Assembly (NCBI GenBank): GCA_964404235.1
Contig: CAYOJL010000001.1
Coordinates: forward strand, 13,826 to 60,837
DNA: 47,012 nt
DNA from: an uncultured bacterium
GTDB lineage: Bacteria > Fidelibacterota > Marinisomatia > Marinisomatales > UBA1611
Reading direction: 5' to 3'
Shown here one piece after another: positions 1 through 47,012 of this stretch. Numbering within the stretch: the first letter of the stretch is position 1; each line of letters starts with the position of its first letter. Under the pieces are notes generated by a model, which searched no databases, was not told the DNA's origin, and saw only the letters and a program-made list of their open reading frames with translations. Made by a program: the position numbers and the translations under genes.

Positions 1-2
1 GG

Positions 3-524
3 ATAATTGAATCCAATAAAGGCCTAAATGCTAATGAAAGTATCAGTGAATTTCTAAAAAATATAGAAATACATTTTGATTCATTAAATGATATCTGGTT
101 AAACGGTCACAATGTAGCAGAAAAAATTAGGACCATTGAGGTTTCATCTAATGTTAGTGCTGTCAGTGCGCTTCCTGTAGTTAGAGAAAAAATGGTCTTG
201 ATTCAGCGGTTTATTGCTAAGGATAAGCACTGTGTGCTTGAAGGCCGTGATATTGGTACTGTTGTATTTCCAAATGCAGATTATAAATTTTTTATAGTTG
301 CAGACTTAGAAATACGGGCAAAACGTAGATTACTAGATTTTGAAAAAATTGGAGAAATAAGTTCACTAACTGAATTAATATCTGATATTGAAAATAGAGA
401 TAGACTAGATTCATCAAGGGATGTTTCACCATTAGTTCAAGCAAAAGACGCGATTTCTATAGATACTAGCAAATTGACAATCGATGAACAAATTGAAAAA
501 ATAATAGAAATAATAAATAATTAA
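3..524 (+). CDS. cmk: Cytidylate kinase (5'-truncated by window edge)
   Basis: The frame is open from position 3 (...IRTIEVSSNVSAVSALPVVREKMV...), so the track start at 192 is internal. Motifs VLEGRDIGTVVFPNA, RAKRR and RDRLDSSRDVSPL are present, and the gene lies directly upstream of rpsA. Confidence 0.95.
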   Translation: MIESNKGLNANESISEFLKNIEIHFDSLNDIWLNGHNVAEKIRTIEVSSNVSAVSALPVVREKMVLIQRFIAKDKHCVLEGRDIGTVVFPNADYKFFIVADLEIRAKRRLLDFEKIGEISSLTELISDIENRDRLDSSRDVSPLVQAKDAISIDTSKLTIDEQIEKIIEIINN

Positions 525-550
525 ACAAATAATAAGGAAACATCAAAAGT

Positions 551-2503
551 ATGTTTGAAGAAAAGAATCAAGAACAGGTAGTTGAAGAGACTACGACGGT
601 ATTAGAAAACAATAATACCGAAAGAGTCAGCGTAGATGATGCGCCTGCTTCCCCGGCCGAAAAGGTAGCCGAAATAAAAGATTATCTAGCACCTGAATTA
701 TTCAATGAAATCAGGGTAGTAAATAAAAGTGAATTAACAGAAGAGCATACTAGCGTTGAAGTTGAGAGCGAACTTGAACAAAAGTATTCAAATACATTTG
801 GAGATATATCGGAGAATTCATTAATAAAGGGTCGAGTTGTTGGTATGAATGAAAGAGATGTATTAATTGATATTGGCTTTAAATCAGAAGGAATTATTGA
901 TAGATCAGAATTTAATGAAGATGATTTACCTGTGATTGGTGATCATGTTGAGGTTTATTTAGAATTTATTGAAGATGCAAGTGGAAATACTATCCTATCA
1001 AAGGAAAAAGCTGATTTTATGCGTCGCTGGAAGGAACTTAAAGATGCTTTTGAAAATGAAACGATTATTTCTGGGAAAATAGTCCGTCGTATCAAAGGTG
1101 GATTAATTGTAGACTTGGGAGTTGTTCAAGCATTTCTACCAGGTTCACAAGTTGATGTAAGACCAATACAGGATTTTGATATATATTTAGATAAAGAAAT
1201 TGAAATCAGAATTGTAAAATTTAATGAATCTCGTAAAAATATTGTTGTTTCGCACAAAATTATTTTGGAAGATAGCCTTAAAGAACAGCGGGAAGCTTTA
1301 TTTAAAGAATTAGAAGTAGGTTCAATACTAGAAGGTCGTGTAAAGAATATAACAGATTTTGGGGTTTTTGTTGACTTAGGTGGTATTGATGGTTTGCTTC
1401 ATATTACAGATTTATCATGGGGAAGAGTTAATCATCCTTCAGAAGTAATATCAATGAATGACTCTATTACAGTAAAAGTAATTGAGTATGATGAAGAAAG
1501 AAAAAGGGTTTCTCTAGGGTTAAAACAATTAGCGCCTCATCCATGGGAAGAAGTAGAAATTAAATATTCTATTGGTACAACAGTTACAGGTAAAGTTGTA
1601 AGTCTAACAAATTATGGCTGTTTTATTGAATTAGAACCAGGTGTTGAAGGTCTTATTCACGTTTCTGAAATTTCATGGACTAAACACATTAAAAATCCAT
1701 CAGAAGTTTATAATATGGGTGATGAAGTTGATGCTAAGGTATTATCTATTGATATTGATGATAAAAAGATCAGTTTGGGAGTTAAGCAGTTAACTCCAGA
1801 TCCGTGGGATGAAATTGAAAATATATATATGATAGGTACTAGGCATAAAGCTAAAGTGCAAAATCTCACCCAATTTGGAGCTTTCGCTGAATTAAAAGAA
1901 GGTATAGATGGTTTAGTACACGTATCTGATTTATCTTGGACTAAAGTTATTAAACACCCGAAGGAAGTAGTTGAAAAAGGCCAAGAGATAGATGTTCAAG
2001 TTTTAGAAGTATCTAGAGAAAGTCGCCGTATTTCACTTGGTATTAAACAAGTGACAGATGATCCTTGGCCAGATATTGTAAACTTTTATGAAGCGGGTAA
2101 AGAAGTTAGTGGCTCAATAATTCGTGTATTAGATAAAGGAATCATTATTCAACTTGATAAGGAAGTGGAAGGTATTATTCCTTTTGGAAAAATGTCGAAA
2201 AAAGATCGACGTGCTCTTGCAAGCCAATATGAAGTTGGTGCAAACTTATCCGGTATCGTTATGAAGGTGTCCCCTGAAGATAAAAAAGTTGTTCTCTATA
2301 AAGAAGAACTAGCAGGTACTGGAAAAAGAACGTCTGCAACTGATGAGGTCAAGCAATATCTAAGTAATCAAGAAACAGGCTCTGGAGAAAAATTAGAATT
2401 ACCTCAAGAATTATTAGATTTAGCTAGCCAGGCAGAAAAGGATGGTGGGGATAATCAACCTGATACGGCTGAACTAGATTCAGAAGATCAACAAGAAGAG
2501 TAA
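551..2503 (+). CDS. rpsA: 30S ribosomal protein S1
   Basis: Repeated S1 domains (IDIGFKSEG, AFLPGSQVD, GRVKNITDFGVFVDLGGIDGLLHITDLSW, YGCFIELEPGVEGLIHVSE, FGAFAELKEGIDGLVHVSDLSW) and cmk-rpsA synteny. Confidence 0.97.
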   Translation: MFEEKNQEQVVEETTTVLENNNTERVSVDDAPASPAEKVAEIKDYLAPELFNEIRVVNKSELTEEHTSVEVESELEQKYSNTFGDISENSLIKGRVVGMNERDVLIDIGFKSEGIIDRSEFNEDDLPVIGDHVEVYLEFIEDASGNTILSKEKADFMRRWKELKDAFENETIISGKIVRRIKGGLIVDLGVVQAFLPGSQVDVRPIQDFDIYLDKEIEIRIVKFNESRKNIVVSHKIILEDSLKEQREALFKELEVGSILEGRVKNITDFGVFVDLGGIDGLLHITDLSWGRVNHPSEVISMNDSITVKVIEYDEERKRVSLGLKQLAPHPWEEVEIKYSIGTTVTGKVVSLTNYGCFIELEPGVEGLIHVSEISWTKHIKNPSEVYNMGDEVDAKVLSIDIDDKKISLGVKQLTPDPWDEIENIYMIGTRHKAKVQNLTQFGAFAELKEGIDGLVHVSDLSWTKVIKHPKEVVEKGQEIDVQVLEVSRESRRISLGIKQVTDDPWPDIVNFYEAGKEVSGSIIRVLDKGIIIQLDKEVEGIIPFGKMSKKDRRALASQYEVGANLSGIVMKVSPEDKKVVLYKEELAGTGKRTSATDEVKQYLSNQETGSGEKLELPQELLDLASQAEKDGGDNQPDTAELDSEDQQEE

Positions 2504-2527
2504 AACTATATCAATGGGTATACCTAA

Positions 2528-3505
2528 TTGAATTTGAAGCAGCCCATTGAATCTTTATTTAAGCAAAAGATATACCTCTCTATAGGTGCATTTGGACTTG
2601 CACTTTTACTTTGGATTTTCGTTGTATCAGAAAATGAATATACAATGGTAATTGAGCTTCCAATTGAAGCAAGAAATTTAAATGCTCAGAAAGCCCATAA
2701 AAAAGAAGTCCCACCATTTGCCTCAGTTCGTCTTAGGGGTACAGGAAGAGATTTATTTAAATCATTTTTGCTCAAAAACTTTGCAGGATTTAAGCTTGTA
2801 TTGGATTTGGAAGGTATTTCTAAGGAATATGAATTTATTCTAAATGAATATTTTGAAAAATATCCACAGAAAGTTGTACTACCTCTAAACTATAATGTAT
2901 CATTTGTTGAAGTAATTTATCCTAATAAAATAAATATTAGTTTGGATGAATATCTAGTAAAGAAAGTACCTATAATATCAAATCTTTATGTAAAACCATC
3001 ACCTGGCTATATAATAGTTGGTGAACCAAGGATTTTACCAGATAAATTAGAGATTGCCGGTCCAAAAAAGGAACTTGCATTGATTAATCATGTTGAAACT
3101 ATAGCAGATACTATTTCTGGTATAGTTTTGCCGTATAAAGGGAACATACTAATTCAATCATTGGGTAGACTAATTGAATATTCCCAAAATGATATTATAA
3201 TAACTTTAGATGTACAAGAGATTAGTGAAAGAATTATAGCCGATATCTCTGTTGAGGTTATTAATATTCCATCGCGGATTAGGGTTTTCCCATCTCCACA
3301 GACAGTTTCTTTAACAGTGGTTGGTGGTGTTAATCGTATAGCAGAACTAAAACCTGAAGAGATTAAGGTAATTATTGACTTTAATAACTGGAATCATCAG
3401 ATACAGTTTTATGAACCGCAGGTCATAATTCCAAATGACATACTTGATTGGAGGGATATTTCTCCGAAAAATTTAGAAATTGCAGTTGCTCGTGAAATAA
3501 AATGA
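2528..3505 (+). CDS. YbbR/CdaR-like domain protein, single N-terminal TM anchor
   Basis: N-terminal TM (AFGLALLLWIFV) followed by repeated beta-rich YbbR-type units (KVPI...PGY...PDKLEIAGP; VFPSPQTVSLTVVG). TTG start. Confidence 0.75.
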   Translation: MNLKQPIESLFKQKIYLSIGAFGLALLLWIFVVSENEYTMVIELPIEARNLNAQKAHKKEVPPFASVRLRGTGRDLFKSFLLKNFAGFKLVLDLEGISKEYEFILNEYFEKYPQKVVLPLNYNVSFVEVIYPNKINISLDEYLVKKVPIISNLYVKPSPGYIIVGEPRILPDKLEIAGPKKELALINHVETIADTISGIVLPYKGNILIQSLGRLIEYSQNDIIITLDVQEISERIIADISVEVINIPSRIRVFPSPQTVSLTVVGGVNRIAELKPEEIKVIIDFNNWNHQIQFYEPQVIIPNDILDWRDISPKNLEIAVAREIK

Positions 3506-4491
3506 TAATATTAGGTATTGAAACCTCATGCGATGAAACTGCAGCAGCAATTTGTAAGGATGGAGAGATTCTTTCAAACATAGTTAGCCAACAAATTATT
3601 CATAAAATATTTGGAGGTGTAGTACCAGAAATTGCATCTAGAGAACATGAAATTCTTCTGAATAAAGTAGTTGATGAAGCATTGAAAAAAGCAAAAATCC
3701 ATTTAGGCCAAATAGATGCTGTTTCGGTTACTCAAGGGCCTGGATTAGCTGGTGCACTATTAACAGGGATTAGTTTTGCCAAAGGACTTGGTATTGGATT
3801 AGGTATTCCAGTTATACCCATTAATCATCTAGAAGGTCATATTTTTGCAAATTTTTTAGCAGAGCCAACACTGGAATACCCATTTGTATGTCTACTAGTT
3901 TCGGGTGGTCATACTCAGTTATGGTATATTGAAGGTATGGAAGAATATTCACTTTTAGGCGAAACAAGGGATGATGCAGCAGGTGAAGCATTTGATAAAG
4001 GTGCGCGCATATTAGGTTTGGGTTACCCTGGTGGACCGGCTATTGAAAAAGCTGCTGATGGAGGGAATCCTAAAAAGCACTTTTTCCCAAGAATTTTATT
4101 GAGCAGAGAAAGTCTAGAATTCAGTTTCAGTGGCCTAAAAACATCCCTACTATATTTCATGGATGATTTCAAAGAAACTAAACCGGAATTGTTAGCAGAT
4201 ATTATTGCTAGCTATCAACAGGCTATTGTAGATACGCTAGTTGAAAAAACACGAAGAGCCATGCATCAAACTGGTGCAGATCGTTGTATAATTGCTGGAG
4301 GGGTTGCAGCTAACCAATGTTTAAGAGATGAACTCGATATTGTCCTGCCCGATAAAGATATATTATTCCCTGATTTTTCTTTATGCACTGATAATGCTGC
4401 AATGATTAGTTATTTAGGCCAATTAAAGCTTCAATCAAACTCATTTAAAGAACTAAACTTTAGTGTGATTCCAAATCTGAAATTAGTCTAA
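3502..4491 (+). CDS. tsaD: tRNA threonylcarbamoyladenosine biosynthesis protein TsaD
   Basis: LGIETSCDETAAA, GGVVPEIASREH, NHLEGH, LLVSGGHT, GETRDDAAGEAFDK and CTDNAAMI motifs. Confidence 0.97.
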   Translation: MIILGIETSCDETAAAICKDGEILSNIVSQQIIHKIFGGVVPEIASREHEILLNKVVDEALKKAKIHLGQIDAVSVTQGPGLAGALLTGISFAKGLGIGLGIPVIPINHLEGHIFANFLAEPTLEYPFVCLLVSGGHTQLWYIEGMEEYSLLGETRDDAAGEAFDKGARILGLGYPGGPAIEKAADGGNPKKHFFPRILLSRESLEFSFSGLKTSLLYFMDDFKETKPELLADIIASYQQAIVDTLVEKTRRAMHQTGADRCIIAGGVAANQCLRDELDIVLPDKDILFPDFSLCTDNAAMISYLGQLKLQSNSFKELNFSVIPNLKLV

Positions 4492-4492
4492 C

Positions 4493-6595
4493 TTGAATTT
4501 TGATTTTTCAAACCCAGGTCAATTATTTTGGCTTCTATTATTTTTTTCTTTTCTAATAATTATTACCTCATTTCAAAGGATAATATTTATAAGAAAAATA
4601 GCACCTATTATATTTTTACGAATAATATCTATAATTATATTATTATTTCTTTTTTTGAATCCTAGATTAACGATAATTAATGAGAATAACCGTGAACTAA
4701 ATTGGAACATATATATTGATCATTCATTAAGCATGGCATATCATTCTAATCCATCAGTTATCACATTGAGATCAGGTATAGATAATATTATTGATAGGTT
4801 GGAAAAGAAAAATATTCCTTTAAATATATTCTCATTTGGTTCTAAGATTAATACGAATTGGGTAAATGGCGAAAAAGAGTTTATAGATGGGTCTACTAAT
4901 ATTGGTAATATTCTCGACCATGTAAGATATAATAATAATTCTTTAGCTGGCTCAATAATATTTACTGATGGGCAGGTTAACCAAGGCCCAGAGATTAATA
5001 TTATTGATGTAGATAATTTAAAACCTATCCATATTATTGGTGTTGGTGATAATAACCCTTTAGTTGATGTTTATATTAATTCCATAGATGCACCCCCTGT
5101 TATTATCAAAGGTGAAAATGCTAATTTAGAAGTTGCTATTTCTTCGCATGGTACTAATAATGAAAGATTAAATGTAACCTTATATCAAGGGAGCAAACTC
5201 TTAGGCTCTAAAGTTATAACAGTATCTGGGGAAGGTAGTATTGATAGGATAAGGTTTATGATAAATCCTGATGAAACTGGAGATATAGAGTATAGGGTTC
5301 AGGTTAATACACTACCTGATGAAATAAATATTAAAAATAATAAACAGATTGTTCCAATTCAGGTATTGAAAAATGAATACAAAATTGCAATGATTACTGG
5401 TGCACCTAATTTTAATAGTAGTATAATAAAGAAGATACTTTCAAAAAATAGCAAATTCAAAATTGACCATTATGTATTTCAACAAGGTAGCTACTCAATA
5501 CCATTAAATTCATTTTGGGATACAAAATATGATCTTATTTTATTTGATAATCATCCAGTAGAAACGAATGCAAAAGATTGGGAATCATTTAGAAGAATAT
5601 TTGCAAAGAAATTATTATCCCACAAATCAAGTCTTGCAATTTTCATGGGTCATGATATTAATAGACAAACATTTGACTCATATTTGAATTTAATGGATTT
5701 GAGTATTAAAGAATCTTTAATCGAGCTTGGCTCTGAGCATAGTTGGGTATTAAATAAAAATTGGGAATCAATATTCCCATTACAGGATATAAATTTTCTT
5801 AATTCTACATTGAATGATTATCCGCCTTTAACTATTGATATGGAGATAGATTCAACTAATGCTGTAGTATTAGCAAATTTCTCAATTTCAAAAGTTAATA
5901 TTCCATTGATTGCTATAGCAGAAAAATCTCCTCTAAGGTGTATGGTGTGGTCTTCACCAGATTTACATAAACTATACTATAAAACTCAAAATAGTGAGCA
6001 CCAAGATTTAACTAATCAACTGTTTATGCCTGTTTTCTCCTGGTTAATGAGAACTGGCAATGGGCAGGATTTTTATTTTAGGGCAAGTAAAAATTCATAC
6101 CAACAAGGTGAAAAAGTAATAATTATTGGTAAGCCTGTAATGCAGACTGAAAGGGCAAAGGAAGGATATATTCATGTTTATAGAGAAGGTTCTAAAATCA
6201 ATACAAAACCAATAATATTTGATACAAAATCAAATATGTATAAAGGACAATTTTGGGCTTCTCAGTCTGGGAGTTTAGATTATGAAATTGAATTAATCTA
6301 TGGAGATAAACCTATAATTGTAAGTAAGGGAAATGTACAAGTACAAGAGAGCCAAATAGAATTAAATCATGTATATTTAAATAAGGAACCATTAATAAAG
6401 TTAGCAGGTATTACTAAGGGTTCTTTCCAAGATTGGGATAATCGTATCTCTATTTTGAGTAAAGTAGTTAGTAAAATAAATAATGAAATAACACAATCAA
6501 GAATTATCTTATATAATAGCTATTGGATGTTCATTTTTATATTACTGCTTTTAACATCTGAATGGATATTAAGAAGAAGGAAAGGAATGATATGA
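4493..6595 (+). CDS. Membrane-anchored VWA-like domain protein
   Basis: Two N-terminal TM helices, MIDAS-like DHSLS and TDG motifs, an Ig-like middle region and a C-terminal TM followed by EWILRRR. Confidence 0.65.
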   Translation: MNFDFSNPGQLFWLLLFFSFLIIITSFQRIIFIRKIAPIIFLRIISIIILLFLFLNPRLTIINENNRELNWNIYIDHSLSMAYHSNPSVITLRSGIDNIIDRLEKKNIPLNIFSFGSKINTNWVNGEKEFIDGSTNIGNILDHVRYNNNSLAGSIIFTDGQVNQGPEINIIDVDNLKPIHIIGVGDNNPLVDVYINSIDAPPVIIKGENANLEVAISSHGTNNERLNVTLYQGSKLLGSKVITVSGEGSIDRIRFMINPDETGDIEYRVQVNTLPDEINIKNNKQIVPIQVLKNEYKIAMITGAPNFNSSIIKKILSKNSKFKIDHYVFQQGSYSIPLNSFWDTKYDLILFDNHPVETNAKDWESFRRIFAKKLLSHKSSLAIFMGHDINRQTFDSYLNLMDLSIKESLIELGSEHSWVLNKNWESIFPLQDINFLNSTLNDYPPLTIDMEIDSTNAVVLANFSISKVNIPLIAIAEKSPLRCMVWSSPDLHKLYYKTQNSEHQDLTNQLFMPVFSWLMRTGNGQDFYFRASKNSYQQGEKVIIIGKPVMQTERAKEGYIHVYREGSKINTKPIIFDTKSNMYKGQFWASQSGSLDYEIELIYGDKPIIVSKGNVQVQESQIELNHVYLNKEPLIKLAGITKGSFQDWDNRISILSKVVSKINNEITQSRIILYNSYWMFIFILLLLTSEWILRRRKGMI

Positions 6596-6652
6596 TAATT
6601 GGGAACTACTTACTGAAACAGTAGTTTAATATTCTTGATAAATTAATCTAAT

Positions 6653-7969
6653 ATGAAAAAGATAACTATCATTGGTACAGGTTATGTAGGACTTGTAAGT
6701 GGAGCGGGAATTTCCGACTTTGGTCATTCAGTTATATGTGCTGATATAATTAAAGAAAAAATAAAGTTATTAAAGAATGGAGTAATGCCAATCTACGAAC
6801 CTGGACTAGAAGAATTGGTTTATAAAAATGTAGATGTTGGTAGACTCTCATTTACATCAAATGTAGATGCTGCTATTCAAGAAGCAGATGTGATTTTTAT
6901 TGCAGTTGGTACTCCAGAAGGTGAAGATGGAACTGCAGATATATCGGCAGTGGAATCCGTAGCTAGAACTATTGGAAAAAATTTAAATGGTTATAAAGTA
7001 ATTTGTACAAAAAGTACAGTACCTGTAGGTACAGGCAAACTGATTACAAAAGTCATAAATAGCACTAAAGATAGTAAATATGAATTTGATTATGTCTCTA
7101 ATCCTGAGTTTTTAAGAGAAGGTTCCGCTGTTAAAGATTTTCTATGGCCGGATAGAGTGGTAATTGGTGCAAACAATGATAAAGCTTTTAAGATTATTAA
7201 AGAAGTCTATAGACCTCTATATATAAATGAAAAACCTATTTTGCATACAAGTGTAATTACCGCAGAGATGATAAAATATGCAGCAAATGCATTTTTAGCA
7301 TTAAAGATAAGTTATATTAATGAAGTAGCGAACTTATGTGATAGTTTGGGCGCCGACGTCCATCAAGTTGCTACAGCGATGGGACAAGATGGTAGGATAA
7401 GTCCAAAATTTTTACATCCAGGTCCAGGATTTGGTGGCTCTTGCTTTCCAAAAGATACCAAAGCATTTGCAGCTTTATCAAAGGATCAAGGTCTCATTAT
7501 GAAAACAATTGAGGCTGCTATTGAAGCAAATTACATACAAAAAAGCATGATGGTAGATAAGATGAAAAAATTAATTGGTGGGAATTTTGATGGTAAGCAA
7601 ATAGCAATACTTGGACTTGCATTTAAACCAAATACAGATGATATAAGAGATTCAGCCTCAATTATTATTATTGATTCAATTATTAAAGAGGGTGGGCATA
7701 TAAGGGCTTATGATCCGATTGCCAATAAAGCCATGGAAAGTATTTACCCTGATTTGAATTACTTTACCTCTTGGGAAGAAGCATGTAAAGATGCAGATGG
7801 TGTTGCTATCATGACTGAGTGGAATGAATTTCGTGGAATAAGTTTATCATTTTTAAAGTCCTTATTAAAATCACCACTCATATTAGATACTAGAAATATT
7901 TTTAGTATAGAGAATTTAGAAGAAAATAATTTTAAATATGATAATGTGGGCCGTAGTTCCATAAAATGA
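6653..7969 (+). CDS. ugd: UDP-glucose/GDP-mannose dehydrogenase family protein (UDP-glucose 6-dehydrogenase)
   Basis: GTGYVG Rossmann motif, KSTVPVGT, SNPEFLREG, GFGGSCFPKD (catalytic Cys) and GLAFKPNTDDIR. Confidence 0.93.
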   Translation: MKKITIIGTGYVGLVSGAGISDFGHSVICADIIKEKIKLLKNGVMPIYEPGLEELVYKNVDVGRLSFTSNVDAAIQEADVIFIAVGTPEGEDGTADISAVESVARTIGKNLNGYKVICTKSTVPVGTGKLITKVINSTKDSKYEFDYVSNPEFLREGSAVKDFLWPDRVVIGANNDKAFKIIKEVYRPLYINEKPILHTSVITAEMIKYAANAFLALKISYINEVANLCDSLGADVHQVATAMGQDGRISPKFLHPGPGFGGSCFPKDTKAFAALSKDQGLIMKTIEAAIEANYIQKSMMVDKMKKLIGGNFDGKQIAILGLAFKPNTDDIRDSASIIIIDSIIKEGGHIRAYDPIANKAMESIYPDLNYFTSWEEACKDADGVAIMTEWNEFRGISLSFLKSLLKSPLILDTRNIFSIENLEENNFKYDNVGRSSIK

Positions 7970-8511
7970 AGATTGAAAACACTAATGTTGAAGATGTTAA
8001 GGTTATTACCCCGACAGTTTTTGATGATTACAGGGGTTGTTTTTTTGAAACTTTCAAAGCTAATGCGTTTTTAGACCAAGGTCTTCCTTCGGATTTTGTT
8101 CAAGATAACGAGGTACGTTCAAAAAAAGATGTTTTGAGAGGCTTGCATTATCAACTTAAGAAGCCTCAAGGGAAACTTGTAAGGGTGGTATATGGTAATA
8201 TTTTGGATGTTGCAGTAGATATTAGAATTGGATCTCCTACATTCGGTCAATATCATTTGGTCGAGCTTTCTGCAGAAAATAAAAAAATCTTCTTTATACC
8301 AGAAGGGTTTGCACATGGGTATTTAGTTACCTCCCATGATTCGATTGTTTTATACAAGTGTACCAATATATATGATGGAAAAGATGAATATGGGATAAGG
8401 TGGGATGATCAAACTATTGGTATCAAATGGGGCAGTGTTAATCCTATTTTATCTGATAGAGATAAAAATTTACCTACATTAAAGAATCAATCATTTTTGC
8501 CAAAATACTAA
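7966..8511 (+). CDS. rmlC: dTDP-4-dehydrorhamnose 3,5-epimerase
   Basis: VLRGLHYQ, QGKLVRV, DVAVDIRIGSPTFG and IPEGFAHG motifs. Confidence 0.95.
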   Translation: MKIENTNVEDVKVITPTVFDDYRGCFFETFKANAFLDQGLPSDFVQDNEVRSKKDVLRGLHYQLKKPQGKLVRVVYGNILDVAVDIRIGSPTFGQYHLVELSAENKKIFFIPEGFAHGYLVTSHDSIVLYKCTNIYDGKDEYGIRWDDQTIGIKWGSVNPILSDRDKNLPTLKNQSFLPKY

Positions 8512-8512
8512 T

Positions 8513-9565
8513 ATGAAGAATATACTTATAACAGGGGGTTGTGGTTTTATTGGGTCTAATTTTATTCATCATCTAATTAATAACGATGAATCTTACTATA
8601 TTGTTAATCTAGATAAACTCACATATGCAGGAAATATTTCAAATCTTAGTAAGATTCCAGATTCATCATATTTACTTGTTGAAGGAGATATTTGTGATGC
8701 AATTTTAGTGGATTCACTTTTTGATAAGTATCAATTTGAATTTGTTGTACATTTTGCAGCAGAAAGTCATGTCGACCGTTCTATAGATGGCCCTTCTAGT
8801 TTCATTCAAACAAATATAATGGGGACATTTAACCTCCTTGAGCATGCAAGAGTGCATTTTTCTAAAACAAAAAATAAGGATTTTAGATTTTTACATGTAT
8901 CGACAGATGAAGTATATGGATCACTTGGTAGTGATGGAAAATTTCTTGAATCAACTCCTTATGATCCCAGTTCACCATATTCTGCATCAAAAGCAGGCTC
9001 AGACCATCTTGTCAGAGCATGGAACCGTACCTATGGTTTACCAACATTATTAACAAATTGTTCTAATAATTATGGTCCATATCAATTCCCCGAAAAATTA
9101 ATTCCACTAATAATTATTAATTGTTTAAATAATAGGCTATTGCCAGTATATGGACAAGGTACGAATGTAAGAGATTGGCTCTATGTTAAAGATCATTGCG
9201 AAGCTATTAGCTTTGTTTTAAATAATGGAGAAATTGGACAGACCTATAATATTGGTGGTGACAATGAAATAAAAAATATTGATGTTGTTAAATCAATATG
9301 TTCCATATTGGATGAGATATTACCGAAAGCAGATGGTAAGTCGTATTCAGAATTAATAACATTTGTTAAAGATCGTCCTGGACATGATTTTAGATATGCT
9401 ATTGATGCAGGAAAAATAAAAACGAATTTGGGCTGGTCACCTAAAGAATCCTTTGATAGTGGAATTAGAGAAACCATTCATTGGTATTTGGAAAATAAAA
9501 CATGGTGGCAATCGATACAGAAGAATACATACGAGCAGGAAAGATTAGGAGTAATTAAATCATGA
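8513..9565 (+). CDS. rmlB: dTDP-glucose 4,6-dehydratase
   Basis: [46 protein letters not shown] and DRPGHDFRY motifs. Confidence 0.97.
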
Positions 9566-10431
9566 AAGGAATAATATTGGCTGGTGGAAGCGGAACGCGG
9601 TTGTTTCCAATTACCTCAGTTGTTTCTAAACAGTTGCTGCCTATTTATGATAAACCAATGATATACTATCCACTATCAACATTAATGCTTTCCGGGATTC
9701 AAGATATATTGATTATTTCAACACCAGAAGATACTCCTAGGTTTAGTGACCTATTTGGTGATGGAAACCATTTAGGTTTAAATATATCCTATATGGTTCA
9801 ACCATCTCCGGATGGTCTAGCACAGGCATTTATACTTGGAGAAAACTTTATTGGAGATGATTCAGTTAGTTTAATTTTAGGTGACAATATTTTTTTTGGT
9901 CATGGCTTGTCCAATATGCTATCGAATAGTGTTCAAACTGTTCAATCAAAAAATGATGCGGTTGTATTTGGATATAGTGTTAAAGACCCTCAACGGTATG
10001 GAGTAGTCAGTTTCGATGACAGTGGTAAAGTAACAGAAATAGTGGAAAAACCTGATTCACCTAAATCAAATTATGCAGTAGTTGGACTCTATTTTTATCC
10101 AAATGAAGTTGTGAATATTTCAAAAAATGTAAAACCTTCACAAAGAGGTGAATTAGAGATCACTTCGGTTAATCAGACTTTCCTTGATATGAATAGATTA
10201 TCAGTGGAGTTAATGGGAAGAGGATATGCCTGGTTAGATACGGGGACACAACAAGCAATGAATAATGCATCGAATTTTATTAAAACTATTGAAGAAAGGC
10301 AGGGCTTAAAGGTCGCATGTATTGAAGAGATTGCTTATTACCAAGGATTTATTAATAAAGAACAGCTTGATAAACTTGCTGAGAAATATTCAAATGAATA
10401 TGGAGACTATTTAAAAGAGGTGATTTTATAA
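9562..10431 (+). CDS. rmlA: Glucose-1-phosphate thymidylyltransferase
   Basis: [41 protein letters not shown] and WLDTGT motifs. Confidence 0.97.
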
Positions 10432-10446
10432 AAAAATAAAATTTAA

Positions 10447-11805
10447 TTATTCAGGATAAATAAAATTATACGATATACCAAATTCACCGGATAGTTTATT
10501 TGAATTTATACCATGATAACTAGGCTCAGATGGACTGAAACCAGCATTGATAAATTCTACCTGATTTATACCTAGTATATATTGTAATCCTTTTATTCTA
10601 GACGTTCTAATAAGTTTTAATTTGATTATTGATCTTTTTTCATATCCATTTGCATATCTTTTATTTTGTATGTCATTATAATTTTCTTGAACCATTGATT
10701 CAGTACTTGCACCACGTTTTGCTAATGAGTAAATGATAGAAAAACTATTGTCTGCTATTGTAAGAAAATAGTCAAAGAGGTATTCCTCTGCATGAGGTCC
10801 TGCCCAAAAGCCTAGTGGTTGACCATGACTATAATAATCATTCACAATATATTTGTGCTTATATATGCGCTGGTCGGTCCAATTATACTCTAAACTAAAA
10901 TTGTCATTAAATAAAATATTTTTAGCGTTATAACCAAATTGCCAAGCAAACCAATTGTGGTTCTTTTTATTAAATAGCCATTCCGGTGTTAATTCGTCCA
11001 TAAAAAACCCCGTATAAATATTTTGTTCTGTTGTTATATCAAAAGATATATCACAGCCCATTTGTATATTATCTGTATCGCCTAAATAGTTTTCAATAGG
11101 ATAAAAAGGTACTACTGGTATCAGATAGTGTATATCTATATCTCTAGTAGCATAAATAACAGTTTCGTTCGCACTTAATTTGATTTTATTATTTAACTTC
11201 CATTCAATTCTATGGGCGGCAATATTTCTGCTTATATTGACAGATCTTTGACTGATGCTATTATTATAAATCTCAGCTCGATTTGAATCCAATAAACCAC
11301 TATTTAAAAAACCATGGAAATAAGATAGACTTAAGTTATTTGTAATTTCCCATTTAAAACCAAATTGTGGATAAGATGGTGCTTTTCCTGATATATGTAA
11401 AGCCCTTTTCCCTGGACCCCAATGTCTGTCAAATTTCCCAAATTCAAAGTTGATATTATTTAAACTATAGATAATTCTTGCATTTGCATACTCTGTCCAA
11501 TATCCATCGGCATCCTTTGATCTATCAATATATGGAAAACTTTGCAAAACTGAAAAATCGAATAAATTTTCTTCTATTTCACCTAGAAATCCAAATTGAA
11601 TATACTCTGCTTCAACTGTCCAGTATTTATTATCATAATAGGCTCCAAGTCCAGCACCGAAAATAGTAATGGGTTTGTTCTTATATACCCAATCACTACC
11701 ATTAGATGAATGGTGAGAAAAAACAATTGGCTTAACTTTAATATTATCCGAAAATAAAAAAGATAAAATAAAAATTGTTAGGATAGATTTATTATTATAA
11801 TGCAT
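10447..11805 (-). CDS. Capsule assembly Wzi-like outer-membrane beta-barrel
   Basis: Signal peptide, FGKFDRHWGPG, AAHRIEW, ETVIY, GDTDNIQ and GQPLGFWAGP motifs, with an aromatic-rich C-terminal strand. Last gene of the polysaccharide locus. Confidence 0.65.
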   Translation of the reverse strand: MHYNNKSILTIFILSFLFSDNIKVKPIVFSHHSSNGSDWVYKNKPITIFGAGLGAYYDNKYWTVEAEYIQFGFLGEIEENLFDFSVLQSFPYIDRSKDADGYWTEYANARIIYSLNNINFEFGKFDRHWGPGKRALHISGKAPSYPQFGFKWEITNNLSLSYFHGFLNSGLLDSNRAEIYNNSISQRSVNISRNIAAHRIEWKLNNKIKLSANETVIYATRDIDIHYLIPVVPFYPIENYLGDTDNIQMGCDISFDITTEQNIYTGFFMDELTPEWLFNKKNHNWFAWQFGYNAKNILFNDNFSLEYNWTDQRIYKHKYIVNDYYSHGQPLGFWAGPHAEEYLFDYFLTIADNSFSIIYSLAKRGASTESMVQENYNDIQNKRYANGYEKRSIIKLKLIRTSRIKGLQYILGINQVEFINAGFSPSEPSYHGINSNKLSGEFGISYNFIYPE

Positions 11806-13781
11806 TATTTACTGCGAGCACCTGAAAACAAAATATTAGATATTGCTCTAGTAAAATAAATTAGATCAGTCAATAATGGCGAATTTTCTTTATTACTTAA
11901 ATAGGACCTTTCACTATTAATAATCTCGTCAAAAGATTTAGGTAGATCAGAATAATACGGTGGAATTAAGCCTGGCTTGAAATTTATTCGTTGTTTTTGT
12001 AGATCTTCAGGATAGAGTTGGAAATAATGTTCACTTAATGCTCTTACACCTACAAGATTGAGATCGCCTTTAAGCCAATTATATAATTGTGGTATTTCGT
12101 CAATAAAATATTTTCTAAAAATTTTCCCCCAAGATGTGATCCGGTAGTCACCTTTCATTTTACCAGACTTATCTAAATGATATTTTTCATAGATGTCACC
12201 TTGTATGAATTCACTATATGGATACATCGTCCTAAACTTATATATATATAATGGTTCACCTTTATAGCCGATCCTTTTCAATTTTACAATAGGTCCATAT
12301 GATGGTGATTCTTCTTCTGATACAGTTTTTTTCTTTTTGCATACGAAATAAAACCTATCTTCAATATTCATCTCATTCAAGATCTCATACCCGCAAAAAG
12401 CTAAACGACCTAATACTTCAGATTTTGACAATACACGATTACTTCCTCTTGTAATGATGAAATAAATTTGTTTAGTTATTGCCAATTTTGGAAAAACTCT
12501 ATGAAATATAAAATGAAATGGAAGAATAATGGAATATAGGAAATGAGGCATCTGAGATCGTAAATGACTTTTAAGTTTTTCAAGTGGGATGAAGTTCCCG
12601 ACTAATAATCCGCCACTCTCAAGTTTTGAATATGCAGTTAATAAATACTCATTAATACGCCTAGAATCATTCAATCGATGCATATTTACTAATAATTCTC
12701 TAGACCTATCAAATAAAAGTTCAATATTAATATTTGAAGATGTATTAAGAATTGTAACCTTTTCTTTTGATATCTTTTCTGTTTTTATTGTTTCCCAGAT
12801 AAAATCTGTAAGTTCTTTCTCATACCCAGATCTAAAAGTTTTAACACTATTAAATAATTCAGACCTATCATAAGAACCATTTTTATTATTTTTTGTCTGA
12901 TTAATCGAGAGCGGTTCTTGGCCATTTATTTTCCCAATTTTATTATCTGAGTTTTCTTTCAGGTGCCCATTTTTTTTTGATTGACCAAAAAAGTAAAGGA
13001 AAAAAGCTATGATCTCTATACCCGAATGTAAGAATCCTGCTTCATAAATGAGCTGAATGGATGCTGAATCTATTCTAAGTGAGTAATAAAAAAATGTTAG
13101 AAAAAGGAAAGTTAAAATTGATGCTTTAATGTAAGGAGCAATTTCATAATAATGGTTGATCGAGTTAGGCTCTTTATACCGATTGGTCAATAAAGTACCA
13201 AGACCCCACGCTGTTATTAATACTAGAAAATTTTGTTCTTGTAATATATCATAATGGAATGCTCCACGTTCTATATATACAATAGTCATATATATAAATA
13301 ATAGTAAGAGAATGCCTGGCATTAACCATTTTATATAGAATTTATTTTTGGTGATGATTTCCTTTGAATCTTCGATATTTATGATTTTTATACCTGATGT
13401 TTTAAGGAAAAATTTCAACAATAAGGCAAGGATCAGCTCATAGAGCACCATGATAGTCATAAAAGTAACCATGAATATCCTAGATATGCTCCATAGATCA
13501 GAAAAGGATATAGTGATTACAACAAAAAGAAGGCTCATTAAAGAAGACCAGAATATTATCCTGAATACAAGCCAAAAAGGTTTTTGTATTAAAGCATTAA
13601 TCTTATCGTAATAAGATGAAAAGATGGACCAGAATACAATAAAAATAAAATAAAGATATAGATAATTATTTTTAGGAAATATCAGGTCAAACTTATTGTA
13701 GTTCATTAATAGAAATACACTAGTGAAAACTGATAGGTCAAGTGACCATAATATCTTTTCAAGTTTGGATTTACTGATCAT
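11805..13781 (-). CDS. Large bacterial sugar transferase (phosphoglycosyl transferase-like) with extended membrane and cytoplasmic domains
   Basis: C-terminal Bac_transf motifs RIGYKG, YKFRTM, DYRITSWG, DEIPQLYNWLKGDLNLVGVR and KPGL, with about 8 N-terminal TM helices. Confidence 0.8.
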   Translation of the reverse strand: MISKSKLEKILWSLDLSVFTSVFLLMNYNKFDLIFPKNNYLYLYFIFIVFWSIFSSYYDKINALIQKPFWLVFRIIFWSSLMSLLFVVITISFSDLWSISRIFMVTFMTIMVLYELILALLLKFFLKTSGIKIINIEDSKEIITKNKFYIKWLMPGILLLLFIYMTIVYIERGAFHYDILQEQNFLVLITAWGLGTLLTNRYKEPNSINHYYEIAPYIKASILTFLFLTFFYYSLRIDSASIQLIYEAGFLHSGIEIIAFFLYFFGQSKKNGHLKENSDNKIGKINGQEPLSINQTKNNKNGSYDRSELFNSVKTFRSGYEKELTDFIWETIKTEKISKEKVTILNTSSNINIELLFDRSRELLVNMHRLNDSRRINEYLLTAYSKLESGGLLVGNFIPLEKLKSHLRSQMPHFLYSIILPFHFIFHRVFPKLAITKQIYFIITRGSNRVLSKSEVLGRLAFCGYEILNEMNIEDRFYFVCKKKKTVSEEESPSYGPIVKLKRIGYKGEPLYIYKFRTMYPYSEFIQGDIYEKYHLDKSGKMKGDYRITSWGKIFRKYFIDEIPQLYNWLKGDLNLVGVRALSEHYFQLYPEDLQKQRINFKPGLIPPYYSDLPKSFDEIINSERSYLSNKENSPLLTDLIYFTRAISNILFSGARSK

Positions 13782-14018
13782 GTAATACGGGTAATAATCT
13801 TAACGGATTAAAGAGAGATAAATTTATCCTAAAAGGGAATATTACGCTGTGCTGAGTATCACAGGATTTTATATAGAACATAGTTGTAAAGACGCAATTA
13901 TCATTTGAATTAATTTAGGTTTTATTAAAAAAATGATAGCGTTTTACATCAATATAGTGGTCTCCCTGTTCGTGGTTAATCTACTTAAATTATTTTAATA
14001 GAACTAAAAAATATTATA

Positions 14019-15089
14019 TTAATTGATTTTGTATTGGAGGTCGGGATCATCTTGTAATTTTTTAGAACTCTCTGGGTAGTTTAATATGAACCATTCAATT
14101 AATCTATTTACATCTATTTTATTTTGTAATGCTATATCTCTTATGCTCTTTTGCCGGACTTTAAAATGATCATCTTCTAGAATTTCTTGTACTTTTTCAA
14201 TAACACCATCTGTTGTACTAAACATGTAGATTAGACTTTCTTTTGCTTGATCTTCTAGGCTTCCTGCTGATAATGAATTAACATAGATACTTGGAGTGCC
14301 TAGAACAGCACATTCTGATGCCATTGTAGCTCCTTCTCCAATAAATAATTCAGCGTAGTATAAAATATTATGAATCTGAGTTGGATCAATAGATAATTTA
14401 TATTTCTGTAGTTGTTTTGGTATCGCGCCTTCTACTGAAAGGAATACTTTTGCCTTTTGTTCCACTAATTTAATTAACCGTTCAAGGTAGGATAGAGAAA
14501 ATCCTTTATGCCCAATGTCATGGCTAGCTCCCCAAGAGACCAAACGTATAATTACAAACTTGTCATTTTCTTTAAGGTTTAGTTTTTTTAAAATCATATT
14601 ATTGGGTTTGAAATAATCTTTTTGCAAATAGCATTGTTCCATATATCCATGGAAACGTAAATGTTTATGTCCATGGTTGCTTTTATAGACTTGAGGTGTA
14701 AATACAATATCAGTAAATGGAAGAAATGATAATATACCTAGTTTAGCGTGTTCAGTATCTGTAAAAGCAATATGGGGTTTTCTAATTATGCTAGACACAT
14801 GGCTAGCATACGGTGAGGCAAAGCTTAGGAATAGATCAGGGTTGAAATCTTTAGCTAATCGAAGCAATAGAAGATCTGCTTTTAACAAATAAAAAAACTT
14901 TCCTATTAAACTATTGCTTCCTATTCCTCTTGAAGTATATGGTATATTATAATTGTCTAGTAATTGGTGCGTAACATCTTTCCTACGTGCAGTTATAAAA
15001 ATGTTATGCCCATCATTTTTTAATTTATTTATGGTGTATCTAAAATAATGTACGTGTGCCGGATGGCCTATATCTATGAAAATTCTCAC
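14019..15089 (-). CDS. DUF354 family GT-B-fold protein (putative glycosyltransferase)
   Basis: IDIGHPAHVHYF, DTEHA and GEGATMASECAVLGTPSI signatures. Confidence 0.8.
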   Translation of the reverse strand: MRIFIDIGHPAHVHYFRYTINKLKNDGHNIFITARRKDVTHQLLDNYNIPYTSRGIGSNSLIGKFFYLLKADLLLLRLAKDFNPDLFLSFASPYASHVSSIIRKPHIAFTDTEHAKLGILSFLPFTDIVFTPQVYKSNHGHKHLRFHGYMEQCYLQKDYFKPNNMILKKLNLKENDKFVIIRLVSWGASHDIGHKGFSLSYLERLIKLVEQKAKVFLSVEGAIPKQLQKYKLSIDPTQIHNILYYAELFIGEGATMASECAVLGTPSIYVNSLSAGSLEDQAKESLIYMFSTTDGVIEKVQEILEDDHFKVRQKSIRDIALQNKIDVNRLIEWFILNYPESSKKLQDDPDLQYKIN

Positions 15090-15125
15090 TATATTTACAA
15101 TCTAATCTTTTTCTGATAAGGAATA

Positions 15126-16244
15126 TTATTTTAGGTCACAAAATATATCAATCAATCTTTTTACTGATGCCTTGATATCATGTTCCGATTTTCTTTCATC
15201 AATAGTATTATTTAATGATAAGATTAATTTCTTATTATTAAGAACTGCACTGATTTTATTTGCTAGCTCTCTTGGGTGATTTGGATCAAATAATAATCCA
15301 TTATTCTTATTTATATATTCAGGTATGCCTCCAACATTCGATCCAATAACTGGTGTCCCACATGCAATTGCTTCCAGGCCTACAAGTCCAAGTGGTTCTT
15401 CCCTTGATGGGAAAATAAATATTGTAGCAATATTATATAATATTCTTAATCCAGACTGATCAATCTTTTTCAAAAATATCACAGAAACTTTTATATCATT
15501 TAAATTATCTTTTGCTGTATTTATTTCAGGTCCTTCAGAGCAGATAATAAGAAATATTTTTTCCAATTCTTTGTCTGTTAAAAGGCTTAATGCATTCACT
15601 AGTATATCAAGACCTTTTCGTTTGATTGCATTTCCAGCAAACAAAAGAACAGTTTTATCATTATGAATATTATAGGTCTTTTTATGGTCCATTATATGTT
15701 TATAATCCATAGGGTAGAATTTTTCATAATCTATGCCCGGAGAGATCACTGTCAACTTATTTGGCGCAGTTCCAGTTAGTTTTAGAACTTTTTTCTTTAT
15801 ATCATTACTATTTACAATTATAATATCAGAGTTTGCAATAGTAACATCATATATCTTTTTATATATCTTGCTAGAAGACTTATAAAGATTGAGGTCTCCG
15901 CCATGAATATGAAGAGCTACTGAGATATTGAAAAAACGTTTTATTAATACTGAAACAAAACCACTTGCCATTACACCATGCGGATTTAATAGGTCATATG
16001 ATCTTATCCTAATTATTAGTCGTAAAATTCCAATTGAGAAAAATGAGTATTTTATTATGTTTGATATAATACCTTTGCTATTGCTGGCATTGCCCCAATA
16101 ATTATAGATTGGGTTATAGTAAACATCTGGCGTTATAGATTGTTTATTTAGTTCCATAACTAAATTTTTAATGAAAATTTGATTTGTTTCATTCTTTTTA
16201 GTTGGATAACTATTACAGACTATTGCGACCTTTGGTATTTTCAT
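15126..16244 (-). CDS. Glycosyltransferase family 4
   Basis: HGGD, KGLDIL and FPSREEPLGLVGLEAIACGTPVIGSNVGGIPE (EX7E) motifs. Confidence 0.9.
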   Translation of the reverse strand: MKIPKVAIVCNSYPTKKNETNQIFIKNLVMELNKQSITPDVYYNPIYNYWGNASNSKGIISNIIKYSFFSIGILRLIIRIRSYDLLNPHGVMASGFVSVLIKRFFNISVALHIHGGDLNLYKSSSKIYKKIYDVTIANSDIIIVNSNDIKKKVLKLTGTAPNKLTVISPGIDYEKFYPMDYKHIMDHKKTYNIHNDKTVLLFAGNAIKRKGLDILVNALSLLTDKELEKIFLIICSEGPEINTAKDNLNDIKVSVIFLKKIDQSGLRILYNIATIFIFPSREEPLGLVGLEAIACGTPVIGSNVGGIPEYINKNNGLLFDPNHPRELANKISAVLNNKKLILSLNNTIDERKSEHDIKASVKRLIDIFCDLK

Positions 16245-16264
16245 AATATTAATTTATAGGAATC

Positions 16265-17512
16265 CTAATTCGAATCATTTTCATTACTTTTTCTAGATAT
16301 TTTACCAAGGAAGAAAAAGAATAAGCTACCAGAGGTTACTGAGTCAATCACATGCCCACCAAAAAAAGCATATAGGAAAAATAGGACAAAGACTAATCCA
16401 TCTCTACTAAATATTTTTGATATATATAAATTGTAGTTTTTAAATAAGATCATAACAAATAGTGCCGTACCTATTATTCCATATTTAAAAAAGAAATCAA
16501 AGAAGTCCATAGATGCATGACGAAAAATAAATTCCCCTCGTTTTTCCCAGAATATATTCTGTCCAGCTAAGCTTACTCCAAAAATGGTTGAATTAAACCC
16601 TTTTAAAGATTCTTCCATTTGTATGTTCATAGATGCATATCGTCTAAAATTTATTGAAGCTACATTATTTAAGGTTTGATTATCATATAATCCACCTACT
16701 CTTTCTGCTGCAGCAATGGATTTACTGATATTTAGCCCAAATCTTTGTTCATAAAGTTCTACTGCCTTATTTGATATATAATCAAACGAAAAAAGGATTA
16801 TAATGGCAAAAATATTATAAAAGATTATTTTATTTAAACTTAAGTAGCGTCTTTTTAGGGCAAAAAATATTGGTATTATGAATCCAAAAATGCTTTTTGA
16901 TGCTATTACAAAACCATTAAAAAATGTTAATAAAATGGGTATAAGATTTTTTCTTAATGCGCCATCCATTAAAAAAAATGTAAAAAATACTAGATTTAAT
17001 ATTGAAACGGGATTTCCTCCTTGAAACATTCCTTTTGAAGTCCCCGAAAACCTGTATGATTCAAGACCAAATCCTAAGAAATAACCAATCATTAGATTTA
17101 ATGTCAAAATAAAGAAATTTATCATGACCACTTTTTTTACCAGAACCTCTGAAAAAGTGAATCGATTTCTAATATAGACTAAAAGGAATATTAAAAATTG
17201 TTGTCTAAGTATATAAGGTATATTTTCAATGATCATTCTCGATGAGGGCATAATGGTGTAATTCAGAAATAAATTGAATATGAAATAAGCAAAAATGATC
17301 AAAGCCAGAAATTCATCGATAAATAATTTTTTCTTTTTTAATTGAATTAAATAATAGAATAATAAAAGAATAAGTATTGGCCCTCTTATCCAATATCCAA
17401 TATTAAATAATGGGTTTGTTATTCCTGAATAGATACGTATAAAACCACTTAGAGCGTCAACAAGTAAGAAAGAATATAGATAATACTTTATAATAACCGA
17501 TAATCTGAGCAT
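16265..17512 (-). CDS. Putative Wzy polysaccharide polymerase / O-antigen ligase-like membrane protein
   Basis: About 10-11 TM helices, a large loop before MDFFDFFFKYGIIG, a C-terminal GGH, and position next to the flippase. Confidence 0.65.
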   Translation of the reverse strand: MLRLSVIIKYYLYSFLLVDALSGFIRIYSGITNPLFNIGYWIRGPILILLLFYYLIQLKKKKLFIDEFLALIIFAYFIFNLFLNYTIMPSSRMIIENIPYILRQQFLIFLLVYIRNRFTFSEVLVKKVVMINFFILTLNLMIGYFLGFGLESYRFSGTSKGMFQGGNPVSILNLVFFTFFLMDGALRKNLIPILLTFFNGFVIASKSIFGFIIPIFFALKRRYLSLNKIIFYNIFAIIILFSFDYISNKAVELYEQRFGLNISKSIAAAERVGGLYDNQTLNNVASINFRRYASMNIQMEESLKGFNSTIFGVSLAGQNIFWEKRGEFIFRHASMDFFDFFFKYGIIGTALFVMILFKNYNLYISKIFSRDGLVFVLFFLYAFFGGHVIDSVTSGSLFFFFLGKISRKSNENDSN

Positions 17513-17524
17513 GTAATAGGATTG

Positions 17525-18841
17525 TTAGTGAACAGTATTAAATGATTTAATTTTAATAATAGCAATTATGATCTGATAGCCAATACCTACCATAATTCCA
17601 ATTGTATAGCCCATAGCAATTCCAACTAACTGAAATTCTGGGACAAATATGATCCAACATATCAATGATGTAATGAGTATGACTATTCCTCCAATATTTG
17701 GATAAATAACATATTTTGTACCTGATAGAAAAGAAACAAATGGAATAGATATCATTCTTATAAATACGCTTGGTAATATAATTATTAAAATAGTACTTCC
17801 TTTTGAGAACTCTTGGCCAAACAGAGATAAAATATTTCCAGCAAAGAAAAATAATGCCAAACAAACTGTAGTTGAGATTGCCAATATTAGCCAGCTTGAC
17901 TGCTTAAATATTTGTATTATTCTCAGTCTATCACCCTCACCAAAAAGTTTAGAAAATTCAGGTAAAAATACTTGGGTGAAAAGTTTTGGTATGAACATAA
18001 GTATGCTAACGATTGAAAGTACTGATGAATATATACCGGCATCCGAGTTACTTAAATACATTCCTATTATTATTACGGAAAGATAACCGGTCCCGGTACT
18101 AGCAACTGTACCAAGCATACTGACCAGGCCATAATTAACAAATTTTTTCATGACATCCTTTTGGTCAAACTGGTCACTTTTTCTCATAGAGAATTTTATT
18201 GATTGAAATCTTTTTATTAGTGTCCTAATACTCAATATAGAGAAAATTGAATAACATAATATATAGCATTCAATAAGTAGAGAAGATTGTCTATTATAAG
18301 TTACATAGCCAATTGCGAAGAGCATTATTACATCAGAGATTATTTCATTGAATGCATATGACCTGACAAGGTCAATACCATATAAAGCACGCCGAAAAAG
18401 GATATAAAAAGACCTCAAAAAAATATAAAGTATAACAGGTATTAAAAGGCCTGGAGGCAAGGAAAAATTACTTGAGAAAAAGGTCCAATTCCATGCAAGG
18501 ACTCCAGCAATAATAGAAAGAATAATTATTGGAGTACCGATCATTATTTTAAATACAAATTGAAAGTGTTCTAGGTTTTTACTACCACGGTATTCAGCAA
18601 GATATTTATTACCAGCACTTCCAAAAAAGTTCGTAACAAATATTGTGATTATTAGACAAAAACTTAAGGTTATGTTTATTGAGCCTAAGATTTCCTTTCC
18701 AAATGTTCGAGCAACTAAGAAATTGAAGGCAAATGGAATGATTCCAACAAAGCCTAAAGCTAAACCCGTGTAGAACGAATTCTCCATTAGGCGTTGGCTA
18801 AAGAAAAAATTATTTCTTTTTTTAACTTTCTCGTCTGTCAA
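17525..18841 (-). CDS. wzx: Wzx-type oligosaccharide flippase (MOP superfamily)
   Basis: About 12 TM helices with ARTFGKE.LG, AGIYS, LPEFSKL and LFGQEF..G motifs. The true start may be the internal Met (MENSF). Confidence 0.8.
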   Translation of the reverse strand: MTDEKVKKRNNFFFSQRLMENSFYTGLALGFVGIIPFAFNFLVARTFGKEILGSINITLSFCLIITIFVTNFFGSAGNKYLAEYRGSKNLEHFQFVFKIMIGTPIIILSIIAGVLAWNWTFFSSNFSLPPGLLIPVILYIFLRSFYILFRRALYGIDLVRSYAFNEIISDVIMLFAIGYVTYNRQSSLLIECYILCYSIFSILSIRTLIKRFQSIKFSMRKSDQFDQKDVMKKFVNYGLVSMLGTVASTGTGYLSVIIIGMYLSNSDAGIYSSVLSIVSILMFIPKLFTQVFLPEFSKLFGEGDRLRIIQIFKQSSWLILAISTTVCLALFFFAGNILSLFGQEFSKGSTILIIILPSVFIRMISIPFVSFLSGTKYVIYPNIGGIVILITSLICWIIFVPEFQLVGIAMGYTIGIMVGIGYQIIIAIIKIKSFNTVH

Positions 18842-20024
18842 GGTAAATAGCGAACGGAATTGCTAATATAAATCCACCAAAAAGTGATAGGATAACAATT
18901 AAGGTGCGTCTTGGTTTAGCTTTTTTAACGGCGGGCTCTGCGGTATCTAAAATATTGATTAAAAGTCTTTCTTTTGCTTCATCAATTTTGGCAATCTCGA
19001 ATTGTTGTCTAAGTGTTATATAAACAGCACGATTTTCTTCCACTGTACTTTCAAGTCTCTCTCTCATCATTTCAAAAGAGGGCGTATCTAATCTTAACGG
19101 GTGATTTTTTCTGAAATCGGTTAGTGAATCTTCTGAATTTTCGGTTTGAGACTTTGCCTCTTCCATTTGTTTTTCAACAAATGTTTTATTTCTGAATGCT
19201 TCCCTTTTTTGTTCTATTGAAATAAAACTTTTAACGTATTCTGCAATATAATTTGCTATATCAGATGCTAGTTGTGGATCTTCCATTAAAACTGTCACTG
19301 AGATTAATCCTGAGATTTCTTCTTTTACAGATATTAGTTCATCTAATTCAAGGATAGCTTCATAGGTTTCTTTATCTATTTTTTCTGATTGGAAACCACC
19401 ACTCGGTAAGAACTCTCTGATCCATTTCATTGGGGAAAAAAAAGATGGCTCATCTAGTTCCCAGTATACAATTAAATTTGATCCATCAGGATATAGTTTT
19501 GTCTTCCACTTTTTAAGGACGATATCCTTTTTTAATCTTCTACTATTTATTATATCAGGAATATTATAGGTTGGCGCACTTGCTAGTCCACCAAGACCAA
19601 ATGATTTTGCAAGACCTTGAAAATCACCTAACACGCCACCAGTCTGACTTAACTCACCTGCTGGATATAGAGAGATTCTTGATTCGAAATAAATTGTTGC
19701 TAGGAGGGAATAAGTGAGCCCGGTCAATGTACAAAATAGAGCAAATTTTGATACGAACTTTCTTTTCCTAAACAATATTTCACCAATTACATTAATATTG
19801 ATTTCGTCATTATCTGTTATAAGGGGTTTCTTATCTTTTTTGATTTTTCCTTTCTCAATATTTACAAGGCCTCTTTTTTTCAATTCTGCAAGACGATTTC
19901 TTAATGTTTTTTCAGTTAAACCATATTCTTTTGCAACCGTTTCCCTTTTATCTGGACTATCTATTATCTCTGGATTCTCCTTGATAATATTTAATATTTT
20001 TTGTTCGTGAGGTGTGAGTTTCAT
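18822..20024 (-). CDS. Polysaccharide co-polymerase (Wzz/GNVR type) with N-terminal winged-HTH extension
   Basis: Wzz N-terminal motif DEIN..IGEILFRKRK then TM1 and YFES...LYP, a periplasmic coiled coil, and ILDTAEPAVKKAKPRR then TM2. There is no kinase domain. Residues 1-58 resemble a wHTH. Confidence 0.8.
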   Translation of the reverse strand: MKLTPHEQKILNIIKENPEIIDSPDKRETVAKEYGLTEKTLRNRLAELKKRGLVNIEKGKIKKDKKPLITDNDEININVIGEILFRKRKFVSKFALFCTLTGLTYSLLATIYFESRISLYPAGELSQTGGVLGDFQGLAKSFGLGGLASAPTYNIPDIINSRRLKKDIVLKKWKTKLYPDGSNLIVYWELDEPSFFSPMKWIREFLPSGGFQSEKIDKETYEAILELDELISVKEEISGLISVTVLMEDPQLASDIANYIAEYVKSFISIEQKREAFRNKTFVEKQMEEAKSQTENSEDSLTDFRKNHPLRLDTPSFEMMRERLESTVEENRAVYITLRQQFEIAKIDEAKERLLINILDTAEPAVKKAKPRRTLIVILSLFGGFILAIPFAIYLDRRES

Positions 20025-21760
20025 TATGATCGTATGATTATTGTTTGTATATATACTAAGAGTACAACGACTTGACCTATTGCTGCTATAAGCTCTTTAG
20101 CAGCATACCATTCATTATATTCTAACCTTTCTGGAATAAAAATTATATCCCCACTATCTATATTTTGGTTTCTTCTCAATTTTAATCTTTGTCCTGTTGT
20201 TGATTTAACTATGAACCTTTTTCTAGATGCATTTTTTGATATACCACCTGCCATATCTATATAGTCATTTGCTTTATTACCTATAACAAATGGATATCGC
20301 CCTGGTGATAAAATCGAGCCTATCACTTCTACATATGGAAAGTATCTTGGCACAAATATGATATCATCGCCTGATAGGAGGTGGTTCTTATCTTGAACAT
20401 CTGCTGAAGATGTTTCCAATGCACCTTTTTCTGTTCTTATTCTAGCTTTTACATATGCTTTTTCTTCAATAGATCTATTTAATTCATCTTTCAGCAATAT
20501 ACGTTCAAGTTCCCGATCTGGGATTTTTGCAATTGTACTATTATTTATAAATATCTTTGAGGAATCAGCATTTGGTAGAAAGCCGCCTGCTTCATAAATA
20601 ATATCATTTATTGTTGTTTCTCCTGCAATTATTGGATATGAGCCAGGATATTTTACCTCACCTATTATTTCAACGACATTATGTGGATTTTCATTATCAA
20701 AATAAGGCACCATAATGTGGTCTTCTGGAAATAATTCTGAATTTTTAGACTGTTCCATTTTTAGATAAAATGATTTCGAATCAAGAGTAGAGTCAACTCT
20801 GGTAATTCTTAGATTATCTACTTTTGCATTATGGTGAAGACCACCTGCAATTAATAAAGCATCATTTATATTGTCATTTACCTTATACTCATACTCGCCT
20901 GGCTTTTGGATTCCACCCTTCACAGTAAAATAACGATTCTTGTAAGGAATATGGATTATATCATTTTGGTGAATATATGGGTTGTATAATTCATTTCCTG
21001 TGACCTTGAATTTTTCTAGATCGACCTTTATGGAGTCATTACCTCGTATTACGGTAATATTCCTTTTAGATAAAAGATTAATATCATTCTTTTGAAGATT
21101 TTGATCAATTCCTAGTTTTCTTTTATAAAAATCATCAACAGCTATTCTGGACCTCATTCCAAATGTCTCATTATATATGGATTCTCCATTGCTTCCACTA
21201 ATTGATTCTTTTTTTCTTTGGTTGTAATCTGAAATAATTTGTTCAAATAGGTCTGATATCCTTGTCATTGGTGTGACCACAAAGTATCCTGCATTATTAA
21301 ATTGTCCAGTCACTAGTACTCTAAATTGTCTAATAACTTCTAATTCTACATTTATTTTGATATTCTTATTCCATGACCTTATCTGTTTTTTTATTTCTTT
21401 TATTAATTCTGATAACGTTAATCTGTTACATTCTACAATCCCAACTGAAGGAATAAGTAGTTTCCCAGTAGGGGATATCACAAGACTATGATCAAAGGTC
21501 TCATTACTTGAAATAATATTGATATGAAATTGATCGCCCGGGCCAACAAAATATTTTTTTGGGTCAACAGGTCTGTCAATTATAAATGTTTCTTGATTCT
21601 TATTATTTTTTCTAACTCCTGATACTATGCCTCCTGATTTAGATATTTGTTTTTGAGCTAGCCTTAAAGAATTAAGATCTAGTGTTTGGGATTGGGCAAC
21701 CCAGTTGATACACACTAATAGTGTTATTAATCTAATAATCATGTTCATTATTTTTGTCAT
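20024..21760 (-). CDS. Polysaccharide export protein with multiple SLBB domains (Wza/KpsD-like OPX)
   Basis: Signal peptide, YFVGPGD Poly_export start, repeated V.G.V..PG.Y...AGG SLBB units and a C-terminal amphipathic helix. Confidence 0.85.
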   Translation of the reverse strand: MTKIMNMIIRLITLLVCINWVAQSQTLDLNSLRLAQKQISKSGGIVSGVRKNNKNQETFIIDRPVDPKKYFVGPGDQFHINIISSNETFDHSLVISPTGKLLIPSVGIVECNRLTLSELIKEIKKQIRSWNKNIKINVELEVIRQFRVLVTGQFNNAGYFVVTPMTRISDLFEQIISDYNQRKKESISGSNGESIYNETFGMRSRIAVDDFYKRKLGIDQNLQKNDINLLSKRNITVIRGNDSIKVDLEKFKVTGNELYNPYIHQNDIIHIPYKNRYFTVKGGIQKPGEYEYKVNDNINDALLIAGGLHHNAKVDNLRITRVDSTLDSKSFYLKMEQSKNSELFPEDHIMVPYFDNENPHNVVEIIGEVKYPGSYPIIAGETTINDIIYEAGGFLPNADSSKIFINNSTIAKIPDRELERILLKDELNRSIEEKAYVKARIRTEKGALETSSADVQDKNHLLSGDDIIFVPRYFPYVEVIGSILSPGRYPFVIGNKANDYIDMAGGISKNASRKRFIVKSTTGQRLKLRRNQNIDSGDIIFIPERLEYNEWYAAKELIAAIGQVVVLLVYIQTIIIRS

Positions 21761-21769
21761 TTCGCCGAG

Positions 21770-21874
21770 GTCTCGACATGAGACAAGGGACTACTATCAC
21801 TCGATCGAATGTGCTATTATATTTTGCCTTTATTAACTAAACTGGGCGCAGTTTATATCGATAGTATTCCTTGT
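21770..21874. promoter_or_regulatory. Candidate structured element in the export-operon leader
   Basis: ACAAGGGACTACTATC (21783-21798) pairs with GATAGTATTCCTTGT (21860-21874). Internal hairpin TAAACTG-GGCG-CAGTTTA (21838-21855) and a further hairpin GTCTC-GACAT-GAGAC (21770-21784). Confidence 0.4.
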
Positions 21875-22022
21875 ATGAATAATCAAACTTATTCTGTAAA
21901 TGGAATTAATCCAAATTATATTTAGCCCGGGCAACTGCCCAAGAAAAACTGGAAAACCTATAAAATTTGGTAATGGATCATTATTCAAAATAAATTAATC
22001 ATATAATAAATGGTAATTGTAA

Positions 22023-23288
22023 ATGATATCGATCAAAAAACTTCGAAAAAATAAAGATTCCTTTCTAGAAAAATTAGCGTTGAAGCAAGATAATACCGAT
22101 TTAGACCTTATATTGTCTTTAGATGAAAAACTACGTGAATTGAAAACATCATCTAGCCAAATGAGAGCTGAAAGGAATAGTGCCTCTGAAGCGATTGGTC
22201 AAGCAAAAAAAGCGGGTGAAGATGCTACTGAAGCAATTAATAATATGAGAGTATTAGGAGAGAATCTAAAAAAGCTAGAGAATGATTTACATGATGTCTC
22301 AGACCAAATGAATGAACTATTATATAAAATTCCCAATCCTCCACATGATAGTTCTCCTGAGGGCCTGGATGAATCTGATAATATTGAAATTAGATCTTGG
22401 GGAAATAAGCCTGAATTTGACTTTATCCCAAAAACACATATTGAAATTGGGGAGAATCTAAAATTGTTTGATTTTAACAGAGGTGCGAAACTTTCTGGAA
22501 GCGGATTTCCTTTATACATTGGACAGGGAGCTATGCTTGAACGTGCCTTAATTAATTCAATGCTGGATCACCACCAGAAGGAATATGATTTTAAAGAAAT
22601 ATTTCCCCCAGTTTTAATGAAAAAGGATTCCATGGTAACAACAGGGCAGTTGCCAAAATTTGAAGAAGATATGTACCATACCGAATTAGATAATCTATAT
22701 CTTGCTCCTACTGCTGAAGTACCTGTAACTAATATACATCGTGAAGAGATCATTGATGAATCAGAACTACCAATCCACTACGTAGCATACTCACCATGTT
22801 TCAGAAGAGAGTCTGGCTCATATGGAAAAGATACAAGAGGTTTATTACGTGTTCATCAATTTAATAAGGTAGAATTGGTAAAGTTCACAACTCCTGAGGC
22901 ATCTTACGATGAATTGGAAGCTCTCACTCATCAGGCTGAATCGATTTTACAGAAATTAGGACTATATTACCGTGTGGTGGAATTATGTACTGGTGATTTA
23001 AGCTTTGCTGCAGCAAAGTGTTACGATCTGGAAATCTGGGCCCCTGGCGAAGGTAAATGGCTTGAAGTGTCATCGTGTAGTAATTTCGAATCATTTCAAT
23101 CACGTCGTGGAAACATAAGGTATAGAGATTCCGATAATAATGTAAAGTTCTTACATACATTAAATGGTTCTGGAGTTGCTACACCCAGACTAATGGTTGC
23201 TTTAATTGAAACTTATCAAAATGAAGATGGTACTATAAGTTTTCCAGAAAAAGTTGCTGATTTTTTAGGTTTTCAGGAGATTTCATAA
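22023..23288 (+). CDS. serS: Serine--tRNA ligase
   Basis: N-terminal coiled arm, TGQLPKF, PTAEVP, CFRRESG, GLLRVHQFNKVE, EVSSCSN and HTLNGSG motifs. Confidence 0.97.
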   Translation: MISIKKLRKNKDSFLEKLALKQDNTDLDLILSLDEKLRELKTSSSQMRAERNSASEAIGQAKKAGEDATEAINNMRVLGENLKKLENDLHDVSDQMNELLYKIPNPPHDSSPEGLDESDNIEIRSWGNKPEFDFIPKTHIEIGENLKLFDFNRGAKLSGSGFPLYIGQGAMLERALINSMLDHHQKEYDFKEIFPPVLMKKDSMVTTGQLPKFEEDMYHTELDNLYLAPTAEVPVTNIHREEIIDESELPIHYVAYSPCFRRESGSYGKDTRGLLRVHQFNKVELVKFTTPEASYDELEALTHQAESILQKLGLYYRVVELCTGDLSFAAAKCYDLEIWAPGEGKWLEVSSCSNFESFQSRRGNIRYRDSDNNVKFLHTLNGSGVATPRLMVALIETYQNEDGTISFPEKVADFLGFQEIS

Positions 23289-23990
23289 TTGAGGGCTTTC
23301 TGGGCTTTAATAGTCACAATTATTTTCACTCTTATTTTTGGATTATCCGGTATAGTCATATCACTTTTCGAATCTAAAAAGGGTCGTGCTCTTGGCCACT
23401 GTGCAAGACTTTGGGCAAAATATATTTTGTTTTTTACTGGTGTAAAATATTCGATAAAAGGTTTAAGCAGTCTTGATAAGAATAGTAATTATATTTTTGC
23501 AGGTAATCACACATCTGTCTTTGATATCCCGCTAGCATTTGCAACTTTACCCTTTTGGTTAGTTCCAATTGCCAAGGTAGAATTAAGATCTGCCTTTCTT
23601 CTTGGTTGGGTCATGAATACAGCAGGACATATTTGGGTAGATAGAAAAAATACTGATAGTGCTCTCAAATCTTTAGAATCAGCAAAGGAATCATTGAAAG
23701 ATATGCCTAGGTCTATTTTATTATTTCCGGAAGGAACGCGTACTCGCGATGGATCATTAGCTCCTTTCAAACCTGGGGGATTGCTACTGGCTGTTGATAC
23801 TGATACTCCTATCGTTCCAATAGCATTTATAGGAACACATGAAATGCTTAGACCTGAATCATGGTCTATGAATAACCACCCGATTCAGATACGTATAGGG
23901 AAACCTATTTCCCCAAAAGATTATTCTCTTGATACCCGTAGAGAACTTGCTAATTATGTAAGAGATAAAGTTCAGGAACTAAAGCAATGA
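23289..23990 (+). CDS. plsC: 1-acyl-sn-glycerol-3-phosphate (lysophospholipid) acyltransferase
   Basis: NHTSVFD (HX4D) and FPEGTR motifs. TTG start abuts the serS stop. Confidence 0.85.
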   Translation: MRAFWALIVTIIFTLIFGLSGIVISLFESKKGRALGHCARLWAKYILFFTGVKYSIKGLSSLDKNSNYIFAGNHTSVFDIPLAFATLPFWLVPIAKVELRSAFLLGWVMNTAGHIWVDRKNTDSALKSLESAKESLKDMPRSILLFPEGTRTRDGSLAPFKPGGLLLAVDTDTPIVPIAFIGTHEMLRPESWSMNNHPIQIRIGKPISPKDYSLDTRRELANYVRDKVQELKQ

Positions 23991-24472
23991 ACACATGTTT
24001 TACTGATCAAAAGGAGATTATTAAGAAAGATTGTAAAGAATGGAAAGAATTGGGAAATATTGTTGTATTTACAAATGGTTGTTTTGATCTATTGCATAAA
24101 GGGCACATTGATCTTTTAAAAGCATCAGAAAAGCTGGGTGATAAATTAATTGTTGGCCTCAATTCCGATAACTCAGTTAGATTATTAAAAGGTGTTGATA
24201 GGCCTATCCAATCAGAGTTAGAAAGGATGGATATGCTTTTAAAAACAGGTCTAGTATCAAGGGTCTATATTTTCAATGATGACACTCCAGTAAAATTGAT
24301 AAGACTTATTAAACCTGATATTTTGGTAAAAGGTGGAGATTATTCTCCAGATGAAGTGGTAGGGAATAAAGATTTGAAAACATGGGGCGGAAGGGTTAAG
24401 ATAGTGCCTTTAACTCCCAACTACAGCACCACATCAATAATAGAAAAAATGAAGAGACAAGGTCTTGTGTGA
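23987..24472 (+). CDS. rfaE2: D-glycero-beta-D-manno-heptose 1-phosphate adenylyltransferase (stand-alone RfaE domain II)
   Basis: VFTNGCFDLLHKGH, VGLNSDNSV, KG..RP, KPDILVKGGDY and STTSII motifs. Confidence 0.85.
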   Translation: MNTCFTDQKEIIKKDCKEWKELGNIVVFTNGCFDLLHKGHIDLLKASEKLGDKLIVGLNSDNSVRLLKGVDRPIQSELERMDMLLKTGLVSRVYIFNDDTPVKLIRLIKPDILVKGGDYSPDEVVGNKDLKTWGGRVKIVPLTPNYSTTSIIEKMKRQGLV

Positions 24473-24520
24473 TATCATATTTAAGCTTAATATCCAGTTG
24501 CGGAGTTACACTAAATCCCT

Positions 24521-26146
24521 TTGAATAAGATATTTAGAGCATTCATATTATTTTTGATATTAACCAATTATCTAATTGGTTCGGAGGCAAGGTCTGCCTC
24601 AAATGTGTTTCCAAATCCCTCTGTTTTTACAAATACAAGCGATACAACTAATAACATTAGTATTGATGAAACCCGTAATAGGTTCCCTGAATTATTACGG
24701 GATTCAAAATTACTTATGGCAGAGGTTATAGTATCTGATTTTAATAAGGATACACTAGAAGTTGCTTTTTTACTTAGTAAGATCTTTGAATTGCTAATGG
24801 AAGCAGACCAGATTGGTGAAATGAATCTAGAGGATAAGGAAGAATTTGACCGTTTCAATCGAACATTCACAGATCTTTATACCCATAAATTGGTAACTGT
24901 ACAGAATATTAATGCACCAGTAATGGCTGAAAGAGTTTGGGCAGATATTACGGAAGCTATTGAAATTGAAATGGGTGAAACAAAATTTACGGTTGTTGAA
25001 GATAGAGATGGACATATTCCTTTAGTGAGGACTAAGCAGGTTGATCAATATATTAATTATTTTCAAACAAAAGGAAGAAAGCAGTTTCAGATATGGCTTA
25101 ATAGGTATGCTAAGTATAAAGATCTTATCTTACCAATTCTTAAAGAACATGAGATGCCTGAAGAGCTAATGTACTTGGCAATGATCGAGTCTGGTCTTAA
25201 CCCAAAAGCCTACAGTAAAGCGAAAGCATCAGGTATGTGGCAATTTATTTACTCAACAGGAAAAAAATATGGGTTAAATCGAGATTGGTATAGGGACGAA
25301 CGCAGAGATCCGGTAAAAGCGACTCATGCTGCTTGTAAATATTTAAAGCATATGTATACTCTATTTGATAACTGGTATTTAACACTGGCTGCTTATAACT
25401 GCGGTGAAGGAAGAGTTTTAAGAGCATCTAAACTCCATCAGACATATGATTTTTGGCAGATGCATGCTTTACCAAGAGAAACAAGGAATTACATACCATA
25501 TTTCTTGTCAGCAGCTATTATTGCTCGTACTCCTGAGGCATATGGTTTCAAGGTACCAAAAAATGTAAAAACATTTCAATATGAGACTATTACGCTTGAG
25601 AAAAGTGCAGATATCGCTGTTCTTGCACGTGTTGCAGGACTGAAACCAAATATCCTTAGAGAGTATAATCCAGAGCTCAGACAGTCAGCAACTCCAGCAG
25701 AGAATGGTTACATATTAAAATTACCAGTTGGTATTAAAGATGGATTTAATAGCGCATGGAATGCTATTCCAGAAGAAGAGCGCTTTGCGCCACAGTTTGT
25801 AGTCCATCGAGTTAGATATGGTGAAAGTCTTTGGACTATTTCGAAGAAATATAATGTATCAATACATGATTTAGCTGCGGTAAATAAAATTAGGAATAGA
25901 AATAAAGTTAGAGTTGGACAGAAATTAAATGTGCCTTTAAAAGGTGGACGAGTTTGGGGAAATGGTGATAACGGAGGTCCACCTGGATATTCTAAACGTG
26001 TTTATAGGGTAAAACGTGGAGACACATTAGGACAGATTGCAGAAACCTTTGGAACAAGAGCAAGTAAAATAAGGCGTTGGAATAATTTGAAATATGGTTC
26101 ACATTTGATTCATCCAGGACAAAAATTGGTTATTTGGGTAAAATAG
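24521..26146 (+). CDS. mltD: Membrane-bound lytic murein transglycosylase D-like protein (SLT + LysM domains)
   Basis: LAMIESG, A.GMWQF, LAAYNCGEG and ETRNY SLT motifs, with LysM repeats HRVRYGESLWTISKKY and YRVKRGDTLGQIA. Confidence 0.88.
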   Translation: MNKIFRAFILFLILTNYLIGSEARSASNVFPNPSVFTNTSDTTNNISIDETRNRFPELLRDSKLLMAEVIVSDFNKDTLEVAFLLSKIFELLMEADQIGEMNLEDKEEFDRFNRTFTDLYTHKLVTVQNINAPVMAERVWADITEAIEIEMGETKFTVVEDRDGHIPLVRTKQVDQYINYFQTKGRKQFQIWLNRYAKYKDLILPILKEHEMPEELMYLAMIESGLNPKAYSKAKASGMWQFIYSTGKKYGLNRDWYRDERRDPVKATHAACKYLKHMYTLFDNWYLTLAAYNCGEGRVLRASKLHQTYDFWQMHALPRETRNYIPYFLSAAIIARTPEAYGFKVPKNVKTFQYETITLEKSADIAVLARVAGLKPNILREYNPELRQSATPAENGYILKLPVGIKDGFNSAWNAIPEEERFAPQFVVHRVRYGESLWTISKKYNVSIHDLAAVNKIRNRNKVRVGQKLNVPLKGGRVWGNGDNGGPPGYSKRVYRVKRGDTLGQIAETFGTRASKIRRWNNLKYGSHLIHPGQKLVIWVK

Positions 26147-26186
26147 TTCAAAAAACATTATTTGAACTGCATAAGGGGAAAGAATA

Positions 26187-26474
26187 ATGACAAAACAGGA
26201 AATTGTAGATTTTGTATCAGAAGCAACTGGGCTAACAAAGGTTGAAACAGAAACGGTCATGAATGGAATAATGGGTACAATTATTGATTCATTAGCAAAT
26301 AATGAAAGAGTAGAGCTTCGCGGTTTTGGCACTTTTGGAATAAAGCATAGGATGCCAAAGAAAGCACGTAACCCAGGTACAGGAGAACCAGTTTATTTAC
26401 CAGAAAGGTTTGTTCCGACATTTAAACCTAGTAAACTCATGCGGTCAAGAGTGAACGATTTAATCAATAAATAG
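26187..26474 (+). CDS. HU/IHF family DNA-binding protein
   Basis: MTKQE, VELRGFGTF, ARNPGTGE and PTFKPSK motifs. AAGGGGA lies upstream. Confidence 0.93.
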   Translation: MTKQEIVDFVSEATGLTKVETETVMNGIMGTIIDSLANNERVELRGFGTFGIKHRMPKKARNPGTGEPVYLPERFVPTFKPSKLMRSRVNDLINK

Positions 26475-26485
26475 GTGGATTCTAA

Positions 26486-26581
26486 ATGCCAAGTGGTAAA
26501 AAAAGAAAAAAGAAAAAAATGAATACACATAAGCGTAAGAAGCGTTTACGTGCAAATCGCCATAAGAAAAAAGATAGATAA
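26486..26581 (+). CDS. 31-aa basic small ribosomal protein bS22 (mS38/AURKAIP1-COX24 family), absent from the ORF track
   Basis: Manual translation gives MPSGKKRKKKKMNTHKRKKRLRANRHKKKDR*, with an AGGTGG SD-like site upstream. It matches the MPSGKKRK...THKRKKR.R.NRHKKK pattern of Bacteroidota bS22. Confidence 0.88.
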   Translation: MPSGKKRKKKKMNTHKRKKRLRANRHKKKDR

Positions 26582-26641
26582 CTTATAAGAAATGGGCTAA
26601 TTGCCCTCTGCCTTAATCCTCTTCGGTCAAACATTTGATTT

Positions 26642-27850
26642 ATGTCTGAGTTCCAAGATTGCTATACAGTCTCTAATCTAAATACAAGGATAAGAGAATT
26701 ACTTGAACATCAACTTACTGATGTTTGGGTAAAAGGTGAGATTTCCAATTTCCATCATCATCCATCATCAGGGCATATGTATTTTACCTTGAAAGATCGT
26801 GGAGGCGAACTACGTTGTACCATGTTTCGCATGAATAATTCTTATCTAAAGTTTAAACCAAGTGATGGAATGGAAGTCCGTCTTTTTGGGCTAGTTACAG
26901 TATACGAAAAGCGTGGACAAGTGCAATTAAAAGTATCTATTATGGAGCCAATAGGCCTCGGTGACCTCTATAGATCATATGAATTATTAAAAAAATCTTT
27001 AAATGAAGAAGGACTATTTGATGATAAGCATAAAACAAAATTACCCTCTTACCCCAATAAAATAGGAATTATAACATCAGGGTCAGGTTCCGCCTACCAA
27101 GATATTCTTAATGTTCTTTCAAGAAGAGCTCCCAATATTAATGTTTTACTTAGATCGGTAAAGGTACAAGGTGATGGTGCAGCAGAAGAGATTGTAAATG
27201 CAATTGAGCTATTTAATAAATATGGTGGTATAGATATATTGGTCTTAGCAAGAGGTGGTGGTTCTATTGAGGACTTATGGTCATTCAATGAAGAAAAAGT
27301 TGCACGTGCTATTTTCAGTTCATCTATCCCAGTTATTTCAGGTATAGGTCATGAAACAGATTTTACAATAGCTGATTTTGTAGCAGATCTTCGTGCACCT
27401 ACTCCTTCAGCTGCAGCAGAGCTAGCTGTGCCTCTACTAGATGATTTATTATTATATCTCTCTGAGAGTAATAATAGATTGATTCGGAGAATGAAGACCC
27501 GATTAGAACAAAAATGGCAGATAAAAGATCAAATGCATAATAGGATATCCTATCAACAACCCATAACAAAAATAGAGAGACAATTTGAAAAATTAGATAG
27601 ATTGTATGATCGTTCATTAAAAACAATAAATGTTAAATATGATAAATGGCATCAACATACAGAGTCATTATCAAAACAATTGTTGAGTCTTGGTCCAAAA
27701 CAAGTACTTGAAAGAGGATATGCGATTCCTTTTGACCGATCTGGAAAAATCATACGTAGAGCAGATCAAATATCTATAGGAGAAGCATTTGAATTAAAGA
27801 CCGCTAGAGGTAGTCTTGGAGCAAAGAAAACATCAGATATTAATAAATAA
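26642..27850 (+). CDS. xseA: Exodeoxyribonuclease VII large subunit
   Basis: VWVKGEISNF, SGHMYFTLKD, ARGGGSIEDLWSFNEE, GIGHETDFTIADFVADLRAPTPSAAAE and VLERGY motifs. Confidence 0.97.
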   Translation: MSEFQDCYTVSNLNTRIRELLEHQLTDVWVKGEISNFHHHPSSGHMYFTLKDRGGELRCTMFRMNNSYLKFKPSDGMEVRLFGLVTVYEKRGQVQLKVSIMEPIGLGDLYRSYELLKKSLNEEGLFDDKHKTKLPSYPNKIGIITSGSGSAYQDILNVLSRRAPNINVLLRSVKVQGDGAAEEIVNAIELFNKYGGIDILVLARGGGSIEDLWSFNEEKVARAIFSSSIPVISGIGHETDFTIADFVADLRAPTPSAAAELAVPLLDDLLLYLSESNNRLIRRMKTRLEQKWQIKDQMHNRISYQQPITKIERQFEKLDRLYDRSLKTINVKYDKWHQHTESLSKQLLSLGPKQVLERGYAIPFDRSGKIIRRADQISIGEAFELKTARGSLGAKKTSDINK

Positions 27851-27868
27851 AACCAATTAATTTTTATT

Positions 27869-28099
27869 ATGCCAAAAAAGAAAAAGGAAACCTCTTTTGA
27901 AAAAGATCTAGAACGTTTAGAAAGCTTGGTCAATAAAATGGAATCTGGAGATGCAACTCTAGAACAGAGTTTAGTATGGTTTGAGGAGGGAATGGGCCTA
28001 ATAAGGTCTTGCCAGGCTCAATTGAATAATGCTGAACAAAAAGTTCAGGAATTGATTCAAAATAGGGATGGTAAAATTGATATCAAGGATACTAAATGA
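27869..28099 (+). CDS. xseB: Exodeoxyribonuclease VII small subunit
   Basis: SFE..LERLE.LV.KMESG...LEQSL..FEEG..L...C...L..AEQKV pattern, downstream of xseA. Confidence 0.95.
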   Translation: MPKKKKETSFEKDLERLESLVNKMESGDATLEQSLVWFEEGMGLIRSCQAQLNNAEQKVQELIQNRDGKIDIKDTK

Positions 28100-28977
28100 C
28101 CTCTCCAAAATCATTTGGTATTTGGGGTAATACTGATAAAGAATCTTTTTGGGAAACATTGCCTGAGATTATTACTTGGTCAAAAAATAATAACCTAAAA
28201 GTATATCTAACTAAAAGAATTATTGATCATGAAAATGGTCCAGATATTGATAAAGGTATTATCAGCTCAAAAGATGATATAGAAGGGCTTGATTTCATGC
28301 TTGTATTGGGAGGAGACGGTACATTCCTCTCTTTAGCGCGTACAGTAGCACATCGAAATACACCTATATTGGGTATCCATCTAGGGGACCTTGGTTTTCT
28401 TGCGAAAGTTACTCTTAAAGATCTTTTTTTTAGACTCAACCAAGTAGCAAAAGGAAATTATGTTCTAGAAAAAAGAATATTTGTTAATGCAACCATAAAG
28501 AATAATGGTAAGAAGATCCAACAATTAGCCTTAAATGATTTTGTTATCACAAATAGTCAATCCCATCGTATGCTCAATGCAACTATATATGTCGATAACC
28601 ATATGGTAGGAAATTATAGATCAGATGGTTTGATCATAGCTACTCCAACTGGATCCACAGCCTATTCTTTATCAGCAGGTGGCCCAATTGTAACTCCAAA
28701 GGTAGACTCACTGATCATAACACCTACTGCAGCCCATACTCTTACATCACGACCTTTAGTAATTCCTGCGGATTCAAAGATCACATTAAGTTTTCCCAAT
28801 TTCAATGATTCAATCCAGTTTATTGCAGATGGTCAGATACATGAATATCTTGATCCATCTTGTGAGATAGATATTGGGAGTTCAGATTATAGTGTAAAAT
28901 TGATCGATTTTAAAGATACCGATTATTTTGAAACGTTACGAAAGAAGATGGGTTGGGGTAAGAGAGGAGAGCAGTAG
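28096..28977 (+). CDS. nadK: NAD(+) kinase
   Basis: LGGDGTFL, GDLGFL, ALND, DGLIIATPTGSTAYSLSAGGP and DG motifs. Confidence 0.95.
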   Translation: MTSPKSFGIWGNTDKESFWETLPEIITWSKNNNLKVYLTKRIIDHENGPDIDKGIISSKDDIEGLDFMLVLGGDGTFLSLARTVAHRNTPILGIHLGDLGFLAKVTLKDLFFRLNQVAKGNYVLEKRIFVNATIKNNGKKIQQLALNDFVITNSQSHRMLNATIYVDNHMVGNYRSDGLIIATPTGSTAYSLSAGGPIVTPKVDSLIITPTAAHTLTSRPLVIPADSKITLSFPNFNDSIQFIADGQIHEYLDPSCEIDIGSSDYSVKLIDFKDTDYFETLRKKMGWGKRGEQ

Positions 28978-29018
28978 ATTATTAACTTTAGCTGTGTTCA
29001 TAACTGTCATATGCTAAG

Positions 29019-29792
29019 CTATGATATCTGGCTAAACGGCATGTGCTCTTTTTTTTGGAATTCAGGTCTCTTTACATAATTATTATTTATGTTATTTTGT
29101 TTTTGACCACGTAATAATGCACATTCCCATCCATCGCGATTAACAAATGTTGTTGTTGGAATGTATCTAAGCGTCAGTCCAATACGCCATTGACTAGAAA
29201 TATTCGCATTTGATCCATGAATTATAAATGGATTATGTATGGATATATCACCAGGCGAGAGCTCAATGTCTATAGATGATGTTTCATCTATATCATCAGG
29301 ATGAATGGCCAGGTCAAGTACATAATCCCTAGTATCTAATTTTATCATTTCTGAGGGTTTTAATAGTCTCTTGTTATGTGTACCCGGGATTACTCTCATA
29401 CATGCATTCTTTTTATTTGAATGGGTTCCAGCAAGCCAGACAGATACGACATCCATAGGCTCAAGCGGCCAATAGGAACCATCTTGATGCCATCCAACCG
29501 GTTGCCCGCTTAAAGGTTTTTTTGCTATATAATGCGCTCCAAACAGAGCAATATTTGGTCCAATGATCGTTTCCACTATATCTAGTATAGTTTTTTGATC
29601 TAGAATATGATGTATGAATGGATCATGTATTAGCATATTATGGTGAAACGCTTCTGGTCTGGTATTTGGATATTTTCTACTCAGCCAGTGTACGTGATTC
29701 TCAATTTCTTTTGCGAGTTCTGGACTTATAACATTTTTTATTATTGCATATCCATCACGTTTGTATTGTTTTTTAATTTTTTGTTTGATCAT
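29019..29792 (-). CDS. Phytanoyl-CoA dioxygenase (PhyH) family Fe(II)/2-oxoglutarate dioxygenase
   Basis: DGY, WHQDGSYWP (HxD), VIPGTH, PGD...H..IIHGS..N and a following Arg. Confidence 0.88.
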   Translation of the reverse strand: MIKQKIKKQYKRDGYAIIKNVISPELAKEIENHVHWLSRKYPNTRPEAFHHNMLIHDPFIHHILDQKTILDIVETIIGPNIALFGAHYIAKKPLSGQPVGWHQDGSYWPLEPMDVVSVWLAGTHSNKKNACMRVIPGTHNKRLLKPSEMIKLDTRDYVLDLAIHPDDIDETSSIDIELSPGDISIHNPFIIHGSNANISSQWRIGLTLRYIPTTTFVNRDGWECALLRGQKQNNINNNYVKRPEFQKKEHMPFSQIS

Positions 29793-29800
29793 ATTAAGTC

Positions 29801-30202
29801 TTATGACTTAAGAATTTTATGTTGTCGTAACATACAATCATTCATTACAACAAGCATGCCGTGCTCTTCAGCTTTTTGTGCAGCCTCCTTATGTATGACA
29901 GAATCTTGCATCCAGATAGCTTTTGCTCTTATAGCTATTGCTGAATCAACGATTGAAGGAACAAATTCACTGCGTCTGAAAATATCAATTACATCAATAG
30001 GTTTTTTTATTGATTCAAGTTTTGGATAACAAACCATCCCTGCTATTTCCTTATGGCCAGGATTTACAGGGATTATATCATATCCGTTCTGTTTCATGTA
30101 TATAGAGACGTAATGACTCGGTCTTTCTGTATTAGGACTAAATCCCACAACGGCGACCGTTTTCATTTCAAATATCTTTTTTATTGTATTAATACTATTC
30201 AC
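29801..30202 (-). CDS. CoA-binding protein (YccU-like)
   Basis: VAVVGFS...RPS, IIPVNP, IDVIDIFRRSE, IWMQ and VVMNDC motifs. Confidence 0.88.
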   Translation of the reverse strand: MNSINTIKKIFEMKTVAVVGFSPNTERPSHYVSIYMKQNGYDIIPVNPGHKEIAGMVCYPKLESIKKPIDVIDIFRRSEFVPSIVDSAIAIRAKAIWMQDSVIHKEAAQKAEEHGMLVVMNDCMLRQHKILKS

Positions 30203-31097
30203 TTTTAAAAATATTTGATATCACGTAACCTGCAATATTCGGATTCTCTTTTAATCTGCGCACTGAATAATCAAACCAATCAGGCCCAAATGGAACATAT
30301 ACTCTTACTTTATATCCACTTTCTAATAAAGTTTCTAATCGGCCTTCCATAGGTACACCAAATAAAACTTGGAATTCAAAAAGATGTGAAGGGATATTCT
30401 CGCTTTGTACCCACTCTATCAATCTATTTATAAGTTCCTGATCATGAGTAGCATATCCGCAAAAGGCTCCTCGCTTAGCCATTGTTTTTGCTAGTAGTAG
30501 GAAATTATTCCTAATGTCTTCACGTTCTTGATATGCAATAGTACTTGATTCTTTATATATCCCTTTACAAATACGTGAGTTAAATTGTTCATCTCCTAAT
30601 ATTTCTATATCATTTTGGCTTCTAAAAAGATAGGCTTGTATTGCAACTCCAACATTATTATAGAATTTTTTGCATTGTTTTAATATTTCAAATGTTTGGT
30701 CTGTATACTTTGAACTTTCCATATCAATTCTCAAAAAATTTCCAAATTCCTGTGCTTTTTTAGTAATTCTGGTCATGTTAGTAATAGCTTCAGTTTCTGA
30801 GACGCTCAAACCAATATGGGTTGGCTTAACTGATAGAGTGCATTCTAATGAATTTTCCTCGATCTGTTCATATAAATTGCAATACTCAGATGTAATTTGT
30901 CGTGCCTTTTGCTTGTTTATAATATGTTCTCCAAGTATATCTAATGTGGCAACAAAACCCTTATGATTGAGTTGTCTTATCTGTTTTAATGCATCGTCAC
31001 TATTCTCACCTGCAACGTATGGTTTAGCAAATGGTTTAGCAAACCATCTAGGCAGTAGAGGTAGAGAATTGGTAATAATAGAATTAATAAATGACAT
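30195..31097 (-). CDS. Monofunctional proline dehydrogenase
   Basis: YVAGE, TLDILGE, SVKPT, RIDME, QAYL.R, RICKGIY.E, ATHD, EFQ.L.G, RVYVPFG and Y..RRL.E motifs. No P5CDH domain. Confidence 0.93.
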   Translation of the reverse strand: MSFINSIITNSLPLLPRWFAKPFAKPYVAGENSDDALKQIRQLNHKGFVATLDILGEHIINKQKARQITSEYCNLYEQIEENSLECTLSVKPTHIGLSVSETEAITNMTRITKKAQEFGNFLRIDMESSKYTDQTFEILKQCKKFYNNVGVAIQAYLFRSQNDIEILGDEQFNSRICKGIYKESSTIAYQEREDIRNNFLLLAKTMAKRGAFCGYATHDQELINRLIEWVQSENIPSHLFEFQVLFGVPMEGRLETLLESGYKVRVYVPFGPDWFDYSVRRLKENPNIAGYVISNIFKSE

Positions 31098-31189
31098 CCA
31101 AAAAATTAGACCGAACTTAATTCTACAACCAACGAGTTTTCTTGTATTTACTTCGTGATTGAAATATGTGTTTTAAAATGAAGTTTAAA

Positions 31190-31219
31190 TTGACTAAACA
31201 AAATATCACGGACTAAATT
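31190..31219 (+). promoter_or_regulatory. Putative sigma70-type promoter for the nuo-nqr operon
   Basis: TTGACT (31190-31195), an 18-nt spacer and TAAATT (31214-31219), ending 34 nt upstream of nuoA. Confidence 0.35.
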
Positions 31220-31253
31220 TGAAGTCTGTTTACCCCCTTCATAAATAGAATAT

Positions 31254-31670
31254 ATGTATAGAGATTTCGGAACTGTTTTTTTTACTAGTGTCGTGGCTAT
31301 CATTTTTGTGATAGTTCCATTGGTCATAGCCTGGCTTGTCGCACCCTCAAATAAAACTAAGGAAAAACTTGAGACTTATGAATGTGGAGAAGTAGTTGAA
31401 GGTTCTGCATGGCTACAATTCAACATTCGCTTTTATGTCATAGCTCTAATATTTCTTATCTTTGATGTAGAAGTTGTATTCCTATTCCCTTGGGCAGTTG
31501 TTTTCAAAGATTTAGGTCTTCTTGCTTTGATCGAGATGGGAATATTTTTATTGATATTAGTAGTTGGACTAGCATATGTATGGGTTAAGTCTGACTTGGA
31601 TTGGGTTAAAAGAAAGGTCCGCTATGGATCTGGTAGATATTCAAAAATTGCAATGGATCAGGAAAACTAA
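31254..31670 (+). CDS. nuoA: NADH-quinone oxidoreductase subunit A
   Basis: K..TYECG and [26 protein letters not shown] motifs. Confidence 0.95.
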
Positions 31671-32165
31671 ATGGGTTTACTAACAAATAAATTTCAAGAA
31701 GATAATGTAATTGTTGAGAAACTTGAAAAACTACTTAACTGGAGTCGTAGTACGAGTCCTTGGTTCTTCCAGTTTGGTACCGCCTGTTGTGCTATTGAAA
31801 TGATGGCCGCTGCTGCACCAAGACATGATATAAAAAGGATTGGCTTTATTCCTAGGTCATCGCCTAGGCAAGCAGATGTGATGATAGTTGCTGGTACTGT
31901 TACAATGAAAATGGCAATCCGAGTCAAGAAGCTCTATGAACAGATGGCAGATCCAAAATACGTTGTTGCCATGGGTTCATGCGCTACGAGTGGTGGACCA
32001 TATTGGCAACATGGTTATCATGTGCTTAAGGGTGTGGACATAGTTATCCCAGTCGATGTATACGTACCAGGTTGTCCACCAAGACCTGAATCTTTAATTG
32101 AAGGACTTTTAAAGCTGGAAGAGCAGATACTTGAAGACCGACCACTAACACGTAAAATGGTATGA
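31671..32165 (+). CDS. nuoB: NADH-quinone oxidoreductase subunit B (N2 cluster)
   Basis: GTACCAIEM tandem cysteines, [15 protein letters not shown] and [13 protein letters not shown]. Confidence 0.96.
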
Positions 32166-32872
32166 GTTCAGACAAAGAGAAACTTATAGCAGAGTTGGTC
32201 AATAAAGGCCTTGATGGAGACATGGACTCTGTTAATGCATGTGACGACAAGATCATACGTGCAAAGGCAAAGGCAATGATCATGAAGGTTAAGAAAGGAA
32301 CTCTGGACCGCCCTGAAATGCCATTAGTGGTGTCAGATACCCCAACTAATGATCATAAAGAAGAAAATGTGCAAGATAATGTTGAAGACTCTTTTCAAAA
32401 AATAAAAAAAATGATTGCAGATAAATTCCCTGATTCTCTGATCGAGCATGACAAAGGTGACCATATTCAGGTTAAACCTGAGCAATGGAGTGATATAGCT
32501 ACATGGCTTAAGTCAGAACCTTCACTTTTATTTGATTCTCTCCAATGCCAAATGGGTATAGATATTGGAGATGACATGTTAGAATCAAGGTACAATCTTC
32601 ATTCAATGGAATTGGATCATTATATTGAAATAAGAATAGCGGTTCATAGGTCTGATCCTAAAATACCATCTGTTGAACAAATATGGAGAATTGCGGATTG
32701 GTTTGAAAGAGAGACCTATGACATGCTAGGTATTGAATATACTGGGCATAGAGATCTAAGAAGGATATTATTGCCAGATGATTGGGAAGGCTGGCCTTTG
32801 CGGAAAGATTATCAGGTGCAAGAAACATATCATGGGATTGTTGTACCAAAAATGAAGGAAGGATGGGAGTAG
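32162..32872 (+). CDS. nuoC: NADH-quinone oxidoreductase subunit C with N-terminal extension
   Basis: [40 protein letters not shown] pattern. ATGA overlap with nuoB. Confidence 0.93.
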
Positions 32873-33984
32873 TACACGGCGAAGAAATGGTCCTCAACAT
32901 TGGGCCTCAACATCCTGCGACGCATGGAGTTTTACGCCTTCAGGTCAGGACGGATGGTGAAGTTGTTTCACAGATCACTCCATATATGGGGTATTTGCAT
33001 AGATGCTTCGAAAAACATTCTGAAAATGTTACATATGAACAGGTAATCCCATTTACTGATCGCTGTGATTATTTATCATCAATGTCCATGAACTTTGGGT
33101 ATGTAGTAGCGATGGAAAGATTGATGGAGATCAAGGTAAATGATAGAGTTGAGCATATCAGAGTCGTCATGGCAGAATTGCAACGGATTGCTAGCCACCT
33201 TTTATGTACGGGAGTATTTGGATTAGATCTAGGTGCATTCACCCCTTTTTTATGGGCTCTAAGGGACAGAGAAAGAATACTTGATCTATTTGAATTGACC
33301 TGTGGTGCGCGACTTTTATACAACTATATGTGGGTTGGCGGTTTAAGCCATGATATACCTGTAGGGTTTGTAGAATCAACTTTTGAATTTCTTGATTATT
33401 TTGAGCCAAAGGTCGATGAATTAGAGAATATACTAGCGCACAATAAAATACTGGTTGAACGCTCTGCTGATATTGGGGTAATGCCAAAAGATGTGGCTAT
33501 TAGCTATGGAGTTACAGGTCCAAATTTAAGAGCGTCTGGGGTTAAATGGGACCTACGAAAGAATGATCCATATTCGATCTATGATAGATTCGAATTTGAC
33601 GTTCCAATCGGTGAAGGTCAAAAGGGTACGGTTGGAGACTGTTGGGATCGATTTTATGTAAGGATCATTGAAATAAGGGAAAGCGTCAAAATAATTAGAC
33701 AAGCGCTAGCAAGTATGCCAAAAGAAGGCGACGTTCATCAATCACTTCCAAAAAAAATACGACCACCAAAAGGATCAGTGTATGCAAGAACTGAAACACC
33801 AAGAGGTGATCTAGGTTATTATATTGAAAGCGATGGTAGTCCAATCCCCTATAGGGTGAAGATGCGTTCTCCTGCATTTACAGCCCTTTCAGTTCTAGAT
33901 GAGATCGGTGCTGGTTGGTTACTATCTGATGTACTTGCCATCTTAGGCAGTCTCGATATTGTTCTTGGAGAGATTGACAGGTGA
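32863..33984 (+). CDS. nuoD: NADH-quinone oxidoreductase subunit D (start revised from 32782 to 32863)
   Basis: LNIGPQHPATHGVLRL, GYLHR, DRCDY, ELQRIASHL, GPNLRASG and LDIVLGEIDR motifs. The ATG at 32863 follows GAAGGAAGG and overlaps the nuoC end by 10 nt. Confidence 0.95.
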   Translation: MGVVHGEEMVLNIGPQHPATHGVLRLQVRTDGEVVSQITPYMGYLHRCFEKHSENVTYEQVIPFTDRCDYLSSMSMNFGYVVAMERLMEIKVNDRVEHIRVVMAELQRIASHLLCTGVFGLDLGAFTPFLWALRDRERILDLFELTCGARLLYNYMWVGGLSHDIPVGFVESTFEFLDYFEPKVDELENILAHNKILVERSADIGVMPKDVAISYGVTGPNLRASGVKWDLRKNDPYSIYDRFEFDVPIGEGQKGTVGDCWDRFYVRIIEIRESVKIIRQALASMPKEGDVHQSLPKKIRPPKGSVYARTETPRGDLGYYIESDGSPIPYRVKMRSPAFTALSVLDEIGAGWLLSDVLAILGSLDIVLGEIDR

Positions 33985-35054
33985 CAGTTGATTTCATTTT
34001 TGATGGTCTGAACCAATTATTTCCAGCAGTGGCTGGAAATGATTTCTTTCTAATTATAGCTATGCTTCTTCCTGTAGCAGCTTTACTAGGATTTATCACT
34101 ATTTATGGATTTGGAGTTATTTATTCTGAAATAAAAGTTTCATCATTTATTCAAGATAAAACTGGTCCAATGGGACAAGGTCCAGGTTTACATGCCGGGA
34201 AATGGGGGCTTTTGCAGCCTGTAGCAGATGGAATAAAACTTTTTATTAAAGAGGATATCATTCCTGCAAGTGCTGATAAACCATTATTTATTTTAGCTCC
34301 TTTTCTAATATTTATTGGTGCGCTTACTGCATTTATTGCAGTACCATTTGGAGAGAAGATCATAATTGTTGATATGAATATTGGTATTTTTTATATCATT
34401 GGGGTAGGTAGTTTAGCTGTAATTGCATTGATTTTAGCAGGTTGGTCATCAAATAATAAGTGGGCGCTCTTTGGGGGTATGAGGTCAGCTGCACAAATTA
34501 TTAGTTATGAAATACCAGCTGGAATATCATTAGTAGTAGTTATCATGTTAGCAAGTTCATTGAATATGCAAGAGATCATCGCATATCAGGAAGGTGGATT
34601 ATTTAATTGGATCATTTTTGATAATCCATTTATGCCTATAGTGTTTGTTATTTTTTTTATAAGTGCTCTTGCCGAAACAAATAGAACGCCTTTTGATTTG
34701 CCTGAATCGGAGTCAGAGTTAGTAGCAGGTTTTGTTACTGAGTATTCTGGAACTCGTTATGCGATCTTTTTTCTCAGTGAGTACGCAAATATGTTTGTGA
34801 TAAGTGCTGTCGCTGCTACAGCATTTCTTGGAGGATGGCAGAGTCCTTTTGAAAATTTTCTTAATACACCAGCATGGAGCGTTTTTTGGATGATTAGCAA
34901 AACATTTTTCCTGATTTTTGTTATGATATGGGTACGTTGGACAGTTCCAAGATTACGTGTAGATCAGCTTATGCATTTGTGCTGGAAGGTTTTTATACCC
35001 ATAGGTTTATTTAATGTTTTTGCTGTTGCAATATGGATAGTAGTTATAGGATGA
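33981..35054 (+). CDS. nuoH: NADH-quinone oxidoreductase subunit H
   Basis: GLLQPVADGIKL..KED, AGWSSNNK, RSAAQ.ISYE, AETNRTPFDLPESESELV.G and PRLRVDQL motifs. Confidence 0.95.
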   Translation: MTVDFIFDGLNQLFPAVAGNDFFLIIAMLLPVAALLGFITIYGFGVIYSEIKVSSFIQDKTGPMGQGPGLHAGKWGLLQPVADGIKLFIKEDIIPASADKPLFILAPFLIFIGALTAFIAVPFGEKIIIVDMNIGIFYIIGVGSLAVIALILAGWSSNNKWALFGGMRSAAQIISYEIPAGISLVVVIMLASSLNMQEIIAYQEGGLFNWIIFDNPFMPIVFVIFFISALAETNRTPFDLPESESELVAGFVTEYSGTRYAIFFLSEYANMFVISAVAATAFLGGWQSPFENFLNTPAWSVFWMISKTFFLIFVMIWVRWTVPRLRVDQLMHLCWKVFIPIGLFNVFAVAIWIVVIG

Positions 35055-35058
35055 GATC

Positions 35059-35643
35059 ATGATAAAGTACTTTACAGATATTTTTACCGCAATTTCAACA
35101 ATCACGGGAGGAATGCTTATCACATTGAACCATCTTATCCGTGCAAAGAAGGGAATCGCTACATTGCAGTATCCTGAAGAAAGATGGCCACGCCCGGAAA
35201 GGAATATTGGTTTTAACTCTGAAAGTTATAATGTGATAAGGTCACGGCTTCATGTTGATATGGATGATTGCATCGGATGTCTTAAATGCGAAAGAGCCTG
35301 TCCAGTTGATTGCATAAAGATTGAAACGGAAAAATCACCTGATAGAGGAAATGACATTAAGGACATTAATCATATAGGTATTACTACAAATGGCACAAAA
35401 AAAGCACTTGTCGTTACAAGGTTTGATATAGATATGACTGAGTGCTGTTATTGTAATCTATGTACATATCCATGCCCTGAAGAATGTATCTTCATGACTG
35501 GAGGCCCAAATGGTAAAAAACACCCTATAGACTATGAGTTTTCCGAACCGGATCGAAGCGATCTTATTTATAGGTTTGCAAAGCCAGGTACTAAAGAAGG
35601 CATGGAAAATATTTTAAATGAGAAGAGTAAAGTCGAGGCCTAG
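35059..35643 (+). CDS. nuoI: NADH-quinone oxidoreductase subunit I (2x[4Fe-4S])
   Basis: TLQYPEE, CIGCLKCERACP and CCYCNLCTYPCP motifs. Confidence 0.93.
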   Translation: MIKYFTDIFTAISTITGGMLITLNHLIRAKKGIATLQYPEERWPRPERNIGFNSESYNVIRSRLHVDMDDCIGCLKCERACPVDCIKIETEKSPDRGNDIKDINHIGITTNGTKKALVVTRFDIDMTECCYCNLCTYPCPEECIFMTGGPNGKKHPIDYEFSEPDRSDLIYRFAKPGTKEGMENILNEKSKVEA

Positions 35644-35648
35644 GCCAA

Positions 35649-36137
35649 ATGGCTGAAATATTATTCTGGTTCATAGCCTTATTGACTGTTCTATCTGCAG
35701 CAATGGTAGTGCTTAATAACCAGTTATTATATTCTGCTATAGCACTATTATTCACACTTTTTGGCGTTGCAGGGCTATATATATATCTCTGGGCAGATTT
35801 CATAGCCGGGGTACAGCTTCTGGTATATATTGGTGGTATAAATGTCCTTATTATTTTTGGTATTATGCTTACCAACCGGATATCATCTGTAAGATTATCT
35901 CAAACTAATATCCAACAAGGAATTGGCGGGGTAGTTGCACTTTGGCTTTTAATATTAATATCCATGGTTATATCAAAAACGCCATGGTACCAGGTCACAT
36001 CTGCTGAGCCATCTAGTACTGTTAGGGAGGTAGGCACTCTCTTAATGACAAAATATTTGCTTCCATTTGAGGCCATATCACTACTTTTATTAGGCGCATT
36101 GATCGGAGCAGCATTATTATCAAGGGAAGCAAGCTAG
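35649..36137 (+). CDS. nuoJ: NADH-quinone oxidoreductase subunit J
   Basis: QLLVYIGGINVLIIFGIML and YLLPFE motifs, in the expected operon position. Confidence 0.93.
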   Translation: MAEILFWFIALLTVLSAAMVVLNNQLLYSAIALLFTLFGVAGLYIYLWADFIAGVQLLVYIGGINVLIIFGIMLTNRISSVRLSQTNIQQGIGGVVALWLLILISMVISKTPWYQVTSAEPSSTVREVGTLLMTKYLLPFEAISLLLLGALIGAALLSREAS

Positions 36138-36442
36138 TGGATCAACTTAATAATTATCTTTTTATAGCTGCGATCTTATTCTCTTTTGGTGTTTTTGGCG
36201 TAATGACAAGACGTAATGGTATTGCGGTATTGATGGGCGTTGAATTGATTCTAAATGCCGCAAATTTAAATTTTATTGCTTTTTCACGTTTTGGGGGCAT
36301 GAATCTTGATGGCCATATTTTCGGACTTATTGTAATTGTCCTTGCAGCTGCAGAAGCTGCAGTAGCATTAGCGATTGTGATCAATATATATAATAACCTT
36401 AATACCATTAATGTAGATGAAGCGTCTACAATGAAAGAATGA
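36137..36442 (+). CDS. nuoK: NADH-quinone oxidoreductase subunit K
   Basis: RRN, LMGVELILNAANLN and AAAEAAVALA motifs. GTG start. Confidence 0.95.
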   Translation: MDQLNNYLFIAAILFSFGVFGVMTRRNGIAVLMGVELILNAANLNFIAFSRFGGMNLDGHIFGLIVIVLAAAEAAVALAIVINIYNNLNTINVDEASTMKE

Positions 36443-38490
36443 TGGAACATATTTTTATAAATTATTCATTATTTATCCTATTTCTACCTCTAGTAGCCTT
36501 TGTCATTCAGATCTTTTTTGGAAAACGTTTGCCACGTGATGGTGATTGGGTATCTATTGGAGCTATATCTATTACTTTGATCTTAGCTATTACTATGTTT
36601 GTTGAAATGCTTGTGGATTATGATCCAGAGTTTAGTAAAGAGGCATCTTTTGTATGGCTAGATATGGGCGCTTTCAATATTAGGCTAGGTTTTCTTGTTG
36701 ACAATATCACTATCATCATGCTTTTGGTTGTTGCACTCATATCAACCTGTACTCATGTTTTTTCTACACAATATCTTAAAGGGGATATTCGATATTCGCG
36801 TTATTTTGGTTATCTAGGTCTATTCACCTTTTCAATGAATGGTATAGTCTTAGCGAATAACCTTATGTCTATGTATATGTTTTGGGAATTGGTTGGAGTC
36901 AGCAGCTATCTATTGATAGGACATTGGTTTGAAAAGGATTCTGCTGCAAATGCAAGTAAGAAAGCTTTCCTCACAAATAGGGTAGGAGACATTGGGTTTT
37001 TTATAGGTATTATGCTTATATATAGTGCAGTTGGGTCCTTTGCTTTTACTGATGTATTTGATGGGGTTGCATCTGGAATGATCGCAGGCACAACGTTAAC
37101 TTTTGCTGGAGTTGGATTGTTTATGGGTGCCATGGGTAAATCATCACAGTTTCCGCTACATATATGGTTACCTGATGCGATGGAAGGACCAACGCCCGTA
37201 TCCGCATTAATGCACGCTGCAACTATGGTAGCAGCAGGTGTTTATTTATCTGTTAGAATTTTTCCAATTCTTACACCAGATGCTTTATTGGTAGTTGCAT
37301 ATGTTGGTGGATTTACAGCCTTATTTGCAGCCTCTATCGCAATAACTCAAACAGATATTAAAAAAGTATTAGCCTATTCCACCGTCAGTCAACTAGGATA
37401 TATGATACTAGCAGTGGGAACGGGAGTTTACATTGCCGCATTTTTTCATTTATTGACACATGCTATGTTCAAAGCTAATCTATTTTATGGATCTGGATCG
37501 GTCATTCATTCAATGCATCATGCCCTTCATGAAAAGCATGACCATGAAACAGACCCCCAGGATATGCGAAATATGGGAGGATTTAAAGATAGAATGCCAG
37601 TTACCTATTGGTCCATGCTTATCAGTACAATGGCAATAGCCGGTGTTCCACTTTTTTCAGGTTTCCTTTCAAAAGATGCTATACTAGCTGGTACGCTCTC
37701 TTTTGCACAGCATCATCCAGGACATTTTTTATTACCGATATTTGGATTTGGAGCAGCTGCTATGACAGCATTCTATATGTTCAGGATGATGTTTCTGACC
37801 TTTCATGGTGAAGCAAATATGCCAGATATCATTGATGATATCCATGAATCGCCAAAAGAAATGACAGGACCAATTGTTCTATTAGGTGCTTTAAGCATAT
37901 TTATCTGGTACACTTTGCCATATTTTAATCCCATGTCTACCCATGGATGGTTTACCGATCTTGTTGTGCCAAAAGATGCTGTTGTGCCTGGAAATCTTTC
38001 AGCTAATGAAATAGAAGAAGGTGCCCATCATGCTCATCATCTGGCCATGTATATTTCTATAGCTGTTGCAACATTTGGAATTTTGCTATCATGGGCTACT
38101 TATATCAAAAAAGCAATCTCTGCTGATCAATGGTCAACTCGCTCAGGTTTTTTATACGACTGGAGTCTAAATAAATATTATTTTGATGAAAATTATGATA
38201 GATACATATACCAACCTACCTTGAGACTGGCTGATAAAGTTGCATGGATAGATTGGGAACTCTATGATAAATATTTTATTAATGGTTTTGGCCGTTTTAC
38301 AAATTGGGCTAGTAAGGTTACGGGAAAATTTGATTATGATGTAATTGATCAATTACTGGTTGATGGAACGGGTAGGATCTCAAATTTGATTGGTAGGAAG
38401 TTTAAAAGTGTACAGACCGGAAAACTTCAAAATTATGTGCTGTATGTTGCAGCAGGGGTAATCATATTAATGGTTATTCAGTCATTTTAA
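36439..38490 (+). CDS. nuoL: NADH-quinone oxidoreductase subunit L
   Basis: WELVG, NRVGD, GKSSQFPLHIWLPDAMEGPTPVSALMHAATMV, KKVLAYSTVSQLG, HAMFKA and QTG.LQNY motifs. Confidence 0.96.
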   Translation: MMEHIFINYSLFILFLPLVAFVIQIFFGKRLPRDGDWVSIGAISITLILAITMFVEMLVDYDPEFSKEASFVWLDMGAFNIRLGFLVDNITIIMLLVVALISTCTHVFSTQYLKGDIRYSRYFGYLGLFTFSMNGIVLANNLMSMYMFWELVGVSSYLLIGHWFEKDSAANASKKAFLTNRVGDIGFFIGIMLIYSAVGSFAFTDVFDGVASGMIAGTTLTFAGVGLFMGAMGKSSQFPLHIWLPDAMEGPTPVSALMHAATMVAAGVYLSVRIFPILTPDALLVVAYVGGFTALFAASIAITQTDIKKVLAYSTVSQLGYMILAVGTGVYIAAFFHLLTHAMFKANLFYGSGSVIHSMHHALHEKHDHETDPQDMRNMGGFKDRMPVTYWSMLISTMAIAGVPLFSGFLSKDAILAGTLSFAQHHPGHFLLPIFGFGAAAMTAFYMFRMMFLTFHGEANMPDIIDDIHESPKEMTGPIVLLGALSIFIWYTLPYFNPMSTHGWFTDLVVPKDAVVPGNLSANEIEEGAHHAHHLAMYISIAVATFGILLSWATYIKKAISADQWSTRSGFLYDWSLNKYYFDENYDRYIYQPTLRLADKVAWIDWELYDKYFINGFGRFTNWASKVTGKFDYDVIDQLLVDGTGRISNLIGRKFKSVQTGKLQNYVLYVAAGVIILMVIQSF

Positions 38491-38515
38491 TACAAATGTG
38501 TGAGTAGAGGAGAAG

Positions 38516-40060
38516 ATGGAATATATTCTCAGTTGGCTAATTTGGCTTCCCGTCATTGGGATGGTTGCCATTGCATTTATACCGCGGGATAAAGAGGATC
38601 TAATTAAACAGGCCGCTGCTGTAACAACGGGCGTTCAATTTTTCCTGACCCTTGTGCTATGGAATAATTTTGATTCCCAAGATGGTTCCATGCAGTTCAA
38701 ACAATGGGCTGAATGGATTCCTTCATTTAACATATCATACTATCTTGGTGTTGATGGGTTGAGCTTGCCTATGGTTATCCTTACAGGCATGCTTTTTTTC
38801 ATAGGTGTCTTTGTCAGTTGGAATATAAAAAAGGCAGTCAAAGGATATTTTGCACTGTTTTTATTGCTTAATACAGGAGTAATGGGTGTTTTCTTATCTT
38901 TAGATTTTTTCCTTTTTTATATCTTTTGGGAAGTAATGCTTCTGCCTATGTATTTCTTGATTGGTATGTGGGGTGGTCCCCAGAGGGAATATGCTGCTAT
39001 TAAATTTTTCCTTTATACTCTATTTGGATCTGTATTAATGCTGGTTGGCATATTAGGTCTTTATTTCTCTTGTGGTAATACATTTGACATCCTTGAGCTT
39101 ACTAGAGTAGCTCCCGAAGCTCTTGGCAATTTAATGTGGTGGGGTATGAGTGCAATAAAAGTGATATGGGTATTATTATTCATTGGTTTTGCTATAAAAG
39201 TTCCTGTTTTCCCTTTCCATACTTGGTTACCTCTTGCCCATGTAGAGGCACCAACTGCTATCTCAGTATTATTAGCAGGTATATTGCTAAAACTTGGTGT
39301 CTATGGGATTATTAGAGTTAATTATGGGTTAATGCCAGATGGAGTTTATTGGTTCTCATATGCATTAGCACTGTTAGGTCTTATTAATGTCGTTTGGGGT
39401 GGCCTTTGTGCATTAGCTCAAACAGATTTGAAAAAACTAGTAGCCTACTCTAGTGTAAACCATATGGGTTACTCATTGATTGGAATGGCAGCAGTAGTGG
39501 CAGCTGGTGAAGCGCACGGGGCTAACCTAAAAGCTGCGCAGGCAGGTATGGGCGGCGCAGTATTCCAAATGTTCAATCACGGAACAATTTCTGCGATGCT
39601 CTTTATACTTGTAGGCGTTATATATGAAAGAGCGCATCATCGAGAAATTGAAGGTTTTGGTGGTCTTGCTAGCCAAATGCCTATATATACTGGTATTACA
39701 GCTGTAGCTTTTTTTGCGGGACTAGGCTTGCCTGGGCTTTCCGGATTTATTAGTGAGGCAATGTGTTTTATCGGAGCATTCCCCGTTTATAAGACAATTG
39801 TGATAGCATCTACGATTGGTATACTGCTTAATGCAGCTTATTTCCTATGGGCATTCCAACGAATATTCTTTGGAGAGTTGAATGAGAAATACAACGACCT
39901 TCCTGAGATCAATCGTCTTGAATTATTTACGGTTATACCTCTATTGATCATAACACTTTTCTTTGGTATTTATCCTGCTCCCTATCTAGATATTATCTCT
40001 AGTACAATGGATACTATCATTGAACATGTGGTCTCCATGGCAACATATGCAAGTATGTAA
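38516..40060 (+). CDS. nuoM: NADH-quinone oxidoreductase subunit M
   Basis: GVDGLS, FWE.ML.PMY, KVPVFPFHTWLP.AHVEAP, LLKLG, KKLVAYSS and GLPGLSGF.SE motifs. Confidence 0.96.
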   Translation: MEYILSWLIWLPVIGMVAIAFIPRDKEDLIKQAAAVTTGVQFFLTLVLWNNFDSQDGSMQFKQWAEWIPSFNISYYLGVDGLSLPMVILTGMLFFIGVFVSWNIKKAVKGYFALFLLLNTGVMGVFLSLDFFLFYIFWEVMLLPMYFLIGMWGGPQREYAAIKFFLYTLFGSVLMLVGILGLYFSCGNTFDILELTRVAPEALGNLMWWGMSAIKVIWVLLFIGFAIKVPVFPFHTWLPLAHVEAPTAISVLLAGILLKLGVYGIIRVNYGLMPDGVYWFSYALALLGLINVVWGGLCALAQTDLKKLVAYSSVNHMGYSLIGMAAVVAAGEAHGANLKAAQAGMGGAVFQMFNHGTISAMLFILVGVIYERAHHREIEGFGGLASQMPIYTGITAVAFFAGLGLPGLSGFISEAMCFIGAFPVYKTIVIASTIGILLNAAYFLWAFQRIFFGELNEKYNDLPEINRLELFTVIPLLIITLFFGIYPAPYLDIISSTMDTIIEHVVSMATYASM

Positions 40061-40071
40061 ATAATAGAAGA

Positions 40072-41565
40072 ATGAATAATCTTCAAAGTCTATCCTTTTT
40101 TTACCCTGAGCTGTTACTAACGGTGGTCATACTAGTTGCCATCATATACGATCTTTTGATTGACAGGACTGAATCTGGTAAGGTTGCATGGGTATTGGTC
40201 TTTGGATTGTTGTTAGTAGCTATGGCTATTTGGTTGCAAGATAGCAGCAAGGTAACAACCCTTTTTACAAACGCTGTAGTCTTAGACCCTTTCGCTACTT
40301 TTTTTAAGCTGATTATAATATTGGCAACTATTTTTGTATCAATAGTAAGTCTATATTCAGGTGAGTTAGAAAGTTATAGGAAAGGCGAATATTTTACCTT
40401 GCTGGGAATTACTACTTTTGGACTTTTTATCATGGTATCCTCTATCGATCTGATTATGGTTTATGTATCGATCGAGATCGTTTCGATCATGTCCTTTGTC
40501 CTGGCAGGTTATTTAAAGAAAAATACGCGTTCAAATGAAGCAGCACTAAAATATGTTGTCTATGGTGCTTTTTCATCTGGGATTATGCTATTTGGTTTAA
40601 GTTACATCTACGGCCTAACAGGAAGTACAAATTTCTTTCAAATACAACAGACATTAGCTGCCAGTGGCACTGAATCAAACTCAGCAATACTTATCGCTGT
40701 TATCATGGTCTTAGCAGGCTTTGGTTATAAAATTTCTGCTGTCCCATTTCATTTCTGGACACCGGATGTATATGAAGGAGCACCAACTACTATCACAGCA
40801 TATTTATCAATAGCGCCAAAAGCTGGGGCATTTGCAATGATGATCAGGTTCTTCAATCAAGTATTAGCTGATGGTGGCGCAATGGGAGGGCTTGGTTCCA
40901 TATCTGCAACAGTTATGCCATGGGCAAGTATATTGAGTCTGCTTGCTATTATTACAATGACCGTAGGTAATATTGTTGCGATCCAACAAAATAATATAAA
41001 GCGTATGCTTGCCTATTCAAGTATAGCACATGCCGGATACATGTTACTTGCGATGCCAGTCATGTCAGGCGATAGTATATATGCAATCATGGTTTATCTT
41101 GTAATGTATTTATTTATGAATCTAGGTGCATTTTTTGTCGTTATAGCGATAAAAAATAAGACTGATGGTGAAACCTTTGATGATTATAAGGGTTTGGGAT
41201 GGGAAATGCCCATAGTTGGTATATCTATGACCTTATTTATGGTCTCACTCACAGGTCTCCCTCCAACCGCTGGCTTTATTGGAAAATTCTATATTTTTGC
41301 TTCTTTAATTCAGGGAGGGAGCTCTTTTTATTGGTTAGTAGTTATTGGAGGTATTAATAGTGTTATTTCATTATACTATTACCTAAGAGTTGTAAAAGTA
41401 ATGTATTTTGACGGTGACAGAAAAGAATCCTTATTATTTCCGCCTAAGGTTTTATCAGGAATGCTTTTAGTAACGGCAGTTCCAACATTGATTCTTGGTA
41501 TTTATTGGGTCCCTATTGCAGAATGGATTCAAAGCTCGCTAGTATTCTTCATTCAAACCATTTGA
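40072..41565 (+). CDS. nuoN: NADH-quinone oxidoreductase subunit N
   Basis: EAALKY, KISAVPFHFWTPDVYEGAPT, KRMLAYSSIAHAGY and SLTGLPPTAGFIGK motifs. Confidence 0.96.
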   Translation: MNNLQSLSFFYPELLLTVVILVAIIYDLLIDRTESGKVAWVLVFGLLLVAMAIWLQDSSKVTTLFTNAVVLDPFATFFKLIIILATIFVSIVSLYSGELESYRKGEYFTLLGITTFGLFIMVSSIDLIMVYVSIEIVSIMSFVLAGYLKKNTRSNEAALKYVVYGAFSSGIMLFGLSYIYGLTGSTNFFQIQQTLAASGTESNSAILIAVIMVLAGFGYKISAVPFHFWTPDVYEGAPTTITAYLSIAPKAGAFAMMIRFFNQVLADGGAMGGLGSISATVMPWASILSLLAIITMTVGNIVAIQQNNIKRMLAYSSIAHAGYMLLAMPVMSGDSIYAIMVYLVMYLFMNLGAFFVVIAIKNKTDGETFDDYKGLGWEMPIVGISMTLFMVSLTGLPPTAGFIGKFYIFASLIQGGSSFYWLVVIGGINSVISLYYYLRVVKVMYFDGDRKESLLFPPKVLSGMLLVTAVPTLILGIYWVPIAEWIQSSLVFFIQTI

Positions 41566-41574
41566 TCAATTAAA

Positions 41575-42906
41575 TTGAACCATATTAACATAAAAAGAGG
41601 CCATGATATAAGGGTATCAGGTGTTCCAAACAGGGATGTGATTTCAGCTCCTACATCTAAAACAGTTTCAGTCTTACCAAATTCTTTCAAAAGTGTGAAA
41701 CCGAAACTAATGGTACAGGAAGGAGACGAAGTAAAAATAGGATCTCCATTATTTTTTGATAAGACCAAACCAGAAGTTAGATGGGCTTCTCCTGCAAGTG
41801 GTCATATTACATCGATTCAGTTTGGAGCGAGAAGAGCTATAGAAAAAATAGAGATCACTGTACAAAATAACGATAAAGTTTCATTTCAAACACTCTCTCA
41901 AATAGAGTTTGATTCAGCTGACCGGAAAAAAATATTAGACCTGATATTAGAGGCAAGTCTATTCCCTCTGATTCGTCAGCGGCCATTTAATAAGGTAGCA
42001 GATCCAAAAGACATTCCCAGGGATATTTTTATTTCTGGTCATAATTCGGCACCATTATCAGTTGATCTTTTAAATCTGATCGAGAATGAAAAGGATATGT
42101 TCCAAACAGGGCTTTCAGCATTAAGTAAGCTAACTGAAGGAAATGTTTTTCTAACTCTGGGTAGTCCTATGGAATTTGATAATGTCATAATGCAAACAGT
42201 ATCTGGTCCTCACCCATCCGGCAATGTTGGCATACAAATTCATCATACTAAACCTTTGAGACCAGGTGATGTTATTTGGTCTGTAAATGCCCAGCATGTG
42301 ATCACTCTTGGAAAATTATTTCAAACTGGTTCATATGATCCAACAATTATAGTATCTATTGGTGGTTCAGGAGCTACAACTCCAACAACAGTCAAGACAG
42401 TTACTGGAGCAAATATTGGCTTACTCATTTCTGAACAGAATATAGAAAGCCCTACTCGTTTGATCTCAGGTGATGTGTTAACTGGCCAAACTGTTGAGCA
42501 TTCAGGTTTTTTAGGATTTTATGATTCTTCTATTAGCATCATAAATGATAAAGTAAATAGACCATTTTTAGGAATGTTATCTTTTGGAAGTAATAAAACA
42601 AAGTATAGTTTGTCTAATACCTTTTTATCCTATGGTGAGCAATCATTTGATTTTACCACATCTCAAAATGGCGAATTGCGTGCCATGGTCCCATTAAATG
42701 CATGGGAAAATGTATTGCCAATGGATATTTATCCGAATCCATTATACCGTGCTATTCTAGCCCAAGATATAGAAGAAATGGAAAAACTTGGTATTTGGGA
42801 GTGCGATGATGAGGACTTTGCATTATGTTCATTTGCTTGCCCAAGTAAGATAGACGTCGGCAGTGTTATTAGAGATGGCCTTGATCTCATGGAAAAAGAA
42901 GGATAA
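41575..42906 (+). CDS. nqrA: Na(+)-translocating NADH-quinone reductase subunit A
   Basis: IKRGHDI, KPKL.V.EGD.VK.G.PLF.DK, GPHPSGNVG, ISG.VLTG and EDFALCSFACPSK motifs. It lacks the RnfC ferredoxin Cys motifs. TTG start. Confidence 0.92.
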   Translation: MNHINIKRGHDIRVSGVPNRDVISAPTSKTVSVLPNSFKSVKPKLMVQEGDEVKIGSPLFFDKTKPEVRWASPASGHITSIQFGARRAIEKIEITVQNNDKVSFQTLSQIEFDSADRKKILDLILEASLFPLIRQRPFNKVADPKDIPRDIFISGHNSAPLSVDLLNLIENEKDMFQTGLSALSKLTEGNVFLTLGSPMEFDNVIMQTVSGPHPSGNVGIQIHHTKPLRPGDVIWSVNAQHVITLGKLFQTGSYDPTIIVSIGGSGATTPTTVKTVTGANIGLLISEQNIESPTRLISGDVLTGQTVEHSGFLGFYDSSISIINDKVNRPFLGMLSFGSNKTKYSLSNTFLSYGEQSFDFTTSQNGELRAMVPLNAWENVLPMDIYPNPLYRAILAQDIEEMEKLGIWECDDEDFALCSFACPSKIDVGSVIRDGLDLMEKEG

Positions 42907-42908
42907 CT

Positions 42909-44093
42909 ATGAGACTAATTAGAGACCTATTAGATAAGGCTGCTCCAGTATTTAAAGAGGGTGGAATGTTAGAAAGGTTTTACCCTATATATGAAGCTAC
43001 AGATACCATACTTTTTAGTACAGATGAAAGGACAGGATCTGGACCGCATATTCGTGATAGTATTGACATAAAACGTGTAATGATCCTAGTGGTCATTTCT
43101 CTTATACCATGCTATGTTTTTGGTGCGTTGAATATTGGTTATCAAAAAGCATTGACCTTTGGTTTAAATACCACTTGGTATGAAAATTTGATTGCTGGAG
43201 GAATTACCATATTGCCTATAGTAGCAGTTACATTTATTTCAGGTGCTTTCTGGGAACTATTGTTTTCTATTGTAAGAAGGCATCCAGTGTCAGAGGGATT
43301 TTTGGTTACATGTGCTTTGATCCCATTAACATTACCTCCCTCAATACCTCTATGGCAAGTTTCAATCGCTACTTCATTTGGTATTGTTATTGGGAAGGAA
43401 ATATTTGGTGGAGTAGGGATGAATATATTCAATCCTGCCCTTATGGCTAGGGCTTTCCTTTACTTCACTTATCCAGCTCGAATTTCTGGAGATAAAGTAT
43501 GGGCTATAGCTCCAGATGGATTTTCTGGTCCAACAGCACTTAGTATACCTGCAGGACAAACCAATGTTAATGCTGTCGAATTACTTGATAAAGCAAGCTC
43601 TACACTGGCATTTGATTATTCTTGGATGAATATGTTTATGGGATGGATCCCAGGTTCAATAGGTGAGACAAATAAATGGCTGATTTTGATTGGTGCTCTT
43701 TTTCTTGTTTTAATAGGTATAACAAGTTGGAGGGTTATGGTAGGGTCAGTTATAGGTATGGTTACCATGGCATTTATCACAAATGTATTATCACCATATT
43801 CTACAAATGCGATGCTGACCATCCCTCCCCATTATCATTTAGTCATGGGCAGTTTTCTCTTTGGAACAGTTTTTATGGCAACTGAGCCAGTAACTGGAGC
43901 GCATACTGATAAAGGTCGCTGGATCTTTGGATTTTTAGTTGGAGCTTTGACGGTAATTATACGTAGTATCAACCCTGCATATCCAGAAGGTATCATGCTT
44001 GCAATACTATTAATGAATGCATTTGCGCCACTTATCGACTATTACGTTGTTCAAAGCAATATCAAAAAAAGAATGATTCGATATGCACAGTAA
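42909..44093 (+). CDS. nqrB: Na(+)-translocating NADH-quinone reductase subunit B
   Basis: NqrB-type N-terminus (GG..ERFYPIYEA.DT), HIRDSIDIKRVM, KEIFGG.G.N.FNPA, GSIGET, FMATEPV and NPAYPEG motifs. Confidence 0.95.
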   Translation: MRLIRDLLDKAAPVFKEGGMLERFYPIYEATDTILFSTDERTGSGPHIRDSIDIKRVMILVVISLIPCYVFGALNIGYQKALTFGLNTTWYENLIAGGITILPIVAVTFISGAFWELLFSIVRRHPVSEGFLVTCALIPLTLPPSIPLWQVSIATSFGIVIGKEIFGGVGMNIFNPALMARAFLYFTYPARISGDKVWAIAPDGFSGPTALSIPAGQTNVNAVELLDKASSTLAFDYSWMNMFMGWIPGSIGETNKWLILIGALFLVLIGITSWRVMVGSVIGMVTMAFITNVLSPYSTNAMLTIPPHYHLVMGSFLFGTVFMATEPVTGAHTDKGRWIFGFLVGALTVIIRSINPAYPEGIMLAILLMNAFAPLIDYYVVQSNIKKRMIRYAQ

Positions 44094-44778
44094 TTCATAC
44101 ACCATCATATTCACATCTATAGTGACCATTATTCTAGGCTTTTTTCTTTCGGTGTTAGCTGGGAGCCTAGGAGCAACACAAAAAGCAAATATAGATAACG
44201 ATATCAAAAAGAATATTCTTGTATCTCTAGGCTATAAACCAGCCAATAATAATCTTTGGACATCAGATTATATTCAAGAATTATTCGATAATAATATTGA
44301 TGCTTTTGTAATGGATAAAAATGGAAAAAGAACATTAGAAGATCCAAAATCTATTGATACTGAGAATGACATAGAGAATTTGCCAATATATGTGAATAGA
44401 ATAGAAGGTCAAATTGATGGCTATTCTATACCTATATCCGGTAAAGGACTTTGGTCAACACTCCTAGGATATTTTGCAATAGAACCTGATGGCTCTACTG
44501 CTAAAGGAATCACATTTTATAGTCATAAAGAAACGCCTGGCTTGGGTGGCGAGGTTGATAAAGAATGGTTTCAACATAACTTTATTGGTAAAAAGTTTAT
44601 AAATGATAATGGTGAACTAGTGGGAATCAAAGTTAAAAAAGGTAAAGCAGATCCAAATAGTCCTTACGAAGTTGATGGGATATCTGGAGCAACTGTAACA
44701 AGTAAAGGTCTAGAAATCTTTTTATTAGATGACCTAAGGAAATATGATCCATTTTTCAAAAAGATCAGAAAAGGATAA
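44083..44778 (+). CDS. nqrC: Na(+)-translocating NADH-quinone reductase subunit C
   Basis: GKGLWS, HKETPGLGGE and the FMN site VDGISGATVTS. Confidence 0.95.
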   Translation: MHSNSYTIIFTSIVTIILGFFLSVLAGSLGATQKANIDNDIKKNILVSLGYKPANNNLWTSDYIQELFDNNIDAFVMDKNGKRTLEDPKSIDTENDIENLPIYVNRIEGQIDGYSIPISGKGLWSTLLGYFAIEPDGSTAKGITFYSHKETPGLGGEVDKEWFQHNFIGKKFINDNGELVGIKVKKGKADPNSPYEVDGISGATVTSKGLEIFLLDDLRKYDPFFKKIRKG

Positions 44779-44786
44779 TTTGTTTA

Positions 44787-45413
44787 ATGTCAGTGTTTGA
44801 TAATAAATCAAAAAAGGCTTTGACAGATCCTCTTATGGCAAATAATCCCATAAGTTTGCAAGTATTAGGCATATGTTCTGCGTTGGCTGTAACTGTCAAA
44901 TTGGATACAGCTGTCGTTATGACTCTTGCTGTAATTGGAGTTCTCTCTATATCAAATACTATTATTTCTATATTAAGAAATTTAATCCCAGGTAAAGTTC
45001 GTATTATAGTTCAGCTATCAGTTATCGCATGCCTTGTGGGTATTACAGATCAGATATTAATGGCTTATATGTATGATATAAGTAAACAGCTCACAGTATT
45101 TATTGGACTTATTATAACTAATTGCATTGTTTTAGGTCGTGCTGAAGCTTTCGCTATGCAAAATTCACCTGTTAGATCATTTTTTGATGGGCTGGGAAAT
45201 GCATTAGGCTATGGGGGTATTTTGATCGCGGTAGCATTTTTTAGAGAATTATTAGGTAGTGGTTCGATCTATGGATATCAGGTTGTGCCAAATTCCCTAT
45301 ATGAAGCAGGTTATGAGAATATGGGGCTCATGGTACTTTCTCCAGGAGCATTTATTATTCTTGGATTGATTGTTTGGGTACAGAGGATCGCAGCTGGTCT
45401 TGAAGAGGAATAG
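44787..45413 (+). CDS. nqrD: Na(+)-translocating NADH-quinone reductase subunit D
   Basis: NNPI..QVLGICSALAVT, GLIITNCIVLGRAEA and RELLGSG motifs. Confidence 0.96.
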   Translation: MSVFDNKSKKALTDPLMANNPISLQVLGICSALAVTVKLDTAVVMTLAVIGVLSISNTIISILRNLIPGKVRIIVQLSVIACLVGITDQILMAYMYDISKQLTVFIGLIITNCIVLGRAEAFAMQNSPVRSFFDGLGNALGYGGILIAVAFFRELLGSGSIYGYQVVPNSLYEAGYENMGLMVLSPGAFIILGLIVWVQRIAAGLEEE

Positions 45414-45416
45414 GTT

Positions 45417-46049
45417 ATGTTAGAACACTATATAAGTATCTTAACTAAGGCCGTCTTTATAGAAAATATATTGCTCGCATATTTTTTAGGCATGTGTTCT
45501 TTCTTAGCTATATCCAAGAAGGTAGAAACATCCATTGGACTTGGATTTGCTGTTATCTTTGTATTGACCATTACAGCTCCAGCAAACTGGATTATCCATA
45601 ATTATTTATTACAGGCAGGTGCACTAGCCTGGCTGAATCCAGATTATGGTCTTAATGGTGCAAACCCTATAGATCTTTCCTTTTTAAATTATCTTGTTTT
45701 TATCGCTGTTATTGCTGCAATGGTACAATTAGTTGAAATGGTTCTAGATCGATTCTCTCCAACATTGTATATTAATCTGGGTATTTTTCTACCATTAATT
45801 GCTGTTAATTGTGCTATTCTAGGTGGCTCATTATTTATGGTAGAAAGAGAATATACTTTGATGGAAACTACTGTATATGGTTTCGGATCTGGTATAGGAT
45901 TTTTTTTAGCGATAGCATCAATGGCTGCCATTCGTCACAGGATTAGGTATTCTAATGTGCCTCCGAGCTTAAGGGGTGTTGGAATTACAATGCTACTAAC
46001 AGGTCTTGTATCTATCGCATTTATGGCGTTTGCAGGAATTGATTTATAA
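45417..46049 (+). CDS. nqrE: Na(+)-translocating NADH-quinone reductase subunit E
   Basis: FIEN..L..FLGMCSFLA, QLVEM and GIFLPLIAVNCAILGG motifs. Confidence 0.96.
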   Translation: MLEHYISILTKAVFIENILLAYFLGMCSFLAISKKVETSIGLGFAVIFVLTITAPANWIIHNYLLQAGALAWLNPDYGLNGANPIDLSFLNYLVFIAVIAAMVQLVEMVLDRFSPTLYINLGIFLPLIAVNCAILGGSLFMVEREYTLMETTVYGFGSGIGFFLAIASMAAIRHRIRYSNVPPSLRGVGITMLLTGLVSIAFMAFAGIDL

Positions 46050-47012
46050 TGGAACAGATTTTCTTAAGTATAACCGTCTTTTCAGGTGTCATATTAATCC
46101 TCGTATTACTACTAAATTTTGCTGAGAGCCAATTACTCCCGCAGGGAGATGTTACAATAGAGATCAATGGAGATTCAGAAAAAAGTATTACCACACGCCC
46201 AGGCTCAACCTTACTTAGTGCATTAGCAGGGCGATCTGTCTTCCTACCTTCTGCATGTGGAGGAGGAGGTACATGTGCTATGTGTGAGTGTCAGGTACTA
46301 GAAGGAGGAGGAGACATACTCCCAACTGAGACCGGGCATATAAATCGTCAAAAAGCAAAAGATAGCTGGCGTCTAGCATGCCAAGTTAAAATAAAAGAGG
46401 ATTTAAAGATTCATGTACCAGATGAGATCTTTAGTATTCAAAAATGGGAGTGCACAGTTGAATCAAATAATAATGTTGCAACATTTATAAAAGAATTAGT
46501 TTTAAATCTGCCAGAAGGTGAAATATTGGATTTTAAAGCTGGTGGATATATACAAATAGATATCCCTGAATATCATGATCTAGGATTTAGTGATTTTTCT
46601 ATTGAAAATGAATATCATCCTGATTGGGATAAGTATAAGATATGGGACCTAGTTGCAAATAATGATGAACCTGTTTTTAGAGCTTATTCCATGGCAAATC
46701 ACCCTGCTGAGGGTAATAGAGTAATGTTAAATGTTAGAATTGCGACGCCCCCTCCTCCGCTATGGGACCAAGTACCACCCGGCCTAGCTTCTTCATATAT
46801 CTTCAACTTATAACCAAGTGATAAGGTTACGATTTCTGGTCCTTATGGTGAATTTTTTATCAAAGAATCAGATAGGGAAATGGTTTATATCGGTGGAGGT
46901 GCTGGTATGGCACCAATGAGATCGCATTTATTTCATTTATTCCATACTTTAAAAACAGGCCGAAAAGTATCTTTTTGGTATGGGGCAAGGTCAGTTCGTG
47001 AAATGTTCTATG
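46049..47012 (+). CDS. nqrF: Na(+)-translocating NADH-quinone reductase subunit F, with an in-frame TAA at 46811-46813 and running off the window end
   Basis: [12 protein letters not shown] and RLACQ (2Fe-2S), and RAYSMA (FAD). After the TAA the same frame continues [66 protein letters not shown], the NAD-binding domain. Confidence 0.93.

Follow-up and report, generated by a model that had tools for sequence, protein, structure and literature searches.

What is known of how the synthesis of a capsule or exopolysaccharide machine is set against its use concerns mainly the tyrosine-kinase cycling of Wzc and the action of separate regulators. Among membrane-bound regulators, ToxR, TcpP and CadC have OmpR-type winged helices, one transmembrane (TM) helix and a periplasmic sensor. 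Lrp/AsnC proteins present their helix-turn-helix (HTH) domains on an oligomeric disc, and Lrp sites are AT-rich and ∼15 bp long. RodZ has a cytoplasmic N-terminal HTH, a membrane anchor and a periplasmic domain, and its HTH binds a protein, MreB, not DNA. In PutA and the “trigger enzymes”, one polypeptide serves as a working membrane-associated enzyme or machine part and also regulates the operon that encodes it. ToxR, TcpP, CadC, TfoS and ChiS are reported to act on DNA while membrane-bound (PMC5430869, PMC10629549, PMC11856585).

We describe here a polysaccharide co-polymerase (PCP) with an N-terminal HTH, hereafter HTH-PCP, encoded in the window, by which we mean the whole 47,012-nucleotide stretch of DNA analysed. 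It has in common with the Wzc, Wzz and KpsE PCPs (solved as 7NHR, 9R6B, 8BHW and 8TSH) two TM helices flanking a periplasmic domain with a long helical hairpin, a GNVR motif and, below the Pfam cut-off in this protein, a Wzz motif, and likewise is paired genomically with Wza (OPX) and with Wzx/Wzy genes. Unlike Wzc it has no C-terminal tyrosine kinase, and whereas the cytoplasmic N-terminus of a PCP is normally short, HTH-PCP carries a 55-residue HTH and a tether. Its layout (a cytoplasmic domain of DNA-binding type, an anchor and a periplasmic remainder) is that of ToxR, TcpP, CadC, TfoS and ChiS, but in place of the winged helix, single TM helix and sensor of ToxR, TcpP and CadC it is predicted to have an Lrp/AsnC-like HTH, two TM helices and a periplasmic part that is a component of an export machine. 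The gene, the parts of its product and its neighbors are as follows.

18822-20024, minus strand: HTH-PCP gene (P0001), an uninterrupted 400-aa ORF with GNVR above the Pfam cut-off and PCP matches in Foldseek
19860-20024, minus strand: N-terminal HTH, residues 1-55, predicted three-helix Lrp/AsnC type, with recognition helix 38-50 (EKTLRNRLAELKK), from profile, model and structure matches
19809-19859, minus strand: variable Lys-rich linker, residues 56-72, predicted disordered (pLDDT <65), with unconserved columns
19686-19745, minus strand: TM1, ∼residues 94-113, from sequence, a model helix at 88-109 and a Pfam Wzz match at 73-126
18903-19685, minus strand: periplasmic PCP domain, a long helical hairpin (250-361) plus a proline-rich segment, from model, Foldseek and PDB profile
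18840-18902, minus strand: TM2, ∼residues 375-395, from sequence, Pfam and model
20024-21760, minus strand: wza-like outer-membrane export gene (Poly_export and SLBB, by Pfam)
11805-18841, minus strand: rest of the Wzx/Wzy-type cluster, by Pfam, made up of the five genes below
17525-18841, minus strand: flippase
16265-17512, minus strand: Wzy-like
15126-16244, minus strand: GT4
14019-15089, minus strand: DUF354
11805-13781, minus strand: sugar transferase

No second DNA-binding domain is encoded in this cluster. The sequence-only reading of this DNA had proposed a Wzz-type co-polymerase, translationally coupled to the export gene, with a Lys-rich linker, Wzz motif, TM1, coiled coil, proline-rich motif and TM2 in that setting and with the tyrosine kinase missing, and this anatomy holds throughout. 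The start ATG overlaps the TAA stop of the upstream wza gene as TAATG and opens an uninterrupted frame, with no Met from residue 2 to residue 199; in 70 of 79 related loci the distance from the Wza stop to the HTH-PCP start is -4 to +31 nt, and six of the other nine have no upstream sequence. The Wzz motif, DEINI, occupies residues 73-77, N-terminal to TM1, and the proline-rich segment reads AEPAVKKAKP. The GNVR region with TM2 (PF13807, residues 323-393) reaches 36.4 bits (cut-off 27.7), and Wzz (PF02706, residues 73-126) scores 19.9 bits against 25.5 in P0001 itself but 33.7 bits in the relative P0122 and 29.4-52.8 bits in P0124, P0218, P0226, P0245 and P0267. None of the NCBIfam PCP models exceeds its own cut-off. 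In a PDB profile search HTH-PCP matches Wzc at E=1.4e-12, and Foldseek with the whole-protein model (mean pLDDT 73) returns Wzc (9R6B, E=3.6e-9), WzzE, KpsE and FepE among 35 matches with E<=1e-3. There is no kinase domain, since the C-terminus comes only 5 residues past TM2; no P-loop family among the Pfam and NCBIfam models matches HTH-PCP, and nothing in the genome (88% complete) scores above the TIGR01007 kinase cut-off (best 55.8 bits versus 108). We identify the protein as a kinase-less PCP with two TM helices and, as modelled, a Wzc/WzzE-like fold. Segment 1-72 holds 18 K/R and 12 D/E, and established PCP topology together with the K/R-rich segments flanking TM1 places the HTH, presumably, on the cytoplasmic side.

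The N-terminal domain had been put forward as a winged HTH, and of that proposal the HTH stands and the wing is not confirmed. For residues 1-75 AlphaFold2 predicts three helices (5-16, 24-33 and 38-50), the block means of pLDDT being 90-93 across residues 11-50, and no β-strand past helix 3; conservation of the domain ends at G52 plus two hydrophobic residues. Pfam HTH matches to residues 1-60 are sub-threshold (LexA_DNA_bind 5.5e-4, HTH_Mga 5.9e-4, HTH_24 1.9e-3 and Rrf2 9e-3), with HTH_24 reaching 18.2 bits in P0001 against a gathering score of 21.9 that two relatives pass (P0226, 23.6 bits; P0267, 24.1 bits). A profile built from 15 diverse N-termini finds the Csa3 wHTH at E=3e-6, followed by GerE, Lrp/AsnC and MecI. 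The best structural matches of the HTH model are Lrp/AsnC N-terminal domains (Z 5.5-6.1, rmsd ∼2.1 Å over 51-57 residues), and Lrp/AsnC-fold proteins are eight of the top 10, the enzyme AhbA/B being among the eight; Foldseek puts Lrp, MarR and LexA in its top rows with probabilities up to 0.96, with no match at E<=1e-3, and the structural Z is always <8, so that these scores are modest. Pfam finds no XRE-type HTH in P0001, and no match to Trans_reg_C (the OmpR/PhoB-type winged helix) at E<=0.01. Residues 1-∼55 are thus predicted to form a three-helix HTH of DNA-binding type and Lrp/AsnC class, best matched in both sequence and structure by Lrp/AsnC regulators and the Csa3 wHTH. The RAM/ACT-like ligand-binding and oligomerization domain of full Lrp/AsnC regulators is absent, residues 73-400 being the membrane PCP instead. 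The ToxR/CadC comparison drawn earlier is accordingly kept for the cytoplasmic HTH-type domain on a membrane anchor and given up for the winged helix: the resemblance is topological only, because the HTH is Lrp/AsnC-like, no wing is predicted and there are two TM helices.

An ORF with this HTH is present in 79 of the 80 loci that we fetched, of which 72 encode full-length HTH-PCPs, five are truncated where the fetched stretch ends and two are short (L003 and L080). The N-terminal extension is conserved in all 79 and is the most conserved part of HTH-PCP; the whole domain averages ∼50% identity, and the recognition helix, whose conservation the sequence-only reading had singled out for checking, is identical (EKTLRNR) in 79/79. 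That reading had also suggested looking for the architecture in other genomes: among 401 genomes sampled from the phylum, 103 have the HTH domain, nearly all of these in the window's order, and it is always fused to a PCP. HTH-less orthologues that start near DEIN, at about residue 72, do exist, but the 20 such loci that were fetched all come from families outside the order. No stand-alone homologue of the HTH was seen; short matches are mostly on short contigs and fragment-like, and the six read from longer contigs continue into sequence of a PCP or Wza. Two PCP clades that are deeply separated, and whose operons are laid out differently, both carry this HTH. A Pfam-significant XRE-type HTH_3 is found on related PCPs of the window's order, at the same position and directly after the Wza gene. 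The Lrp-type and XRE-type HTHs appear to be independent fusions to related PCPs, and DNA binding would be common to the two classes. Judged by these comparisons, the fusion is real and under selection.

Upstream of HTH-PCP, the following elements mark the start of the operon.

21925-21932: palindrome copy 1, GCCCGGGC, in the serS-wza intergenic region, within GGGC-N4-GCCCGGGC at 21925-21940
21884-21915, minus strand: promoter-like TTTG-N20-TAAGTTTG (Bacteroidetes-type -33/-7 elements), from conserved columns of the alignment
21749-21880, minus strand: candidate structured 5' leader of the wza operon, conserved, from pairing and covariation
21536-21543: palindrome copy 2, GCCCGGGC, inside the wza codons for Gly-Pro-Gly of the GPGD motif, spelled GGC CCG GGC

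Comparison with relatives makes the second in-frame ATG of wza, at 21748, its probable true start. We take TTTG-N20-TAAGTTTG to be a Bacteroidetes-type promoter by its consensus, as a putative assignment. The leader lies between the two palindrome copies; 67.6% of its cells are paired compared to 32-42% for slid controls, its covariation score, which 0 of 500 shuffles reach, is 0.19 compared to <=0.095 in controls, and it matches no Rfam family.

We propose GCCCGGGC, newly recognized here, as a candidate operator bracketing the operon start. The window holds two copies against 0.01 expected, and no third. Copy 1 does not vary among the serS-wza intergenic regions that were aligned (29 of 29). 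It lies 9 nt upstream of the promoter-like sequence and ∼13 bp upstream of the -33 element, and is often preceded by GGGC-N3/4; it falls within one of the two stretches earlier suggested as targets of the domain (21761-22022), while the other (13782-14018) contains no copy. Copy 2 is 389 bp downstream of copy 1. The GPGD motif of Wza is universal, and its GGC CCG GGC spelling occurs in 27 of 30 related loci in which wza heads the operon, but only once among 35 other HTH-PCP loci and never among 16 that lack the HTH; copy 2 is under synonymous-site conservation, i.e. nucleotide-level selection. In operons headed by ugd, it is codons of ugd or rmlB that contain the palindrome, which falls there in three different frames. 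The ugd and rmlB genes of the window, which are separate, read CCT GGA at both Pro-Gly motifs checked, and the only other CCCGGG in the window falls outside these two genes.

Over the 80 HTH-PCP loci (767 kb), GCCCGGGC occurs 99 times, in 62 loci, compared to 0-10 times for each of 15 other all-G/C 8-mer palindromes used as controls. A copy lies <=6 kb upstream in 45 of the 48 loci of >=9 kb, and the three exceptions have ACCCGGGC at the homologous ugd position. Neither the 20 loci with an HTH-less PCP (112 kb) nor the five XRE-type loci (30 kb) contain a copy. The window's own genome has five copies, two at the HTH-PCP locus, on a contig of 33.5% GC, and three on contigs of 53-61% GC. Most copies of the long-class operons are in coding sequence, and the enrichment in that class is local only, because genome-wide counts of GCCCGGGC in long-class genomes equal those of a control word (13 versus 13; 5 versus 5). 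The palindrome accompanies the HTH in both PCP clades and both operon layouts. In the raw table an upstream copy is present in 51 of 55 HTH loci versus 0 of 22 loci without the Lrp-type HTH, a table that reduces to two phylogenetically independent contrasts, with which a sign test cannot reach significance. Because the HTH-less loci are all from outside the order, the palindrome could be an order-level feature read by another factor. Paired HTH domains typically have a spacing of ∼10 bp, and the half-site centers of an 8-bp palindrome, 4 bp apart, are unusual in this respect; the candidate site is also a G/C 8-mer, unlike the sites of Lrp.

We favor, at a probability of about one half, the reading that HTH-PCP is a membrane-tethered autoregulator of its own operon. 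It would work as the inner-membrane co-polymerase of Wzx/Wzy-type export, partner of the Wza channel encoded just upstream, with its cytoplasmic Lrp/AsnC-type HTH hanging on a flexible Lys-rich tether and binding DNA sequence-specifically at (G)CCCGGGC palindromes. The co-occurrence of the palindrome with the HTH is indirect support for such binding. PCPs assemble into rings, so several tethered HTH domains could occupy both palindromes; the promoter would thereby be looped or anchored at the membrane, and transcription of the operon set. We lean toward negative autoregulation, which would set how many machines are made and which the ring might modulate through its state of assembly or engagement. 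The dual role of one polypeptide would be that of PutA and the “trigger enzymes”, but PutA is a peripheral protein, with a ribbon-helix-helix, that moves back and forth between DNA and the membrane, whereas HTH-PCP is integral to the membrane. Taken further, and only tentatively, the ring might be a membrane-embedded, Lrp-like DNA organizer whose HTHs grasp both palindromes, loop or anchor the operon and feed back on its transcription. Promoter, leader and the operon's first 70 codons all lie between the palindromes, and the operon would be anchored where its products insert, with machine number or engagement acting on transcription.

The HTH may alternatively be a protein-protein adaptor that docks a cytoplasmic partner (the initiating sugar transferase, a glycosyltransferase, or a cytoskeletal or division protein) on the PCP ring, the palindrome being unrelated. 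The structural matches do include HTH or winged-helix folds of proteins that bind protein or act as enzymes (ESCRT-II, Z 5.6 and 5.3; AhbA/B, Z 5.8), no wing is predicted, the invariant EKTLRNR surface would suit a conserved protein partner as well as a DNA site, and the order of cytoplasmic HTH, TM helix and periplasmic domain is the RodZ topology. RodZ, however, is part of the cell-shape machinery and has an XRE-type HTH (HTH_25) with a single TM helix, while HTH-PCP is neither XRE-type nor single-TM, and the resemblance fits the XRE-type PCP fusions better. A single shared partner is hard to square with two unrelated HTH classes on the same PCP end, the invariant residues are those of the basic face on the helix predicted to be the recognition helix, and a locus-specific palindrome that follows the HTH in two PCP clades would be left without a reader. 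We consider an adaptor unlikely.

Somewhat less probable again is a sequence-tolerant nucleic-acid tether, which would hold the nucleoid or the nascent transcript at the export site as a transertion-like anchor, with GCCCGGGC acting as RNA (by pairing of the two copies or as a GGGC-N3/4-GCCC hairpin) or being read by another protein. The Lys-rich linker and basic domain are in keeping with this, copy 2 and all copies of the ugd-headed operons are transcribed, the GGGC-N3/4 often found before copy 1 would allow the hairpin, a conserved structured leader separates the copies, and the HTH-palindrome link has just the two independent contrasts behind it. Yet RNA pairing tolerates compensatory change, and the same 8-mer is kept across non-coding DNA, three reading frames and two layouts, which is the mark of a fixed sequence read by a protein; moreover, copy 1 is upstream of the conserved promoter-like elements, and an unspecific tether needs no invariant recognition helix.

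It is improbable that proteolysis in the Lys-rich linker frees the HTH as a small soluble transcription factor, by which PCP turnover or damage would signal to the operon. Residues 56-72 are indeed an unconserved, low-confidence linker joining two conserved modules, and release by cleavage is reported for other membrane-bound factors; but the cluster has no conserved protease gene, the HTH was never seen standing alone, and a freed 55-residue monomer with no dimerization domain would be expected to bind a palindrome poorly. An annotation artefact, in which the first 58-72 codons stay outside the translated PCP or belong to a small gene of their own (a 58-aa protein entry, P0274, is identical to residues 1-58, and HTH-less orthologues start near residue 72), is close to refuted by the open frame here and in the 72 full-length relatives, by the start abutting the Wza stop in 70 of 79 loci, by the lack of a Met between residues 2 and 199, and by the N-terminal region being the best conserved of the protein.

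If autoregulation by HTH-PCP is correct, one protein would link an envelope-spanning machine to its own promoter. On the more tentative organizer reading, the co-polymerase as transcription factor would be a recurrent, undescribed principle of polysaccharide export regulation; PCPs in the phylum have acquired Lrp-type and XRE-type HTHs, which are unrelated, and thus two classes at the least. We found no description of the HTH-PCP architecture in open papers, in agreement with the initial remark that it was not known to be characterized. The organisms are uncultured, but with a defined 8-bp candidate site the DNA-binding idea can be tested directly in vitro. In the ocean Marinisomatota are abundant, and their surface polysaccharides matter for the attachment of particles and the export of carbon. 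For annotators, a caution is that HTH-PCP members are named inconsistently across sources: one is a “winged helix-turn-helix transcriptional regulator” at NCBI, and elsewhere members are called GNVR proteins or tyrosine kinases.

The open reading frame (ORF) at 18822..20024 encodes a polysaccharide co-polymerase (PCP) fused to an N-terminal helix-turn-helix (HTH) domain of Lrp/AsnC type, and we refer to its product as HTH-PCP. It belongs to a polysaccharide gene cluster that also carries two copies of an 8-bp CCCGGG-containing palindrome, GCCCGGGC, which we propose as a candidate operator.

Features of the window around HTH-PCP
18822..20024, minus strand: HTH-PCP ORF, 400 codons, uninterrupted
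Upstream of HTH-PCP, minus strand: wza, encoding a Wza-type outer-membrane polysaccharide export protein with Poly_export and two SLBB domains
Downstream of HTH-PCP: genes for a Wzx-type flippase, a Wzy-like membrane protein, a GT4 glycosyltransferase, a DUF354 protein and a Bac_transf sugar transferase
serS: divergent orientation from the wza/HTH-PCP genes
More distant operon, plus strand: a 700-aa protein without a Pfam match, then ugd, rmlC, rmlB and rmlA
21925-21932: GCCCGGGC copy 1, in the serS-wza intergenic region
21536-21543: GCCCGGGC copy 2, within the universal Wza GPGD motif, where GGC CCG GGC encodes Gly-Pro-Gly

The fusion is real and, judging from its conservation among relatives, under selection. 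Nearly all of the best 120 homologs listed are 396-408 aa long, with 63-98% identity and 93-100% query coverage. The best protein matches are named Marinimicrobia or Neomarinimicrobiota. In one-genome-per-species contigs, 113 stretches encode the HTH domain; of the 80 kept as loci, 79 have an ORF with the domain, comprising 72 full-length HTH-PCPs, 5 cut by the end of the fetched stretch and 2 short ORFs. The short ones are in locus L080 and in L003, a single-cell assembly with a rearranged neighbor; in L003 (6001-6716) the HTH ORF is only 77 aa long, with an inverted fragment of a flippase gene after it, a layout that reflects either rearrangement or chimeric assembly. The translational coupling proposed in the sequence-only reading is borne out, as the ATG shares bases with the TAA of the upstream gene (TAATG), and the distance from wza end to HTH start is -4 to +31 nt in 70/79 loci, with 6 of the other 9 having no upstream sequence. 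The recognition helix EKTLRNR is identical in 79/79 loci, while the whole domain is ∼50% identical.

The HTH domain is present in 103/401 sampled genomes of the phylum (59/190 among high-quality ones), almost all of them belonging to families f1-f16 of the window's order. Sampled genomes of, for example, families f17 (0/38), f3 (0/37) and f26 (0/33) yielded no match, and HTH-less PCP orthologs of 327-356 aa occur in those other families. Outside the order, genomes G242 and G141 carry the HTH on contigs that stop 127-1060 nt upstream of the gene; there, and on contig C145 of genome G237, contig ends leave too little upstream sequence for a palindrome search. In the 401 genomes, every HTH-domain match that falls in a long open frame does so in one of 390-600 aa. 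No free-standing HTH family emerged among 59 short matches, which are mostly on short contigs, and the six inspected from longer contigs all continue into PCP or Wza sequence.

By fold and motifs, HTH-PCP is a PCP. Pfam GNVR is matched above its cut-off by residues 323-393; for the Wzz motif (residues 73-126), the window protein scores under the Pfam cut-off and relatives over it; and a profile of 19 orthologs matches E. coli Wzc in the PDB (E=1.4e-12). In the AlphaFold2 model (mean pLDDT 73), a mixed base domain and a long hairpin of helices (250-307 + 315-361) lie between TM1 and TM2, and with this model Foldseek retrieves Wzc, WzzE, KpsE and FepE, down to E=3.6e-9; none of the NCBIfam models scores above its own cut-off. 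HTH-PCP is not a BY-kinase: it ends five residues past TM2 and therefore lacks the kinase, in agreement with what had been noted from the sequence. The window's genome has one GNVR gene, and a search with the BY-kinase model across that genome gave nothing above cut-off.

The N-terminus had been read as a winged HTH. In the single window protein, Pfam gives only sub-threshold HTH families there; two relatives pass the HTH_24 gathering score, and a profile built from an alignment of 15 diverse N-termini best matches the Csa3 winged-helix domain (E=3e-6), followed by GerE, Lrp/AsnC proteins and MecI. AlphaFold2 on the same alignment predicts helices at 5-16, 24-33 and 38-50, with block-mean pLDDT of 90-93 across residues 11-50. 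Foldseek with the domain returned no match at E<=1e-3, its top rows being Lrp, MarR and LexA, and a full-library structural alignment placed Lrp/AsnC N-terminal domains at the top (Z 5.5-6.1, rmsd ∼2.1 Å over 51-57 residues), with Lrp/AsnC-fold proteins in 8 of the 10 top rows. Thus, the three predicted helices and the profile and structural matches to Lrp/AsnC/Csa3 support an HTH-type fold. The predicted structure has no wing: the last conserved positions are G52 and two hydrophobic residues, and the stretch 56-72 is Lys-rich and variable, with low model confidence. ESM Atlas scores (0.79-0.81) serve as leads only, and NCBIfam gave no support for one row's name, “MarR family EPS-associated regulator”. 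The HTH is Lrp/AsnC-like, but the lack of a RAM domain sets HTH-PCP apart from Lrp-family regulators; the proposed likeness to ToxR-type transmembrane regulators holds for topology and in no other respect. AhbA/B and ESCRT-II also appear in the full-library structural list, so the fold alone is no proof of DNA binding, and an alternative reading makes the HTH a RodZ-like protein adaptor.

The candidate DNA target is GCCCGGGC. The sequence-only reading had proposed 21761-22022 and 13782-14018 as targets of the N-terminal domain; a repeat search in both gave weak AT-rich repeats only, and the second stretch contains no GCCCGGGC. The two listed copies are the only ones in the 47-kb window, against 0.01 expected. 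In an alignment of the serS-wza intergenic region (28 loci plus the window), GCCCGGGC is invariant, usually with GGGC-N3/4 in front; 9 nt beyond it come conserved TTTG and TAnnTTTG-like elements, which we take to be the Bacteroidetes-type promoter consensus, and then a leader of ∼130 nt. A promoter/terminator scan added no information, with 59 promoter-like sites versus 65 expected, and a look-up of RNA runs listed none covering 20900-22300. The region is 219-287 nt long in 24/28 loci and 369-414 nt in L017, L024, L061 and L029. In L017, L024 and L061, part of the extra sequence (∼50 nt) separates the palindrome from the promoter-like elements; the palindromes of these three loci are extended, e.g. 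to an 18-bp perfect palindrome in L024.

Counts of GCCCGGGC and of the GGC CCG GGC spelling by class of locus
GGC CCG GGC spelling, HTH-PCP loci headed by wza: 27/30
GGC CCG GGC spelling, other HTH-PCP loci: 1/35
GGC CCG GGC spelling, HTH-less loci: 0/16
GCCCGGGC, 80 HTH-PCP loci (767 kb): 99 copies, spread over 62 loci
15 other all-G/C 8-mer palindromes, same 80 HTH-PCP loci: 0-10 copies each
GCCCGGGC, 20 HTH-less loci (112 kb): 0 copies
GCCCGGGC, 5 XRE-type loci (30 kb): 0 copies

GCCCGGGC is present <=6 kb upstream of the HTH start in 45 of the 48 HTH-PCP loci that reach 9 kb, and the 3 exceptions have ACCCGGGC at homologous ugd codons. The position of GCCCGGGC varies with operon layout. 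In ugd-headed operons it lies within ugd (about +146, +309, +711 to +766) or rmlB (about +877 to +899). Another layout, the third, has rmlA before wza (L030, L043, L050, L053, L062, L067, L069 and L078), and here GGGC-N3-GCCCGGGC falls in the Wza signal peptide (G-x-A-R-A-Q), about +51 of wza; the Arg codon there is CGG despite loci of 28-35% GC. The coding copies thus occupy three different reading frames. The window's own ugd and rmlB, which are outside the HTH-PCP operon, lack CCCGGG and have CCT GGA at both of the Pro-Gly motifs that were checked. Restriction-site or rare-codon effects would leave the non-coding copy unexplained, and an invertible promoter segment between the two copies was rejected, as all 29 assemblies have one orientation and the flanks differ. 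Judged by these patterns, the element is clearly under nucleotide-level selection and specific to these operons. A protein reader seems to us likelier than RNA-RNA pairing: the sequence stays the same in non-coding DNA and across three reading frames, where pairing would permit compensatory drift.

That this reader is the HTH we infer on three grounds: the conserved cluster encodes no other DNA-binding-type domain, the recognition helix of the HTH is invariant, as is the site, and HTH and site occur together in two PCP clades with different operon layouts. A PCP tree of 104 cores (HTH removed, quick search, LG+G4, several long branches flagged) splits a “long” clade of 34 rows, all with the HTH, from a clade of 70 rows, in which 37 HTH-bearing rows (support 86, not starred) are nested among HTH-less and XRE-type rows; the HTH label needs at least two changes on this tree. 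The operon form of the long clade is a gene of unassigned function followed by ugd-rmlC-rmlB-(rmlA)-wza-HTH-PCP. In the raw table, GCCCGGGC is upstream in 51/55 HTH loci versus 0/22 loci without this HTH, where the HTH-less comparison loci are all outside the window's order and the within-order controls are XRE-type loci only. Phylogenetically independent contrasts on the tree number only two, both in the same direction, and fall short of the six or more that a sign test needs. For two genomes of the long clade, the genome-wide GCCCGGGC count equals the control-word count, so enrichment there is local only; additional copies in genomes G403 and G404 are mostly within unrelated ORFs and suggest no regulon. 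An 8-bp palindrome is short for two HTH domains, and a rival reading has the HTH as an unspecific nucleic-acid tether and the palindrome read by something else.

We regard HTH-PCP as a variation on two established kinds of protein, PCPs and membrane-tethered regulators, with a defined candidate site; under our preferred reading, the HTH recognizes GCCCGGGC. The domain architecture of HTH-PCP is established; by analogy with solved Wzc and Wzz, it would form a ring in the inner membrane with both ends cytoplasmic. The tethered HTH domains would bind the palindromes flanking the operon start and so set transcription of wza, PCP and downstream genes, most simply through negative autoregulation by looping or occlusion, or through anchoring of the locus where the products are inserted. 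A further alternative is that proteolysis frees the HTH. Searches of open-access papers and preprints yielded no account of an HTH-PCP fusion; the NCBI pipeline names one member “winged helix-turn-helix transcriptional regulator”.

Other PCPs of the window's order have a Pfam-significant XRE-type HTH_3 at the same position, in a gene directly after the Wza gene (P0193-like proteins, and P0164-like ones in L151), and genome G237 has both Lrp-type and XRE-type fusions. Just upstream of wza, L147-L149 (from G191, G160 and G059) share 33 identical nt that include the palindrome TTGAC-N5-GTCAA; this palindrome overlaps a promoter-like pair, TTGACA...TAATTT. XRE-type PCP and TTGAC-N5-GTCAA may be a second, independent candidate co-polymerase-HTH/operator pair.

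The conserved wza leader (21749-21880, minus strand; L001-L061 have the homologous stretch) separates the promoter-like elements from wza and may be an unnamed cis-regulatory RNA of polysaccharide operons. Its covarying helices include a long-range stem, CAAGGAATACTATCGA with GATAGT..CCTTG, and, immediately ahead of the start codon, a terminal hairpin. Counted on a hand-drawn structure, 67.6% of cells are paired versus 32-42% when slid, 15 pairs are changed on both sides, and the covariation score is reached by 0/500 shuffles; RNAalifold on 22 leaders predicted no pairs. An Rfam scan of 21700-22060 at E<=10 gave chance-level rows only (best E=0.48, 19.6 bits versus a 100-bit cut-off). The listed wza ORF starts at the ATG at 21760; relatives align to a second in-frame ATG at 21748, four codons later, and from this alignment the latter is probably the true start.

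Several neighboring proteins have no Pfam match. A conserved protein of 650-700 aa stands before ugd in both operon layouts, and its copies in the window (4493-6595, plus strand) and in L044 (3-1967) are 32% identical (E=6e-115). Downstream of HTH-PCP, L044 encodes three further proteins of 480-540 aa that likewise lack a Pfam match, and the cluster-end ORF of the window (10447-11805, minus strand, 452 aa) has weak relatives (26-29% identity) near some other HTH-PCP loci. The window's genome assembly (2.23 Mb, 185 contigs, 88% complete) has five copies of GCCCGGGC in all, three of them on contigs of 53-61% GC that are probably foreign to a 33.5%-GC genome. With 53-61% GC, versus 33.5% for the contig of the window, contigs C82, C105 and C109 of G000 probably represent assembly contamination (stated contamination 1.5%).
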